Below, piece by piece: positions 1-64,000 of a stretch of DNA of 64,000 bases. Each line of letters begins with the position of its first letter. Position 1 is the first letter of the stretch. The translations under genes were made by a program, and so were the position numbers. The notes under the pieces are model-generated. The model searched no databases. It had not been told where the DNA came from and saw only the letters and a list, made by a program, of their open reading frames with translations. The stretch spans positions 4,864,001 to 4,928,000 of the forward strand of contig CBDFKD010000002.1 in assembly GCA_965248695.1 (NCBI GenBank), written 5' to 3'. This DNA comes from Acidobacteriota bacterium. Lineage in GTDB: Bacteria > Acidobacteriota > UBA890 > WLXD01.

Positions 1-1
1 G

Positions 2-1540
2 ATGCAAGAGTTACGCGTGAAGGTGATCGCGATCGTAGCGATCACGGGGATGTTCGCGTTCCTTGCTTTCACCGAGGACACCAAGCTCGGTCTTGATCTG
101 AGCGGCGGCATTCAGCTGTTGCTGCAGGTCGACACCGATGAGGCCGTTCAGGCCGAGATTCGCGACAACCTCGAGTCGCTCGGCCGAGTGTTCACCGACG
201 AGGCGGTGTCGGTGGACTCGTCCACCGCCGACGAACTGGTCGGCGCCACCATCCGCGCCTCCAGCGATGGCGATGCTGATCGAGTGGTGGAGCTGCTGGC
301 GGAGTACTTCCCCAACACTTACAGCGTCTCCCGGAGCCAGCAGACGGTCACGTTGAGGCTGGTTACGGCCGCCGCGACGTCTGTTCGTGATGGCGCTGTC
401 CGGCAGGCGTTGCAGACGATCCGCAATCGCGTCGACGAATACGGCGTCAGCGAGCCGGTGATTCAGCGCAAGGGCCTGACAGGCGACACCCTGCTGGTAC
501 AGCTGCCCGGCGTGGAGAACCCCGAGCGCGTCAAGGCGCTGTTGCGCAACACGGCGTTGCTCGAGCTGAAGTTGGTGGTAATGGGACCGGCGCTCACCAG
601 GCAGGAGCTCATCACCGCCAGCGGAGGGGCAGTGGCCGCCACCGCGGAGATCCTGGCCGCCAGGCCGGAAGACCAGGCTCCGGCGGGCTTTTACGTCGTG
701 CAGCGGGATCCGGTAGTCACCGGCCGTGACCTCAGGACCGCCCGGATGGGCCAGGACGAGCTCAGCCTGCCGGCGGTCAATTTCACCCTCAACGCCGATG
801 GAGGGCGCACCTTCGCCGACTTCACCAGCGCCAACATCGGTCGCCAGCTGGCGATCGTGCTCGACAACGAGATCTATTCGGCCCCGGTGATCGAAGGCCG
901 CATCGCCGGCAACGGCCAGATCAAGGGGAGCTTCTCGGTTGCCGAAGCGGAAGATCTTGCCCTCGTTCTGCGTTCCGGTGCGCTACCGGCCTCGATCCGC
1001 TATCTCGAAGAGCGCTCGGTAGGGCCGTCGTTGGGCCGAGACTCGATCAATCGCGGCGTTCTTTCGGCCGGCATAGGGTTCGCGATCGTGGTTGCGTTCA
1101 TGCTGGTGTACTACCGCGGCGCAGGCATCAACGCCGTAGTGGCGCTGGCGCTCAACCTGATCGTGGTGATGGGCGTGATGAACGCCCTCGGGGCGGCGCT
1201 GACGCTTCCCGGGATCGCCGGCATGATCCTGCTGATCGGAATGGCCGTTGACGCCAACGTGTTGATCTTCGAGCGTATTCGCGAGGAGCTCGATATCGGC
1301 AAGACGGTGCGAGCATCGATCGACTCCGGATTCGCCAAGGCTTTCTCGGCCATCGTCGACGCGAACATCACGACGCTGGTGGCGGCGGTGTTCCTCTTCC
1401 AGTTCGGCACCGGCCCGGTGCAGGGCTTTGCGGTGACCATTTCGATCGGCATCCTCGCGTCGATGTTCACTTCGATCTTCGTGTCGAGGGTGCTCTTCGA
1501 CATCTGGACTCGCCAGCGCCCGCGGGCGCTCAGCATCTAG
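2..1540 (+). CDS. secD: protein translocase subunit SecD
   Basis: LGLDLSGG, IRNRVDEYGVSEP, GMAVDANVLIFERIREE and DANITT motifs; six TM segments. Confidence 0.97.
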   Translation: MQELRVKVIAIVAITGMFAFLAFTEDTKLGLDLSGGIQLLLQVDTDEAVQAEIRDNLESLGRVFTDEAVSVDSSTADELVGATIRASSDGDADRVVELLAEYFPNTYSVSRSQQTVTLRLVTAAATSVRDGAVRQALQTIRNRVDEYGVSEPVIQRKGLTGDTLLVQLPGVENPERVKALLRNTALLELKLVVMGPALTRQELITASGGAVAATAEILAARPEDQAPAGFYVVQRDPVVTGRDLRTARMGQDELSLPAVNFTLNADGGRTFADFTSANIGRQLAIVLDNEIYSAPVIEGRIAGNGQIKGSFSVAEAEDLALVLRSGALPASIRYLEERSVGPSLGRDSINRGVLSAGIGFAIVVAFMLVYYRGAGINAVVALALNLIVVMGVMNALGAALTLPGIAGMILLIGMAVDANVLIFERIREELDIGKTVRASIDSGFAKAFSAIVDANITTLVAAVFLFQFGTGPVQGFAVTISIGILASMFTSIFVSRVLFDIWTRQRPRALSI

Positions 1541-1548
1541 CGGCCCCC

Positions 1549-2706
1549 ATGCGGTTACTCGCCAAGACGAGCATCGACTTTCTCGGAATGCGCCACAAGG
1601 CGCTGGTGCTGTCCGTCGTGCTGATCGGTATCGGGGCGGCGGCGTTCTTCGTCCGTGGCTCAGTCCTGGGAATCGATTTCGCCGGTGGATCGCAGATCGT
1701 CGCGAAGTTCGCCCAGCCGCCGGATCTGAACGCCCTGCGCAACTCGCTGGCGAGCTCCGGACTGGCAGATGCAACGATTCAGGAGTTCGAAGAGGGCTCG
1801 AACGAGATCCTGGTCCGTACTCCCAGGATCGAGGAGGGCGAGCCACTCGACGTGTCGGTGGCGGCGGTTACCGCCGCCTTTCGTGCGCTTGACGGGGACG
1901 CGGAGTCGGAGCACGACCTCAACATGATCGCCCGCGATCAGCTGCTCGAATTGTTGCTGGCGAGCAATCCGCTGCAGCTCGATCTCACGGCAGAGCTGGA
2001 GAGTGCCCGCGATACCTATCAGGCGCAGGTTCAGCTGGTACTGGACGCCAAACGGATCGTCGGCCTGTTTACCGAGTGGGATCAGCTGGCTGCGGCGGGA
2101 CTCGTGGACTCGGTGTTCGAGAGCCTGCAGTCGAGCGCTCGGCTGGGTGGTTTCACGATCCTGGACAGTGAATCCGTCAGCCCTCAGGTAGGCGACGATC
2201 TACGGCGCCGGACGATCCAGGCGGTCATCTGGGCGCTGTTCGGGATGCTTGCCTACATCAGCTATCGATTCGAGTTCAAGTTCGGCATAGCGGCCGTCGT
2301 TGCGTTGCTTCACGACGTTCTCCTGGTCCTGGGAGCGTTCGTGATTGCCGGGCGAGAGTTCAACTTGCCCGTGGTGGCCGCCTTTCTCACGATCGTCGGC
2401 TATTCGCTCAACGACACGGTGGTCGTGTTTGATCGGGTGCGGGAAAACGGCACCGTGCTGCGGCGGACCTCGCTCTACGAGCGATTCAACATCAGCCTGA
2501 ACCAGACGCTATCGAGGACGGTGCTCACGTCGACGACGACGCTGATCGTGGTCGCAACGCTCTTCCTCTACGGCGGTCCGGTCATCAACGACTTCTCGTT
2601 CGCCCTGCTCGTGGGTGTGCTGGTAGGTACGTACTCGTCGCTCTTCGTCGCCAGCCCGGTGGTCTACGAGTGGCAGGCGCGCGAACAGGCCCGACGTAGA
2701 CGCTGA
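1549..2706 (+). CDS. secF: protein translocase subunit SecF, with a periplasmic insertion
   Basis: LGIDFAGG and GYSLNDTVVVFDRVRE motifs; follows secD. Confidence 0.97.
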   Translation: MRLLAKTSIDFLGMRHKALVLSVVLIGIGAAAFFVRGSVLGIDFAGGSQIVAKFAQPPDLNALRNSLASSGLADATIQEFEEGSNEILVRTPRIEEGEPLDVSVAAVTAAFRALDGDAESEHDLNMIARDQLLELLLASNPLQLDLTAELESARDTYQAQVQLVLDAKRIVGLFTEWDQLAAAGLVDSVFESLQSSARLGGFTILDSESVSPQVGDDLRRRTIQAVIWALFGMLAYISYRFEFKFGIAAVVALLHDVLLVLGAFVIAGREFNLPVVAAFLTIVGYSLNDTVVVFDRVRENGTVLRRTSLYERFNISLNQTLSRTVLTSTTTLIVVATLFLYGGPVINDFSFALLVGVLVGTYSSLFVASPVVYEWQAREQARRRR

Positions 2707-2737
2707 CCCGGGTCTTCGCCGATTGGCGCTGCGCGGG

Positions 2738-2746
2738 TGTTATTCT
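2738..2746 (+). promoter_or_regulatory. putative extended -10 promoter (TGtTATTCT) for rel
   Basis: TGn-TAnnnT match in the secF-rel gap; the same motif recurs before several genes. Confidence 0.45.
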
Positions 2747-2820
2747 GACGCCGCGGCGCCTCTCCTGGGCGCCGCGACTTGTCCATAGGCGCCGCGTGCG
2801 CTCCCCCAGCTCCGATGCCG

Positions 2821-5013
2821 ATGTCCACCCGTAGTGCACCTGGAGTGCCCGACCGGGCCGCTAGCTTCGACGGTTTGATGGCGCAGCTGGCTGCGCAACA
2901 CCTGCCCGAAGAGCTCAATGTCATCCGCCGCGCGCACGAGTTCGCGGTCGCAGCGCATGGAAGCCAGTCGCGCCGCTCCGGTGAGCCGTACGTCAATCAC
3001 ACCGTGGCCACGGCCAGCATCCTGGCGGAGCTGCACCTCGACGCCAACACGATCGCCGTAGCCCTGCTGCACGATGTGCTCGAGGACACGGACGTTACCC
3101 GAGACGAGCTGGCGCAGGACTTCGGCGACGAGGTCGCGAAACTGGTCGAAGGCGTCACCAAGATCGGGCAGATCGAGTTCACCTCGAAAGCGCAGGAGCA
3201 GGCCTACAACTACCGCAAGCTCTTGCTCGCCATGGTCGAGGACGCCCGGGTGCTGCTGGTCAAGCTCGCCGACCGGCTCCACAACATGCGCACGCTGAAA
3301 TGGTTGGGCACGGATGCTCGCCGCCGCATCGCGCGCGAGACCAGTGAGATCTACGCGCCGCTGGCTCACCGGCTGGGGATGGGACGGATCCAGGCGGAGC
3401 TCGAGGATCTGGCCTTCGAGCATCTGGAAACCGAGGCCTTCGAGCGTCTCGGCAAGCTCGTCGAGGGACGCACGCGTGCCGGCAAGGACTTCACCGATCG
3501 CGTCCGGGCGGAGATCGAGCAGGCGCTCGCTGAGCACGATCTCCCCTGCCGCGTCACGCACCGCATCAAGGGCTTGTACAGCCTGCACCGTAAGATGCGA
3601 GGCCGTGATCTCGACTTCGACCAGGTGTTCGATCTGATCGCTTTCCGAATCATCACTGACACCGTTCGAAGCTGCTACGCAGCCCTGGGCATCATGCACA
3701 ACCAATGGAACCCCCTGCCGGGGCGTTTCAAGGATTTCATTGCCATGCCGAAGCGCAACATGTATCAGTCGATTCACACCACGGTGATGGATCGCGGCCG
3801 ACCGTTCGAGGTGCAGATACGAACCGAGGAGATGCACCGGGTCGCCGAGGACGGGATCGCCGCCCACTGGCTGTACAAGGAGGGTCTGGACGCTGCCTCC
3901 GAGGAGACCCAACCATTGGCCTGGCTGCGCCAGCTGGTGGAGTCGCAAGGCGAGGTCTCCGATCCCGGCGAGTTCCTTTCCTCGCTGAAGCTCAATCTGT
4001 ACCCCGACGAGGTGTACGTGTTCACGCCCGACGGTGACGTCAAGGGTTTGCCCCGCGGGGCGACGCCGATCGACTTCGCGTACATGATCCATACCGAGGT
4101 CGGCCAGCACTGCACCGGCGCCAAGATCAACGGCAAGCTGGCGCCGTTGCGTCAGCAGTTGCGCAACGGTGACATCGTGGAGATCACCACGGCGCAGGAC
4201 GCGACGCCGAGTCAAGACTGGCTCAACATCGTGGAGACCTCGCGGGCGCGCAATCGGATCCGCAACTGGCTCAACAAGCAGCAGCGCGCGCGCAGCCTCG
4301 AGCTCGGCAAGAAGATCCTCGAGAAGGAGCTCCGCAAGTACGGCCTGCGCATCAAGAAGCTGATGGCGGACGGCACGCTTGAACGAATTGGCGCCCATTT
4401 CGGTGCTGCCAGCGCGGAGGATCTGCTCGTCGCAGTGAGTTTTGGCAAGGCCGCCCCGAGGACGTTGATCGAAAAGATCCTGCCGCCCGACAAGATGGAG
4501 GCGAGACCTGCCCAGGAGCCGTCACGGCTGCGCCGGATGGTGGATCGCGCGCTCGGCTGGAGCGCTCAGGACGCCATTCAGGTCAAGGGAATGGACGACA
4601 TCATGGTGTATCGAGCCCGTTGTTGTGGGCCGGTACCGGGCGAGGCGATCGTCGGCTACGTGACGCGCGGCAAGGGCGTCTCCGTCCATTCCACGACTTG
4701 CGGGAACATCGCACGCCTGCTGGAGACGGAAGATCGTCGGATTGATGTCGTCTGGAGGGGACAGGAGGGCGCCGTGCTCCCTGTACGGTTGCGCGTCGAG
4801 TTCGATGACCGACCGGGCCTGTTTGCGGCGCTGACATCCAAGATCGCCGAGGGCGGCGCCAACATCCGGCATATCGAGTCGAAGGTCGAGGCCTATACGG
4901 GCCGCGTCGATCTGATCCTCGACGTCACCGACAGCCAGCATCTGCGTACGCTTGTCACCGCAATCGAGATCATCGAGGGTGTCAGGTCCGTACATCGCGG
5001 TCGCGTGCCCTGA
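2821..5013 (+). CDS. rel: bifunctional (p)ppGpp synthetase/hydrolase, RelA/SpoT family (start uncertain, 2779-2821)
   Basis: HD motif LLHDVLED, KLADRLHNMRTL, YQSIHT, EVQIRT; TGS and ACT domains. Confidence 0.96.
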   Translation: MSTRSAPGVPDRAASFDGLMAQLAAQHLPEELNVIRRAHEFAVAAHGSQSRRSGEPYVNHTVATASILAELHLDANTIAVALLHDVLEDTDVTRDELAQDFGDEVAKLVEGVTKIGQIEFTSKAQEQAYNYRKLLLAMVEDARVLLVKLADRLHNMRTLKWLGTDARRRIARETSEIYAPLAHRLGMGRIQAELEDLAFEHLETEAFERLGKLVEGRTRAGKDFTDRVRAEIEQALAEHDLPCRVTHRIKGLYSLHRKMRGRDLDFDQVFDLIAFRIITDTVRSCYAALGIMHNQWNPLPGRFKDFIAMPKRNMYQSIHTTVMDRGRPFEVQIRTEEMHRVAEDGIAAHWLYKEGLDAASEETQPLAWLRQLVESQGEVSDPGEFLSSLKLNLYPDEVYVFTPDGDVKGLPRGATPIDFAYMIHTEVGQHCTGAKINGKLAPLRQQLRNGDIVEITTAQDATPSQDWLNIVETSRARNRIRNWLNKQQRARSLELGKKILEKELRKYGLRIKKLMADGTLERIGAHFGAASAEDLLVAVSFGKAAPRTLIEKILPPDKMEARPAQEPSRLRRMVDRALGWSAQDAIQVKGMDDIMVYRARCCGPVPGEAIVGYVTRGKGVSVHSTTCGNIARLLETEDRRIDVVWRGQEGAVLPVRLRVEFDDRPGLFAALTSKIAEGGANIRHIESKVEAYTGRVDLILDVTDSQHLRTLVTAIEIIEGVRSVHRGRVP

Positions 5014-5018
5014 CGACG

Positions 5019-5043
5019 CTAGTGACCTGTCGCAGGCCACTGC
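5019..5043. repeat. collapsed footprint of the CTAG element ends (CTAGTGACCTG-TCG-CAGGCCACT hairpin)
   Basis: 11/12 match to the left TIR start CTAGTGGCCTGT, fused to CAGGCCACT from the right TIR of the 19272-19822 element. Confidence 0.5.
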
Positions 5044-5083
5044 AATACTCTCCGCTCACCATAAACCGCTTACGGAGGTCCGC

Positions 5084-5476
5084 TTGGGTCATCGTGTGAT
5101 TCATACCGACAGCGCCCCGGGTGCTCTGGGTCCATACTCGCAAGCGACCGAGATCGATCTGAGTGCCGGTCGTTTGATCTTCCTTTCCGGTCAGGTTCCC
5201 ATCGATCCGGCCACTGATGACGTTGTCGATGGCTCGGTCAGCGACCAGGTGCACCGCGTCATGGCCAACCTGGCAGCAGTACTGGAAGCGGCCGGGAGTG
5301 GGTTCGACCGCGTCGTCAAGACCACCATCTTTCTCAAAGACATGGGTGATTTCGCCGCCGTCAATGCGGTCTACGGCGAGTACTTCACCGAAGCACCGCC
5401 GGCGCGCGCCACGGTTGAGGTCTCACGACTTCCCAAAGACGTGCGAGTCGAGATCGAGGCGATCGCCACCGCCTGA
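5084..5476 (+). CDS. ridA: RidA/YjgF family enamine deaminase
   Basis: GPYSQA, SGQVP, PARATVEV, VEIEAIA; GGAGG RBS before TTG at 5084. Confidence 0.92.
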   Translation: MGHRVIHTDSAPGALGPYSQATEIDLSAGRLIFLSGQVPIDPATDDVVDGSVSDQVHRVMANLAAVLEAAGSGFDRVVKTTIFLKDMGDFAAVNAVYGEYFTEAPPARATVEVSRLPKDVRVEIEAIATA

Positions 5477-5647
5477 CTGCCGCCGCGCTCCGCAGCCGAA
5501 GCGAATCAGGGAGTCCGAATCGGCGCGGCCTGTGACCGTCTAATCCGGTGAGGTGAGTCGGTTAACACACCCGCCGTGGGGACGAGTCTCGGACTGTGTA
5601 CGTTTGCGTCCTGCTGTGCACGCGGGCGCAAAACTTCCTGGCGGCGC

Positions 5648-5677
5648 TTGACACTACCCACCGCCGACCATTACAAA
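5648..5677 (+). promoter_or_regulatory. sigma70-like promoter for the pil operon (TTGACA-N18-TACAAA)
   Basis: perfect TTGACA and an AT-rich -10-like box about 50 nt before the pilM start. Confidence 0.55.
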
Positions 5678-5724
5678 TATGGACGGGCGAAAGGCAAGCC
5701 GGGTCCGTTCTGGGGTGGGAATTC

Positions 5725-6867
5725 ATGTTCCTAAGCCGGACCCGACAGATTGTAGGGCTCGATATAGGCTCGCACGCGGTCAAGTTGGTCGCGGTGCGCG
5801 GTGTCAAGGGCGACCTGCCCTTCGAGCTCACTCATTTTGCGACCGCCGAACTTCCCAGCGAAGCGGTCGTGGATGGTGCGATCGTCCGACAAGACGCCGT
5901 CGCCGAGACCATCGCCGAGCTTTTCGACCAGCACAAGATCCGTACCCGCTACGTCGCCGCATCGGTATCGGGCAACGCCGTGATCGTGCGGCGCGTAACC
6001 ATGCCGCGCCAGGATCACGACGCGTTGCGAGACTCCTTGGCCTACGAGGCCGAGGAGTACATCCCCTTCGAACTCGACGATGTCGATCTGGACTTCTCGG
6101 TCCTCGACGAGGATGAAGAGAAGAACACGATGGACGTCGTCCTCGTGGCGGCGAAGCGCGAGCGGGTAGACGAGCACGTCGCAGCCATCGAGGCCTCCAA
6201 GCGAACCGCCACGGTGATGGATATCGACGCCTTCGCGGTGCAGAACGCCTTCGAGTTCAGCTATCCGGAGCGCCAGTTCGAGGACGTGGCGATCCTGAAT
6301 CTCGGTGCGTCGGTGATCAACATGGCGGTGCTGGAGAGCGGCAGGCCGGCATTCTGGCGCGACATCGCCGTGGGAATGAACCAATACACCGCGGCGCTAC
6401 AGAGTCAGTTCATGCTCGATCCGTTCGATGCTGAGGAAGTCCTACGGCGCGTCAGTCGCCGCAACGCCGCCGGGGGACCGCAGGAAGGGGACCGTGGCCT
6501 GGCAGAGTGGAGTGACGACGACGAGACGGGCTCGGAGTTGCAGGATGCCGCAACTGACCCCCGCGTCCTGGAGGTTATCGGCCAGATCTCGGAGCAGGTC
6601 ATCACCGAGATTCGAAAGACCTTCGACTTCTACCAGACACAGTCCCTCCACGAGCATTTCGACGCCATCTTTCTGGCCGGCGGTGGCGCCCATATCGCCG
6701 ATCTGGCCACTCGTCTCGAAGAACGGCTCGGCTGGCCCGTCGAGCAGTTCGATCCGATGCGCCGTATCTCGATCCCGGACACCGGTTTCGATCCCGAGTA
6801 CGTCTGGGAGACGGGTCCCGAATCGACAGTGGCGCTGGGACTGGCGCTACGCGGCGTGACGGAGTGA
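5725..6867 (+). CDS. pilM: type IV pilus assembly protein PilM
   Basis: VGLDIGSHAVK, EAEEYIPF, LAGGGA, VALGLALRG; actin/FtsA-like. Confidence 0.93.
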   Translation: MFLSRTRQIVGLDIGSHAVKLVAVRGVKGDLPFELTHFATAELPSEAVVDGAIVRQDAVAETIAELFDQHKIRTRYVAASVSGNAVIVRRVTMPRQDHDALRDSLAYEAEEYIPFELDDVDLDFSVLDEDEEKNTMDVVLVAAKRERVDEHVAAIEASKRTATVMDIDAFAVQNAFEFSYPERQFEDVAILNLGASVINMAVLESGRPAFWRDIAVGMNQYTAALQSQFMLDPFDAEEVLRRVSRRNAAGGPQEGDRGLAEWSDDDETGSELQDAATDPRVLEVIGQISEQVITEIRKTFDFYQTQSLHEHFDAIFLAGGGAHIADLATRLEERLGWPVEQFDPMRRISIPDTGFDPEYVWETGPESTVALGLALRGVTE

Positions 6868-6874
6868 TCGGCCG

Positions 6875-7490
6875 ATGATCCGTATCAACCTACTGGGTCC
6901 CGAGGCCGGCAAGAAGGGCAAGGGTCTTGGTGCCATCCGCCTTCCGGATCTTTCCGTTGGCGCCACCCAAGGTGGAATTGCGGCGATGTTCATCGTCGTC
7001 CTGGTCGGCATCGCGCTCGCCCTGGTGGATGCAGGGCAATAAGCTCAGCCGGCTGCGCGTCGAGCTCGCCCTCGCCCAGGCGGAGCGTGCCCGCGTCCAG
7101 GAGGTTGCGGACCAGGTGAATGCACTGCAATCGCGCACCGACCTGTTGCAGCAAAAGCTCGAGGTCATCGTTGAGCTCAAGGCCAACCAGACAGGGCCAG
7201 TCATGCTGCTCGACGAGATCAGTCGGTTGGTGACCGATGGTCTGTGGTTGACCAGCCTCGATCTTGCTAGCGGCGACGTCACCCTGCGCGGAGCGGCCTT
7301 GTCCGACAGCCCGGTGGCCGATTTTCTTACCAGCCTGCAGACCTCTCAGTACTTCGAGCAAGTACGGCTGCGCACACTGAATGACTCCGGCGAGACGGTG
7401 CGCTTTTAGATAACGCTCGCCTTCCGGGCGAACAACGCGACGGTCGAGCCGGAGACCACGGTGACCGCCGGTGCGGGAGGTCTTCACTGA
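6875..7490 (+). pseudogene. pilN: PilN, interrupted by a +1 frameshift (about 7020-7022) and an in-frame TAG (7407-7409); real or sequencing error
   Basis: ATG 6875 gives MIRINLL (PilN INLL motif) plus a TM segment; the second frame gives LLDEISRLVTDGLWLTSL; reading through TAG ends at TGA 7488-7490 overlapping the pilO ATG. Confidence 0.85.
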
Positions 7491-8092
7491 TGGCGTTGTC
7501 TCTCAATGACCTGCCGCCGAAACAACAATGGATTGCATCGGCTGGGCTCTGCCTGCTGCTGGTCGGGATCTACTACATGCAGTTCTGGCGCGCTTCGTCT
7601 CGCCAGATCACGCAGACAACGGATGAGATCACCCGGCTCAGCGCCGAGGTCGAACAGATGCAGGCGGTTGCCGGAAGTCTGCCCGAGCTTAGGGCGGAGC
7701 TCTCGGGCCTCGATCGTAGGTTGACGGTCCTGGCCCATATCCTGCCGGAAGAGTACGAGACCGCCGACTTGCTGCGCGGCGTCGGCACGCTTGCGGCGCA
7801 GTCGAATCTGCACATCCGCGATCTCGAGTTTCGCGATCCGGTGCCCTACGAGTTCTATGCGGAATCGCCCATCGAGCTCGAGCTCACCGGCACTTACCAC
7901 GATCTGGCGCGGTTCTTCGATCGCATCGGCAAGTTCGCCCGCATCATCAATGTCGACGAGGTCGCTATCTCAGCGCTCGATTCCACCGATGCGTCCGTCG
8001 AAGCAACCGTGACGGCGATGACCTTCATCTTCATGGAGGACGAGTTCGACGGTCTCGGCGACGACGACTTCGAGGAGCTCTTGGCGCAATGA
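7490..8092 (+). CDS. pilO: type IV pilus assembly protein PilO
   Basis: N-terminal TM, coiled coil, LPEEYE..LL, GTYHDLARFFDRIGKFARIINV. Confidence 0.92.
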   Translation: MALSLNDLPPKQQWIASAGLCLLLVGIYYMQFWRASSRQITQTTDEITRLSAEVEQMQAVAGSLPELRAELSGLDRRLTVLAHILPEEYETADLLRGVGTLAAQSNLHIRDLEFRDPVPYEFYAESPIELELTGTYHDLARFFDRIGKFARIINVDEVAISALDSTDASVEATVTAMTFIFMEDEFDGLGDDDFEELLAQ

Positions 8093-8779
8093 GCCTCCAA
8101 CGTGGGTCCTGGCGATGGAATGCCGGTCTGGCGCTGACCGTTCTGATGCTGGCGCAGGGCAGTTTCGTCTTTGCCGCTCGACTGCGGGCCCCATCCGGCG
8201 AACGGCAACCAGCGGCCCGAGGCTCAACAGGGGCCTCCGGCCGACCTGCAGGAGGTCGCACAAGTCCACGACGACGCCACGGCTGATGTGGTCGCTGCGC
8301 CGCAGCCCGAAGTGTTGATCGATCCGAGCGATCTGCCGGTGATGAATGACGACATGACCGACGACGAGCAGCTGGCGCTGCAGCTCGTCGAGGAAATCCT
8401 GGCGGAACAGAAGATGCTCCTGAGCGGCCAGAACTTCGTCTACAACCCGCGCGGTCGGCGCGATCCGTTCCGTAGCCTCCTGCTGTTGCGCCAGCGCGAG
8501 CTTACCGCCCCGACGCAGCGGCCCCCTGGTTTGCCGGGATTCATGATCGGCGAGATCGAGATCTCCGCACTGGCGCGATTTCAGGGCCGCTGGCACGCGA
8601 TGCTGGTCGGACTCGACCGGCGATCGTATTTCGCCGAGGTCGGCACGCAGTTATACGACGGCCGGATCGTGGCGATCAGCGAGCGCGAAATGATCTTCGA
8701 GCAAGAAGTGGAGGATCTGCTGGGAGCGCGCAGCACCCGTCAGGTGGTCAAGCGACTGGTCAACGACGAGGAACAGTAG
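8089..8779 (+). CDS. PilP-like protein, apparently frameshifted near 8175-8215
   Basis: signal-peptide-like N-terminus in ORF 8089-8286; YNPRGRRDPF motif and beta domain in ORF 8171-8779; lies between pilO and pilQ. Confidence 0.7.
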
Positions 8780-8784
8780 GAGCC

Positions 8785-10257
8785 ATGCGCCGAAACGTTC
8801 CCCACGAAGAACGACGACCATGGCGCCAGCTGCGGCGCCTGGCCGTAGTCCTGTCGATCTCTCTCGGGTTCCTGCTGGTCCCGGTCGCCGACGCGCTGTC
8901 GCAGCTGGAGGTCATTGCCGAGCAGGCAGACCTCGCGTCGGCAGAGCAACGGATCGACGCCGGCCAGCTTCCCACCGAATCGGACATTCTCGAGCTCGGC
9001 ACGCTGCAGGGCGTGCCGATCAGCATCAACTTCGTCGATACAGACATCCGAGACGTGGCGCGGTTCTTCTCCAATCTCACCGGCCTCAACGTAGTCGTCG
9101 ATCCCGACGTGCAGGGCCCGGTTACGGTCAGCTTCTTCGATGTCGCCTGGGACACGGCGTTCAACGCCATCCTGCGCTCGCATCGTCTCGGCTTCAATGT
9201 CGAGGAGAACATCGTCCGCGTTTCGTCCCTTGGCCGGTTGGCCGACGAAGCCGAGGACCGCGCACGGCTCGCCAACCAGGCAGAGCTGGCATCCCCCCTC
9301 CAAGTGCACACCAAGCGCTTGTCCTATGCCACCGGCGCCAACCTCGTTCCCATCGTCGAGGCGCAGCTGTCGCAGCGCGGCGAGGTCATCGTGGACGTCC
9401 GTACTAATACCTTGATCATCAAGGACACGGCTGAATCGATCGCAGCCGTGCTCGACCTGGTGGGCACCCTCGACGTCGCGGCACCGCAGGTGCTGATCGA
9501 ATCCCGAATAGTAGAAACCACCAAGGAATTCGGTCGCGAGCTGGGGATCCAGTGGGGCTTCAGCGGCGTCGCCGACGCTCAGCACGGCAACACGACCGGG
9601 CTCGTGTTCCCCAACAATCTCGGGATTCAAGGGCTCAACAACCCGCTCACCGCTACCCAGCAGGTCGGAACGGGCGGAGTGCCCTTCGCGGTGAATCTGC
9701 CGGCGCAGAACGCCACCAGCGGTGTTGCGCTGACGATGGGGAACATCCTCGACACCTTCCGGCTCGACGTGGCGCTCTCGGCCATGGAAGAAGAGGGCCG
9801 CGGCAAGATCATCTCGTCACCGAAGGTCACCGCACAGGACAACATCCGCGCCTCGATCGAGAGCGGTCGCCGCATTCCAGTTCAGACGCTGATCGACAAC
9901 ACGGCATCGATCACCTTCATCAACGCCAACCTGCAGCTGGAAGTCACGCCGCAGATCACCTCCGAGCAGACCATCATGCTCGACATCGTGGTGGACAAGA
10001 GCGAGCCGGACTTCGGGAACGCGGTTCTCGGGATTCCGACGATCTTCACGCGTCGCGCCGAGACCAAGCTGCTGGTGCGCGACGGCGGTACCACGGTCAT
10101 TGGCGGCATCTTCCAGATGACGTCGACAGAGCAGGAGGCCCGAGTGCCGTTCTTCCATCGGATCCCGCTGCTGGGGTCGCTGTTCAAGAGTCGCAAGACC
10201 GAACAAACCAACAATGAGCTACTGATCTTCATCACGCCCCGGATCCTGGAGCAGTGA
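8785..10257 (+). CDS. pilQ: type IV pilus secretin PilQ (short form, no AMIN domains)
   Basis: ISINFVDTDIRDV, QVLIESRIVE, GGIFQ..RVPFFHRIPLLGSLFK..ELLIFITPRI. Confidence 0.95.
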   Translation: MRRNVPHEERRPWRQLRRLAVVLSISLGFLLVPVADALSQLEVIAEQADLASAEQRIDAGQLPTESDILELGTLQGVPISINFVDTDIRDVARFFSNLTGLNVVVDPDVQGPVTVSFFDVAWDTAFNAILRSHRLGFNVEENIVRVSSLGRLADEAEDRARLANQAELASPLQVHTKRLSYATGANLVPIVEAQLSQRGEVIVDVRTNTLIIKDTAESIAAVLDLVGTLDVAAPQVLIESRIVETTKEFGRELGIQWGFSGVADAQHGNTTGLVFPNNLGIQGLNNPLTATQQVGTGGVPFAVNLPAQNATSGVALTMGNILDTFRLDVALSAMEEEGRGKIISSPKVTAQDNIRASIESGRRIPVQTLIDNTASITFINANLQLEVTPQITSEQTIMLDIVVDKSEPDFGNAVLGIPTIFTRRAETKLLVRDGGTTVIGGIFQMTSTEQEARVPFFHRIPLLGSLFKSRKTEQTNNELLIFITPRILEQ

Positions 10258-10859
10258 CGATGACTCGACAGAGCAGGCGACGGGCGTTCGCCGCCAGCGT
10301 GCTGTGCGGCCTGGTGATGACCCTTTCTGCGTGCGGCACCACCGGTGGCCTGCAGAACACGTCGGCACCGGTCACCTTGATCGTCTCGTCCCTGCTCGCC
10401 AGCAACACGCCGTTCGGCGACATCCTTAGCACCGACGGCACCCTCCCCGTCGACTCGGTCAGCGTCTCCTTGATCGCCCGCATGAAGAACCCGACGGATG
10501 CCACCCAGCCCGCGCTTCAGGACATCCTTCTGGAGCGCTATGAGGTGACCTTCAGTCGCACCGATGGCGGAGCGGCAACGCCGCCGGGGTTCCAGCGGGC
10601 CATGGCGGCCAAGGTCCGCGTGACGCCGCACGGTTCGCCGACGGAGACGATCACCGCCGTCTCGCTGGTGCTCGTACCGTCGACCCACAAGAGCCAGCCG
10701 CCACTGTCCCATCTGATCCTACCGGGATTCGAGCCCGACACCGGCTTCGTAAATATTCAGGCAACCGCCACGGTCCGATTCTTCGGCAAGACCATCGCCG
10801 GCGACGCCGTACAGGCGGAAGCGGCGATTGGTCTCAACTTCGCCGATTTTGCTGACTGA
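10254..10859 (+). CDS. hypothetical lipoprotein, beta-rich
   Basis: lipobox LSAC after a basic/hydrophobic signal; start overlaps the pilQ stop. Confidence 0.7.
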   Translation: MTMTRQSRRRAFAASVLCGLVMTLSACGTTGGLQNTSAPVTLIVSSLLASNTPFGDILSTDGTLPVDSVSVSLIARMKNPTDATQPALQDILLERYEVTFSRTDGGAATPPGFQRAMAAKVRVTPHGSPTETITAVSLVLVPSTHKSQPPLSHLILPGFEPDTGFVNIQATATVRFFGKTIAGDAVQAEAAIGLNFADFAD

Positions 10860-10876
10860 GGAGCTTTGACGACGCC

Positions 10877-12598
10877 ATGAGACGCGCATTCCTGCTCGGT
10901 CGATCACGACCCGTCGTAGTGCTGTCGATCGGTCTCATGGCTCTCGCCGCGTTTTCGTTGGCGTGCAAGACCAACGCCCCGACGGCTCCAACGGCTCCGG
11001 GAGATCTCACCGGTAATACGAACAACACCGCAGGGACGTTCTCCGGCGTGATCACCATCGCCGGCGGCGGCGTCGGCTCCGCCGATGGCCTGAGTGATCT
11101 CGTCATCAATGTGCGCGTGCGCGACGCTAGCGGCAACCCAGTGAACAACGGCACCCCGGTCAACGTCGCTGTCGACATCGGCACCATCCGGGTGTTCGGG
11201 GCGGATCCGGCCACCGCGGCCAGCTCCGTCCGGGCAGCGACGTTCGAGGGCAACGTATCGTTCGCCGTGCGCAGCACGGTTACCGGTTCCGGAACGGTTA
11301 CCGCTTGGATCGCCGATGTCACCTCCGTTCTGGGCGTCACTTTCGACCGTGTGCCCCTGGAGGCGATCGTCGACCTGATCTTCCGTGGAGGCGGTGGCGA
11401 CTCGACCAGCGTCCGCGGCGTAGCACCCACCGATTTCACCCTCGTCGGGAAGGCAAAGGATACTGCCGGCCTCGCGCTTGCCGGTATCGAGGTCGTCTTC
11501 CGCATCATCGAAGACCTGACCGTAGGCGCCGGGCACGGAGCCGCCTTCTTCGGCAGCCCGAATCAGACCTCCACCGACTCTGCCGGCGAAGCCTTCGCCA
11601 GCTTGTTCGTACAGGGTGAGGGGTCCGTCACACTCACGGCCGATGTTCTCGACCCGGTCAGTGGCCGCGTTCTCTTCACGTCGAATCAGGTGACGGCGAT
11701 CGCTACCGCCTCGCAGGAAAATACCGCCCTCACGCTGAGATTCGACGACGGTACGACGTCCAACTCCGCCGCCCCGGATGCCGGCAGCGGAATGACGGTT
11801 ACAGTAACCGATCGGGACTCGGGGTCCGTTCTCAGCGGTCGCCTGGTTCGCTGGGCAATCGTCGAGGACAGCACCATTGCCCGCAGTCTGAGGGCGAACT
11901 TCTCGGACACGACGCCGGGTCGCACGAATACCCTCGGCCAGGCGTTCAACACGCTCTTTGGGCACGAGCCCGACGCGATCATCGTGGTCGAGGCGCAGCT
12001 GCTCGACGACAGCAGCTTCGCCGTGCAAGCGGTCTCGAACCAGATCACGATGCAGATTACCGGCGGGGACCCGTTCGCTAGCTTCGTCTTCTCGCCCGAT
12101 GATCCGATCATCGGCGATGTGGTGACCTTCGATGCGGCCTCGTCCCTGGACCCGGGCGGTTCGATCGTCGAGTACCGTTGGGACTGGGGCGACGGTACGA
12201 GCATCGAGCTCGAGTCCGACTCAACCGCTGAGCACATCTTCACGGTGGCGGGAACCTACACCGTGACGCTGACGATCAGGGACAACCTGGGCGCCATCTC
12301 GGTAGCGACCGACACGGTGACCGTCACCGGTACGGCCCCGGCAGCCAGCTTCGTCTTCTCTCCGAGTAGTCCGACGGCGGGCGCGTCGGTGACCTTCGAC
12401 GCGTCCTCGTCGGTCGATCCGGGCGGTGTGATCGTAGAGTATCGGTGGGACTGGGGCGATGGCACGAGTCCCACCCTCGACAATGATCCGATCAGCGACC
12501 ACGCCTTCGCAGTTGCGGGCAGCTACACGGTGACGCTCAAGATCACCGACAACGTCGGTGCGACCTCGACGACGACACTGACGGTGACCGTCAGCTGA
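10877..12598 (+). CDS. lipoprotein with Ig-like/invasin-like domains and two C-terminal PKD domains
   Basis: lipobox SLAC; two YRWDWGDG...GxYTVTLxIxDNxGA repeats; T/S/G-rich beta modules. Confidence 0.85.
   Translation: MRRAFLLGRSRPVVVLSIGLMALAAFSLACKTNAPTAPTAPGDLTGNTNNTAGTFSGVITIAGGGVGSADGLSDLVINVRVRDASGNPVNNGTPVNVAVDIGTIRVFGADPATAASSVRAATFEGNVSFAVRSTVTGSGTVTAWIADVTSVLGVTFDRVPLEAIVDLIFRGGGGDSTSVRGVAPTDFTLVGKAKDTAGLALAGIEVVFRIIEDLTVGAGHGAAFFGSPNQTSTDSAGEAFASLFVQGEGSVTLTADVLDPVSGRVLFTSNQVTAIATASQENTALTLRFDDGTTSNSAAPDAGSGMTVTVTDRDSGSVLSGRLVRWAIVEDSTIARSLRANFSDTTPGRTNTLGQAFNTLFGHEPDAIIVVEAQLLDDSSFAVQAVSNQITMQITGGDPFASFVFSPDDPIIGDVVTFDAASSLDPGGSIVEYRWDWGDGTSIELESDSTAEHIFTVAGTYTVTLTIRDNLGAISVATDTVTVTGTAPAASFVFSPSSPTAGASVTFDASSSVDPGGVIVEYRWDWGDGTSPTLDNDPISDHAFAVAGSYTVTLKITDNVGATSTTTLTVTVS
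12070..12595 (+). repeat. tandem PKD-domain duplication within the lipoprotein gene
   Basis: two units of about 87 aa (ASFVFSP...VTFDAxSSxDPGGxIVEYRWDWGDGT) that are also similar at DNA level. Confidence 0.85.
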
Positions 12599-12609
12599 CG
12601 CGTACGGAC

Positions 12610-13686
12610 ATGTCGGCTGCGCGCCACCGGCGTCTCCTCGCCCGGCTGGAAGCCGAGGAATTCGCCGCGTTCCTGTGTACCGACCGCGCCAACGTGCGCT
12701 ATCTCACCGGCTTCAGCGGCTCCAACGGATGGCTGTTCGTGGCACCGTCCGCAACGACGCTGCTGACCGACGCCCGTTACCGTGACCAGGCGAACGACGA
12801 GACCGACGAGTGCGATGTTGTCATCGCGACGACTGGTCTCAGCGCTGCCCTGACCGAGCCTCTCAGGAGCGTCAGCGGGCCGGTCGCGTTCGAGTCGACG
12901 GACGTCACGGTGGCGGTGTGGGAGGAGCTCCGCCGTACCCACGAGCACGTCGAATGGAAGAGCTCTGACAATCTGGTGGAGCAGCTTCGGGCACGCAAGG
13001 AGGAGGCGGAGGTGCAAGCCATCCGCAAGGCGCTGGAAATCGCCGAAGCGGCTCTCGAGTCCACCGTGGCGGGCTTGCGTGTAGGAACTTCCGAGATCGG
13101 GCTGGCCGCCGCCCTGGAGCATGCCTGCCGGTCGGGCGGAGCCGAGCGCATGGCCTTCGACACGATCGTCGCTGCCGGTTCTCGTGGCGCACTGCCTCAC
13201 GCTCGCCCCTCCGAGCGGACGCTTCAGGTTGGCGAGCTCTTGGTCGTTGACATGGGCTGCGTGGTAGCGGGCTACGCCAGCGATATCACCCGGGCGGTAT
13301 TTCTGGGCAACCGACTCCCTCCGCCCTGGGACGGCGTACACGAAAGTCTGGAGGCAGCGCGCGCAGCGGCGCTTGCGGCCATGCGATCTGGAGTGCCTGC
13401 TCGGCAGGCGGACGCTGCCGCACGCGAGGCACTCACGGCCCGCGACCTGGGCGACGCGTTCGTCCATTCGCTGGGCCACGGAGTCGGGCTGCATGTGCAC
13501 GAGGCGCCGCGTCTGGCACAGCGGAGCGACGAGACGCTGGCGGCCGGGAACGTGGTAACGGTCGAGCCGGGCGTGTACCTGCCGGGCGAGGGTGGCATGC
13601 GGCTCGAGGACATGGTCCTGGTTACCGAGACCGGCGTAGAAGTCCTGAATCGACTCCCCGCCGCGCCGCTATTCGCGCCGCTGTAG
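12610..13686 (+). CDS. Xaa-Pro aminopeptidase (M24B)
   Basis: YLTGFSGS, GYASDITR, HSLGHGVGLHVHEAP, TVEPGVY, RLEDMV. Confidence 0.94.
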   Translation: MSAARHRRLLARLEAEEFAAFLCTDRANVRYLTGFSGSNGWLFVAPSATTLLTDARYRDQANDETDECDVVIATTGLSAALTEPLRSVSGPVAFESTDVTVAVWEELRRTHEHVEWKSSDNLVEQLRARKEEAEVQAIRKALEIAEAALESTVAGLRVGTSEIGLAAALEHACRSGGAERMAFDTIVAAGSRGALPHARPSERTLQVGELLVVDMGCVVAGYASDITRAVFLGNRLPPPWDGVHESLEAARAAALAAMRSGVPARQADAAAREALTARDLGDAFVHSLGHGVGLHVHEAPRLAQRSDETLAAGNVVTVEPGVYLPGEGGMRLEDMVLVTETGVEVLNRLPAAPLFAPL

Positions 13687-13758
13687 TGGCGGCGTCCGCG
13701 TGTGAACGGGCACCGCACCGGTGGTACCCTGGGGTCCGCTTTTTACCGGAGATAGCCA

Positions 13759-14217
13759 TTGGACACGGATCGGATACAGGAGCTCGTTGACCTGATGGTC
13801 AAGAATGACCTGGCCGAGCTCCAGATCGAGCAGCATGGGGTCAACTTGCGCATCCGACGCCCGGAACCGCACGTCGTCGCGGCTGCCCCGATGGCAACGG
13901 GGGCGGTCATGCTGGCACCCGCAGCAGACGCGACCGACGCTGCCGGTGGCGTCGACGCGGCTCCGGAACACGGCGGCGCACACGTGATTCGGTCACCGAT
14001 GGTTGGGACTCTCTACCTGGCACCGGAGCCGGGGGCCGATTCGTTCGTGCAGGTCGGCGACACTGTCGAAGAAGGGCAGACGCTGTGCATCGTCGAAGCA
14101 ATGAAGCTGATGAACGAGATCACCGCCGATGTTGGCGGGGAGATCGTTGCCGTGTTGCACGAGAACGGGCAGCCGGTCGAGTACGGTCAGGAGATCTTCG
14201 CCGTCCGGCCAGACTGA
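13759..14217 (+). CDS. accB: acetyl-CoA carboxylase biotin carboxyl carrier protein
   Basis: SPMVGT and EAMKLMNEI biotinylation motif. Confidence 0.96.
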
Positions 14218-14256
14218 TCCAGCCCTGCCCATCTGCGGCGCCGTGGGAATGCTTCG

Positions 14257-15612
14257 ATGATCAGATCCGTCTTGATTGCCAACCGTGGCGAGATCGCGCT
14301 GCGGATTATCTGGGCCTGTCGCGAGCTCGGTATCAGCCCGGCGGCGGTGTATTCGGAGGCCGATCGGGACTCGTTGCACGTGAAGTTCGCCGATGAGGAC
14401 ATCTGTATCGGCCCGGGTCCGGCGTCGGAGTCGTATCTGAACGTCGCCTCGGTGATTGCCGCGGCGGAGGCTCTCCATGTCGATGCCATCCACCCGGGCT
14501 ACGGATTCCTGTCGGAAAACGCGCACTTCGCCGAGGTGTGTGAGACGTGTGGGTTCAAGTTCGTCGGGCCGCGGCCGGAGCACATTCGCCGTATGGGCGA
14601 CAAGGCAGAGGCCAAGCGGCTGATGCTCGAGGCGGGCCTGCCCATGCTGCCCGGCAGCGATGGTCCGGTGGCGGGGCGCGAAGCGGCCCGTGAAATTGCC
14701 GAGGCCATCGGCTATCCGGTGCTTTTCAAGGCGGCCGCGGGCGGTGGAGGTCGCGGCATGCGCATCGTGCTGCGGGCCGAGGACCTGGGGCACGCCTTCC
14801 AGGCGGCTTCGCGGGAGGCCGAGGCGGCGTTTGGCAACGGTGAAATGTACATGGAGAAGTACCTGGCGCGGCCGCGCCACGTGGAGGTCCAGCTGCTGGG
14901 GGACACCCACGGGAACCTCGTGCACCTCGGTGAGCGAGAGTGCAGCGTGCAGCGGAAGTACCAGAAGATCGTGGAGGAGACGCCCACGGCGGCGTTGAGC
15001 CCGGAGCAGCGCGAGACGATCCTCGCCGACGCAATGCGCGGGGCGGCGGCGCTCCAGTACGTGTCTGCCGGGACCATGGAGTTCCTCGTCGACGGCGACG
15101 GCAATCACTACTTCATGGAGATGAATACCCGCATCCAGGTCGAGCATCCGATCACCGAGGCGGTGACGCTCGTGGATTTGGTCAAGGAGCAGATCCGTAT
15201 CGCCGCCGGTCTGCCGATGCAGTACACCCAGGACGACATCGAGTTCCGGGGGCACAGCATGGAATGTCGCATCAACGCCGAGGACCCGGAGACGCTGACA
15301 CCGAGCCCCGGTCAGATCACTGCGTTCAACGTCCCCAAGGGGCCCGGCGTACGCGTTGATACAGCGGCACACGAGGACTACTACGTCTCGCCGTTCTACG
15401 ACTCGATGCTCGCCAAGGTGATCGTCCACGGGCGCGATCGGAGCGAGGCACTGGCACGCATGCGCCGCTGCCTGGAGCTCATGATCGTCGAGGGGATCAA
15501 GACCAACATCCCGCTGTTGCGTCGGGTGCTGGACCATCCTGGATTCATCGCCGGTGACTACGACACCCATCTCATCGACGAGATTCTGCCCGGGGCCGGG
15601 CCGCAGACCTGA
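14257..15612 (+). CDS. accC: acetyl-CoA carboxylase biotin carboxylase
   Basis: [35 protein letters not shown]. Confidence 0.96.
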
Positions 15613-15618
15613 ACGGCG

Positions 15619-16329
15619 ATGCCGCTGCCCTGGAATCCGCCGCGTGTTCCGCCGGTGCTGCCGATCTTCGATCCTGCCATCGCGCGCTGGCCGCTGTCTC
15701 CGACCCTGGAGGCCCTCGCCGAGGCCGGCGCTGAGTGGGTGCAGTACCGCGACAAGCGCGCTTCCGAGGCGGAGTTCTTCGCCGCTTCCCAGGAGGCGGA
15801 ACGACTGTGTCACTCGCTCGGCATGTACCTGATCCTCAACGACCGCGTCGTGGTCGCGGCAGCGCTCATGGGCGTCGGCGCGCATGTCGGGCAGTCCGAC
15901 ATGACGGTCGAAAAGGCTCGCCGGCTCTTGCCCGACGAGTGTCTTGGTCTGTCGACCGATTCCGACGATGAGTTGCGGGCAGGCAACCGGTCAGCGGCCG
16001 ACTATCTGGCGGTCGGCCCGATCTTCGCCACTGGCAGCAAGACGGACGCCGGGGAGGCCGTCGGTCTGCCGTACCTACGCTCCGCGCGTCGACTGACCGA
16101 TCGACCGCTGCTGGCGATCGGTGGAATCGATGCGGCGAACGCCGAAGAGGCCGTTGCTGCCGGCGCCGACTGCGTCGCGGTACTGTCGGCGGCGGTCGCG
16201 GTAGAGGACCCGGTGACCGCGCTGCGCGCCATCCTGTCGGGCGCTGCCCGGGGTCTGCGCGATCGCCTCGACGCCACCGACGGCGGACGTGCAGCGGGCA
16301 CCGTTGGCTCCGGACCGTCGGCCGACTAA
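15619..16329 (+). CDS. thiE: thiamine-phosphate synthase
   Basis: VQYRDK, LNDR, HVGQSD, GPIFATGSK, AIGGI. Confidence 0.88.
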   Translation: MPLPWNPPRVPPVLPIFDPAIARWPLSPTLEALAEAGAEWVQYRDKRASEAEFFAASQEAERLCHSLGMYLILNDRVVVAAALMGVGAHVGQSDMTVEKARRLLPDECLGLSTDSDDELRAGNRSAADYLAVGPIFATGSKTDAGEAVGLPYLRSARRLTDRPLLAIGGIDAANAEEAVAAGADCVAVLSAAVAVEDPVTALRAILSGAARGLRDRLDATDGGRAAGTVGSGPSAD

Positions 16330-17486
16330 CCCTCGAGCGGTCGTAGAATCGAGCGCGCGATGATGTGGCGCTGGATCTCGCTGGTGCCGTCCCAGATGCG
16401 GTCCAGGCGCGCGTCGCGCCAGAAGCGCTCGATCGGCATCTCCTTCATGACGCCCATGCCGCCGTAGATCTGCACCGCGTGGTCGGTGACCATGGCCAGC
16501 ATCTCGCTGGCGTAGAGCTTGGACATCGCTGCGTCCTGCGAGGTCATGGTGCCCTGGGTGCACTTCCAGGCCGCCTTGAGCGTCAGTAGGTCGGCGGCCT
16601 CGATCTGGGCCGCCATGTCGGCGATCTTGAAGCCCGTTCCCTGGAACTGACCGATGGGCTTGCCGAACTGCGTCCGCGTTGCAGCCCACTCGGACGCCAT
16701 CTCGAACACTCGCTTCGCTCTGCCGACGCATAGGGCGCCCATCGATAGCCGCGCCGGCTCCAGCCATACGCCCGCGAGCTTGAACCCCTCGCCGGGCGCA
16801 CCCAGCATTTGGCTTCCCGGGACCCGGCAGTCATCGAAGAACAGCTCCGCATGATCGTAGCCGCGGTGCGAGACACAACTGCCGCCATAGCCCCAGGTGA
16901 ATCCGGACGTCCCCTTGTCGACCAGAAACGTGGAGATCTCGTTGCGCGGCCCGCGGGGCGTCTCGTCTACCCCGGTAACCGCGAACAGGATCACGTAGTC
17001 AGCGCGCATCCCGAAGCTGATATAGATCTTCGAGCCATTGATGACGTAGTCGTCGCCGTCCTTGGTCGCGGTAGTCTGCATGCCGCGAAGATCCGACCCG
17101 GCGGCCGGCTCGGTCATCGCCAGGCAATCGAGACGCTCACCGCGCACGGTGGGTTTCAGGTAGGTCTCGATCTGCTCGTCGGTGCCCGCCTGCAAGATGT
17201 TGCTTGGTCGATGGACGATGTACTGCAGCGCATAGGAGGCCCACCCGAGCTCGCGCTCCAGCAGCGTAAAGGACAGTGGGTCGAGCCCGCCACCGCCGTG
17301 TTTCTCGGGAATGTCGGCGGCGTACAGCCCCTGCTCGATCGCCCGCTGCTTGATCTGGTCATACAGCTCGTCAGGTACCGCATCTTGCTCTTCGACGAGG
17401 TCCTCGTGCGGCAGCAATTCGCGCTGCACGAACTCACGTGTTGCCTCGATGATCAGCTCTTGTTCGTCAGTCAGTGTGAAGTCCAT
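16326..17486 (-). CDS. acyl-CoA dehydrogenase
   Basis: AMTEPAAGSD, INGSKIYIS, RTQFGKPIGQFQ, QIYGGMG, IWDGTSEIQR. Confidence 0.94.
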   Translation of the reverse strand: MDFTLTDEQELIIEATREFVQRELLPHEDLVEEQDAVPDELYDQIKQRAIEQGLYAADIPEKHGGGGLDPLSFTLLERELGWASYALQYIVHRPSNILQAGTDEQIETYLKPTVRGERLDCLAMTEPAAGSDLRGMQTTATKDGDDYVINGSKIYISFGMRADYVILFAVTGVDETPRGPRNEISTFLVDKGTSGFTWGYGGSCVSHRGYDHAELFFDDCRVPGSQMLGAPGEGFKLAGVWLEPARLSMGALCVGRAKRVFEMASEWAATRTQFGKPIGQFQGTGFKIADMAAQIEAADLLTLKAAWKCTQGTMTSQDAAMSKLYASEMLAMVTDHAVQIYGGMGVMKEMPIERFWRDARLDRIWDGTSEIQRHIIARSILRPLEG

Positions 17487-17659
17487 GTGGCCTCTTTCGC
17501 GTCGAACCGTCCCTTGCCCGGGCTGCTAGCGGCAGGATAGCCGATGGACCGGCGGGGGAGGTGCCGAACCGGCGGTGGCCGTTCGTGATCCGGACCTCGC
17601 GACTCGCGCGGCCGCAATCGATCGGTGCCTCGCAGCGATTGATGTCGACTGGCTCTGTA

Positions 17660-17665
17660 TATAAT
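17660..17665 (+). promoter_or_regulatory. TATAAT -10 box 8 nt before the NSS transporter ATG (probable leaderless or near-leaderless mRNA)
   Basis: perfect TATAAT in a GC-rich context; no SD before ATG 17674. Confidence 0.55.
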
Positions 17666-17673
17666 CGCTCGCC

Positions 17674-19149
17674 ATGAAGGCACCTGAGCAGTTCACCTCG
17701 CGGTTCGGCCTGCTGGTAGCCGCCATCGGCATGGCGGTCGGCACGGGCAATATCTGGCGCTTCCCCCGCGTCGCGGCGCTGAACGGCGGCGGCGAGTTCC
17801 TCATTCCATGGCTGTTGTTCCTGCTGCTGTGGTCGATCCCTCTGCTGATGGTCGAGTCGGCGATGGGTCGGCAGGCGCAGAAGGGGACGATCGGTGCGTT
17901 CGGCCGGCTGGTGGGACGCAACGCCACTTGGCTGGGCAGCTTCATCGGCTTCTGTTCGATGGCGATCATGTGCTACTACGCCGTGGTCGCCGGGTGGTGT
18001 TTCAAGTATCTGTACGGCGCGCTCACCGGCAGCGTGATGCGCCAGGGCGGTAGTGCGTACTGGGAGGCGTTTCAGGCATCGCCGGTCGAGGCGATCCTGT
18101 TCCAGCTCATCGCCATCGGCTGTGCCGGAGCCGTCGTGTACCGGGGTGTGGTGGCCGGCATCGAGCGCGCTTGCAAGGTGATGATCCCGCTGCTGTTCCT
18201 GCTCTTGCTCGGCGGCGCGGTCCGCGCGATGACGCTGCCCGGGGCGAGCGGTGGCCTGAACTTTCTGTTCAACCCCGACTTCAGCGCGCTGCTCGACTAC
18301 CGGATCTGGCTCGAAGGCCTGACGCAGTCGGCATGGTCGACCGGGGCGGGGTACGGCTTGCTGCTCACGTACTCCATTTACACCAGCCATCGCGACGACA
18401 TCGTGATGAACTCCCTGACCATCGGCTTCGGCAACAACGCCGCCTCGCTGCTGGCCGGAATCATGGTGATCTGTTCGGTGTTTGCACTGGCGCCCGCCGA
18501 CCCGAGCAATCCGCCCGCCGAGGAGCTGCTGCAGCTCGGAGGACCGGGCAACACGGCGTTGAGCTTCCTGTGGATCCCGGAGCTGTTTCAGCAGATGCCG
18601 TTCGGACAGGTCTCGCTGGCGCTTTTCTTCCTGGCGCTGGCGGTGGCGGCGGTGTCGTCGCTGGTGGCCATGATCGAGATGTCGTCGCGACTGTTCGTCG
18701 ATGCCGGTCTCAGCCGCAATCGAGCCGTGATCTTCGTCACCCTGGGTGGATTTCTGTTCGGTCTGCCGTCGGCACTGAGCACGGAGTTCCTGGTCAACCA
18801 GGACAACGTCTGGGGCATTGGCTTGATGGTGTCCGGCTTCCTGTTTGCCGTCGCGGTCAATCGGTATGGCGCGGCGCGTTTCCGGCGCGAGCTCATCAAG
18901 CCGGCACGGAACGACTTGCCGGTCGGCAGATGGTTCGATGTCCTGCTGCGCTGGGTAGTGCCGGCGCAGTTCCTGATCCTGATCTCCTGGTGGTTGTACC
19001 AGGCAGCGGTCAGCGAGCCGGAATGGTGGAATCCGATCTCCTCGTTCAGCCTCGGAACCTGCTTGTTGCAATGGGGGGTGGTGTTTGCGGTCTTCTGGCT
19101 GCTGAATGATCGCATCGCCGCCGCGACGTTGGATCCTGAAGAACCCTAG
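17674..19149 (+). CDS. sodium-dependent transporter, NSS (SLC6-like) family
   Basis: GMAVGTGNIWRFP, GGGEF; about 12 TM segments. Confidence 0.95.
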   Translation: MKAPEQFTSRFGLLVAAIGMAVGTGNIWRFPRVAALNGGGEFLIPWLLFLLLWSIPLLMVESAMGRQAQKGTIGAFGRLVGRNATWLGSFIGFCSMAIMCYYAVVAGWCFKYLYGALTGSVMRQGGSAYWEAFQASPVEAILFQLIAIGCAGAVVYRGVVAGIERACKVMIPLLFLLLLGGAVRAMTLPGASGGLNFLFNPDFSALLDYRIWLEGLTQSAWSTGAGYGLLLTYSIYTSHRDDIVMNSLTIGFGNNAASLLAGIMVICSVFALAPADPSNPPAEELLQLGGPGNTALSFLWIPELFQQMPFGQVSLALFFLALAVAAVSSLVAMIEMSSRLFVDAGLSRNRAVIFVTLGGFLFGLPSALSTEFLVNQDNVWGIGLMVSGFLFAVAVNRYGAARFRRELIKPARNDLPVGRWFDVLLRWVVPAQFLILISWWLYQAAVSEPEWWNPISSFSLGTCLLQWGVVFAVFWLLNDRIAAATLDPEEP

Positions 19150-19161
19150 CCGCGGAGCTCG

Positions 19162-19275
19162 ATGATGGATGCAGGCGCGATCGTCATGATGCTGTTCGTT
19201 CTGGGCTTCATCTGGGGCGGGTTCGGGCTGCTGCTGTTGCGGTCGATGCGGATCGATCGGGACCGTGGTGACTAG
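19162..19275 (+). CDS. MetS-like NSS transporter small subunit (37 aa), missing from the ORF track
   Basis: MMDAGAIVMMLFVLGFIWGGFGLLLLRSMRIDRDRGD; AIVMM...IWGG pattern, single TM, GGAG RBS, directly after the NSS gene. Confidence 0.8.
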   Translation: MMDAGAIVMMLFVLGFIWGGFGLLLLRSMRIDRDRGD

Positions 19276-19822
19276 TGGCCTGTAGCAGATGAACGTTGCC
19301 TATCGTGGTGGCGAAATGGGCTCGGATGCCAGGCGCGACGACGAGACGATGTTGGCCCATCTTCGAGGAGGAGCAACGCCGCAGACGGGCCGATTTCACC
19401 GCCATCCTACGGACAGATCGGCAGTTGCGGGCGATATCGGCGTTGCACCTCGTCGACGATGCCCAGCAGGCCGTGGTGAGAGTGTGATGGGTCTGGCAAG
19501 TGGGACTTACGGGCGAGGGCAAGGATCGACGACGAGGCGATGCTGGCGTCATCGTGCAGGAGGAGAGACGCCGTCATCGCCCGTAACTCCCACTTGCCCG
19601 AAGGGTTATGCCGCCAAGGGTGCATCTCCAGCGTTGCCGCCCCTGGATGATGCGCACAGGCATCACCAGCGGCGCGGCGCCTTGGATCTGCGCCCTTGGC
19701 GGCACAACCAGACCCATCACACTCTCACCACGGCCTGCTCACATCGCCGTCCTCGCCGCGCCTTGATCTCACCCGCAAATCCCATCTGCGATAGGCAACG
19801 TTCATCTGTTACAGGCCACTAG
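19272..19822. mobile_element. non-coding MITE-like element, outer unit (34-bp TIRs including CTAG)
   Basis: 19272-19305 and the reverse complement of 19789-19822 match 33/34; no transposase; two internal inverted hairpins. Confidence 0.85.
19465..19739. mobile_element. nested inner MITE-like unit (perfect 32-bp TIRs)
   Basis: AGCAGGCCGTGGTGAGAGTGTGATGGGTCTGG (19465-19496) is the exact reverse complement of 19708-19739; two internal hairpins separated by CCC-GAA-GGG. Confidence 0.85.
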
Positions 19823-19850
19823 GGGCCTGTAGCGTGGACTGAAGGTTTCC

Positions 19851-21152
19851 GTGAATCGCTGGAATCTCGAGCCCACGGCGAAGCTGCACGGCCGGATCGT
19901 GGTGCCCGGCGACAAGTCGATCGCCCACCGCGCCCTGATGCTGGCGGCGGTGGCGGCTGGTACGACCGAGATCGACGGGGTGCCGCGCGGTGAAGATGTA
20001 CGTTCGACGGCCGCGTGCTTGCGGCACCTCGGGATCGACGTCGACGATGCTCACCCCGACGGCGCGACGCGAGTCCGCGGAGCCGGGATCGACGGCCTCA
20101 GGGAGGCTTCGGCCGCGCTCCCGTGCGGCAACAGTGGCACCGCCATGCGGTTGCTCGCCGGGCTGGTTGCCGGCTGCTCGTTCCGTACGATCCTCGACGG
20201 CGACCGGTCGCTGCGCAGCCGACCCATGGAGCGTATCGCGGAGCCCTTGCGGGCGATGGGCGCGACCGTTACCACGCGCGATGGTGGTCGGCCACCGATC
20301 ACGGTCGCGGGAACTCAGCTGCGGGCGGTTACGTATCGGACGCCGGTGCCCTCAGCGCAAGTGAAATCGTGCGTCTTGCTTGCCGCCCTGCGCGCCGACG
20401 GTGACACCGTGGTGCACGAGGAGCGCCCGTCGCGGGATCACACCGAGCGCATGTTGGCATCGATGGGGGCGCAGATTGCCGGCGGGGCGGCGGACGGTGG
20501 CGTGACACTGCGGCCGCGGCCGCAGCTCCGGCCGCTGAGAGGCCGCGTACCAGGTGACGTTTCGTCGGCGGCGTACTGGGTTGCGGCGGCCGGCGTTGCC
20601 GATCGCGCCGAGCTGGAGCTGCCGGGTGTCGGCATCAACCCGACCCGTTCGGCGGTGCTCGACGTACTCCGCGATTGGGGTGCCGACATCGACATCGAGC
20701 CAGGGGCGGACTGGCACGGAGAACCGTGCGCGACGATTCGGGCGCGAGGCGGGGCGACGCTGCGAGGCGGAGCCATCGACGGCCGCTCAGTGACCGCTCT
20801 GATCGACGAGTTGCCGCTGCTGGCCCTCCTCGGACCGCTGACCCGCGAGGGCGTTGAGATCCGCGGCGCGGCGGAGCTAAGGGTCAAGGAGAGCGACCGC
20901 ATTGCGGCGGTGTGTGCGGCGCTACGTGCACTCGGCGTCGAGGTTGACGAGTTTCCTGACGGCCTGGCCGTGCGGGGCCGTCAGGGCCTGACCGGTGGCA
21001 GCGTCGACGCCTGTGGTGATCATCGCATCGCGCTCGCGACCGCGGCGGTATCCGGCGCGGCGAGCGGCCCCGTCCAGGTCGTTGGCGCCGACGCGGCAGC
21101 GGTGTCGTACCCGGGCTTCCGCGAGCAGCTCGAATCGGCGAGTCGGCGGTGA
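19851..21152 (+). CDS. aroA: 3-phosphoshikimate 1-carboxyvinyltransferase
   Basis: PGDKSIAHR, GNSGT, SAQVKS, RDHTE, LRVKESDR, DHRIA. Confidence 0.96.
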   Translation: MNRWNLEPTAKLHGRIVVPGDKSIAHRALMLAAVAAGTTEIDGVPRGEDVRSTAACLRHLGIDVDDAHPDGATRVRGAGIDGLREASAALPCGNSGTAMRLLAGLVAGCSFRTILDGDRSLRSRPMERIAEPLRAMGATVTTRDGGRPPITVAGTQLRAVTYRTPVPSAQVKSCVLLAALRADGDTVVHEERPSRDHTERMLASMGAQIAGGAADGGVTLRPRPQLRPLRGRVPGDVSSAAYWVAAAGVADRAELELPGVGINPTRSAVLDVLRDWGADIDIEPGADWHGEPCATIRARGGATLRGGAIDGRSVTALIDELPLLALLGPLTREGVEIRGAAELRVKESDRIAAVCAALRALGVEVDEFPDGLAVRGRQGLTGGSVDACGDHRIALATAAVSGAASGPVQVVGADAAAVSYPGFREQLESASRR

Positions 21153-21709
21153 CCCTCGACCCCACGGCTCACCTAGCGCCGCTGGATTGCGTCGCGGGCG
21201 ACAAGCTCCAGGTCCATCTGGTGGGCTTCATGGGATGCGGCAAGAGCACCGTGGGTTCGCTGCTCGCCCGACGGTTGCTGTGGAACTTCCTCGATCTCGA
21301 TGCGCTGATCGTGAGGCACGTCGGTCGGCCGATCGCGGAGATCTTCGCGCAGGACGGCGAAGACAGCTTCCGCCTGGCGGAGACTTTCGTCCTCCGCCAG
21401 GCGGTGCAGAAGCCTCGTACGGTGGTTGCCCTGGGTGGTGGGGCGTACGTGGCGGACGAGAACCGCGAGCTGTCGATTCGCAGCGCTGCGTCGGTATGGC
21501 TCCGGTGTGACTTCGGCGAGCTTCGACGCCGGGTCGATGCGGCCGGCGATCGGGCCCCGGGGGCACGGCCGCTGTGGGGCGATCCGGAGGAGGCCCGCGC
21601 GTTGCTCGCGCGCCGTGAGCCGGTCTACGCCGAGGCAGACTGGATCGTGGACTCAGACGTGCCGCCCGACGATGTGGCGGCCAACATCGAGGCGTTGCTA
21701 CGCGCCTGA
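21149..21709 (+). CDS. aroK: shikimate kinase
   Basis: GFMGCGKST Walker A, DLD, GEDSFR, ALGGG. Confidence 0.94.
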   Translation: MTLDPTAHLAPLDCVAGDKLQVHLVGFMGCGKSTVGSLLARRLLWNFLDLDALIVRHVGRPIAEIFAQDGEDSFRLAETFVLRQAVQKPRTVVALGGGAYVADENRELSIRSAASVWLRCDFGELRRRVDAAGDRAPGARPLWGDPEEARALLARREPVYAEADWIVDSDVPPDDVAANIEALLRA

Positions 21710-21710
21710 T

Positions 21711-23168
21711 TCAGTAGGACTTGGCGAACAGCGCCACGTGCTTTGCAGGCTCGCCGCTGTAGAAGCACGGGCCGCTGGGTTCCTCATCCAGCAACAAGCA
21801 GCGAATGGTCGCCGAGGTCTCGTCTTTGATGCGGGCTTCGAGCTCGGGGTCGCCGCACCAGTTGACTTTCAGGAATCCACGCCGGCCGGACATGATCTCG
21901 CGGAAGGCATCGTAGTCTTCGACGATGTGGGTGTTGTCGGCGGTGAACCTGCGAGCCGACTCCAACATCGAAGTCTGAACTTCGTCCAGCAACGTGGCGG
22001 CGGTCGAGGGCGCATGATCCACGGGTACGAAGCTCTTCTCTCTCGTGTCGCGACGAACCAGGACGGTTTGCCCCTTGGCGACATCGCGCGGCCCGACCTC
22101 GGCGCGGAGCGGCACCCCGCGCATCTCCCACTCGTTGTATTTCCAACCCGGCGTGTGCTCGTCGCGGTCGTCCAGATACACTCGCAGCCCGGCGGTGACC
22201 AGTAGATCGCGCAGCGCCGCGGCCGCCGGTAGCACCTCCTCTTCGTAGTTGCCTGCCCGGATCGGGACGATCACGACGTGGTAGGGAGCCACCCGTGGCG
22301 GCAGCTGCAGCCCGTTGTCGTCGCCGTGCGTCATGATGAGCGCGCCGATCGTTCGGGTGGTCATGCCCCATGAGGTACTCCAGGCGTATTGCAGCTCCTG
22401 GTTCTGATCCTCGAACCGGATGTCGAACGCCTTGGCGAAGCTCTGGCCCAGGTTGTGCGAGGTGCCGGCCTGCAGGGCGCGCCCGTCCGACATCAACGCC
22501 TCGACCGTGTACGTGCGATCGGCGCCGGCGAACTTCTCGCGGTCGGTCTTGATGCCCGGTATCGCAGGGATGGCGAGATCCTCCTCCAGGAAGGCGCGGT
22601 AGACGCCCAGCATCTTCAGCGTCTCCTCCTGGGCCTCCTCTTCGGTTGCGTGAGCAGTATGGCCTTCTTGCCAAAGGAACTCGGTCGTCCGCAGAAAGAA
22701 CCGTGTGACCTTCTCCCAACGCACCACGTTGGCCCATTGATTGATCAGCACCGGCAGATCACGCCAGGATTGCACCCACTTGCTGTACATACTGCAGATG
22801 ATTGCCTCAGAGGTGGGTCGGATTGCCAGGCGCTCTTCGAGCTCGTCGTCGCCTCCGTGAGTCACCCAGGCGACCTCGGGCGCGAAGCCCTCCACGTGCT
22901 CGGCCTCCTTCTTGAGGAGGCTCTCGGGGATGAGGAGGGGAAAGTAGGCGTTTTGGTGCCCTGTCGCCTTGATGCGCGCGTCGAGCAGATCGCGAGCGTT
23001 CTCCCACAGGGCGTAGCCGTAGGGGCGAATGACCATGCAACCCTTCACCGGGGTGTAGTCGGCGAGCTCGGCGCGACGTACGACGTCCGTGTACCAGCGG
23101 GAGAAGTCCTTGGACTTCGGCGTGATCTCGGTCACGAACGAGTCGTCAGCGGTTCGATCTTTGGCCAT
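21711..23168 (-). CDS. proS: proline--tRNA ligase (archaeal/eukaryotic-like family, no INS editing domain)
   Basis: RPTSE, QWANVVRWE, FLRTTEFLWQEGHT, QAGTSHNLGQ, C-terminal LFAKSY. Confidence 0.96.
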   Translation of the reverse strand: MAKDRTADDSFVTEITPKSKDFSRWYTDVVRRAELADYTPVKGCMVIRPYGYALWENARDLLDARIKATGHQNAYFPLLIPESLLKKEAEHVEGFAPEVAWVTHGGDDELEERLAIRPTSEAIICSMYSKWVQSWRDLPVLINQWANVVRWEKVTRFFLRTTEFLWQEGHTAHATEEEAQEETLKMLGVYRAFLEEDLAIPAIPGIKTDREKFAGADRTYTVEALMSDGRALQAGTSHNLGQSFAKAFDIRFEDQNQELQYAWSTSWGMTTRTIGALIMTHGDDNGLQLPPRVAPYHVVIVPIRAGNYEEEVLPAAAALRDLLVTAGLRVYLDDRDEHTPGWKYNEWEMRGVPLRAEVGPRDVAKGQTVLVRRDTREKSFVPVDHAPSTAATLLDEVQTSMLESARRFTADNTHIVEDYDAFREIMSGRRGFLKVNWCGDPELEARIKDETSATIRCLLLDEEPSGPCFYSGEPAKHVALFAKSY

Positions 23169-23432
23169 GCTTCGGAATGCCTGCGTGGGAGAGGGGGTCT
23201 GGGGCGGCGGAACGGCAAGCTAGCACGCACCTCCGAGGCGCGCAAACGTCGCCGAGGACGGCGAAAACGCCTGTCGTAAGGGGCTTTCACGGCCCTCGGG
23301 TGGACGGCATCGGCGCCGCCGGCGGGGGCCTGCCGCGGGGCCGGGAAATCGCCGTCCGTTGGCCGTCTCCTGGTAGCGGGCGCGGTGAGGTCACGGCGTC
23401 TGCGAAGCGAAACAGCAACTCGGGGGGAAAGC

Positions 23433-23801
23433 ATGATCTTCGGATTGGTTGGCTTGGCCGCGATCGCGATCGCGGCTCCGACTACGGCGCTGGGCATCGA
23501 CCTGCTGCCGCCGGCGCTCGACAGGTCGGCTGCCTGGCAACAGGCCGATACGCAGCACCTTGGTCGGCATCAAGAGGTGCCGGCGGAACCGGTTGACGTG
23601 AACCGCGCCGATGAGGAGCAGCTACAAACGGTTCCGGGAATCGGTCCTGCAACGGCGCGGCGGATCATCGACTGGCGTACCGAACACGGCTCGTTTGAGC
23701 GACTCGAGGACCTGCTCAATGTTCGCGGTATCGGCGTCACGACGTTGGAGAAGCTGCGTCCCTACGTGACGGTCGGCGCGAAGGACACGTCGCGGGCGTG
23801 A
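23433..23801 (+). CDS. comEA: ComEA family DNA-binding helix-hairpin-helix protein
   Basis: signal peptide; VDVNRA..LQTVPGIGPATARRII..G.F..LEDLLNVRGIG. Confidence 0.88.
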   Translation: MIFGLVGLAAIAIAAPTTALGIDLLPPALDRSAAWQQADTQHLGRHQEVPAEPVDVNRADEEQLQTVPGIGPATARRIIDWRTEHGSFERLEDLLNVRGIGVTTLEKLRPYVTVGAKDTSRA

Positions 23802-24394
23802 GACCGGATCGCGCTCGTCGCAATGCCGGCAGCTCGATCATCGAGGCGGTGGTCGTGTTGGCGGTGTTCGGGATCGTCGTGCAGGCGGTGGCGCCAGCGT
23901 TCGTGCGCTGGCGCCAAGCGCGTCGCCTGGAAGCCGCGGCCGAGGAGTTGGTGCTCTTCGCGGCGGGGCTGCGGACGGCCGCGGCCGCCGCAGGAGCCTC
24001 CCGTGGCTTGGCGTTCGACGCCGACGGCGGCGCGGTCGAGTGGACGCCGGTCGCCGACGGCGATGGCGACGGTCTCCGCCGCGCCGATCTGCGGGCGGGG
24101 CGCGATGTCGTCATCGGCCCGTCGCGCGACGTGACCGCCAACTATCCCGGCGTGATCGCCGGTCTACCGCCGGGTGTGCGCACACCGAGCGGTGGAACGC
24201 CGCCCGCTGATGGTGTTGCCTTCGGACGCGGCGACCTGTTGTCGCTTTCCGCCGACGGCACCGCCACGTCCGGCAGCCTCTACCTGCACAACCGGTTCGG
24301 TGACGCGGTTGCCGTTCGAGTGTACGGTGGCACGGCGCGCTTTTCGATTTGGCGCCGCCGAGCCGAAGACCGGGTCTGGCGCCGGCGCTGGTAG
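23798..24394 (+). CDS. FimT/GspH-like prepilin (minor pilin or pseudopilin)
   Basis: class III signal RRNAG/SSIIEAVVVL with Glu at +5; C-terminal GTATSGSLYL; coupled to comEA. Confidence 0.75.
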   Translation: MRPDRARRNAGSSIIEAVVVLAVFGIVVQAVAPAFVRWRQARRLEAAAEELVLFAAGLRTAAAAAGASRGLAFDADGGAVEWTPVADGDGDGLRRADLRAGRDVVIGPSRDVTANYPGVIAGLPPGVRTPSGGTPPADGVAFGRGDLLSLSADGTATSGSLYLHNRFGDAVAVRVYGGTARFSIWRRRAEDRVWRRRW

Positions 24395-24543
24395 CCGTTT
24401 CGCGCCGCCGGGGGCGCCCCAGCCTGGCGTTGCCAGTCCGGTGCCCAGAGGCCGACCAGCGGCCCGCAGCTATGGTAGCGTCATTCGTTGCGTTATCGCC
24501 GGGCGCCGTAGAGACCCACTCTCCGGGTCGTAGAGGACGTGCA

Positions 24544-25638
24544 TTGTCGGAGCCGTTGAGAACACCGTTACACGCCTGGCACGTCCGGCGCGGTGGGCGA
24601 ATGGTCGACTTCGCCGGCTGGCACATGCCGGTGCAGTTCAGTGGGCTGGTGGAGGAGCATATTGCCGTCCGGGAGCGCGCCGGCCTGTTCGATGTCAGCC
24701 ACATGGGCGAGATTCGACTCCGCGGCCGCGATGCGCTCGACAACGTGCAGAGATTGACCACCAACGACGCCGCTGCACTCCAGATCGGTCAGGCGCACTA
24801 CACCGCAATGACGCGCGAATCAGGCGGCATGGTGGACGACCTGCTGGTGTACCGAATGGCCGAGGACGACTACTTCCTGGTCGTCAATGCGGGCACCAAG
24901 GACAAGGACTATGCCTGGATCGAAGGCCATCTGGAAGGCGAGGTCGAGGCGGTCGATGAAAGCTCGCAATGGGCCCAGCTGGCGCTGCAAGGGCCACGAA
25001 GCGAGGCCATATTGGCGCGAGTCGTCGACGCGGACCTCCCGTCGATTCGCTATTACCGGTTCGCGATGGCGGAGGTTGGTGGCAACGCAGCGATCGTCTC
25101 GCGCACCGGCTATACGGGAGAGGATGGATTCGAGATCTATGTCGCACCGCAGAGGGCGGAAACACTGGCCGACGACCTGATGCAGGCCGGCGCGGAGGAC
25201 GGCATCGTGCCGGTTGGGCTCGGTGCCCGCGACACGCTGCGTCTCGAGGCGGGCATGCTGCTGTACGGCAGCGATATGGACGATTCGCGGACACCGGTGG
25301 AAGCCGGTATCGGCTGGGTGGTGAAGCCGGACAAGGGTGATTTCGTCGGCCGCCGGGTGCTGGTCGAACAACTCGCTGCGGGCACCGTCGAACGCGTCGT
25401 CGGCCTGGAGATCCCTGCCCGAGGGATCCCGCGGCACGGCTACCCGGTGCTCAACGCCGCCGGCGATTCGATCGGCGTCGTGACCTCGGGCACTTTCAGC
25501 CCGACACTGCGGAAGGGGATCGGCTTCGCCAGCGTCACGTCGGAGCATGCCAGCATCGGTGCCGAGGTGGCGGTCGAGATTCGTGGTCGGGCGACCCCGG
25601 CCACCGTGGTGAAGATCCCTTTTTACCGAAGACAGTAG
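24544..25638 (+). CDS. gcvT: glycine cleavage aminomethyltransferase T
   Basis: FAGWHMP, FDVSHMGE, SRTGYTGEDGFE, GLGARDTLRLEAG; TTG start with GAGGA RBS. Confidence 0.96.
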   Translation: MSEPLRTPLHAWHVRRGGRMVDFAGWHMPVQFSGLVEEHIAVRERAGLFDVSHMGEIRLRGRDALDNVQRLTTNDAAALQIGQAHYTAMTRESGGMVDDLLVYRMAEDDYFLVVNAGTKDKDYAWIEGHLEGEVEAVDESSQWAQLALQGPRSEAILARVVDADLPSIRYYRFAMAEVGGNAAIVSRTGYTGEDGFEIYVAPQRAETLADDLMQAGAEDGIVPVGLGARDTLRLEAGMLLYGSDMDDSRTPVEAGIGWVVKPDKGDFVGRRVLVEQLAAGTVERVVGLEIPARGIPRHGYPVLNAAGDSIGVVTSGTFSPTLRKGIGFASVTSEHASIGAEVAVEIRGRATPATVVKIPFYRRQ

Positions 25639-25703
25639 ACCCGTTTCCGCCAGCGGGAAGCGAGCTCGGTCCCGCTGGCTAAACTGGCTGAAAGGATACG
25701 CCC

Positions 25704-26087
25704 ATGGCCGATTATCCGGACACGCACAGGTACAGCACGGATCACGAGTGGATCTCTATCGACGGTGATGTCGGCACCGTCGGGATTACCCACCACGCCC
25801 AGGACGAGCTTGGTGACGTTGTGTTCGTCGAGCTGCCAGAACCGGGCGCGACGTTTGCTCAGGGTGCAGTGTTCGGCATCATCGAATCGGTAAAGGCGGT
25901 ATCCGATCTGTACGCGCCGACAGCCGGTGAGGTGGTCGAGATCAACGAAGTCCTTGTCGACGCCCCCGAGGCCGTCAACGACGATCCGCACGGGGCCGGT
26001 TGGATGATACGGATCCGGCTCGACGATCCATCGTCGGTCGAGTCGCTTATGAGTAGCGCCGACTACCAGCAGCATATCGAGGCGTAG
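25704..26087 (+). CDS. gcvH: glycine cleavage system H protein
   Basis: HEWI, LGDVVFVELP, ESVKAVSD lipoyl lysine motif. Confidence 0.97.
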   Translation: MADYPDTHRYSTDHEWISIDGDVGTVGITHHAQDELGDVVFVELPEPGATFAQGAVFGIIESVKAVSDLYAPTAGEVVEINEVLVDAPEAVNDDPHGAGWMIRIRLDDPSSVESLMSSADYQQHIEA

Positions 26088-26088
26088 C

Positions 26089-27486
26089 GTGAGCGAGACG
26101 TCGCGGGGTGCGGGGCCTGACACTCGCAACGATGTCGGCGGCGGTGGACGCTACCTGTCACTCGGCCGATCGGATCGGGAATCGATGCTGGCGACGATCG
26201 GGATCGAGCACGTCGACGAGCTATTCGCCGATATTCCGACCAGCGTACGTTTCCAGGGAATGCTCGGTCTCGAGCCGGCGCTATCGGAGCTCGAGCTCGT
26301 CGAGCATCTCGAGGAGCTGGCGGCGGCCAACGCGCCGGATGGTCGGCTCCTGAGCTTCCTCGGCGCCGGTTGTAATCCGCACTTCGTTCCCACCCATGTC
26401 GACGCGTTGATCCAGCGCCAGGAATTCCTCACCGCCTATACGCCCTACCAGGCCGAGGTCGGGCAGGGCACCCTGCAAGCGATCTTCGAGTTCCAGAGTC
26501 TCGTCTGCCTGTTGACCGGCATGGACGTTTGCAACGCGTCGGTCTACGACGGCGCCAGCGCTGTTGCCGAGGCAGTGCTGATGGCGCGTCGACTAACGCG
26601 CCGAGGGGGCAGAGTTCTGCTGTCGGAAGGCGTACATCCGGCGTGCCGGGCGGTGGCCCGGACCTACGCCAGGTACCTTGACGACATCGAGTTCGAGGTG
26701 CTGCCGCTCGACGAGCAGGGCCGTACCGTCGTCAGCGACGTCGATGACGATGTGTTCGCCGTGGTGCTGCAGCAACCGAATTTCTTTGGCGTCGTCGAGG
26801 ACCTGCGGCGCGCTGGTGAGCGAGCTGCGGCGGGCGGCGCCAAGTTCGTCGTCAGTACCACCGAGCCGGTGGCATTTGGCTTGGCGATCCCGCCCGCACA
26901 AGCCGGGGCGGACCTTGTCGTCGGTGACCTGCAGAGCTTCGGCAACGGGATGAATTTCGGCGGACCGCTGGTGGGCTTCATGGCATGTCTCGATGCTGAC
27001 AAGCGCAATCTTCCCGGGCGGCTCGCTGGCCGTACCGTCGATGCCGATGGCAAGGAGGGGTATGTCCTCACCCTGTCGACTCGCGAACAGCACATCCGAC
27101 GTGCCCGCGCGACTTCCAACATCTGCACCAACGAGGCGCTCTGTGCGCTGGCCGCCTGCATCCACATGTGCAGCCTGGGGCGCCGCGGGATCACCGACCT
27201 GGCGCAGAACAACCTCGCCAAGGCGACATACGCGCGTGCCCAGCTGGCGGCTCGCGGTGTGCCGACGGTGTACGACGGTCCGCATTTCAACGAGATCGTC
27301 GTGCGCGTAGGCGGTGATGCGGTCGAGGTGGTCGATCGGTGCCTGGCACGCGACGTGATTCCGGGGGTGGCGCTAGGTCGCTTCGACGCCGGACGGGCGG
27401 ACCAGCTGCTCATCTGCGTGACGGAGGTGCACCGCAGGTCGGCGATCGATCGCCTGGCAGACGTCTTGGCCGAGGCGGTGGCATGA
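26089..27486 (+). CDS. gcvPA: glycine dehydrogenase subunit 1
   Basis: YTPYQAEVGQG.LQAIFEFQ, TREQHIRR, TSNICTN. Confidence 0.96.
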   Translation: MSETSRGAGPDTRNDVGGGGRYLSLGRSDRESMLATIGIEHVDELFADIPTSVRFQGMLGLEPALSELELVEHLEELAAANAPDGRLLSFLGAGCNPHFVPTHVDALIQRQEFLTAYTPYQAEVGQGTLQAIFEFQSLVCLLTGMDVCNASVYDGASAVAEAVLMARRLTRRGGRVLLSEGVHPACRAVARTYARYLDDIEFEVLPLDEQGRTVVSDVDDDVFAVVLQQPNFFGVVEDLRRAGERAAAGGAKFVVSTTEPVAFGLAIPPAQAGADLVVGDLQSFGNGMNFGGPLVGFMACLDADKRNLPGRLAGRTVDADGKEGYVLTLSTREQHIRRARATSNICTNEALCALAACIHMCSLGRRGITDLAQNNLAKATYARAQLAARGVPTVYDGPHFNEIVVRVGGDAVEVVDRCLARDVIPGVALGRFDAGRADQLLICVTEVHRRSAIDRLADVLAEAVA

Positions 27487-29009
27487 ACGGCGACGCGACC
27501 GGTTACGACAGCCGGCAGGGGCAGCTCAAACAGGAGCCGCCGATATTCGAACGAGGTGGTGAGGGCCGGGTCGGCTATTCGCTGCCCGCGCTTGACGTAC
27601 CCCGGGTCGATGCGGCGGAAGCGTGGGGCGCGGATCTCGTGCGGGATGCGGTAGACGGGTTCCCCGAGGTTTCCGAGGTGGATGTCGTGCGACACTTCAC
27701 CCGCATCTCGCAGCACAACTACGGCATCGATCTGGGTCTGCACCCACTCGGGTCGTGCACGATGAAATACAACCCGAAGCTGCACGAGCGCGTCGCACGG
27801 CTGCGCGGCTTCGCGGCAGCGCACCCCTACATGCCAGAGGCCGCTTCGCAGGGTGCCCTGGAGCTCATGTGGCGCCTGGAGCGCATCCTTTCGGAGATTA
27901 CCGGACTGCCGCATGTCTCCATGCAGCCGGCAGCGGGCGCTCAGGGCGAGCTTACCGGGATCATGATGATCGCCGCGTACCACCAGAAGCGCGGCGAGGC
28001 GCGGCGCAAGGTACTCATTCCCGATTCGGCGCATGGCACCAACCCGGCCACGGCGAGCCTGTGCGGATTCGATCCCGTCGAGATCCCCAGCAACGAGCGC
28101 GGCACGATCGATCTGGAGGCGTTGCGAGCAGCAGTGGGCGAAGACACTGCGGCTCTGATGTTGACCAATCCGAACACCATGGGGCTGTTCGAGGATCGCA
28201 TCGACGAGATCGCCGACATCGTCCACGCCTCGGGCGGCCTGATCTACTGCGACGGGGCCAACCTGAATGCCATTCTCGGCAAGACGCGACCCGGAGACTT
28301 CGGCGCCGACGTGTTCCACATCAACATGCACAAGACGTTCACCACCCCACACGGTGGTGGCGGCCCGGGCTGTGGCCCGGTGGCGATGTCGGAGTGTCTC
28401 GAGCCCTACCGGCCGCGACCGGTGGTGGTGCGCAACGAAGACGGCAGCTATCGATTCGACGATGACCGCCCTGACAGCATGGGGAAGATCCACGGCTTCT
28501 ACGGCAACTTTGCGATGATGGTGCGCGGCTACGCCTACATCCGGGCGCACGGAGCAGCTGGCCTCCGTCAGATCGCCGAGGACGCCGTCCTCTCGGCCAA
28601 CTATCTGAAGGAGCGTCTCAAGGGGGAGTACGAGTTGCCTCAGGATCGCGCCTGCATGCACGAGGTGGTGTTCTCCGACCGGCGTCAAGAAGAGCACGGT
28701 GTGACCGCGATGGACATCTGCAAGCGGTTGATGGACTACGGCTTCCACCCGCCGACGGTCTATTTCCCGCTGGTGGTGCCCGGAGCGCTGATGATCGAGC
28801 CCACCGAGACGGTGTCCTCGCAAGAGCTCGACGGGTTCGCGGACGCCATGCTCTCGATTGCCCGAGAGGCGCGTGATGACGCGGAGCTGGTGAAGGGCGC
28901 TCCGCACACCACGTACCATCGACGGCTCGACGAAACGCGGGCCGCTCGACAACCCGTACTGCGCTGGAAGCCACAACCGGAGCCCGCGGACGAAAGCGAG
29001 TCGGCTTGA
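27483..29009 (+). CDS. gcvPB: glycine dehydrogenase subunit 2
   Basis: PLGSCTMKYNP, HKTFTTPHGGGGPG PLP motif, MIEPTE. Confidence 0.96.
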   Translation: MNGDATGYDSRQGQLKQEPPIFERGGEGRVGYSLPALDVPRVDAAEAWGADLVRDAVDGFPEVSEVDVVRHFTRISQHNYGIDLGLHPLGSCTMKYNPKLHERVARLRGFAAAHPYMPEAASQGALELMWRLERILSEITGLPHVSMQPAAGAQGELTGIMMIAAYHQKRGEARRKVLIPDSAHGTNPATASLCGFDPVEIPSNERGTIDLEALRAAVGEDTAALMLTNPNTMGLFEDRIDEIADIVHASGGLIYCDGANLNAILGKTRPGDFGADVFHINMHKTFTTPHGGGGPGCGPVAMSECLEPYRPRPVVVRNEDGSYRFDDDRPDSMGKIHGFYGNFAMMVRGYAYIRAHGAAGLRQIAEDAVLSANYLKERLKGEYELPQDRACMHEVVFSDRRQEEHGVTAMDICKRLMDYGFHPPTVYFPLVVPGALMIEPTETVSSQELDGFADAMLSIAREARDDAELVKGAPHTTYHRRLDETRAARQPVLRWKPQPEPADESESA

Positions 29010-29013
29010 GCCG

Positions 29014-29715
29014 GTGAGCGGCCTGCGCACGATCGGCGTGCTGGGCGGTATGGGGCCTGCCGCCACAGCGTACTTCTTCCAACAGCTTGTTGACCGGGTC
29101 GGTGCCGGGTGCGATCAGGAGCATCCCCCATGTATGGTCTACAACGCAACGCAGGTGCCCGACCGCACCGCGCACCTAACGGGTAGCGGGGAAGATCCGA
29201 CCGCAGCACTACGGCAGGCGACCCAGACCCTCGAGCGCGCCGGCGCCGCCTTCATTGCGGTTCCGTGCAACTCGGCGCACGCTTATCTTCCCGCGATCCA
29301 GGATGCTGTCGACATCGAGGTGTTGGACATGATCGGGCTGACCGCTTCTCGTGCCGCGGCGACGCTACCGTCCGGCGGCTCTGTCGGTGTGCTGGCGGCC
29401 ACCGGGACAATCGAGTTGGGCTTGTACGATCGCGCCCTGCAAGCGCACGGTGTGAGCGCTGTGCGACCGCAGCCGCATACTCAGGTCGGTGTCATGGCAG
29501 CGATCCGCGCCGTCAAGAGCGGTGGGTCCGAGGCGCGGCAAAAGCTCGATCCGGCGATCGATGAGCTCGTCGGCAGCGGCGCCGAGCTCCTGGTTCTCGG
29601 GTGTACCGAACTACCCCTGGTGGATCTCGGGCAGCTGCAAGTGTCGGTGCTCGACGCCACCGAGGTTCTCCTGCTGGAGTCGCTGCGGCGTGCCGGCGTG
29701 ACGCTGCGAAGCTGA
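29014..29715 (+). CDS. aspartate/glutamate racemase family protein
   Basis: IGVLGGMGPAAT; catalytic Cys pair in PCNSAH and GCTEL. Confidence 0.9.
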   Translation: MSGLRTIGVLGGMGPAATAYFFQQLVDRVGAGCDQEHPPCMVYNATQVPDRTAHLTGSGEDPTAALRQATQTLERAGAAFIAVPCNSAHAYLPAIQDAVDIEVLDMIGLTASRAAATLPSGGSVGVLAATGTIELGLYDRALQAHGVSAVRPQPHTQVGVMAAIRAVKSGGSEARQKLDPAIDELVGSGAELLVLGCTELPLVDLGQLQVSVLDATEVLLLESLRRAGVTLRS

Positions 29716-29719
29716 GCCG

Positions 29720-30829
29720 ATGAGCGAGGCCCGCCGCGTCAGCGTTGAGCTCGATGGCGATCGTGCCTACGAAGTTGCCGTGGGCAGCGGATTGACCTCC
29801 ACTGCCGGCCAGCTTCTGCAAGCGACGGTCGAGCCTGGCGCCCTCGCGGTGGTGGTTGTCGACCAGGCGGTCGCAACCCTTCACGGCGATCGAATGCGGG
29901 CGGCGCTGACGGCAGCGCAGGTGCACTTCGTCGAGCTAGCGGTGCCGAGCGGTGAGAGCTCGAAGACACGTGAGGTAGCAGCGGCGTTGCAAGACGACGC
30001 CATCGACGCGGGCGCCGACCGGCGATCTGCAGTCCTGGCGTTCGGCGGCGGTGTCGTCGGTGATCTCGCCGGCTACGTTGCCGCGACGCTGTATCGGGGC
30101 ATCGCCTACGTTCAGGTGCCGACCACGCTCTTGGCCATGGTGGACAGCTCCGTCGGCGGTAAGACCGGCGTCGATACGGCGGCGGGCAAGAACCTGATCG
30201 GAGCATTCTGGCAGCCGCGCGCGGTGCTCGCCGACATCGACTTGTTACAGACTTTGCCGGACGTCGAGGTGCAAGCTGGTCTTGCCGAGGTGATCAAGTA
30301 CGGCGTGATCCTGGATGAACAGTTGTTCGTGGATCTCGAGGACGGGCTGTTGGAATCCTGCCTCGCGAAGGTTCCGGAAGCGCTGACGCTGGTTGTCGAG
30401 CGCTGTGTGCGCCTCAAGGCTGAGGTCGTAGTTGCAGATGAGAGGGAGGGCAACCGTCGTCAGATCCTGAACTTCGGTCACACCGTGGCGCACGGCGTGG
30501 AGTCGTCGCTGGATTACTCGCTGCGGCACGGTGAGGCCGTGGCCATCGGCATGGTGGCGGAAGCGAGGCTGGCAGAGAAGTTGCTCGGAGCCGCGGCCGG
30601 TCTTTCGGAGCGCATCGCTTCGCTGTGCGCGCGCACCCGGTTGCCCGTCGCGCTGCCGGCGGGGTGCTCGCCGGCAGATGTGCTCGCCGGGGCTCGCCAC
30701 GACAAGAAGTCCAGGGACGGCGTGCTCTACTGTGCGCTTGCCGAGGACATCGGGCGCATGGCTGAGCGCGATGGGCTCTGGGCCGTCGAGGTCAGCGATC
30801 GCGCCCTGCTCGACGCGCTGATTGGCTAG
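29720..30829 (+). CDS. aroB: 3-dehydroquinate synthase
   Basis: GGGVVGD, PTTLLAMVDSSVGGKTG, LNFGHT..H, HGEAV. Confidence 0.96.
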   Translation: MSEARRVSVELDGDRAYEVAVGSGLTSTAGQLLQATVEPGALAVVVVDQAVATLHGDRMRAALTAAQVHFVELAVPSGESSKTREVAAALQDDAIDAGADRRSAVLAFGGGVVGDLAGYVAATLYRGIAYVQVPTTLLAMVDSSVGGKTGVDTAAGKNLIGAFWQPRAVLADIDLLQTLPDVEVQAGLAEVIKYGVILDEQLFVDLEDGLLESCLAKVPEALTLVVERCVRLKAEVVVADEREGNRRQILNFGHTVAHGVESSLDYSLRHGEAVAIGMVAEARLAEKLLGAAAGLSERIASLCARTRLPVALPAGCSPADVLAGARHDKKSRDGVLYCALAEDIGRMAERDGLWAVEVSDRALLDALIG

Positions 30830-30842
30830 AGCTATGTAGTAG

Positions 30843-31841
30843 CTACGGCTCTGTGGCCGAGGCGCGCGGCGGTCCGCCGGTCGGCAGCGCGCTGGCGTTG
30901 CGTAGTTGCTCGCGGAACCAGGGCAGAGTCAACTCGAGCCCGGCCTGTAGGTCTATCTCGGGCTCCCACCGGAGCTCACTGGTGGCGCGCGTGACGTCCG
31001 GTCGGCGCACCTTGGGATCGTCGATCGGCAGCTCGTCGAAGATGATGCGGCTGTCGGTGCCGCTCATCGCGATCACCAGCTCGGCGATCTCCAGAATCGT
31101 CACCTCGTTTGGGTTGCCGATATTCACTGGCGTGCTGATGTCGGAGCGCAGCAAGGTCAGCAAGCCGCGAACGGTGTCGTCGACGAAGCAGAAGGATCGC
31201 GTCTGCGCCCCGTCGCCGTACACGGTGAGGTCCTCCCCGGTAAGGGCCTGCATGATGAAGTTGGGCACGGCGCGACCATCGTCGACCCGCATCCTCGGGC
31301 CGTAAGTGTTGAAGATACGGGCGATGCGGGTATCGACTCCGTGGCTACGGTGGTAGGCCATCGTCATGGCCTCGGCGAATCGTTTGGCCTCGTCGTAGAC
31401 ACCCCGTGGCCCGATGGGATTTACATGTCCCCAGTAGGTTTCCGGCTGCGGGTTCACCTGCGGATCGCCGTAAACCTCAGACGTGGAGGCCAGCATGAAG
31501 CGAGCGCCTTTGTTGCGTGCCACGCCGAGGGCCTTGTGAGTTCCCAGCGCTCCGACCTTGAGGGTGTGGATCGGGTACTTGAGGTAGTCGGCCGGCGAGG
31601 CTGGCGAGGCGAAGTGCAGTACGTAGTCGAGCGGCTCATCGACGAAGACGTAGTTGGTGACGTCGTGCTCGATGAACAGGAAGTCGCGATTCGCGAAACG
31701 TGCCACGTTCGACGCCGAGCCGGTCAGCAGATTGTCCATGACGATCACACGGCAGCCTTCGTCCAGGAGGCTGGAGGCAAGGTGTGAGCCGATGAAACCG
31801 GCGCCGCCGGTAATCAATACGCTCTTCGCGCGATCAGTCAT
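30843..31841 (-). CDS. UDP-glucuronic acid decarboxylase family (NAD-dependent epimerase/dehydratase)
   Basis: [41 protein letters not shown]. Confidence 0.93.
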
Positions 31842-31894
31842 CTAGTGTCCGGTAGGAGAGGTTCGTCGCACGTCGCCGGGTTGCAGGCCACTAG
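31842..31894. repeat. 53-bp CTAG-bounded remnant resembling the outer element ends
   Basis: CTAGTGTCCGGTAG...TTGCAGGCCACTAG; right end matches TTACAGGCCACTAG 13/14 and its CTAG holds the stop codon of the upstream gene. Confidence 0.55.
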
Positions 31895-33357
31895 TACGCG
31901 TGCTCGTGCGCCATGCCGTTGGCAACGGTCATCCACAGGATCTTGAGATCCAGCGACAGCGACCAATTCTCGATGTAGTACAGATCGTATTCGATGCGTT
32001 TCTCGAGCGACGTGCTTCCACGCCAGCCATGCACCTGTGCCCAGCCGGTCAGGCCGGCACGCACCCGGTGCCGGAGCATGTAGTGCGGAATTCGATGCCT
32101 GAACTCGTCGACGAAGTAGGGGCGTTCCGGGCGCGGTCCGACGAGGCTCATGTCGCCACGAAGGATGTTCCAGAACTGGGGAAGCTCGTCGAGGCTCAGC
32201 TTGCGCAGAAGGGCTCCGATCGGCGTGCAGCGCACATCCTGCTGGTGGGCCCACACCGGGCCGGTTTCCTTCTCGGCATCGACGACCATGGAACGGAACT
32301 TGAGAATCTCGAAAGCCCGCCCGTCGAGACCCATGCGCTGCTGCCGAAACAGGATGGGGCCGGGTGAGGTGAACTTGACGGCCAGCGCGATGAGCGGGAA
32401 CAGCGGTGCGAAGAGCGCCAGACAGGCCGCCGCCACGAAGATGTCGGCAGTCCGCTTCAAGACCGCAGCGAAACCCTCCATGTGAATACGCGAGAGGTTG
32501 ATGATCGGAACCCCGTCAAGGTCTTCGAGCCCGGCACCGAGGGTCAGGTATTGCAGCAGATCCGGTACGATCTTCACCTCGACGATCTCGTTGGCGACGC
32601 TGCGCCATACGTCCAGGATGCGCTCGTGTGAGGAGGTGGGCAGCGCGACGTAGAGCTGGTGCACGATCTGGTTCTGGACGACGTTGAGCGTGTCGCCGAG
32701 ATCACCGACGACGGGGACGCTCCGATAGTCCTCGGCCTCGGGATCATCGGTGACCATGCCGATAACCTGGAAGCCGAACTCCTCATGAAGTCGCACGCGG
32801 TCGATGACACTGTGGGCGAGTTCTCCGCTGCCGGCAATGAGGATGCGGCGCAGGTTGTGTCCCGACCGCCGCATATGATCCACCCAGGCCTGCAGGGTTA
32901 CTCGAGCGCCGACGGTCAACGCCATCACGGCGCCCGAGAAGATGAGCAGGAACAGGCGGGACACGTTCCACTCCTGCACTCGCATCAAGGCGGTGTCGGT
33001 TCCGACGACCACCGGGACCCACTGGGTGGGCCGATAGAACAGTGACACGAAAGCGGCGACCAGGATCATTCCGAACATCACCGCCCCAGCGGTGCGGAAG
33101 TAGGTCTCGGTGCGTGAATCGGCGCGTCGAATGCGATAGAGAGCTGCCGACGACAGCGAAAGCGGCAGGATGATCAAAGCGGCGACGAGCACGCGGAGAT
33201 AGCTAGCCAGCGTCGGGATATCGCCCGGCAGATCGCTCGCCGGAACGATCTGGAAGTCGAACCGCAGCCAGTACGCGAGCAGGAACGCACCGCCGATCGA
33301 CACGGTATCCGCCACCAGCAGGAGGATCGCAATCTTCAGGCGGTGTCGGTGGATCAA
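31891..33357 (-). CDS. undecaprenyl-phosphate glucose phosphotransferase (WcaJ-like priming glycosyltransferase)
   Basis: KRTADI, KFRSM, SLDELPQ, MSLVGPRPERP, GLTGWAQV, DLYYIENWS. Confidence 0.93.
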   Translation of the reverse strand: MIHRHRLKIAILLLVADTVSIGGAFLLAYWLRFDFQIVPASDLPGDIPTLASYLRVLVAALIILPLSLSSAALYRIRRADSRTETYFRTAGAVMFGMILVAAFVSLFYRPTQWVPVVVGTDTALMRVQEWNVSRLFLLIFSGAVMALTVGARVTLQAWVDHMRRSGHNLRRILIAGSGELAHSVIDRVRLHEEFGFQVIGMVTDDPEAEDYRSVPVVGDLGDTLNVVQNQIVHQLYVALPTSSHERILDVWRSVANEIVEVKIVPDLLQYLTLGAGLEDLDGVPIINLSRIHMEGFAAVLKRTADIFVAAACLALFAPLFPLIALAVKFTSPGPILFRQQRMGLDGRAFEILKFRSMVVDAEKETGPVWAHQQDVRCTPIGALLRKLSLDELPQFWNILRGDMSLVGPRPERPYFVDEFRHRIPHYMLRHRVRAGLTGWAQVHGWRGSTSLEKRIEYDLYYIENWSLSLDLKILWMTVANGMAHEHAY

Positions 33358-33385
33358 CGACTTCGCTCCCCGTGGGGTCGGAGAA

Positions 33386-34504
33386 TCACGAGATGTCCGA
33401 GGCGGAGGCGAACCGCGTACGGTCGACGGTGCGCTCGAGAAACCCGGTCATCCGACGGTCGAACACGTCGATGGCATATCCCTCCGCGTGAGCTCGGATG
33501 ACCTCTGTATTGAAGGTGAGCCCCTCGCACCTGTCAACAACCTCTACGAGCGCTTCTGGGGTGCATTGTGGGATGTGCAGGCCGGTAATGCCCGGCACAA
33601 CCGCCTCCAGGGCACCGCCGTCGGCCAGCACGAGCGCCGGGCGACCGCATGCCATTGCCTCCAGCGGTGCGATTCCCGCATCCTCGATTCCCGGGAGCAC
33701 GAATGCTCGGCACCGTTGATACAGGTCCACCAGCTCTGCGTCGGTGACTCGCCCGGTGAGACGCACGGTCGAACCGGCGAGCTGGCGAAGTCTGTCGGCC
33801 TCGGGGCCGGCTCCGACGATGACGAGACTCCGACGCATGCGGTTGAACGCCTCGATCGCTACCTCCACCTGCTTGTATGGGCTCAACGCGGTGACCATGA
33901 GGTAGAAGTCGTCCGGCTGGGCGCCGGACGGCGTGAAGCGGTCGGTGTCGACCGGCGGCGGGATGACCTCTGAATCGCGCCCGTAATAGCGGTGGATGCG
34001 GCCGGCCACGTAGCGCGAGTTGGCCACGAAGGAGTCGACGCGAGGCGCAGTTCTGCGATCCCAGCGGCGCAGGCCGGCCATTGTCGGCCGGATGAGCGCG
34101 TGCCGCGCTCGGCCAACGCGCTCGGTCGAGAAGTACGCATCGAATTGATCCCAGGCGTAGCGCATCGGCGTGTGGCAGTAGCAGACGTGATGGGCCTCGG
34201 GTCTACCGATGGCCGCCTTGGCGGCACAGTGGCTACTCGACAAGACGAGATCGAATTCCGTCAGGTCGAGCGTCCGCATCGCCAGCGGGTAGAGCGGCAG
34301 ATACCACCGATACGAAGGCCGCCGACCGAGTCTCTGAAGAAAAGAGGTACGGATCGGATGCTCCTCGATCTCCGAGCTGACGCTGCCAGGATGATGAAAC
34401 AGCGTGTAGATGGGTGCGTCGGGAAACAGTGCGGCAAGGCGCTCGAGCACCTTCTCGCCGCCTCGCATGCCGGTGAGCCAGTCGTGTACGAGCGCTGTTT
34501 TCAT
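33386..34504 (-). CDS. glycosyltransferase family 4
   Basis: VHDWLTGMRGGEKVL, CHTPMRYAWD, EDAGIAPLEAMACG. Confidence 0.9.
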   Translation of the reverse strand: MKTALVHDWLTGMRGGEKVLERLAALFPDAPIYTLFHHPGSVSSEIEEHPIRTSFLQRLGRRPSYRWYLPLYPLAMRTLDLTEFDLVLSSSHCAAKAAIGRPEAHHVCYCHTPMRYAWDQFDAYFSTERVGRARHALIRPTMAGLRRWDRRTAPRVDSFVANSRYVAGRIHRYYGRDSEVIPPPVDTDRFTPSGAQPDDFYLMVTALSPYKQVEVAIEAFNRMRRSLVIVGAGPEADRLRQLAGSTVRLTGRVTDAELVDLYQRCRAFVLPGIEDAGIAPLEAMACGRPALVLADGGALEAVVPGITGLHIPQCTPEALVEVVDRCEGLTFNTEVIRAHAEGYAIDVFDRRMTGFLERTVDRTRFASASDIS

Positions 34505-35628
34505 TGCCCACCACCGGCGGCCTCGGAGTAGATCATGAGGGTGGCCTCAGCGGCGCGATCCCATGGCAGCTGTGCGGCCCGGTCGCGGCCGCGTTGCCTG
34601 AGCTCGTCGGCGAGGTTGCCATCGTCGAGGACTCGAACCACGCCGGCCGTGATCGAGTCGGTCTCGACTGGGTTCACCAGTACCGCGGCGTCGCCGACGA
34701 GCTCTGCCAGCCCACCGGCCGAGGCCGCGACTACCGGGGCTCCGGCCGCCATCGCTTCGAGGGCCGGGAGGCCGAACCCTTCCCAGAGCGACGGCAACAC
34801 GAGCGCCGCGGCGCGCTGGTACAACAGGCGCAAGGCCACGTCGCTCACCGAGCCGAGGGCGAGACAGCGCTCGGGGCTGATCCGGGGGCGTGTCAGCGTA
34901 TCGATCTGGCCGGGACGGGCACCGACAAGCAACAGGTGAAGCCCCTCGCGCGCCTGAGCTAGGCGCTCGAAGGCGCACACCAAACGTTCCAGGTTCTTGT
35001 GCGGTTTCGGGTTGCCAACCCACAGCAGGTAGTGATCCGGTAACCCGAGCTGCCGGGAGATCGAAACGGCCTGCTCTGGCGAGGTTGGCTGGTGCCAGAA
35101 ATCGTCGATTCCGTTCAGCACCACGGAGATGCGCTCGCTCGGAGCTGAGAGGATCTCGACGAGGTCCTGACGCGTGGACTCCGACACGGCGATGATGTGT
35201 GAAGCGGCGTTCACTGCATGCCCCATCATCGTTCGTGCGTAAGCGTAGCTGAGGGTGCGCGGCAGGAAGCCGAGCGGGCGCGGTAGATGGCCGCGAAAAC
35301 GCAGATGAATACAATCGTGCACGGTCGCTACCACCGGGCACCGCAGCCGTGGTGGGACGACATAGTGCGGCGCGTGGAACACGTCCGCCCGCGCCCGCCG
35401 CACCTCGCGCGGTAGGCTGATTAGCTCCGCGAGACCGTATTTGCCCGACGAGTTGGCGATCCAGGTGATATTGGAATGGTCGTCGAGGCGGCCGCTCGTT
35501 TTCGGATCGCCGATGAGCACGAAGCGCCACTGCGGTCGTGCACGGGCGCAAGCCGCGACCAGGCCTCGAAGATACGAGCCGATCCCGTAATCGTTGATCT
35601 TGCGGGCGTCGATTGCGATGCGCATCAA
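34501..35628 (-). CDS. glycosyltransferase family 4
   Basis: IAIDAR, TVHD, PHKNL, EGFGLPALEAMAAG. Confidence 0.9.
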   Translation of the reverse strand: MMRIAIDARKINDYGIGSYLRGLVAACARARPQWRFVLIGDPKTSGRLDDHSNITWIANSSGKYGLAELISLPREVRRARADVFHAPHYVVPPRLRCPVVATVHDCIHLRFRGHLPRPLGFLPRTLSYAYARTMMGHAVNAASHIIAVSESTRQDLVEILSAPSERISVVLNGIDDFWHQPTSPEQAVSISRQLGLPDHYLLWVGNPKPHKNLERLVCAFERLAQAREGLHLLLVGARPGQIDTLTRPRISPERCLALGSVSDVALRLLYQRAAALVLPSLWEGFGLPALEAMAAGAPVVAASAGGLAELVGDAAVLVNPVETDSITAGVVRVLDDGNLADELRQRGRDRAAQLPWDRAAEATLMIYSEAAGGGQ

Positions 35629-36542
35629 CCGTCGCCCGAGTCGTCGAAGAGTGCGGTCGCCGGCGTCCGACGCAACGAGGCGGCAATTTCGCGCCCGCGG
35701 GCGCGATGTGGCGCGTCACCGAACAGTGACATGAGCGCGTACCGCAGGCGCAGATAGGTGCGCAGGCAGCCCAGCGCGACGCGCGAGCGATGCTTGCCGT
35801 AGAAGGCGATCTGACTGGTGCGATACCAGCGTTCGGTCAGCGGCTCGAGGGTGGCCGAGGCGCCGCGAGTGTGGCGTACGCGCGCCCCGGGGACGTAGCG
35901 CAAACGCCACCCGGCGCTCACCAGCCTGCGGCACAGGTCGACGTCCTCGGCGTACAGAAAGAAGCGTTCGTCGAATCCGCCGACGGCGTCGAATGCCTCA
36001 CGGCGAAGAAGCAGACACGCGGCGCTCAGCGAGGGGGTCACGCGGGGACGCGCGTAGCGCCGCGAAACGAAACGGTGCAGCAGCGGAACGCCGGCCTCGT
36101 AAGCACTACCGAGCGTCTTGAACCACGTTTCGTTGAGCAGGCTCAGCGTGCGCCCAACGGTGAGCTCCGTACGGCCGCGCTCGTCGGTGATGTGGGGTCC
36201 AGCGGCGCCCGCCTCGGGGTCGGCATCCAGTGTTGCGGCCAGAGTGGTATAAGCGCCCGTGCACAGCTCGGCGTCGCTGTTGACCAGCAGCAGATGCGGC
36301 GCCCGGCCGCGGGCGGCGGCGCGGTTGATCGCCGTTCCGAAACCCAGGTTGTTGGAGTTGCGGATGAGGGAGGCCTCAGGAAACCGCTCGCCTATCATCT
36401 CGGCGCTGCCGTCGGTCGAGGCGTTGTCGATCACAATCAGGTGAGCCCGCGTGCCCAGTGCGGCGACGCTCTCACAGCACCGCCCCAGCAGCTCCCGGCG
36501 GTTGAAGCTCACGACTACGACGTCAACCTGCACGTCGTTCAT
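35625..36542 (-). CDS. glycosyltransferase family 2
   Basis: IDNASTDGS, NLGFG, LVNSD, GGFDERFFLYAEDVD. Confidence 0.9.
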   Translation of the reverse strand: MNDVQVDVVVVSFNRRELLGRCCESVAALGTRAHLIVIDNASTDGSAEMIGERFPEASLIRNSNNLGFGTAINRAAARGRAPHLLLVNSDAELCTGAYTTLAATLDADPEAGAAGPHITDERGRTELTVGRTLSLLNETWFKTLGSAYEAGVPLLHRFVSRRYARPRVTPSLSAACLLLRREAFDAVGGFDERFFLYAEDVDLCRRLVSAGWRLRYVPGARVRHTRGASATLEPLTERWYRTSQIAFYGKHRSRVALGCLRTYLRLRYALMSLFGDAPHRARGREIAASLRRTPATALFDDSGDG

Positions 36543-37618
36543 GATCGGTCTCCTACAACCGTCGAGATCTCTCTACGTAGCCGTGAAGCGCTCGGCCCCC
36601 AGGCCTGCGCGCGGGCCCATTCGGTCCCGGCGTCGATGGCACGTTGACGCGCCGCGCCGTCGTCGAGCAGCTTCGACAGCGTTGCCTTCCATTGCGCCTC
36701 GTCGCCGTGTGCCACCAGCTGGGCGCGCCCGGCGTAGACCTCGGCCAGCGCCGTGGAGTTGGACGTGACCGCCGGCGTACCGCATGCCAGGGCCTCCAGG
36801 ACCGAAAGTCCGAAGCCCTCGTACGCCGACGGGTACGCCACCACCGTGGCAGCGGCGTACAGCGGCGCCAAATCCTCCTCTGGAACGTATCCGATGTGTC
36901 TGAGCGGTGCCTCGCTGCTCGCGCCGCTCGGTTGGGTACCCGCCATCAGCAGCTCGACGTCTGGGCGCGGTTCGGCGATCTCGGCCACCCACCGGCGAAG
37001 ATCGGCAAGGCCGCGCCGTTGCAGCCCCGAGCCGACGAACAGGACCGTGCGTCCGCGCATGGTGTAGCGTTGTCGTACGGCTTCGATGCGCTCGTCCGGG
37101 ACGGTGCCGAAGCCGCGACCCAGGCCCCACGGGATGACCAGCAACCGCGCATCGTCGATTGCCAGATGTCGACGCGCCTCACCGGCAGCGAACCGTGACC
37201 CCATGAACAGGAACGCGGCGCGCCGTGCCGCGATGCGTGCGCCGAGACGCCGGCGCCAGCGTTCGCGCCAACGGAACTCTCTCGGTAGCGCGAACGGCGC
37301 ACAGTCGTGCATGCAAACGGCGGTGGGGCAGGGCGCACGCAGCGGCATGCTGTAGTTGGGAGCCAGCAGCGCGTCGGCGCCGCTCTCTCGAAGCAATGCC
37401 GGTAACCGCAGCTGCTCCCATGCGAAGCCCGGCAGCCTCGGGGAATCGGAATCCACGATCCTGCTCCAATCGTGCCGCTGCAGCCTGTCGGTTAGCGGTG
37501 TCCGCGTGATCAGGCACACCTCGTCGCCCTCCGGCCACGCCTCCAGAAGTCCTTGCATCACGCGGCCCACACCGGTCGGTCTGCCGACCATCTCACGCGC
37601 GTCGACGGCGATTCTCAT
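36539..37618 (-). CDS. glycosyltransferase family 4
   Basis: IAVDAR..TGVGR, YEGFGLSVLEALACG. Confidence 0.88.
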   Translation of the reverse strand: MRIAVDAREMVGRPTGVGRVMQGLLEAWPEGDEVCLITRTPLTDRLQRHDWSRIVDSDSPRLPGFAWEQLRLPALLRESGADALLAPNYSMPLRAPCPTAVCMHDCAPFALPREFRWRERWRRRLGARIAARRAAFLFMGSRFAAGEARRHLAIDDARLLVIPWGLGRGFGTVPDERIEAVRQRYTMRGRTVLFVGSGLQRRGLADLRRWVAEIAEPRPDVELLMAGTQPSGASSEAPLRHIGYVPEEDLAPLYAAATVVAYPSAYEGFGLSVLEALACGTPAVTSNSTALAEVYAGRAQLVAHGDEAQWKATLSKLLDDGAARQRAIDAGTEWARAQAWGPSASRLRREISTVVGDRS

Positions 37619-38724
37619 GCCAGCAGCTGATCGTAGACGGCACCGGTGCGCTCGGCGGCCTTCTGCCAGGTGTATCGAGCCGCGCGATCCGTCCCCGCAG
37701 CGATCAGGCTCTCTCGGTAGCTCGTATCACTGAGCACCCGCTCACAGGCGTCCGTCAGGGCCTCGACATCTCCCGCGTCAAACCACGCGGCCGCCTCGCC
37801 CAGAACCTCCGGAAGGGCGCCGGCGCGTGACGCCACGACCGGCGTGCCAGATGCCATCGCCTCGACCGCCGTCAGGCCGAATCCCTCCCAATGCGAAGCC
37901 AGCACCAGGGCTTCGGCGCCGTGATAGAGGCCAGCCAGCTGGTTGCTCGGCAGATGCGGCAGACACCGAGTGCGCTGTCGAGCCCGACGCGGGGCGGCGC
38001 GCCAGGTGTGCTCCCAGCGATGGCCGGCGGGACCGACGAGCAGGAGATCGACTTCAGGGTACCGGGCGGCGACCTCATCGAACCCTCTCAGCAGGGTACC
38101 GAGATCCTTGCGCGGATCGCGGCGGCCGACGAACAACAGATAGGGGCGCTCGATTTCGAATGCCGACTTTGCCGCCTGGCTGCCACCAGCGTTGCCGGGA
38201 CCGTATGCCGCATCAACGCCGTTGTAGGTCACATGGATGCGTTCGGCGGCGACGCCGAAGAGCTCCTGGACCTCCTGCTTGGTGGTTTCGGAAACGGCGA
38301 TGATCGCGTCGGCGCGCTGCAGGGAGTCGGCCACCAATGGCACGTAGTGCCGACGTACGGAGCCCGATACCGCCTCGGGCTGGCGAGCGAAGTAGCAATC
38401 GTGCACGGTCACCAGACGCCGCGCCGTGCGCGTCGGCACCAGCATGGGTGAAGGCGAATGGGCGATGTCCAAGGGCCCGACCCAGCGTTCAACCGGTGGC
38501 CAGCGACGACGATGCCACAGCCAGTCGATCGCCCGTACGGGCAGGCGCACATCACGTACCCGAGTATTCGGAATGGCTGCGAGCCGGTGCTTCCAAGAGG
38601 CGGAGAACGCCGTGAAACGGTCGTCGGGGAAGGCCTGTACGAGAGCGGCCGTGAGACCGCGGACGTACGTGCCGACGCCGGTACTCTCATGGAGCGCCGG
38701 GCGATAGTCGATACAGACGTGCAT
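37615..38724 (-). CDS. glycosyltransferase family 4
   Basis: MHVCIDYR..TGVG, TVHD, EGFGLTAVEAMASG; start moved to ATG 38724. Confidence 0.88.
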   Translation of the reverse strand: MHVCIDYRPALHESTGVGTYVRGLTAALVQAFPDDRFTAFSASWKHRLAAIPNTRVRDVRLPVRAIDWLWHRRRWPPVERWVGPLDIAHSPSPMLVPTRTARRLVTVHDCYFARQPEAVSGSVRRHYVPLVADSLQRADAIIAVSETTKQEVQELFGVAAERIHVTYNGVDAAYGPGNAGGSQAAKSAFEIERPYLLFVGRRDPRKDLGTLLRGFDEVAARYPEVDLLLVGPAGHRWEHTWRAAPRRARQRTRCLPHLPSNQLAGLYHGAEALVLASHWEGFGLTAVEAMASGTPVVASRAGALPEVLGEAAAWFDAGDVEALTDACERVLSDTSYRESLIAAGTDRAARYTWQKAAERTGAVYDQLLA

Positions 38725-38916
38725 CCGAAAGGCGTGGGATTGCCGCGGCGGAGGCAGGCGCGGCGAAGGTTGGATGGTAGCACGAGCGCTGTCGTTCGCG
38801 GTTCTCGGAGCGGGCCTTGGGCGCCGACGCGCGGAGGCATCGAGTACCCTCTGGGCGATTGAGAGGTTCAGAGCGATGCGCACGAGGCTGCGACGACTGT
38901 TGGGAAGGTCGGGGGG

Positions 38917-40110
38917 ATGACCGAGCCGTCTAGGCTCCACGGCGAGCTACTCGTGGTCGCCGGAGAGGCGTCTGGTGACCTGCACGGCAGCAGCCTTATC
39001 CGGGAAATCAAGCGGCTGGAGCCGCACGTCGAGGTCACCGCGATCGGCGGGGATCTCATGGAAGCGGCCGGCGCCGAGTTGCTGGTGCACTACCGTAACC
39101 TGGCCGTTGTCGGCATCACCGAAGTGGTCCGGCATCTCGGGGATATCCGCCGCGCCATGCGTTGTGTGCTCGAGGCGGCTGGCCGGCAGCGGGTGCGGGC
39201 CGTCGTGTTGATCGACTACCCCGATTTCAACCTGACGCTTGCTCGCCGTTTGCGCCGCGCGCGGCCTGACTTGCCCATCGTCTACTACATAAGCCCCCAG
39301 GTTTGGGCCTGGCGCCGAGGCCGTGTCGGTCAGATCGCCCGCCTGGTCGATCACATGCTGGTGATCTTGCCGTTCGAGAAGGCGCTCTACGAAGGGGCCG
39401 GACTTCCCGTCGACTTCGTCGGGCATCCGCTGCTCGACGTGATCCCGGCCGCCGGTGACGCCGACGCTTTTGCTGCGCGCAACGGTCTCGATTCCGATCG
39501 TATCTGGGTCGGGCTGCTGCCCGGCAGTCGGCGTGCCGAGGTCGAGCGCCTGTTGCCGGCGATGCTGGGCGCCGCTGCGCAGCTGTCTACGAGTGGTGAC
39601 TACGAGTTCATCATTCCGGTGGCGACGGCGCTGGACACCGGGATCTACCGGCAGGTTCTCGACCGCCATCCGGATCGTCTGACCCAGCGTGTGCATCTGA
39701 TCGGGGGCGACACCTACGAGGCGGTGCGGCATGCCCGGGCGGCGGTCGTGTGCTCGGGTACCGCGACCCTGGAGGTAGCGCTCCTCGGGACGCCCGAAGT
39801 GGTCGTTTACAGGACATCCTGGCTCACTTACAATCTCGGAAAGTTACTCGTGCGCATCCCAGATATCGCGCTGGTCAATGTGGTCGCGGGGCATCGCGGC
39901 GTGCCCGAGCTGCTCCAGGACGAGGTTACTCCGGACGCAATCGTTGCCGAGCTGCGACCGTTGCTAGACGACGACGAGCGCAGGAACCGGGTCAAGCGCT
40001 TTCTGACGGACGTACGCTCCAGGCTCGGCGAGCCCGGCGCTTCCTTGCGCGCCGCGCGGGCCGTTGTCGCCAAGTTGACTCCGGCACCGACCGGAGGACC
40101 ACCGATCTGA
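38917..40110 (+). CDS. lpxB: lipid-A-disaccharide synthase
   Basis: AGEASGDLHG, IDYPDFN, SPQVWAWR, FVGHPL, LPGSR, SGTATLE. Confidence 0.96.
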   Translation: MTEPSRLHGELLVVAGEASGDLHGSSLIREIKRLEPHVEVTAIGGDLMEAAGAELLVHYRNLAVVGITEVVRHLGDIRRAMRCVLEAAGRQRVRAVVLIDYPDFNLTLARRLRRARPDLPIVYYISPQVWAWRRGRVGQIARLVDHMLVILPFEKALYEGAGLPVDFVGHPLLDVIPAAGDADAFAARNGLDSDRIWVGLLPGSRRAEVERLLPAMLGAAAQLSTSGDYEFIIPVATALDTGIYRQVLDRHPDRLTQRVHLIGGDTYEAVRHARAAVVCSGTATLEVALLGTPEVVVYRTSWLTYNLGKLLVRIPDIALVNVVAGHRGVPELLQDEVTPDAIVAELRPLLDDDERRNRVKRFLTDVRSRLGEPGASLRAARAVVAKLTPAPTGGPPI

Positions 40111-41918
40111 TGGCCAATCTCAACCGCCTGCTCAGAATGGTCCGACCGTACGCTCCGCGAATGGTCGGCGCCATGATGGCGATGGGCGCCGTGGCGGCCG
40201 CCCACGGTGCCATCCTCTGGATGGTCAAGCCGGTGATCGACAACGCGCTGCAGCCGAGCGCGCAGGCTTCCTATGTGCGCATGCTGGCAGGCGTCATCGT
40301 GCTCCTGTATCTGACGCTGGGGATCGCCCGGTACCTATCGAGCTACCTCATGGGGAGCGTTGGATTCGCCGTGGTCAAGGACCTGCGGGTGGATCTGTAC
40401 CGCCATCTGCAGTTTCTGCCGCTGGCGTTCCACAAACGTCGATCGACCGGTGGCCTCATGTCGCGAGTCACCAGCGACGTGATGGCGATTCAAGAAGCGC
40501 TGACGCGCGTCCTCGTCGACCTGTTGCGCGAGAGCGCCACCTTGACGGTGTACATCGGGATCATGTTCGCCACCGACTGGTTGCTGACCGTGCTGATCCT
40601 GGTATCCGCACCGTTGCTGGTGGCGGTGATCGCCCGACTGGGCCGCGGGCTGCGCCGCGTCAGCCACCAGGCGCAAAGAGGGCTCGGACAGCTGTCCTCG
40701 CTCTTGCAAGAGACGCTGACCGGCATTCGGGTGGTCAAGGCGTTCGGTATGGAAGAGGCCGAGACGGAGAAGTTCCGCCGCTCGGCCGAGCGCCTCTACC
40801 GGCACTCGCTGCACGCCGAGCGGCTGGCGAGCATCGGGTCGCCGCTCATCGAGTTCATCGCCGCCAGCGCCGGTGCGCTGGTAATGGTCTACGGATCTTG
40901 GAGGATCACCAGCGGCAGCCTGACCACCGGGGATCTGGCGCGGGTGCTCTTCGCCACCTTCGCCACCTATGCGCCGTTGCGACGCCTGAGCTCCGCGAAC
41001 GTACGGATCCAAGCAGCCGCTGCGGCCGCCGATCGAATCTACGAAGTCCTCGACGAGCCGCTCGAGCCGCTGCGGGCGGGGTTGGCGGCGGCGGCGGACG
41101 GCGCCGCGAACGTCCTCCCGGGCTCGCATACCGGGCAGCCGATGCCGCCGCTGGTGCACGGGATCCGGCTACGTGAGGTCTCGTTCGCCTACGATGACGC
41201 TCCCGCGGACCGGATCCTGCACGAGATCGACCTGGAGATACCGGCCGGCAGCGCCGTGGCTCTCGTGGGGCCGTCCGGCGCCGGCAAGTCCACGCTGGCG
41301 AACCTCATCCCGCGCTTCTATGTGCCTACCGCGGGCGCGGTCAGCATCGACGGGATCGATCTCAACTCCATCTGCCTCGACGATCTGCGCGAGCAGATTG
41401 CCGTGGTGACTCAGGAAACGATCCTCTTCAACGATAGCGTGCGCAACAACATCGCCTATTGCCAGCCGGGAATTTCGAACGCCGCTGTGGAGCGCGCTGC
41501 GCGCGCCGCATTTGCGCACGATTTCGTCCAGGAGTTGCCCGATGGCTACGACACGATCCTCGGGGAGCTCGGCTTGCGGATCTCGGGAGGGCAACGGCAA
41601 CGGATCGCCATCGCTCGCGCGTTGTTGAAGAACGCCCCGATCCTCATCCTCGATGAAGCCACCAGCAATCTCGACGTGCGCTCTGACCGCCTTGTACAGG
41701 GGGCGCTGGTCAACTTGATGGAAGGTCGTACGACCCTCATCATCGCTCATCGGTTGTCGACCATTCAGGGAGCCGACCTCATCGTGGTGATCGAGGAGGG
41801 GCGGGTGGTCGAGCAGGGGACACACGAGCAGTTGCTGGCGCGGATGGGTGCCTACCAGCGCCTCTACTCGCTGGATTTCGCGGCCGCCGCCGGATCCGGA
41901 TTTGCACTCGAGGGCTGA
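40110..41918 (+). CDS. msbA: MsbA-like lipid A ABC exporter
   Basis: fused TMD and NBD; GPSGAGKST, ISGGQRQRIAIARA, LDEATS; coupled to lpxB. Confidence 0.85.
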   Translation: MANLNRLLRMVRPYAPRMVGAMMAMGAVAAAHGAILWMVKPVIDNALQPSAQASYVRMLAGVIVLLYLTLGIARYLSSYLMGSVGFAVVKDLRVDLYRHLQFLPLAFHKRRSTGGLMSRVTSDVMAIQEALTRVLVDLLRESATLTVYIGIMFATDWLLTVLILVSAPLLVAVIARLGRGLRRVSHQAQRGLGQLSSLLQETLTGIRVVKAFGMEEAETEKFRRSAERLYRHSLHAERLASIGSPLIEFIAASAGALVMVYGSWRITSGSLTTGDLARVLFATFATYAPLRRLSSANVRIQAAAAAADRIYEVLDEPLEPLRAGLAAAADGAANVLPGSHTGQPMPPLVHGIRLREVSFAYDDAPADRILHEIDLEIPAGSAVALVGPSGAGKSTLANLIPRFYVPTAGAVSIDGIDLNSICLDDLREQIAVVTQETILFNDSVRNNIAYCQPGISNAAVERAARAAFAHDFVQELPDGYDTILGELGLRISGGQRQRIAIARALLKNAPILILDEATSNLDVRSDRLVQGALVNLMEGRTTLIIAHRLSTIQGADLIVVIEEGRVVEQGTHEQLLARMGAYQRLYSLDFAAAAGSGFALEG

Positions 41919-41948
41919 GCCCGCGCCCGCTGGCGCGAGGGGCCGGTA

Positions 41949-42650
41949 ATGGCATCTCCGGCGAACGATCCCGTCGTCGGTGACTGGCCCGGTGAAGCCG
42001 AGACACTCGGCGCCTTCAGCCCCCGGGTGCTGATCGCACCTGTGGGCGCGGCCTACTTACGCTTGGTCCACGCCACCATGCGGTTGACGCGCGAGGGTGC
42101 TGCGCTGGCGCTCCCGAAGGACGGCGGCCCGGTAATCTACTGCTTCTGGCACGAGCAGCTGGCGATGATGCCGTGGGTGCAGTTTCGCCCCCCGACCGCG
42201 GTGCCGGTCTCGCGCTCGCGCGACGGTGAGGTGACCGCCCGTCTGTTCGCCTACCTCGGCGTCAAGCCGGTGCGCGGGTCAACCACCCGCGGCGGCGCTG
42301 CGGCGGCGCGCGGTATGCTCCGTGCGGCGCAGCGGGGGCTCGACCTGGGCATTACCCCAGACGGCCCGCGTGGTCCGGCACGGAAGGTTCAGCAGGGGGC
42401 AACATGGATCGCCAAGGCTACCGGCCGACCGCTGCTGCCGGTGGCGTTCAACTGCTCGCGAAGCCGCCGGCTCCGGAGCTGGGATCGGATGTTGATGCCA
42501 TTGCCGTTTGCCCGCGGAGCGTTCGTCTACGGGCCGCATCTGTGGGTACCGCGCGACGCCGACGAGCCGGCGCTCGCGAGCGCTGACCAGAAGCTGGCCG
42601 AGCAGCTCGCCGAGGTCACCCAGCGGGCTGAAGCGCTGTTCCCCCGCTGA
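41949..42650 (+). CDS. DUF374 lysophospholipid acyltransferase family protein (LpxJ-like)
   Basis: FWH, SRSRDGE, RGSTTRGG, ITPDGPRGP, SWDRMLMPLPF; in an operon with lpxB and msbA. Confidence 0.85.
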   Translation: MASPANDPVVGDWPGEAETLGAFSPRVLIAPVGAAYLRLVHATMRLTREGAALALPKDGGPVIYCFWHEQLAMMPWVQFRPPTAVPVSRSRDGEVTARLFAYLGVKPVRGSTTRGGAAAARGMLRAAQRGLDLGITPDGPRGPARKVQQGATWIAKATGRPLLPVAFNCSRSRRLRSWDRMLMPLPFARGAFVYGPHLWVPRDADEPALASADQKLAEQLAEVTQRAEALFPR

Positions 42651-42670
42651 CTTGCCGCAGCGCCGGTCAA

Positions 42671-43633
42671 CTATCGGCAGCACGCGTAGGTGGCCTCTAG
42701 CGCGAAGCGTGCCGCCAGCAGGGCGCCACGGTGGCCCTCGTCGTAGCGCGGCGACAGGCAGCACAGATCGAAGCCCGCCAATGGCCGGGCTGCGGTAGCG
42801 GCGCGCATGAGCGCGAGAATTTCGCGCGGCGCGAGGCCTGCGGCGTCGGGGTACTTTTGCGCCGGGCAGAAGCCCGGGTCGACCACGTCGATATCGAGCG
42901 ATATGTAGACCGCGTCGGCCTGCTGCAGCCGTTCGGTGATCTCGGCTCCGACGGTGGCGAGGTCGCGATCGTCGATCTCCTGCAAAGGCACGATGTGAAC
43001 CCCGTGCTGCCGCGCATAGTCGATCTCGGCCGGCGAGTGTCGTACCCCGCGGGGCCCGACGATGGTGAGGTCCGTGGCCAGCAGGTATTCCTCCTCGATC
43101 AGCGTCCGCCACTGGGAGCCGGCCCACAGTGGGGGAGCGGCGTGCAAGTCGAGATGCGAGTCGAAGACGACGACTGCAAGACGCCGCCGACATCCACGCT
43201 GGAGGCCGCGGATCAACGGAAGCGGCACCAGATGATCGCCACCGATGGCCACCGTCACGCCGCCTGTCGCCGCGACTGCGCTTGCCAGCTCTTCGCTTGC
43301 ATCGAGCGAGTGGTTGCCAGCGTCGACGAGCCGCAGCCGGTCAGACAGGCGGACGAAATCGAGCTCGGCGGCGACCCCGCCATCGTGCTCGAGCGAGTAG
43401 ATGACGCTCGCTTTCCGCACCGCGTCCGGAGCTTCGTCGGCGCCGCGGCGAGCGTAGAACGTCTCGGTCGGCAGGGTTCCCGGCGGATAGAGCGTATGTC
43501 GGTCGCCGACGAGGACACCCTCGTACGGCACACCCAGGAGCACGACACCGGATAGATCGTCGCCAGCGGCCGGCGCTTCGAACAGGGTCGGGACGTCGCC
43601 CTGAAGCATCGGTGCCAGGCGGCGCTCACTCAT
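42671..43633 (-). CDS. ureohydrolase (agmatinase/arginase family)
   Basis: GGDH, DSHLD, SLDIDVVDP metal-binding motifs; start moved to ATG 43633. Confidence 0.88.
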   Translation of the reverse strand: MSERRLAPMLQGDVPTLFEAPAAGDDLSGVVLLGVPYEGVLVGDRHTLYPPGTLPTETFYARRGADEAPDAVRKASVIYSLEHDGGVAAELDFVRLSDRLRLVDAGNHSLDASEELASAVAATGGVTVAIGGDHLVPLPLIRGLQRGCRRRLAVVVFDSHLDLHAAPPLWAGSQWRTLIEEEYLLATDLTIVGPRGVRHSPAEIDYARQHGVHIVPLQEIDDRDLATVGAEITERLQQADAVYISLDIDVVDPGFCPAQKYPDAAGLAPREILALMRAATAARPLAGFDLCCLSPRYDEGHRGALLAARFALEATYACCR

Positions 43634-43685
43634 CTCGGTCGCTCCTTGTCCCGCTCGTCGTCCAAAAGGACCGAGCTTTGGAGGT

Positions 43686-44477
43686 TCACATTCCCGGTGG
43701 CGAGAACCGCCCGTCGATAGCGGTCCAGCCGCCGTCGACGAACAGAACCGTACCGGTAACGTAGCTCGCAGCGTCGGAGGCAAGGAAGACCGCCGGGCCG
43801 GCCATCTCGTCGACCCGCGCCCATCGACCGAGAGCGTTCCGGTCGGCGTAGGCGCCATACCAGGCAGCATTGCTCTTGATCGGTTCGGTCAACGGGGTGT
43901 CGACGACGCCCGGCGCGATGGCATTGACTCGTACGCCGACGGGGCCGAGCTCTGCCGCCAGGGCGCGGACCAGCTGCACGATGCCGGCCTTGGTGGCTGC
44001 GTAGACGCCCTGGCCGGGCTCGACCACTACGGACCGTATGGAGGAATACGCGATGATGCTGCCGCTGCGCTGTCGCGCCATGATTCGGCCGGCGGCCTGG
44101 AGCACATGGAATGTGCCCTTGATGTTGACGTCAAGCACCCGGTCCAGCTCTTCGGGGGCGTAGTCGAGCACCGTCTTGCGGACGTTGACGCCGGGCGTGG
44201 AAACGACCACGTCGACGCGGTCGTGTTGCTCGGCAACCCGCCCCAGGGCACTGCCCACCGCTGCGCTGTCGCGAATGTCCAGGACGGAGCTGCCGGCATT
44301 GCCTCCTGCGTCGCAGATGGATTCAGCTACCTCAGTGGCGGCATCCCCGTTGATATCCAGACAGATTACGTGCGCCCCGGTTGCCCCGAACCCACGTGCC
44401 ACCGCCGCGCCGATTCCCGAGGCGGCGCCGCACACCACCGCCACTCGTTCGTCCAAGCGAAAGCTCGTGTCCCGCAT
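43686..44477 (-). CDS. short-chain dehydrogenase/reductase
   Basis: GAASGIG, YAATK, RVNAIAPG, VDGG. Confidence 0.92.
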   Translation of the reverse strand: MRDTSFRLDERVAVVCGAASGIGAAVARGFGATGAHVICLDINGDAATEVAESICDAGGNAGSSVLDIRDSAAVGSALGRVAEQHDRVDVVVSTPGVNVRKTVLDYAPEELDRVLDVNIKGTFHVLQAAGRIMARQRSGSIIAYSSIRSVVVEPGQGVYAATKAGIVQLVRALAAELGPVGVRVNAIAPGVVDTPLTEPIKSNAAWYGAYADRNALGRWARVDEMAGPAVFLASDAASYVTGTVLFVDGGWTAIDGRFSPPGM

Positions 44478-44560
44478 GTCGGGGCTCCCTCTGTAGTGAG
44501 CAGACAGTATGTTAGGGCAGACAGCGCTGCAGGAACGCTCCGGAACGGGACAACTTATCA

Positions 44561-45826
44561 ATGGCGGATGTGCGCCAGCGCGTGCTACGCGAGATCGAAG
44601 CGGCAGCCGACGAGATCATCACCCTGGCTGCCGACCTCGTTCGGATCCCTACCGTCAACCCGCCCGGCGAAGAGTACCGTGCGGCAGCGGAGCTCATCGG
44701 CGAGGTGCTGGGTTGCGGCCAGATGGAGGTCGAATTCCACCCGGCGCCCGAGCGGCCGGAACACTCGGCCTTTCCGCGCCTGAATGTTGTCGGATCGCTG
44801 GAGGGGACCGCGCCGGGCCCGTGCGTGCACTTCAACGGGCATTTCGACGTGGTGCCACCAGGAGAGGGCTGGACGGTCGATCCGTTCGGCGGAGTGGTCG
44901 ACGCCGGACGATTGCACGGGCGGGGCAGCGCCGACATGAAAGCGGGATTGGCGGCGGCGATCTTCGCGGTAGAAGCGATCCGTCGAGCCGGTGTGGATCG
45001 TCCTGGGCGACTGGAGGTCAGCGGCACCGTGGACGAGGAGAGCGGTGGCCAAGCCGGCGTCGCGCACCTCGCACAGATCGGTCGTATCGCTGTCGGCCGA
45101 ACGGATCACGTCGTCATCCCCGAACCCTTCGGGGTCGATCGGATCTGCCTGGGGCATCGCGGCGTGTATTGGTTTCGGGTTACTGCCCATGGCGTGATGG
45201 CGCATGGCTCGATGCCGCACCTGGGAGTCAATGCCATCGACCGCCTGCAGCCTTTTCTCGAGGCCGTGCGCACTCGGCTTGCGCCAGCGCTCAGCGCCCG
45301 GGTGACGGAAATGCCCGTCGTTCCCGAAGGCTCACGCCGCGCCAGCATCAACGTGAACGCCATAGAGGGCGGTCAGGCCGGTGCCGCGGAGCAGACCCCT
45401 TGTGTTCCCGATCGCTGCTCGGCGACCTTCGATCGACGCTTCCTGCCCGAAGAGTCCTTTGACGAGGTCAAGGACGAGATCGTGCAACTGCTGGCCGCCA
45501 TCGATTCCGGCGCCCAGGCGTTCGAGCTCGATGATCTGCTGCTCGTGCAGCCGACATCGACGGCGCCTGATTCGCGCCTCGTGCACTCGTTCGAGTATGC
45601 GATCGGCGAGATCACCGGGCAACCGGCACGGCTCGTGGCGAGCCCGGGGACGTACGATCACAAGCATGTGGCGCGCCTGGCCGGCGTCGAGAGCTGTGTC
45701 GCTTATGGGCCCGGCGAGCTCGAACAGGCGCACCAGGTGGACGAGTCGTGCGCCGTCGAGGACATCACTACGTCGACACGAGTGATGGCGATGGCCGTTC
45801 TCCACCTGTGGGAACTATCGGGCTGA
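44561..45826 (+). CDS. M20 acetylornithine deacetylase / succinyl-DAP desuccinylase family
   Basis: NGHFDVVP, GRGSADMK, DEESGG, YGPG..QAHQVDE. Confidence 0.92.
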   Translation: MADVRQRVLREIEAAADEIITLAADLVRIPTVNPPGEEYRAAAELIGEVLGCGQMEVEFHPAPERPEHSAFPRLNVVGSLEGTAPGPCVHFNGHFDVVPPGEGWTVDPFGGVVDAGRLHGRGSADMKAGLAAAIFAVEAIRRAGVDRPGRLEVSGTVDEESGGQAGVAHLAQIGRIAVGRTDHVVIPEPFGVDRICLGHRGVYWFRVTAHGVMAHGSMPHLGVNAIDRLQPFLEAVRTRLAPALSARVTEMPVVPEGSRRASINVNAIEGGQAGAAEQTPCVPDRCSATFDRRFLPEESFDEVKDEIVQLLAAIDSGAQAFELDDLLLVQPTSTAPDSRLVHSFEYAIGEITGQPARLVASPGTYDHKHVARLAGVESCVAYGPGELEQAHQVDESCAVEDITTSTRVMAMAVLHLWELSG

Positions 45827-45892
45827 GCCGCGGCGGGGACCGCGCCGCAGGGGGCAGCGGCAGGGCCCCGACCTGCTCGTGTCCTTGTTCTG

Positions 45893-45913
45893 ACTTTCAC
45901 AACGGCCTGCTAG
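45893..45913. repeat. isolated element end ACTTTCACAACGGCCTGCTAG
   Basis: 19/21 identical to 48055-48075 and similar to the inner TIR end at 19721-19739. Confidence 0.7.
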
Positions 45914-45965
45914 GATGCAGCCGAGTTTGCTGATCGCGTTCGAAACATGGGGCTGGAGGCCACTG

Positions 45966-47882
45966 ATGCTGAGACGAGTGTTGTTGACAGGTGCCGTGGT
46001 CGCGGTCGTGGCCGTGACCGGCCTGGCGCTACAGACCCTCCCGGCGCCTGCCTGGGCGCAGCAACAGCCCGAAGCGATCGCCTCCTCCGCCAGCATGGTC
46101 TCGCCCTTCGAGGGGCGATGTGCCTCCTGTCACGACAACCGAAGTCCGGACAGCATGGCACCGAGTCGCCAGACACTTCGCCAGCTGGAACCGGAGCGCG
46201 TGCTCGCCGCGTTGACGACCGGCCCGATGGTGGAGTTCGCCGAGGGCTTCAGCGAGGCTCAGCTAAGGGCAATGGCGGAGCTGGTGACCGGCAAGCCGTT
46301 CGGCGGCAGCGCCGACCGCACAGCGGCGGCGATGAGCAACCCTTGCGCCAGCCCGCTGGCGTTGAACGATCCGTTCGAGCAGCCCGGCTGGAACGGTTGG
46401 AGTCCTGATCCGACGAAATCGCATCGTTACCAGTCACAGGAGGCCGGCGGGTTGACCGCCGCGCAGATGTCGCAGCTGAAGCTCAAGTGGGCGTTCGCGA
46501 TTCCGGGTGCAGCGTCCGCCGCGTGGACGCAGCCGACGGTCGTCGGCGGCGCGTTGTTCATTGGCAGCGACAACAACTTCGTGTACGCCATCGACGCCAA
46601 GACGGGCTGTGTGCACTGGTCCTACGAAGCTCCGGGGCAGGTCCGTACGGCAGTCATCATCGGTGAGATCACCGAGATACCGGGCGTTGACTACGCCGCC
46701 TACTTCGGCGATTACATGGGGTACGTAACGGCGGTCAACGCCGAGACCGGCGAGGAGCTCTGGTCGATGCTCCCCGATGACCACCAGGCGGCCAAGATCA
46801 CCGGCCCGCCAACCCTCGATCCGTCTCCCGGCGGCCATTTGTACGTTGGCGTCTCGTCGTGGGAGCAGATCCCAGGCCGGCAGCTGACCTACGAGTGCTG
46901 CAAGTTCCAGGGCAGCGTAGCGGCGATCAACGTCAACACCGGGGAGGCGGTGTGGAAGACCTTCACCATGACCGAACGTCCTCGACCGCTGCGACGGAAC
47001 TCGGCGGGGACGCAACTGTACGGGCCGGCCGGTGCCGCGGTATGGAACGCGCCGACGATCGATCTCAAGCTGCGGCGGATCTACGCCACTGCCGGAACCT
47101 GCTACATCTCGGAGTTCTTCGAGGAGAAGGTCGGGTTTGACGGCGGTGCTTGTGTCTCGATCATGGCATTCGACATGGACACCGGTGCGCGGGAATGGTC
47201 GACCCAGCTGGTGCCGATGGATCGGCACGGGGGCGGCTGCGGCCGGACACCAGAAGAGATGCGACTCAATTGCCCGGGCTACGTGAACGACCCTGACGAC
47301 GATCCGTCGGGGGCTCCGGTTCTGATTACAGCTGCTGACGGCCGCCGCATGATTATCACCGGCCAGGAGAGCGGACGGACGACGGCGCTCGATCCCGACA
47401 ACAACGGGTCGATCCTCTGGGTGTCGCAGGCCGGGGATCGGCTGGCGGCAGCCAACGGCGGCTTCGGCGGCGCATTCGACGGTGAGTACTACTTCAAGCC
47501 GCTGCCATTCCGCGACGGGACCGGCAGCATCGCAGCGATCCGCCCGACGGACGGCTCCCGCGCCTGGTACACGGAGCTCGAGAAGCCGACGGACTGCGTC
47601 GATCCGGAAGCGCGCCAGTGCTCCTCGGCCAACTGGTCGTCGGCCAGCGCCATCCCTGGCGCCGTGCTCACCGGATCCTGGAACGGCGTGATGCGCTCGT
47701 ACTCCGCCGAGGACGGCACCATCCGCTGCGTGGGGTACTCCCACACGGGGTCCCCGGTTTCGGCGGTGGAATCGGTGGCAGCGCGCCAACGGATCGTCGA
47801 CGGAATGATGTTCATCGGCTCCGGCTATGCGATTCTCGGTGGCGCGCCGGGGAATGTACTGCTGGCCTTCGGCCTGGACTAG
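45966..47882 (+). CDS. cytochrome c-PQQ-dependent dehydrogenase (polyvinyl-alcohol dehydrogenase-like)
   Basis: signal peptide, CASCH heme motif, LKLKWAF, W-docking repeats, CCKFQGS, SGY...PGNVLLAF; GGAGG RBS before 45966; corrupted stretch near the C-terminus. Confidence 0.85.
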   Translation: MLRRVLLTGAVVAVVAVTGLALQTLPAPAWAQQQPEAIASSASMVSPFEGRCASCHDNRSPDSMAPSRQTLRQLEPERVLAALTTGPMVEFAEGFSEAQLRAMAELVTGKPFGGSADRTAAAMSNPCASPLALNDPFEQPGWNGWSPDPTKSHRYQSQEAGGLTAAQMSQLKLKWAFAIPGAASAAWTQPTVVGGALFIGSDNNFVYAIDAKTGCVHWSYEAPGQVRTAVIIGEITEIPGVDYAAYFGDYMGYVTAVNAETGEELWSMLPDDHQAAKITGPPTLDPSPGGHLYVGVSSWEQIPGRQLTYECCKFQGSVAAINVNTGEAVWKTFTMTERPRPLRRNSAGTQLYGPAGAAVWNAPTIDLKLRRIYATAGTCYISEFFEEKVGFDGGACVSIMAFDMDTGAREWSTQLVPMDRHGGGCGRTPEEMRLNCPGYVNDPDDDPSGAPVLITAADGRRMIITGQESGRTTALDPDNNGSILWVSQAGDRLAAANGGFGGAFDGEYYFKPLPFRDGTGSIAAIRPTDGSRAWYTELEKPTDCVDPEARQCSSANWSSASAIPGAVLTGSWNGVMRSYSAEDGTIRCVGYSHTGSPVSAVESVAARQRIVDGMMFIGSGYAILGGAPGNVLLAFGLD

Positions 47883-48075
47883 AGAGGAGGGCCAACGCCG
47901 CAGATGGCCCCAAATCGCCGCAACCCTGTGGGCGACAGGGGTTGCGCGCGTATGCCGCGTCGTTCGTCGGCAACGATGGGGTAACCACCACCACCACCTC
48001 CTCCTCCTCTCTCCTTACCTCCACCTCGCAAGACCCTGTCGCCAGGCCCGCCACACTTCCACCACGGCCTGCTAG
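47879..48075. mobile_element. truncated copy of the hairpin-doublet element, CTAG-bounded
   Basis: GAGGAGGGCCAACGCCGCAGA core, CCC-TGT-GGG spacer, arms GGCGACAGGG/CCCTGTCGCC, end ACCACGGCCTGCTAG. Confidence 0.7.
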
Positions 48076-48137
48076 CCGCGGCCGAGCTCGGGGCGCCGAC
48101 CGAAAGGCCGGCGGCGCCCCTGCTAACATGGCCCGCC

Positions 48138-49016
48138 ATGGTTCGAAGCATGAGCGGGCACGGACGCGGCGAAGCATCATCGGAGAGTCTGCGACTCACC
48201 GTGGAGGTGCGTGCCGTCAACCACAGGTACTGTCGTGTTTCGCTGCGCCTTCCTGCGGTGCTCGCGACGCTCGAGGAGCCCGTTCGCCGGCGCGTTCTTC
48301 ATCGGGTACAGCGGGGCAAGGTCGATCTGACAGCCACCGTCGACGGCGTCGGCAGCGGCGGGCCACGGATTCGGCGCAAGGCGCTACGCCACTGGGTGGC
48401 GGAGCTGCAGCAGGCGGCTGAAGAGCTCGATGCGCCATTGGCTCCAGATCTGCAGACGTTGCTGGGCTTGCCGGGCGTCATCGCGGATGACGCCGGTGCT
48501 GCGGACGAGGAGGAATTGCGGCGGTTGACGGACGAGGCCGTGGGCCAGGCGCTCGAGGCGTTGACCGACATGCGCAGTCGCGAGGGCGAGGATCTTGCCA
48601 AGGATCTGAGCGCTCGAACGGCGACCCTTGCGGCAGGCGTGGAGGCGATCGCAGCGGCCGCGGCGGAGCTGCCGGCCCGTATTCGCACGCAGCTCGGCGA
48701 GCGTATTCAGGAGTTGCTCGTGGACACGGGCTCGATCGTCGACGAGGACCGCATCGTTCAGGAGGCGGCGTACCATGCAGAGCGTGCCGATGTCACCGAG
48801 GAGGTCGTGCGGCTCCGCTCGCACCTGAAGAAGATCGAGGATCTGCTGCGCAGCGACGAGGCGGTGGGACGCACACTGGATTTCGTCGTTCAGGAAGTTC
48901 ACCGTGAGCTCAACACGGTCGCGTCCAAGGCCAAGGACCTGGTCGTCGCCGACACCGTCGTGGAGCTCAAGGCCGAGCTGGAGCGTATCCGCGAGCAGGT
49001 TCAGAACATTGAGTGA
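48138..49016 (+). CDS. yicC: YicC/YloC family endoribonuclease
   Basis: RSMSGHG, EVRAVNHRY, DVTEEVVRLRSH, EQVQNIE. Confidence 0.94.
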   Translation: MVRSMSGHGRGEASSESLRLTVEVRAVNHRYCRVSLRLPAVLATLEEPVRRRVLHRVQRGKVDLTATVDGVGSGGPRIRRKALRHWVAELQQAAEELDAPLAPDLQTLLGLPGVIADDAGAADEEELRRLTDEAVGQALEALTDMRSREGEDLAKDLSARTATLAAGVEAIAAAAAELPARIRTQLGERIQELLVDTGSIVDEDRIVQEAAYHAERADVTEEVVRLRSHLKKIEDLLRSDEAVGRTLDFVVQEVHRELNTVASKAKDLVVADTVVELKAELERIREQVQNIE

Positions 49017-49650
49017 GGACGCGACCGTCTGCTTCGTAGTGTCGGCGCCGTCCGGTGCCGGCAAGACTTCGCTGGCGGCGGCGGTACTCGACCGTGTGGA
49101 GCGGCTGACACGGACGATCTCGGCCACCACCCGAGCTCCGCGTCCAGATGAGCACGACGGCCGCGACTACCATTTCGTCGACGCGCACGAGTTCCGTCGG
49201 CGTCGAGAGGCCGGAGCTTTCCTCGAGTGGGCGCAGGTGCACGGGCACAGCTACGGCACGCCGCTGGACGAGATCGACCGCATCCACAGCCAAGGTCACG
49301 ACGCGGTGCTGGTGATCGATGTGCAGGGGGCGGCGTCGGTGCGCCAGGCGCTGGATACTGCGGTGACGATCTTCGTGCTACCACCGTCGCGGCGGGCCCT
49401 CGAGCGGCGCCTGCGCCGTCGCGATGGCACCGAGGCGGTGCGCGAGGCGGACCAGGCGGCACGCCTGGCGGTGGCGGCGCACGAAATCGAACAGTATGTG
49501 AGCTACGATTACGTCATCGTCAACGACGACTTTGAAACTGCCGTTGCCGAGATCGAAGGGATCGTGCGGGCTGAGCGCAGCCGCCTATCGCGACGAGCCG
49601 GGGAGGCGGAAGCTATCCTCGCCTCGTTCGGAGACTCGGCACAAGACTAG
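49009..49650 (+). CDS. gmk: guanylate kinase
   Basis: SAPSGAGKT, SATTRAPR, EWAQVHGHSYGT, IDVQGA. Confidence 0.95.
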   Translation: MSEDATVCFVVSAPSGAGKTSLAAAVLDRVERLTRTISATTRAPRPDEHDGRDYHFVDAHEFRRRREAGAFLEWAQVHGHSYGTPLDEIDRIHSQGHDAVLVIDVQGAASVRQALDTAVTIFVLPPSRRALERRLRRRDGTEAVREADQAARLAVAAHEIEQYVSYDYVIVNDDFETAVAEIEGIVRAERSRLSRRAGEAEAILASFGDSAQD

Positions 49651-49685
49651 CCCGCTAACGGGTCGAACGCTTTGGGGTACCCAGC

Positions 49686-49925
49686 ATGAGCAAGCCAAGC
49701 AGCGAATATCTCTTCGTCGAAGTAGCCGCCAAGCGCTGCTTGCAGCTCATGCGCGGGGCGCGACCCAAGCTCGACAGCGGAGCCCGCAAGTACACGACGC
49801 TGGCGATTCAGGAGGTCAGCGCCGGAGAGGTTCCATGGGAGTTACGCGATCTCGAGGCCAACGACCTCGTGGCGGCGGGACTGCACGAGGCCGTCAAGGA
49901 CGGCGAAGACGCCGGGGGGGGGTAG
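49686..49925 (+). CDS. rpoZ: RNA polymerase omega subunit
   Basis: YLFVEVAAKRCLQLMRGA..K.TTLAIQEV; located between gmk and coaBC. Confidence 0.88.
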   Translation: MSKPSSEYLFVEVAAKRCLQLMRGARPKLDSGARKYTTLAIQEVSAGEVPWELRDLEANDLVAAGLHEAVKDGEDAGGG

Positions 49926-49961
49926 CAGGCCTCGTCGGCTGCCCCGCCTGCGCCGGACGCA

Positions 49962-51191
49962 ATGAACGCTGAGTCGGAAGCGCTCCAGCAACGCGTGGTG
50001 CTGGTGGTGAGCGGCGGTATCGCTGCGTACAAGGCGTGTGAAGTGGTGCGGCGTCTCCGCGATCACGGCGCCGATGTCCGCGTTGCCATGACCCGTGCGG
50101 CAACTGGCTTCGTCTCGGCGCGGACGTTTGCGGCGCTCTCGGGGAAACGTGTGGTGACGTCGCTGTTCGACGATCCGAGGCCCGAGGAGATCCCGCACGT
50201 CCGCTGGGCCGAGAGCGCCGACCTGGTGTGTGTGGCTCCGGCGACCGCGAGCTTCATCGCCAAGATGGCCCACGGAATCGGTGACGACTTCGCGTCGACG
50301 CTGTTGCTTGCCGCCGCCTCGCCTGTTCTCGTGGCGCCGTCGATGGAAGACGATATGTACCGCCAACCGGCGGTGCAGAGAAACCTGCAACGGCTGCGAG
50401 ACCATGGTGTTCACAGCGTCGGGCCCGACAGCGGAGCTCTGGCGTCAGGGCGTCGGGGGCCAGGACGCATGTCGGAACCAGCCGACATCGTCGCTGCTGC
50501 TGCGGCGTTGCTCGGCGGCGGCACCGCGCGACCCCTGGAGGGGGCGAGCGTGCTGGTCACCGCCGGCCCGACGCGTGAAGCGTTCGACCCCATCCGGGTG
50601 TTCACCAACCGATCCAGCGGCAAGATGGGTTATGCGCTAGCGGTCCAGGCCGCGGCGCTCGGGGCGCAGGTGCACCTCGTCTCGGGCCCAACGTGCCTGC
50701 CTGCCCCGCCCGGGATCACCGTGGAACGGGTGGAAGGCGCCGCACAGATGGCGGCGGCCGTTCTCGGCGCCGCCGGGGACTACGAGATCGTTGTCATGGC
50801 GGCGGCGGTATGTGACTTCACCGTCGCTGCGCCGGTCCCCGAGAAGATCAAGAAAGCCGGGTCAGAGACGCTGCAGATCGAGCTGGTCCGCACGACGGAC
50901 ATTCTCGCCGAGCTTGGCGCGCGCTCCGAACGGCCGCTGCTGGTAGGGTTTGCCGCCGAGACCAACGACCTGGAGTCGGAGGCCCGGAACAAGCTGGATC
51001 GCAAGGGGTGCGATCTCATCGTGGCCAATCTCGTCGATGCGTCCGGACGCGGCATGGAGTCGGATGACAATGAGGTGGTGGTGCTCGACAAGCATGGCGG
51101 TCGAACCGAGATCGGGCCGGCTTCGAAGCGCGAGATCGCCCGATCGATATGGGAGGAGGTTCTTGCTCACCGCGCCGAGAGGGGTACTTGA
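49962..51191 (+). CDS. coaBC: bifunctional phosphopantothenoylcysteine decarboxylase/ligase
   Basis: GGIAAYKA, APATA, TAGPTRE, NRSSGKMG, GFAAET. Confidence 0.96.
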   Translation: MNAESEALQQRVVLVVSGGIAAYKACEVVRRLRDHGADVRVAMTRAATGFVSARTFAALSGKRVVTSLFDDPRPEEIPHVRWAESADLVCVAPATASFIAKMAHGIGDDFASTLLLAAASPVLVAPSMEDDMYRQPAVQRNLQRLRDHGVHSVGPDSGALASGRRGPGRMSEPADIVAAAAALLGGGTARPLEGASVLVTAGPTREAFDPIRVFTNRSSGKMGYALAVQAAALGAQVHLVSGPTCLPAPPGITVERVEGAAQMAAAVLGAAGDYEIVVMAAAVCDFTVAAPVPEKIKKAGSETLQIELVRTTDILAELGARSERPLLVGFAAETNDLESEARNKLDRKGCDLIVANLVDASGRGMESDDNEVVVLDKHGGRTEIGPASKREIARSIWEEVLAHRAERGT

Positions 51192-51895
51192 CGAACGCCA
51201 ACGACGCAAGGGCTCATCTCGTCACCCATCTGCAACGATTGCAGCGCGACGGGGTCTGGGGATTGGAGATCAAGCCGCGTGGAGCCGGGACGGTACCGGA
51301 TTCGGGCGGTAGCGTGCCGAACGCCGACGCTGATGCGCCGGGTGGCGAGGATTTGGACGCCATTGCCGCCGAGGCGATGACGTGCACCCTGTGCAAGCTG
51401 AGCGAGTGGCGCACGAACGTCGTGTTTGGTGTCGGGGCGCCACGGGCACGACTGATGTTCATCGGCGAGGGGCCGGGTCGTGATGAGGACCTGCAGGGGG
51501 AGCCGTTCGTCGGGCGAGCGGGACAGCTGCTCAACCGCATCATCGCGGCGATGGGGTTGGAGCGTCACGAGGTCTACATCGCCAACACCGTGAAGTGTCG
51601 TCCGCCACGCAATCGAAACCCGGAGCCGGATGAGCTCGAGGCGTGCGGCCCGTTCCTGCGCCGCCAGGTCGAGACGATCCGCCCGGAGATCATCGTGGTT
51701 CTGGGGCGTGTGGCGGCGCAGTCGTTGCTGCAGACGAAAGAGCCCCTCGGCAGGCTACGCGGGCGAGTTCACGAGTGGCTCGGGATTCCCGTAGTCTGCA
51801 CCTACCACCCGGCGTATTTACTTCGGAATCCAGCCGACAAGGGCAAGACGTGGCAGGACGTGCAGGTGGTGATGGAGCGACTCGGAGCGCTGTGA
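51188..51895 (+). CDS. uracil-DNA glycosylase family 4
   Basis: [32 protein letters not shown]. Confidence 0.94.
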
Positions 51896-51917
51896 GCCTC
51901 GCGTCCCGCGAGCCCGC

Positions 51918-54422
51918 TTGCCAGATCCGGCTCGGCGCGTGATGCTGCAGCCTTCGCTCTATGACGAGGCGGCGCGCTACGCGCTCGTCGCGGTACCGGC
52001 GCCGGTCGACGACCTCTTCTCATACCGGGTCCCGCCGCCGCTCGAGCCGCGGGCAATGCCCGGCATGCGTGTGAGCGTGCGTTTCGGCGGCCGTAATCTC
52101 CAGGGCGTGATCGTCGAAACCGTCGACGAACCGCCGGCCGGCGTCGACCCACGGCGCGTGCGTGCGGTGGATGACTGTCTCGACCGAGACGCTGCCCTCG
52201 GCCCGGTCATGCTGGCGTTGATCCAGCAGATCGCTTCGGCCTATCTCGCTGGCCCCGGAGAGGTGGCGCAGCTGGCCTTGCCGCCGGGTCCCAGGGATCC
52301 GGCAGCAGCGCGTCAGGTGCGGCTCACGTCGTCGTCGTCGGGCGTCGAGCGGTTGTCCGAAGCGGCGCGCTCGGTGCTCGAGGCGGCTCGCGGGGCCGGT
52401 GCTACGAGTCGCTGGGTAACGGCGTCGGCCATCCGGCGTCGGATCGGCAAGCAACCGTTGCACGCCGCCCTGTATGAGCTCAGCGCCGCAGATCTCGCCG
52501 AGGTACGCGATGAGTGGGGTGGGGGCGAGCCCGGGGCACACCGGCTCGTGGCGCGACTCTGCGACGCCGTCGATGCTGCGGTCGCCCGTGAGGCGACGCG
52601 CCGCGCGCCGGTACAGCGACGCGCGTTGGAGGCGCTGCTGCAGGCTCCATCACGTGAAGCTGACGCAGCGGTGCTGTCGCGCCGTCTCGGCGTGGCGCAC
52701 TCGGTGCTATCAGCCCTCGAGCGCAAGCAATTAGTACAGCTCGATCGACGACCGGTCGAGGAGGCTGGCACCTGGGAGCTGGGAGCCAGCGGGGCCGGCG
52801 AGTTCGTGTTGACCGCCGATCAAGAGTGCGCCCTACGCGAGGTGAAGCGCGCCATAGACGAGCGTGTCCGGCCCCCGGCCCTGTTGCACGGGGTAACCGG
52901 CAGCGGCAAGACCGAAGTCTACCTGCGTGGGGCGGCGCACGCGCTGCGCGCCGGGCGCTCGGCGCTTCTGCTGGTTCCGGAGATCGGACTCACGCCACAG
53001 CTGGAGGAGCGCGCCCGGGCGGTGCTCGGGGATCGTGTTTCCGTGCTCCATTCCGGCATGGCCGACGGCGCCCGTGCGCGCTCCTGGTGGCGTGTCCGGC
53101 GCGGCGACGCGCGCGTCGTCGTGGGACCGCGATCGGCGGTGTTTGCGCCGCTCGCCGATGTCGGGCTCATCGTCATCGACGAAGAGCAGGACAGCGCCTA
53201 CAAACAGGAGGAGCGGCCACGCTACAACGGCCGTGACGTGGCCCGCTGGCGCGCCCGTCTGGAGGGTGCGGCGGTGGTGATGGGCTCAGCGACCCCGGCG
53301 GTCGAGAGCTACAGGAAGGCGTCGTCGGCGGAGTGGGGGCTGTTGCGCCTGCCGTCGCGGGTCCGTCTCCAGCCGATGCCCGAGGTTCGTGTCGTCGACA
53401 TGCGCCGCGAATGGAAGCAGAGCGGGCGCAGCCTTGTTTCGCGCGCGCTCGAGGACAGCATTGCCGCCCGCCTGGAGCGCCGCGAGCAGGCGCTGATCCT
53501 CTTGAACCGGCGTGGTTTCGCCCCCGTGCTGCTGTGTCGCGCGTGCGGCCAACGCGTCGAGTGTCCGCACTGTGCCGTGACGCTGACCGTGCACCGAGCC
53601 GACCGCACGCTGCGTTGCCACTACTGTGACCACCGGACGCCTGTACCCGGCGTCTGCGATGCCTGCGGGGCGACGGTACTGCACGACGTGGGGCATGGCA
53701 CCGAGCGCTTGCAAGCAGCGCTGCGGCAACGGTTTCCGGGTGCCCGCATCGAGCGTTTCGACGCCGACCAGACGCAACGGCGGGGAGCACATGGGCGCAT
53801 CCTGTCGCGCTTCGGGAAGGCCGATATCGACGTGCTCGTGGGCACACAGATGTTGGCTAAGGGGCACGACTTCCCCGGTGTCACCCTGGTGGGGGTGGTC
53901 GGGGCCGATACTGCCCTCTCGATGCCCGATTTCCGTGCTGCCGAGCGTACGTTCCAGCTGCTGACGCAAATGGCGGGGCGCGCCGGCCGGGGCGACGTTG
54001 CCGGTGAGGTGCTACTGCAGGCTCATCAGCCCGATCACTACGCCATCGAGTCTGCGACGCAGCACGATTTCGTGGCGTTCTACGAGCGCGAGATCGAGTA
54101 TCGGCGCCGATTGCGGTATCCGCCCTTCGTGGCGCTTGCGACCTGCGTCTGCAGGGGTAAGCTGGCGGCTTCGGTGAAAGAGGAGGCAGATCGGTTTGCG
54201 GGCGCGTTGCGGGCCGAGGCGGGGGAGGGGATCGAGGTGCTGGGCCCGGCCTCGCCAGCGCTTGCGCGGTTGCGTGGGAAGTATCGCGTGCAGCTGTTGC
54301 TGAAAGCCTCGTCGCGCGCCGACCTCGGCGATCACTTGCGACGCTCGATGCAGCGCCTGCGTCAACAACGCCAGCTGCCACGGGATCTGGTGATCGACAT
54401 CGACCCACAGAACCTCTTGTGA
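51918..54422 (+). CDS. priA: primosomal protein N'
   Basis: GVTGSGKTEVY, DEEQD, four CxxC Zn motifs, GTQMLAKGHDF, QMAGRAGR. Confidence 0.96.
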   Translation: MPDPARRVMLQPSLYDEAARYALVAVPAPVDDLFSYRVPPPLEPRAMPGMRVSVRFGGRNLQGVIVETVDEPPAGVDPRRVRAVDDCLDRDAALGPVMLALIQQIASAYLAGPGEVAQLALPPGPRDPAAARQVRLTSSSSGVERLSEAARSVLEAARGAGATSRWVTASAIRRRIGKQPLHAALYELSAADLAEVRDEWGGGEPGAHRLVARLCDAVDAAVAREATRRAPVQRRALEALLQAPSREADAAVLSRRLGVAHSVLSALERKQLVQLDRRPVEEAGTWELGASGAGEFVLTADQECALREVKRAIDERVRPPALLHGVTGSGKTEVYLRGAAHALRAGRSALLLVPEIGLTPQLEERARAVLGDRVSVLHSGMADGARARSWWRVRRGDARVVVGPRSAVFAPLADVGLIVIDEEQDSAYKQEERPRYNGRDVARWRARLEGAAVVMGSATPAVESYRKASSAEWGLLRLPSRVRLQPMPEVRVVDMRREWKQSGRSLVSRALEDSIAARLERREQALILLNRRGFAPVLLCRACGQRVECPHCAVTLTVHRADRTLRCHYCDHRTPVPGVCDACGATVLHDVGHGTERLQAALRQRFPGARIERFDADQTQRRGAHGRILSRFGKADIDVLVGTQMLAKGHDFPGVTLVGVVGADTALSMPDFRAAERTFQLLTQMAGRAGRGDVAGEVLLQAHQPDHYAIESATQHDFVAFYEREIEYRRRLRYPPFVALATCVCRGKLAASVKEEADRFAGALRAEAGEGIEVLGPASPALARLRGKYRVQLLLKASSRADLGDHLRRSMQRLRQQRQLPRDLVIDIDPQNLL

Positions 54423-54449
54423 GCAGCACCTAAACGGGACGGAGCCTGT

Positions 54450-56969
54450 ATGGACACACGAACCGATTCTGTGGCGCTACCGGCTCGCAGGATCGCCCTG
54501 GCAACGATCCTCCTCGGCTCGGTGGCTGCCGTCGCCTCGGCGCAGCAGTCGCAGCCGCCTACGGCCGAGGACGAGCTCGCGCCGGTGCGGGCGATTCATA
54601 CCACGTTGCGAGACAGGTTGGCGGCCGCCGCACCGTTGCTCGACGTCGACTTGATCATGGAAGGGGCCGACTTCAGCGGCACCACGCCGACGGGAGTTCG
54701 CTGGGACGGCCGCGGCGAGCGCCTCTGGTTCCAGTGGAAGCGCTGGGACGAGCCGGAAAGCGGAACCTGGGAGTATCGGCTGTCGGATCGATCGCTCCGC
54801 CGGCTCGATGAGGCGGCGGCCGAAGACGTGCCGGGGCGCAATTCCGTATGGGACGCGGACCGTCGCCGCGCGATGTGGGAGGTTCGCGATTCGATCCGCC
54901 TTTACGACGCCGAGTCGGGTAGCGTCCGCACGCTGCTCGATGGCATCGACGGGGCCCGTCCGGTGGCCTTTGCGCGCGGCTCCAGGAGTGGCGTCGTGCG
55001 CTGGCAGAACAATCTTCTGTCGATCGAGCTCGCCGATCCGGGCGACGCGCCGGTGGTGCGACGCCTTACGGACGTCCGCGCGGGCAAGGCCCCGGAGCAA
55101 GCGCCTCCGACAGGCAGCCAGCGCTGGTTGCGCGAGCAGCAGCTGGCGCTCTTCGATGTGCTCCATCGACGAGAGGCACGCAGCGAGCGTCGCCGCGAAC
55201 GGAGCGATCTGTTGCAGCCCGCACCCCTCTACCTGGACGGATGGCGGATCGACGCGCTGGTGCCGTCGCCGGATCTGAGCTGGGTTGCCGTGCTGCAGCG
55301 ACAGGAGGCCACGTCGGACGAGGTGGCCGACGTGCCGGACTACGTCACCACCAGCGGATACACGGAGGAGCTTCACAGTCGCATCAAGGTCGGGGATGAT
55401 CTCGGCAGTCGGCGCCTCGGGCTGCTCGAAGTAGCCACCGGAACGGTGGGTTGGGCCGAAGTGGACCTCGAGGACCGTGATCTGGCGTACAGCGGCGTCC
55501 GCTGGAGCGAGAATTCCCGCCGGGCCCTCGTCCAGGCTCGCGCCACCGACAACAAGGATCGTTGGCTGGCGGTGCTCACCCCGGCACTGACGGACGGCGC
55601 CGACAGCGGCGATTCCGCGCCCGCCAACGACCGATCGGCCGCCGAGTCTGAGCCCGCGAGCGACCGATCCGCCGACGACGGTGAGGCGGAGTCCGACAAC
55701 CGGCGGTCCGTAGTGATCGACGTCGTCCTGGCGACGCACGATCACGACGATGCGTGGATCAACTGGAGCGTTGCGGGCGCCTATGGTTGGCTGCCGGGAG
55801 ACGAGGACTTCTACTTCGTCTCGGAGCGCTCCGGGTACATGCACCTGTATCGCGCCGCGGCCTCCGGCGGCGATCCTGCGGCGCTCACCAGCGGCGAGTA
55901 CGAGGTCTTCTCTCCGCGCCTGACGCCGGCGCGCGACGCCCTGGTATTCGAGGCGTCGATACAGAGCCCGTTCGAGGTCCATGCGTATCGACTGGGGCTC
56001 GACGGCGGCGACGCGGCGCAGATCAGCGCCGGGCACGGTCGCGAGAACGTCGTGCTGAGTCGCGATGGTCGCAGCTTTGCCGCAGTGGCGTCGAGATCCA
56101 ACCGTCCTTGGGAGCTCTATGTGCACGACGGCGGCGATGCGGCCGCGGGCGAACGCGTCACCCGGTCAGCAAGCCCGGCGTTCGACTCCTACGATTGGAT
56201 CGAGCCGGAGATCGTCCATTTCGAGGCGCGCGACGGGGTCGATGTCCCGGCTCGGCTGTACCGTCCGGTCGGCGAAGCGACGAACCGGCCGGCGGTGATT
56301 TTCGTGCACGGCGCCGGCTACCTGCACAACGTCCATCGCTGGTGGTCATCGTACTCGCGCGAGTACGCCTTCCATCATCTACTGGCGGAGCGCGGCTACA
56401 CGGTGCTCGACATTGATTACCGCGGCTCGGCAGGCTACGGACGTGACTGGCGCACAGCCATCTACAGGTACATGGGAGGCAAGGATCTCGACGACCAGGT
56501 GGATGGGGCGCGTTACTTGACCCGGGAGCATGGCGTGGATCCGGAGCGCATCGGGATCTACGGAGGCTCATACGGTGGCTTCATCACCCTGATGGCGCTG
56601 TTTACCGCGGCCGAGGACTTCGCCGCCGGCGCGGCGCTGCGCCCGGTCACCGACTGGGCCCACTACAACCATCCGTATACCAGCAACATCCTCAACTTAC
56701 CGCAGTCCGACGCCGAGTCCTACTGGCGCTCGTCACCCATATACTTCGCCGAGGGGCTCGATGATCCGTTGCTGATCTGTCACGGAGTCATCGACACGAA
56801 TGTGCATTTCCAGGGGGTGGTGCGGCTGGCACAGCGGCTCATCGAGTTGCGTAAGGAGAACTGGGAGGTGGCCTTGTACCCGGTCGAGAGTCACGGGTTC
56901 GTCGAGGCGGCCTCCTGGGCCGATGAGTACCGCCGTATTCTGAAGCTCTTCGAGGACAACCTGAGGTGA
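54450..56969 (+). CDS. S9 prolyl oligopeptidase / dipeptidyl peptidase IV-like, secreted
   Basis: signal peptide, beta-propeller, GGSYGG nucleophile, D-NV, ESHGF. Confidence 0.92.
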   Translation: MDTRTDSVALPARRIALATILLGSVAAVASAQQSQPPTAEDELAPVRAIHTTLRDRLAAAAPLLDVDLIMEGADFSGTTPTGVRWDGRGERLWFQWKRWDEPESGTWEYRLSDRSLRRLDEAAAEDVPGRNSVWDADRRRAMWEVRDSIRLYDAESGSVRTLLDGIDGARPVAFARGSRSGVVRWQNNLLSIELADPGDAPVVRRLTDVRAGKAPEQAPPTGSQRWLREQQLALFDVLHRREARSERRRERSDLLQPAPLYLDGWRIDALVPSPDLSWVAVLQRQEATSDEVADVPDYVTTSGYTEELHSRIKVGDDLGSRRLGLLEVATGTVGWAEVDLEDRDLAYSGVRWSENSRRALVQARATDNKDRWLAVLTPALTDGADSGDSAPANDRSAAESEPASDRSADDGEAESDNRRSVVIDVVLATHDHDDAWINWSVAGAYGWLPGDEDFYFVSERSGYMHLYRAAASGGDPAALTSGEYEVFSPRLTPARDALVFEASIQSPFEVHAYRLGLDGGDAAQISAGHGRENVVLSRDGRSFAAVASRSNRPWELYVHDGGDAAAGERVTRSASPAFDSYDWIEPEIVHFEARDGVDVPARLYRPVGEATNRPAVIFVHGAGYLHNVHRWWSSYSREYAFHHLLAERGYTVLDIDYRGSAGYGRDWRTAIYRYMGGKDLDDQVDGARYLTREHGVDPERIGIYGGSYGGFITLMALFTAAEDFAAGAALRPVTDWAHYNHPYTSNILNLPQSDAESYWRSSPIYFAEGLDDPLLICHGVIDTNVHFQGVVRLAQRLIELRKENWEVALYPVESHGFVEAASWADEYRRILKLFEDNLR

Positions 56970-58519
56970 ACAGACAGCGCATCCTGATACTGGATTTCGG
57001 CGGCCAGTACACTCAGCTCATCGCCCGTCGCGTCCGCGAAGCCGGCGTGTATTCGGAGATCCTGCCGTTTCATGCGTCTCCGGAGATCCTCGCCGCGGCA
57101 CCGCCAGCCGGTGTGGTGCTGTCGGGCGGACCGGAGTCCGTTGCCGACGTCGACGCTCCTCGCTGCGATCGCGCCTGGCTCGAGGCCGAGGTTCCGGTGC
57201 TGGGGATCTGCTACGGCATGCAGCTGCTGGTCAGCGAGCTCGGGGGCGCTGTGGAGCCGTCAACGTGGCGCGAGTACGGTCGTTCGAGCGTCGATCTCGA
57301 GGACGGCGCTTCCCGCTTGCTCGCCGGCTGGTCAAGCGGCGATCCGGTGTGGATGAGCCACGGCGACACGGCGCGCGACCTTCCGGGAGGCTACCGGGTC
57401 ACGGCGCGCTCCGACGGGGTGATCGCCGCGATCGAGAATGACGATGCACGACGGTGTGACATCCAGTTCCACCCCGAGGTTCACCACACGCCGCGTGGGG
57501 CGAAGCTGCTGGGCAACTTCGTGTTCGACATCTGCGGTTGCGAGCCGAGCTGGACACCCGAGGGTCTCGTGGATGAGCTCGTGGCGAGCGTGCGCGCCAA
57601 GGTTGGCGACGGCAACGTGCTGTGCGCCGTGTCGGGCGGCGTCGACTCGGCGGTCACCGCGGTGCTGTTGCGGCGCGCTCTGGGCGATCGTGTGGCTTGC
57701 GTGATGGTCGACACCGGTTTGCTGCGGTCAGGGGAGCGTGAGGCCCTGGAGCGATTGTTCGCGGAACGGCTGGACTTTCCGGTCCACGTGGTCGACGCTA
57801 AGCGCCGCTTTCTGGGCGCGCTTGCGGGCGTCGACGATCCCGAGACGAAGCGCAAGATCATCGGTCGCGAGTTCATCGAGGTCTTTGCCCACGAGGCCGA
57901 GCGGCTGGCGCGAGCCCGCGGACAGCGTTTCGAGTTCCTCGCTCAGGGGACGCTTTATCCTGATGTGATCGAGAGTGTCTCGGTACGTGGGCCGTCGGTG
58001 ACGATCAAGAGCCACCACAACGTGGGCGGGCTTCCCGACCACCTGCCGATGGATCTGATCGAGCCGCTCAGGGAACTCTTCAAAGACGAGGTGCGGAGGC
58101 TCGGAACCGAGCTCGGTCTCGACGACGAGTTCGTACAGCGCCATCCGTTCCCCGGGCCGGGACTTGCGGTAAGGGTGCTCGGCCCCGTCGATGAAGAGAG
58201 ACTCGAGCGTGCTCGTGGCGCCGACGCCATCTTCATCGAAGAGATTCACCGCGCGCAGCTGTACGGCGATATCTGGCAAGCATTCGCCGTGTTGCTGCCG
58301 GTGCGTACGGTAGGCGTGATGGGGGATGCGCGCACGTACGATGAGGTCATCGCGCTGCGGGCGGTCCACTCCGTCGACGGGATGACGGCGGACTGGGTTC
58401 CGCTGCCGGACGAGTTGTTGCAGCGAGCCGGGGCACGCATCGTGAACGAGGTTGCCGGTGTCAACCGCGTCGTCTACGACATCTCCACCAAGCCCCCGGC
58501 AACGATCGAATGGGAGTAG
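56966..58519 (+). CDS. guaA: GMP synthase (glutamine-hydrolysing)
   Basis: DFGGQYTQLIARR, GICYGMQ, QFHPEV, SGGVDS, KSHHNVGG, KPPATIEWE. Confidence 0.97.
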   Translation: MNRQRILILDFGGQYTQLIARRVREAGVYSEILPFHASPEILAAAPPAGVVLSGGPESVADVDAPRCDRAWLEAEVPVLGICYGMQLLVSELGGAVEPSTWREYGRSSVDLEDGASRLLAGWSSGDPVWMSHGDTARDLPGGYRVTARSDGVIAAIENDDARRCDIQFHPEVHHTPRGAKLLGNFVFDICGCEPSWTPEGLVDELVASVRAKVGDGNVLCAVSGGVDSAVTAVLLRRALGDRVACVMVDTGLLRSGEREALERLFAERLDFPVHVVDAKRRFLGALAGVDDPETKRKIIGREFIEVFAHEAERLARARGQRFEFLAQGTLYPDVIESVSVRGPSVTIKSHHNVGGLPDHLPMDLIEPLRELFKDEVRRLGTELGLDDEFVQRHPFPGPGLAVRVLGPVDEERLERARGADAIFIEEIHRAQLYGDIWQAFAVLLPVRTVGVMGDARTYDEVIALRAVHSVDGMTADWVPLPDELLQRAGARIVNEVAGVNRVVYDISTKPPATIEWE

Positions 58520-58532
58520 TGGGGAGTCGCAC

Positions 58533-61500
58533 ATGAGCCGCGACCTGTCGCAGCCGTCGTTCGTGCACCTGCACAACCACACCAACTTCTCCCTGCTCGA
58601 TGGTGCGACTCGTATCAATGACCTGATGCTGCGCTGTCGCGAGCTGGGGATGCACGCGGTGGCGTTGACCGATCACGGCAACATGTTCGGGGCGATCCAG
58701 TTCTATCGTCAGGCCATCGCCAACGACCTCAAGCCGATCCTCGGCATGGAGGCCTACCTGGCGCCAGCATCACGTTTCGATCGCACCGCGCGCCGTGCCG
58801 GAGAGTCGGCCTATCACCAGGTGCTCCTGGCCAGGAACAGCGTCGGGTACCGCAACCTGATGAAGCTGGCGAGCATCGGCTACCTGGAGGGGTTCTACTA
58901 TCGGCCTCGCATCGACCGGGAGACGCTCGCGCTGCACGCGGACGGCCTCATCGGAACGACGAGTTGCCTGTCGGGGGAGGTCTGCCGACTGCTGCTCAAC
59001 GGCGACACCGTCGGCGCCCGCCGGGCCGTGGGGGAGATGATCGAGATCTTCGGTCGCGGCAACTACTACGTCGAGCTTCAGGATCAAGGACTCGACGAGC
59101 AGCGACGCATCAATCCGGATCTGGTGCGACTTGCTGGCGAGTTCGACATTCCCCTGGTGGCAACGAACGACTGCCATTACCTGCGGCAGCAGGATTCCGG
59201 TCCGCACGACGTCCTTCTGTGTATCCAGACAGGTAAGGGAATCGGCGACCCCAACCGCATGAAGTTCCCCAACGACCAGTTCTACGTAAAGTCTCCAGAG
59301 GAGATGGCCAAGGTGTTCGCGGAAGTGCCCGCGGCGCTCGCCACCACCACCGAGATCGCCGATCGCTGTGACCTCGAGATCGACTTCGGCGCCACCCACC
59401 TGCCGGCCTTCCCGGTTCCCGAGGGCCGAACGCTCGACGGCTATTTCGACGAGGTAGTCAAGGGAGGCTTCGAAGAGCGCATGCGCGGTGTGCGCCAGGC
59501 CAACGGTGGCGCACCGTTCGATGAGTACGAGCGCCGTCTCGAGTTCGAGATGTCGGTGATTCGTGAGATGGGGTTCCCGGGCTACTTCCTGATCGTGTGG
59601 GATTTCATCCGCTTCGCTCGTGAGCGCGGCATTCCCGTCGGCCCCGGCCGCGGTAGTGCCGCCGGGAGCCTGGTCGCCTATGCGCTCGGGATCACGGATA
59701 TCGACCCGCTCACCTACGGTCTGGTGTTCGAACGCTTCCTTAACCCCGAACGCATCAGCATGCCGGACATCGATATCGACTTCTGCATGCGTCGCCGTGG
59801 CGAGGTGATCGAGTACGTCGCCAACAAGTACGGCCGCGATCGGGTGGCGCACATCATCACCTTCGGAACCATGGCCGCCAAGGCCGCCATACGCGACGTC
59901 GGACGCGCCCTCGAGATGTCCTTCGGCGACGTCGACCGTATCGCCAAGATGATCCCGGCCGAGCTCGACGCAACCATTGCCGGTGCCCGGAGCAGCGAAG
60001 AGTCGCTGCGCGACGCGATCGACCAGGACCCGCAGGTGGAGCGCCTGGTAGGTCTTGCGGCGGAGCTCGAGGGGCAGGTGCGGCATGCTTCGACGCACGC
60101 CGCGGGCGTGGTGATCGCGGACGAGCCGCTGACGAACTACGTGCCGTTGTACAAACCGCCGACCGGTCAGGGGTCCGACCAAGATCATTTCGTCGCCACG
60201 CAGTATCCGATGAACGACGTCGACTCCATCGGTCTGCTGAAGATGGATTTTCTCGGGCTGCGGACGCTGACGCTCGTACACGATTGCCTGGCCACGATCT
60301 CAGCCGAGCTCGAGCGCCCGTTCACGACCGCCGATATCCCTCTCGATGATCAGCCCACATACCGACTGTTCTCACAGGGGGCGACGTCGGGCATCTTCCA
60401 GTTCGAGTCGTCGGGGATGCGCGATGCGCTGCGACGACTGAAGCCAACGCGGCTGGACGACCTCATCGCGATGAATGCGCTGTACCGTCCCGGTCCGATC
60501 CGTTCCGGCATCGTTGACGAGTACATCGGACGAAAGCACGACCACTCGCGCATCAAGTACGTGCGCGCCGAGCTCGAGCCGGTGCTCGAGGACACCTACG
60601 GCGTCATCGTCTATCAGGAACAGGTGATGAGGATCGCCTCGGACATGGCGGGGTTCTCGCTCGGCGAGGCGGATGTGCTGCGCAAAGCGATGGGCAAGAA
60701 GAGCCCGGAGGTGATGGCGTCGATGGAGGAGAAGTTCCTCCACGGTAGCGAGTCCAAAGGAATCCCCGCCAATACCGCCAAGCCGATCTGGGACATGATC
60801 GTCGAGTTCGCCGGCTACGGCTTCAACAAGTCGCACTCGGCCGCGTACGCCCTGCTCGCGTACCAGACGGCCTACCTCAAGACCAACTACCCCATCCACT
60901 TCATGGCTGCCCTACTGACCACCGAGCAGGGCAACACCGACAAGGTCGTGCAGTACATCAACGAGTGCCGCGGCATGAACGTTCCCGTATTGCCCCCCGA
61001 CGTCAACGAGAGCGCCGTACACTTCACTCCAGCCGGTGAGTCGATTCGCTTCGGGCTGGCGGCGATAAAGGGCGTCGGCGAGGGGGCGGTCGAGGCGATC
61101 ATCGAGGCGCGCGAGCGTGTCGGAGCCTACCGGCACCTGCTGCAGTTCTGCGAGGAGGTGCAGCTGAGCGGCGGCATCAATCGCAAGACCATCGAGAGCC
61201 TGATCAAGGCTGGCGCCATGGACGCTCTCGTGGGTGACGGGCAACTCGACGCTGGCGTCGCCCGTGCCATGTTGGACGCTCAGCTGGAGGGTTCGCTTGC
61301 CGCTGGGCAGAAGCTGCAACGCGACCGCGCGGCGGGACAGGGCAGCCTGTTCGCCGGCGGCAGCGAGCGCACCGATCAGGAGCTCCACGTGCCGCTGCCG
61401 GCACCGCCTGAGCCGTGGTCGGAGCGCCAGGTCCTGAACGCCGAGCGCGAATCGCTGGGCTACTACGTCACCGGACATCCGTTGCAGCGCTGCGCCGCCG

Positions 61501-62075
61501 ATCTGGAAAAGCACGCCGATGTCACCACCCGACAGCTCGGGCAGGGACGGGCTGGGCGCGAGGTGGCGATCGGGGGGCTGGCGAACTCGATTCGCAGCCT
61601 CAACACGCGCAAGGGTGAGCGCATGGCGGTGGTTCAGATCGAGGACATGGAGGGCCAGGCCGAGGTGGTCATCTTCCCGGCGGTGTATCGACGTTGCGCT
61701 TCGCTGCTGGAGCCCGATGCCGTGCTGCTCATCAAGGGGCGGGCAGAGGCCAACGAGGACATGCCGCGACTGCTCGCCAGCGAGGTGAGCTTGCTCGCCG
61801 AGGCGACCAAACGCGAACGTCAGCGGACCGCCCAGACTTTGCGGATTGCCCTCGACATAAACGCTGTGAGCACGGACCTGGCAGCCTCGTTGCGCCAGGT
61901 GCTCGAGCGTCATCGTGGCTCGATCCCGGTGTACGTAGACGTGCGGCGCGCCGATCCGGCCGGCTTCCGAGTGCGCATTGCACCTAATCGGTACTTGTTC
62001 GTCGATCCGACCGCCGCGCTCCTCGGCGAGCTCGAGCAGCTGCTGGGGTCCGGATGCGCTCGGCTGACAGGATGA
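58533..62075 (+). CDS. dnaE: DNA polymerase III alpha subunit
   Basis: PHP domain HLHNHT.FSLLDG, GRGSAAGS, MPDIDIDF, LLKMDFLGLR, YGFNKSHS; no intein seen. Confidence 0.97.
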   Translation: MSRDLSQPSFVHLHNHTNFSLLDGATRINDLMLRCRELGMHAVALTDHGNMFGAIQFYRQAIANDLKPILGMEAYLAPASRFDRTARRAGESAYHQVLLARNSVGYRNLMKLASIGYLEGFYYRPRIDRETLALHADGLIGTTSCLSGEVCRLLLNGDTVGARRAVGEMIEIFGRGNYYVELQDQGLDEQRRINPDLVRLAGEFDIPLVATNDCHYLRQQDSGPHDVLLCIQTGKGIGDPNRMKFPNDQFYVKSPEEMAKVFAEVPAALATTTEIADRCDLEIDFGATHLPAFPVPEGRTLDGYFDEVVKGGFEERMRGVRQANGGAPFDEYERRLEFEMSVIREMGFPGYFLIVWDFIRFARERGIPVGPGRGSAAGSLVAYALGITDIDPLTYGLVFERFLNPERISMPDIDIDFCMRRRGEVIEYVANKYGRDRVAHIITFGTMAAKAAIRDVGRALEMSFGDVDRIAKMIPAELDATIAGARSSEESLRDAIDQDPQVERLVGLAAELEGQVRHASTHAAGVVIADEPLTNYVPLYKPPTGQGSDQDHFVATQYPMNDVDSIGLLKMDFLGLRTLTLVHDCLATISAELERPFTTADIPLDDQPTYRLFSQGATSGIFQFESSGMRDALRRLKPTRLDDLIAMNALYRPGPIRSGIVDEYIGRKHDHSRIKYVRAELEPVLEDTYGVIVYQEQVMRIASDMAGFSLGEADVLRKAMGKKSPEVMASMEEKFLHGSESKGIPANTAKPIWDMIVEFAGYGFNKSHSAAYALLAYQTAYLKTNYPIHFMAALLTTEQGNTDKVVQYINECRGMNVPVLPPDVNESAVHFTPAGESIRFGLAAIKGVGEGAVEAIIEARERVGAYRHLLQFCEEVQLSGGINRKTIESLIKAGAMDALVGDGQLDAGVARAMLDAQLEGSLAAGQKLQRDRAAGQGSLFAGGSERTDQELHVPLPAPPEPWSERQVLNAERESLGYYVTGHPLQRCAADLEKHADVTTRQLGQGRAGREVAIGGLANSIRSLNTRKGERMAVVQIEDMEGQAEVVIFPAVYRRCASLLEPDAVLLIKGRAEANEDMPRLLASEVSLLAEATKRERQRTAQTLRIALDINAVSTDLAASLRQVLERHRGSIPVYVDVRRADPAGFRVRIAPNRYLFVDPTAALLGELEQLLGSGCARLTG

Positions 62076-62653
62076 CGTTCGTGGAGGAGGTCCCGGAGGA
62101 CGCCGAGCAGCTCGAGGCGGTCCTGCGGGCGATACCCGACGATTCCGGTCTGGAGGGCGACGAGCAGGAGCAGTTTCGGCGGCTTCGCCGGCGTATCGGC
62201 CAGCGCCAGGCTGACTGGCGTCGGAGCATGGGCTCGCTCGGTCCGTTGTTCGACGACGAGGCCCATCGCGCCAAGGCGCTAGCCGGCAACCTCGCAACCG
62301 AGCTCAGCCAGGTTCTGGAGGTCTGGGCGCGTTTGCAGAGCGAGCACCGTCGGCCTACTGCGCGCGACCTGCCGCCTCTGCTGGCGTGGGTGGCGGAAGT
62401 CTCGGCGCGCTGGCAGCTCGAGGCGACGCGGTACATCGCGTTAGAGGGATGGGACCACGAGGCCGCCGAGGTGTTCAACGGGTTCCTCGGAGAAATCTGT
62501 GAGCGTTCCGTCGATCGAGCCTCGCAACGGCTCCGCGATGCCGATCCGGTGCGCGTCCGCGGTAGGGGTAGTTGGGGCATGCCGGGACGTTGGGTTAAGG
62601 CGCTAGGTGCCGCGCTGGGACGGCTTTTCCATCCCCGTCCGAGCTCGCGGTAG
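62072..62653 (+). CDS. hypothetical helical protein
   Basis: ATGA overlap with the dnaE stop; fills the dnaE-accA gap; no recognised motif. Confidence 0.6.
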   Translation: MTFVEEVPEDAEQLEAVLRAIPDDSGLEGDEQEQFRRLRRRIGQRQADWRRSMGSLGPLFDDEAHRAKALAGNLATELSQVLEVWARLQSEHRRPTARDLPPLLAWVAEVSARWQLEATRYIALEGWDHEAAEVFNGFLGEICERSVDRASQRLRDADPVRVRGRGSWGMPGRWVKALGAALGRLFHPRPSSR

Positions 62654-62679
62654 ATACGAGCTGCGGCGCCGCGAGGCCG

Positions 62680-62688
62680 TGCTAGGCT
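62680..62688 (+). promoter_or_regulatory. extended -10 (TGcTAGGCT) 6 nt before the accA ATG, leaderless-type
   Basis: TGn-TAnnnT-N6-ATG geometry; no SD. Confidence 0.5.
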
Positions 62689-62694
62689 TGCGCG

Positions 62695-63648
62695 ATGTTC
62701 CGAAAAGCAGAGGAGATCGAGAAGCCGATTCGCGATCTCGAACAGCAGATCGCCGAGCTCCAGAGCTACCCTGAGTCGATGCAGCGCGACGTCCGGTTGC
62801 AACGACTCGAGGAGAAGCTCGACAGCACTCGCCGCAAGGTATACCTCAACCTCAGCCGCTGGCAGACGACGCTGGTCGCCCGACACCCGCAACGACCGCA
62901 TACGCGCGACTACATCTCCGGGCTGTGCACGGATTTCGTCGAGCTGCACGGCGATCGCCTCTTTCGCGACGACCCGGCGATCGTTGCCGGCCTGGCCTCG
63001 TTGGATGGGCAGCCCGTGGCTGTTGTAGGACACCAGAAGGGGCGCAGCACGAAGGAGAAGCTGCACCGCAATTTCGGGATGCCCAATCCGGAGGGCTATC
63101 GCAAGGCGCTGCGGATCATGCATCTGGCGGAGAAGTTCGGCAGCCCGGTGCTCACCTTCATCGACACGCCGGGCGCCTATCCGGGCTCCGGTGCCGAGGA
63201 GCGCGGGGTGGCCGAATCGATCGCCAGGAATCTTCGCGAGATGGCGGGCCTGCGCGTGCCGATCATTGCCACCGTCATCGGGGAAGGCGGCAGCGGCGGG
63301 GCGCTCGCCATCGGCGTGGCGGACCGGGTCAACATGCTGGAGCACTCGGTCTACTCGGTGATCTCGCCGGAGTCGTGCTCGTCGATCCTCTGGCGTGACA
63401 GTGAGCATGCCGAAGAAGCCGCCGATGCGCTCCGTCTGGCGGCGCCGGACCTCGTCGAGATGGAGCTCGTCGACGAGATCGTCAGCGAGCCGATCGGCGG
63501 AGCGCACACCGACCATGCTGCTACTGTCACCAGCGTCGGCGCGTTGCTGCGGCGACAGCTCGCCGAGCTCGGCGCGTTGGACATTGCCGCGATAATCGAT
63601 CGGCGCTACGACAAGTTCCGAGCCATGGGGACCTTCGCCTCCTCGTGA
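62695..63648 (+). CDS. accA: acetyl-CoA carboxylase carboxyltransferase alpha
   Basis: ARHPQRP, ELHGDR, PEGYRKALR, DTPGAYPG, GEGGSGGA. Confidence 0.97.
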   Translation: MFRKAEEIEKPIRDLEQQIAELQSYPESMQRDVRLQRLEEKLDSTRRKVYLNLSRWQTTLVARHPQRPHTRDYISGLCTDFVELHGDRLFRDDPAIVAGLASLDGQPVAVVGHQKGRSTKEKLHRNFGMPNPEGYRKALRIMHLAEKFGSPVLTFIDTPGAYPGSGAEERGVAESIARNLREMAGLRVPIIATVIGEGGSGGALAIGVADRVNMLEHSVYSVISPESCSSILWRDSEHAEEAADALRLAAPDLVEMELVDEIVSEPIGGAHTDHAATVTSVGALLRRQLAELGALDIAAIIDRRYDKFRAMGTFASS

Positions 63649-64000
63649 CAGGACCGAGCGAGGCGGCTGTCGGCACATCCCTCCTGGAGGCTCGGCAGCC
63701 CTGGCGAGTGCGCCAGATCGATGGCGAGCTTGCCGCCGAGATCGGGACCGCGCTGGGGCTCCTGCCGACGACCGCGCGCGTGCTGGTGGCGCGCGGCCTC
63801 GAGACCGTCGAGGCGGCGCAGGGGTTCCTGAATCCCGGGCTCGACGAGCTTCATTCACCGTTCGAGTTTGCTCAGATGGAGCCTGCTGTCGACCGGCTGA
63901 TGGCCGCACTTCGGAACGGCGAGCGCGTCGCGGTCCACGGCGACTACGACGTTGACGGTATTACGGGCGCCGTGCTGCTGGTGATGGTCCTGCGTCATCT
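63645..64000 (+). CDS. recJ: single-stranded DNA exonuclease RecJ (5' part, runs off the window)
   Basis: GTG 63645 frame reads ...ARVLVARG...FLNP...HSPF...MEPAVDRL...VHGDYDVDGITG. Confidence 0.9.
   Translation, partial: MTGPSEAAVGTSLLEARQPWRVRQIDGELAAEIGTALGLLPTTARVLVARGLETVEAAQGFLNPGLDELHSPFEFAQMEPAVDRLMAALRNGERVAVHGDYDVDGITGAVLLVMVLRH

Follow-up and report, generated by a model that had tools for sequence, protein, structure and literature searches.

A composite element of two nested MITE-like units between a transporter operon and aroA in an Acidobacteriota genome

The window analysed here comprised 64,000 nucleotides of the genome of an Acidobacteriota bacterium (GCA_965248695.1, contig CBDFKD010000002.1, positions 4,864,001 to 4,928,000). 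Within it, a structured block of 551 bp separates a transporter operon from aroA, and the coordinates of all the features of the locus are provided in Table 1. The name aroA, which had been given to the downstream gene from the sequence alone, was confirmed, since this gene encodes EPSP synthase. On our assumption, the label metS for the small open reading frame (ORF) of 37 amino acids (aa) would be apt only if its product serves as the small subunit in an importer of the MetPS type. Empty sites were sought near aroA in related genomes. In three relatives (L002, L003, and L004) the TAG stop codon was followed directly by the aroA leader, and in a fourth (L001) the site was scarred by a stub of about 19 bp built from both end tips. 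The short stub that follows the element in the window, a counterpart of which was also found in L001, was probably left behind by an earlier insertion into this CTAG. A consensus scan of positions 19000-20000 gave 0 promoter and 0 terminator sites, the consensus being uninformative for this phylum, and the comparison of the 551 bp with plasmid and phage collections in distant mode gave no match.

Table 1. Features of the composite element and its neighbours (positions in the window).
Feature	Position	Strand	Remarks
SNF-family transporter gene (sodium symporter)	17674-19149		Upstream of the 37-aa ORF
Conserved ORF of 37 aa, following the SNF-family gene	19162..19275	+	Stop codon lies within the target CTAG
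Whole composite element	19272..19822	.	Outer-type MITE carrying inner-type MITE, 551 bp
Outer left terminal inverted repeat, flanking C-TA included	19272..19305	+	Inverted-repeat pair I1
Left TA of duplicated target	19273..19274	.	Within CTAG 19272-19275; overlaps TAG stop 19273-19275 of the 37-aa ORF
Outer hairpin A	19306..19404	.	Folds of un-nested copies and alignment of 30 outer units
Outer spacer TCCTACGGA	19405..19413	.	Mini-stem in folds
Outer hairpin B, left arm	19414..19464	.	Ends at the passenger-bearing loop
Inner ("passenger") MITE	19465..19739	.	Element proper 19466-19738
Inner left terminal inverted repeat	19465..19496	+	Pair I2
Inner hairpin 1	19492..19601	.	Pair I3; consensus fold and covariation
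Inner hairpin 2	19604..19709	.	Pair I4; consensus fold and covariation
Inner right terminal inverted repeat	19708..19739	-	Pair I2
Outer hairpin B, right arm	19740..19788	.	
Outer right terminal inverted repeat	19789..19822	-	Pair I1
Right TA of duplicated target	19820..19821	.	Within CTAG 19819-19822
Stub GGGCCTGTAGC resembling an outer-type end	19823..19833	+	Repeat D2 (16 nt, 94%)
aroA (EPSP synthase)	19851..21152	+	Start 29 nt past the element

The arms of the outer terminal inverted repeats (TIRs) were 34 nt in length, complementary at 33/34 positions (97%) and with CTAG at either end, and the inner TIRs were perfect over their 32 nt (32/32, 100%). Without its insert the outer unit measured 193 + 83 = 276 bp, and the inner unit 275 bp. 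In the passenger, the arms of hairpin 1 (19492-19516/19577-19601) were 92% complementary and those of hairpin 2 (19604-19630/19683-19709) 85%, the spacer between both hairpins being CCCGAAGGG. A common core was recognised in direct orientation (19328-19356 vs. 19519-19547, 83% match) as well as inverted (19358-19381 vs. 19438-19461, 88% complementary). The layout drawn in the original prediction, that is, two TIR pairs, two hairpins per unit, and the lengths of 276 and 275 bp, was therefore recovered throughout, together with the hairpin core shared by the two units. The passenger was flanked by a single A at its left (19465) and by TC at its right (19739-19740), which replace the TA...TA of a regular insertion. 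No transposase was encoded inside the element, the units being too short to encode one.

The genome contained 123 outer-type and 131 inner-type ends when up to 3 mismatches were allowed, and 141 homologous stretches accounted for 0.41% of its sequence. Un-nested outer units, which had been expected to exist elsewhere in the genome, were present in 26 copies of 263-291 bp (277-291 bp except for one collapsed copy of 263 bp), and the inner-type copies, each about 275 bp long, numbered 29, of which 4 were nested. The un-nested outer copies were flanked by CTAG at the left in 22/26 cases and at the right in 21/26, and the un-nested inner copies showed ct|AG in 23/25 and CT|ag in 23/25. The variant flanks (TTAG...CTAG, GTAG...CTAG) differed at the outermost base only, in agreement with a duplication of TA and not of 4 bp. 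Thus, the traits by which MITEs are recognised (small size with TIRs, target duplication with empty sites, and many copies) were all found. When inverted repeats flanked by TA were sought (16 nt with no more than 2 mismatches, spaced by 60-3500 bp), only the two end classes and the internal palindromes of the elements were returned. Outside the MITE stretches, the stem motif YGATG-N5-9-CATCR occurred with extended palindromy at 2 sites, and no additional family with this core was found. MITE stretches were often placed exactly on TAG stop codons.

In attention to these data, we consider it probable (approximately 0.8) that both units belong to one superfamily of non-autonomous DNA transposons (MITEs) of about 275 bp, that the 551-bp element is their composite, and that its formation involved IS630/Tc1-mariner-like insertion at TA within CTAG, with nesting via a CTAG in a hairpin loop. 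The proposal of a non-autonomous family of conserved structure is supported by the copy counts, the fold, and its covariation, and its variable TIRs by the existence of two unrelated terminal repeat sets around homologous cores. It must be noted that neither this kind of element nor nesting as such is new, although the form that they take in this genus of soil Acidobacteriota is unusual. A search of the literature on MITEs, IS630, CTAG targets, nested MITEs, and Acidobacteria found no description of this family. The text of PMC11602168 mentions Acidobacteriae only with respect to phage MITEs; its supplementary sequences could include this family.

With respect to the mobilising enzyme, the genome (96.4% complete, 2 contigs) gave 0 matches for each of DDE_3, DDE_Tnp_1, DDE_Tnp_1_2, and Y1_Tnp. 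No IS630-type, IS4/IS5-type, or IS200/RAYT-type transposase gene was detected in it, and none of the IS630, IS5, or RAYT/IS200 type flanked by these ends was found there. Pairs of ends 1.5-4.4 kb apart enclosed ordinary genes, without a transposase, and the repeats of at least 600 bp in this genome were IS3-type (three families) and IS256-type elements. DDE_3 was present in 8/26 genomes searched, a set that includes the present genome, itself with 0. When 30 DDE_3 and 60 DDE_Tnp_1/1_2 loci of relatives were scanned for both end motifs, only the IS630-type insertion sequence (IS) of one related genome (G007) resembled the outer end, and none the inner end. This IS, of 1205 bp, encodes an IS630-family transposase (NF033545, 292.5 bits; cut-off 100) and is flanked by C-TA-G in 9/9 left and 8/8 right junctions. 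It starts with TAGTCTCCTGTAACAG vs. TAGTGGCCTGTAACAG in the outer MITE, and a 16-nt probe of the outer end (TA included) matched its end at 14/16 positions; the inner type matched no IS end seen. Other IS630-type ends of relatives had the common pattern TAGTNNCCTG...CAG. A hybrid probe of 24 nt, aimed at ISs whose tips are of the outer type, detected related IS630-type ends and another MITE family, with no exact partner, and an IS with exact outer ends, or anything like the inner ends, was absent from the 26 genomes searched by family.

From the ends and the target site, the mobiliser would be of the IS630/Tc1-mariner-like (DDE) class, targeting TA within CTAG, and it must either have been lost from the genome or act from elsewhere. 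IS630 itself reportedly inserts at TA with a preference for CTAG (title of Tenzen and Ohtsubo, 1991, as cited in PMC2170065). The element had been described as not assignable to a named family; it still has no family name, but its mechanism class can be assigned as IS630/Tc1-mariner-like. The present elements share with IS630-family ISs and their derived MITEs the insertion at TA with TA duplication, the CTAG preference, the long TIRs, the lack of coding capacity, and the high number of copies, and their outer ends resemble those of real IS630-family ISs in related genomes. They differ in that neither family has a cognate IS among those found, the genome having none of this class, in that the inner ends match no IS seen, in that two conserved and covarying hairpins occupy the interior instead of leftover IS sequence, and in that the target site lies in the element's own loop.

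Related composites were located at C2:4669338-4669903 (92% over 566), C2:733546-734109, and C2:5094743-5095307, and the flanks differed among the composite loci of this genome, whereas segmental duplication would have left them alike beyond the CTAG. The composite family numbers 3 copies in this genome; of two sister species, one has at least 8 and the other 2. In the sister species G002 and G003, the outer/inner junction was found in at least 10 places and in 3 places, respectively, and G002 contained five loci with composite outer ends 546-553 nt apart, in addition to shorter deletion forms. In the tree, a branch supported at 100/100 set the passenger clade apart from the free inner family, and the full-length passenger interiors (3 in the present genome, 6 in G002, and 1 in G003) were every one at a composite locus. 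The passenger of composite n4 fell inside the free inner family; this fourth composite of the genome arose separately. Consequently, the window copy is not a fresh nesting but a copy of an older composite that would move as a unit, as indicated by the passenger clade and by the composites of the sister species.

In the order of events that we infer, an inner-type element would have inserted into the loop of hairpin B, within an outer-type element of an ancestor of the genus, through an aberrant event leaving A alone on one side. The composite would then have been mobilised as a unit via its outer ends, and one of its copies would have landed in the CTAG in which the small ORF preceding aroA has its stop codon. 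ISY100, an IS of the IS630 family, inserts into TA in vitro, and in 3/39 of its products the TA was complete at one junction and reduced to A at the opposite one (PMC2170065), the same form as the left junction of the composite. Counter-evidence must also be considered. The four composites did not group into one clade by their outer parts, and the arms of the window copy were nearest to un-nested copies in every segment (e.g., 5 differences vs. 16 to composite n2 in the arm adjoining the passenger), while the window passenger was 97% identical to that of n2. A single origin of the composite would therefore require a later exchange of arms. Additionally, the T of the left TA was missing in all four composites of this genome, the independent n4 included, which is odd for a rare aberrant event. 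The composite represents a bacterial case in which two nested elements have turned into a mobile family in their own right, with a clear genealogy across three species, and it also suggests how MITEs can exchange cores and ends.

The reason for nesting is simple, since one hairpin tip offers CTAG, a harmless target for the next element. CTAG was present at the loop tip in 16/18 copies of the main inner-type family (it has been lost at the tip of hairpin 2 in the window copy) and in 5/26 un-nested outer copies, the hairpin-B loop of which reads (C/T)CCCTAG. By manual count, the MITE stretches contained 37 CTAGs, of which 27 were free loop-tip sites. The predicted insertion of the elements into their own hairpin loops is indeed recurrent, with two independent nestings at the outer loop and a clean inner-in-inner nesting in G004 (locus L226), with CTAG intact at both junctions. 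The special tendency toward hairpins that had been invoked is not needed, as the loop tip carries the ordinary target, and a rough count suggests that loop insertions exceed chance at most a few-fold. The loops of un-nested outer copies (CTCACTG and similar) were also considered as excision footprints of passengers and rejected, their letters being unlike a 2-nt-stagger footprint.

It is conceivable, although rather unlikely, that the CTAG displayed on a hairpin is a preferred landing pad, with a transposase that favours CTAGs at the apex of extruded hairpins or cruciforms, a family built to nest, and a passenger that is a loop specialist. At least two independent nestings in the identical outer loop agree with this, as do six loop-tip CTAGs of this genome that bear an inner-type end or only the initial 11-16 nt of one (C2:410671, 5483170, 5483253, 5509199, 1765317, and 5094824), the occurrence of full-length passengers free in 0/10 cases, and the only 2 back-to-back end junctions at MITE edges vs. 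182 CTAGs there, a count on which edge CTAGs as hot targets were dropped. The junction GATG-N0-3-CTAGCAGGCCG was found 5, 20, and 19 times in the present genome, G002, and G004, respectively, vs. 0-1 in backward controls, counts which are inflated by the copying of existing composites. About 2 loop hits are expected from roughly 130 elements, 27 loop sites, and some 1,980 CTAGs outside a crude coding mask (a mask of GC3 ≥0.80 covered 44% of the genome and was discarded in favour of looser ones), and the non-coding CTAG count varied from 1,763 to 1,290 depending on thresholds, so that 5-9 events are a borderline excess (Poisson p ~0.04). Moreover, MITE insertions in MITEs are harmless and survival, rather than preference, may account for the excess, and the common A-only left junction favours a single origin of the passenger composites over repeated insertions by a specialist. 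If true, such a preference would produce elements within elements, composites becoming new families, half-unit tandem arrays, and a "hyperparasitic" passenger surviving only inside another MITE, and recombination between host and guest cores (cf. the collapsed copy C2:3472823-3473085) would put one core behind unrelated ends.

As single-stranded DNA the element folded at -209.1 kcal/mol vs. -111.1 ± 4.7 for its shuffles (z = -20.9; 0/100 shuffles as good), and the un-nested copies folded into an end-stem and two hairpins, in agreement with the drawing of the original prediction. Changes on both sides were observed in 26/93 pairs vs. 1-8 with the partners slid, 98.1% of 2,231 cells were paired vs. 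34-45%, and the covariation score was 0.216 vs. ≤0.060 in controls, although the input consists of related copies and hence the shuffle controls overstate the support. Whole stem blocks were swapped on both arms between lineages, four G-U pairs were fixed on one strand, and the GATG...CATC stem beneath the loop was present in all hairpins of all families. The folded design is maintained by compensatory changes. Strong compensatory change in internal hairpins is not demanded by a plain cut-and-paste model.

The pairing and covariation, the swapped stem blocks, the fixed G-U pairs, and the GATG...CATC stem would also suit elements that are, or are in addition, structured-RNA genes or a structure used by the host, with the three-way fold as the selected function and mobility as secondary. 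We regard this as improbable, and somewhat more so than a landing pad. The Rfam search of positions 18500-20500 gave 0 matches at E up to 1; target duplications flank the copies, and of the relatives three have an empty site where the window copy lies, while a fourth has a scar there. In addition, the arms of long palindromes can stay alike via repair or template switching in the hairpin, without any RNA. In the transposon reading, which we prefer, the interior of a MITE would be under structural constraint, contrary to the usual view of it as neutral filler.

Among known nested elements, Stowaway of plants is TA-targeting and related to Tc1/mariner. For plant MITEs (Tourist, Stowaway, Castaway, and Gaijin), insertion of MITE in MITE has been described, with frequent self-insertion in some families (Jiang and Wessler, 2001, via PMC5172404), and their multimers have been ascribed to independent insertion events (PMC5172404). 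They differ from the present case in being eukaryotic; here one composite is a cross-species family, and the cause is a target at the hairpin tip. The Correia elements of Neisseria resemble ours in their TA-flanked inverted repeats, abundance, intergenic location, and hairpin folding, and they are small and form hairpins in transcripts. Their length is about 100-150 bp, they have no internal hairpin pair and belong to a different lineage, and we know of no nesting family among them.

The original prediction had pointed to REPINs as an analogy. REPINs and BIMEs likewise consist of inverted hairpin pairs, lie between genes, and reach a high copy number, but mobilisation of the present elements as a doublet of this type, by a RAYT transposase (HUH, single-strand), is very improbable. 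The elements have TA duplications with CTAG flanks and TIRs of 32-34 nt, in contrast to REPINs, which lack target duplication and long terminal repeats. Y1_Tnp (PF01797), a search which was positive in 6/14 control genomes, gave 0 matches in this genome, in which no Y1/HUH (RAYT) transposase gene was found. The units, of about 275 bp, are far above the 20-40 bp of REP sequences (PMC3733652), a difference of about tenfold.

Finally, an assembly artefact (fold-back or chimeric join) has a negligible probability: the short-read contigs from X1-X4 end where the repeats begin, and the element is spanned by none among those listed, but such breaks are expected of short-read contigs, contigs run without differences from unique DNA into the element on both sides (19000-19315 and 19794-20100), others cross the outer/inner junction (19410-19496), and the same composite is found at 3 differently flanked loci here and in the separate assemblies of G002 and G003. 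With about 140 such stretches in this genome and hundreds in sister species, these elements break short-read assemblies and create false ORFs. The sole long ORF of the composite (19289-19822) crosses palindromic DNA.

The element at 19272-19822 is 551 nt long, and its arm pairs bear out the layout drawn in the original prediction, with terminal inverted repeats and two hairpins in each unit, the inner unit lying in the hairpin-B loop of the outer one. Two additional arm pairs, of 25 nt (92%) and 27 nt (85%), were found within the inner unit. When folded as single-stranded DNA, the 551 nt reached −209.1 kcal/mol versus −111.1 ± 4.7 kcal/mol for shuffled sequences (z = −20.9), and none of 100 shuffles was as good. 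No Rfam family matched the element at E ≤ 1. Contigs assembled from short reads of the probable source sample end at the repeat borders and neither span nor contradict the locus. The annotation of the element and its surroundings is provided in the table. The 37-aa ORF, also present at four aroA loci of relatives (L001-L004), is hydrophobic, conserved, located directly 3' of the SNF-family transporter gene and without match in Pfam; it may be a small transporter subunit.

Features of the element, its locus and the insertion sequences (IS) of the same genome (window positions, except for the last row)
Feature	Position	Remarks
SNF-family sodium symporter gene	17674-19149	precedes the 37-aa ORF
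Conserved 37-aa ORF	19162-19275	between symporter gene and element; its TAG stop codon holds the left TA of the element
Outer terminal arms	19272-19305 / 19789-19822	34 nt, 97% complementary, CTAG at each tip
Inner terminal arms	19465-19496 / 19708-19739	32 nt, complementarity complete
aroA	starts at 19851	downstream of the element; shikimate kinase gene next
IS families of G000, four in all	contig C2, e.g. 55528-56810, 105811-107236, 103715-105081, 1393739-1395010	copies: ~38 of 1.28-kb IS3-type, ~17 of 1.41-kb IS256-type, ~10 of 1.37-kb IS3-type, ~6 of 1.27-kb IS3-type

The genome carrying the window (G000:C2:4864001-4928000) has 5.89 Mb in two contigs and a G+C content of 65%. BLAST within it revealed that both units are multicopy. 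The outer type had 26 full-length copies without nesting, which measured 277-291 bp except for one collapsed copy of 263 bp, and the inner type had 29 full-length copies of ~275 bp, four of them nested. End probes allowing up to three mismatches detected 123 outer-type and 131 inner-type termini, and 141 homologous stretches covered 0.41% of the genome. The un-nested copies folded into an end-stem and two hairpins with a short spacer between them, as predicted for the unit. Comparison of the outer and inner interiors without their ends showed homology, at 69-74% over 90-157 nt and 48-60 bits; 200 shuffles gave at most 28.3 bits.

Four composites were present in G000 (the window copy, n2, n3 and n4); their flanks are unrelated, and all carry the insert at one and the same loop position. 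The outer/inner junction was also found in two sister species, in at least 10 places in G002 and in three in G003; five G002 loci had outer ends at a distance of 546-553 nt, and forms shortened by deletion occurred too. When 31 inner units were placed in a tree, the passengers of the window copy, n2, n3, one G003 and two G002 copies formed a clade with 100/100 support, while the second group contained all 24 free copies and the n4 passenger. One nesting founded a family spanning the three species and, given the position of the n4 passenger among the free copies, the same loop received an insert on at least two separate occasions. Full-length passenger-type interiors (three in G000, six in G002 and one in G003) were all within composites, and we infer that the passenger rides while the outer ends move the composite. 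The passenger was inverted relative to the outer unit in n3 and in all eight G002 copies whose interior match reached 100 nt. The simplest account is a flip of the passenger between its perfect terminal repeats of 32 nt, although a second insertion could also produce this orientation. The left junction had A in place of the expected TA in G000, G002 and G003. Exactly such A-for-TA products, identical in form to this junction, are described for ISY100 in vitro (3 of 39; PMC2170065). Two observations do not fit this picture, namely that the independent composite n4 likewise lacks the T of the left TA, and that, by their outer parts, the composites do not group in one clade. The arms of the window copy were nearest to un-nested copies in every segment and its passenger was 97% identical to that of n2, a mismatch that arm exchange between copies would explain.

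With respect to the target, CTAG flanked the outer copies on the left in 22/26 and on the right in 21/26 cases, and un-nested inner copies showed ct|AG in 23/25 and CT|ag in 23/25. The deviant flanks differed in no base but the outermost (TTAG...CTAG three times, GTAG...CTAG); therefore, the duplicated piece is TA and the adjoining G and C are part of the element. Several MITE-flank sites in G000 were destroyed, reading CCAG or CTGG. Three site states were found among Acidobacteriota MAGs retrieved through aroA. The site was empty in L002, L003 and L004, where the stop codon is directly followed by the aroA leader, and scarred in the closest relative, L001 (aroA 86% identical), where a ~19-bp stub at the same position combines the initial 11 and the final 6 nt of an outer-type element. 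A second end-like stub just downstream (window 19823-19833, repeat D2), present in L001 and the window alike, is probably the scar of an older insertion. These stubs beside the element site indicate that the window's CTAG was struck more than once. Stubs of 20-30 bp that retain nothing but the two extremities of an element recur in G000 (C2:248172, 783528, 1180672, 1318005, 694605 and 5756203) and in L001 (~2950-2990); in one example, the left 21 nt of the inner type are joined to its last 8 nt. The stubs stem either from excision or from palindrome collapse.

By our own arithmetic, G000 contains 4,485 CTAGs, about a quarter of the ~19,000 expected from base composition. They are concentrated in non-coding DNA, ~1,763 of 4,265 non-MITE sites (~40%) falling outside a crude coding mask that covers 88.6% of the genome. 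Given this scarcity and concentration, the MITE loop is a harmless and ready target. In the outer-unit alignment the hairpin-B loop was (C/T)CCCTAG in 5 of 26 un-nested copies, and CTAG was at the matching hairpin tip in 16 of 18 aligned copies of the free inner-type family. By our count, 27 of the 37 CTAGs within MITE stretches were free loop-tip sites, and six more loop-tip CTAGs carried the beginning of a further inner-type element or just the initial 11-16 nt of one. Nesting is explained by the loop-borne CTAG. The predicted tendency to self-insertion thus holds as nesting in own loops, for which no special attraction need be invoked; 5-9 loop hits were seen versus ~2 expected (~130 elements, 27 loop sites, ~1,980 usable CTAGs), a borderline excess that is inflated by composite copying and depends on how the crude mask is set.

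TA duplication within CTAG is reportedly the mark of IS630 itself, a finding said to go back to Tenzen & Ohtsubo in 1991. In the related genome G007, a 1205-bp IS encodes a 363-aa IS630-family transposase (NF033545, 292.5 bits, cut-off 100) and, in the nine copies examined, sits in C-TA-G at 9/9 left and 8/8 readable right flanks. Its end, TAGTCTCCTGTAACAG, resembles that of the outer MITE, TAGTGGCCTGTAACAG, and the pattern TAGTG.CCTG...CAG recurs in additional IS630-type ISs and in a further MITE family, present in G002, G004 and G027. The inner-type end (TAGCAGGCCGTGGTG...) had no IS partner in the 90 transposase loci scanned. The profiles DDE_3 (IS630-type), DDE_Tnp_1 and DDE_Tnp_1_2 (IS4/IS5-type) and Y1_Tnp (IS200/RAYT-type) each gave no match in G000, whose repeated ISs are IS3-type and IS256-type. 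G000 contained near-identical MITE pairs, and the zero-length tree tips argue for recent movement, with an enzyme either lost or acting from outside. The further MITE family has ends TAGTGTCCTGTAACAGAGGTTCGT ~277 bp apart in G002 and G004 (e.g. G002:C8:1317171-1317447, C9:498709-498985), closer to the IS630-type IS ends of these genomes. Besides, the G007 IS adjoins an inner-like MITE end, with one TA in common, at L082, L089, L092, L095, L097, L099, L101 and L102 (left side in six of nine copies examined, right side in two to three).

Derivatives of nesting were also found. The 263-bp copy at C2:3472823-3473085 has outer ends and a passenger-derived interior, and matches composite positions 1-111, 256-341 and 437-551, so that it represents a collapsed composite. 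Of the two deletions involved, one took place between the host and guest cores, which are homologous (repeat D1). Nesting followed by recombination could plausibly place one core behind unrelated ends. Two elements of 363 and 367 bp, at different G000 loci, each combined a full copy with an 81-nt piece reaching from end to loop. In the related genome G004, one inner-type element was cleanly nested in another, with both junctions retaining an intact CTAG, and five 83-bp half-units running from end to loop formed a tandem array. In this array (L225, G004:C11:159700-162200, positions 329-714) each unit comprises an inner-type end and the short arm to the loop CTAG, the matching far ends being absent. 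The array resembles a small satellite that started from a nesting event.

MITEs nested in one another through self-insertion are a familiar phenomenon in plants (PMC5172404). In the literature searched, neither this family nor a bacterial composite of this type is described. What the present analysis adds is a target site borne by the loop, a composite family whose passenger is captive, a second nesting of independent origin, the derivatives that have collapsed or formed arrays, and the covariation.

The latter was analyzed in an alignment of 24 inner-type units from three species, with a consensus structure of 93 pairs forming the end-stem and two hairpins. Standard pairs were formed in 98.1% of 2,231 cells (34-45% when partners were slid by 1-3 columns), 26 pairs had changed on both sides (1-8 when slid), and the covariation score was 0.216 (control ≤0.060). 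No shuffle of 500 reached this score, a figure that overstates the support given the relatedness of the aligned copies; the division into two clades accounts for much of the signal. Compensatory change keeps the fold conserved, beyond the demands of plain cut-and-paste, and the fold may be required for movement. Alternatively, repair within the hairpin may keep the arms alike, or a selected RNA may be involved. Whole stem runs differed on both arms, e.g. ATTT/AACT versus CCAA/TTGG, and GATG...CATC beneath each loop was invariant.
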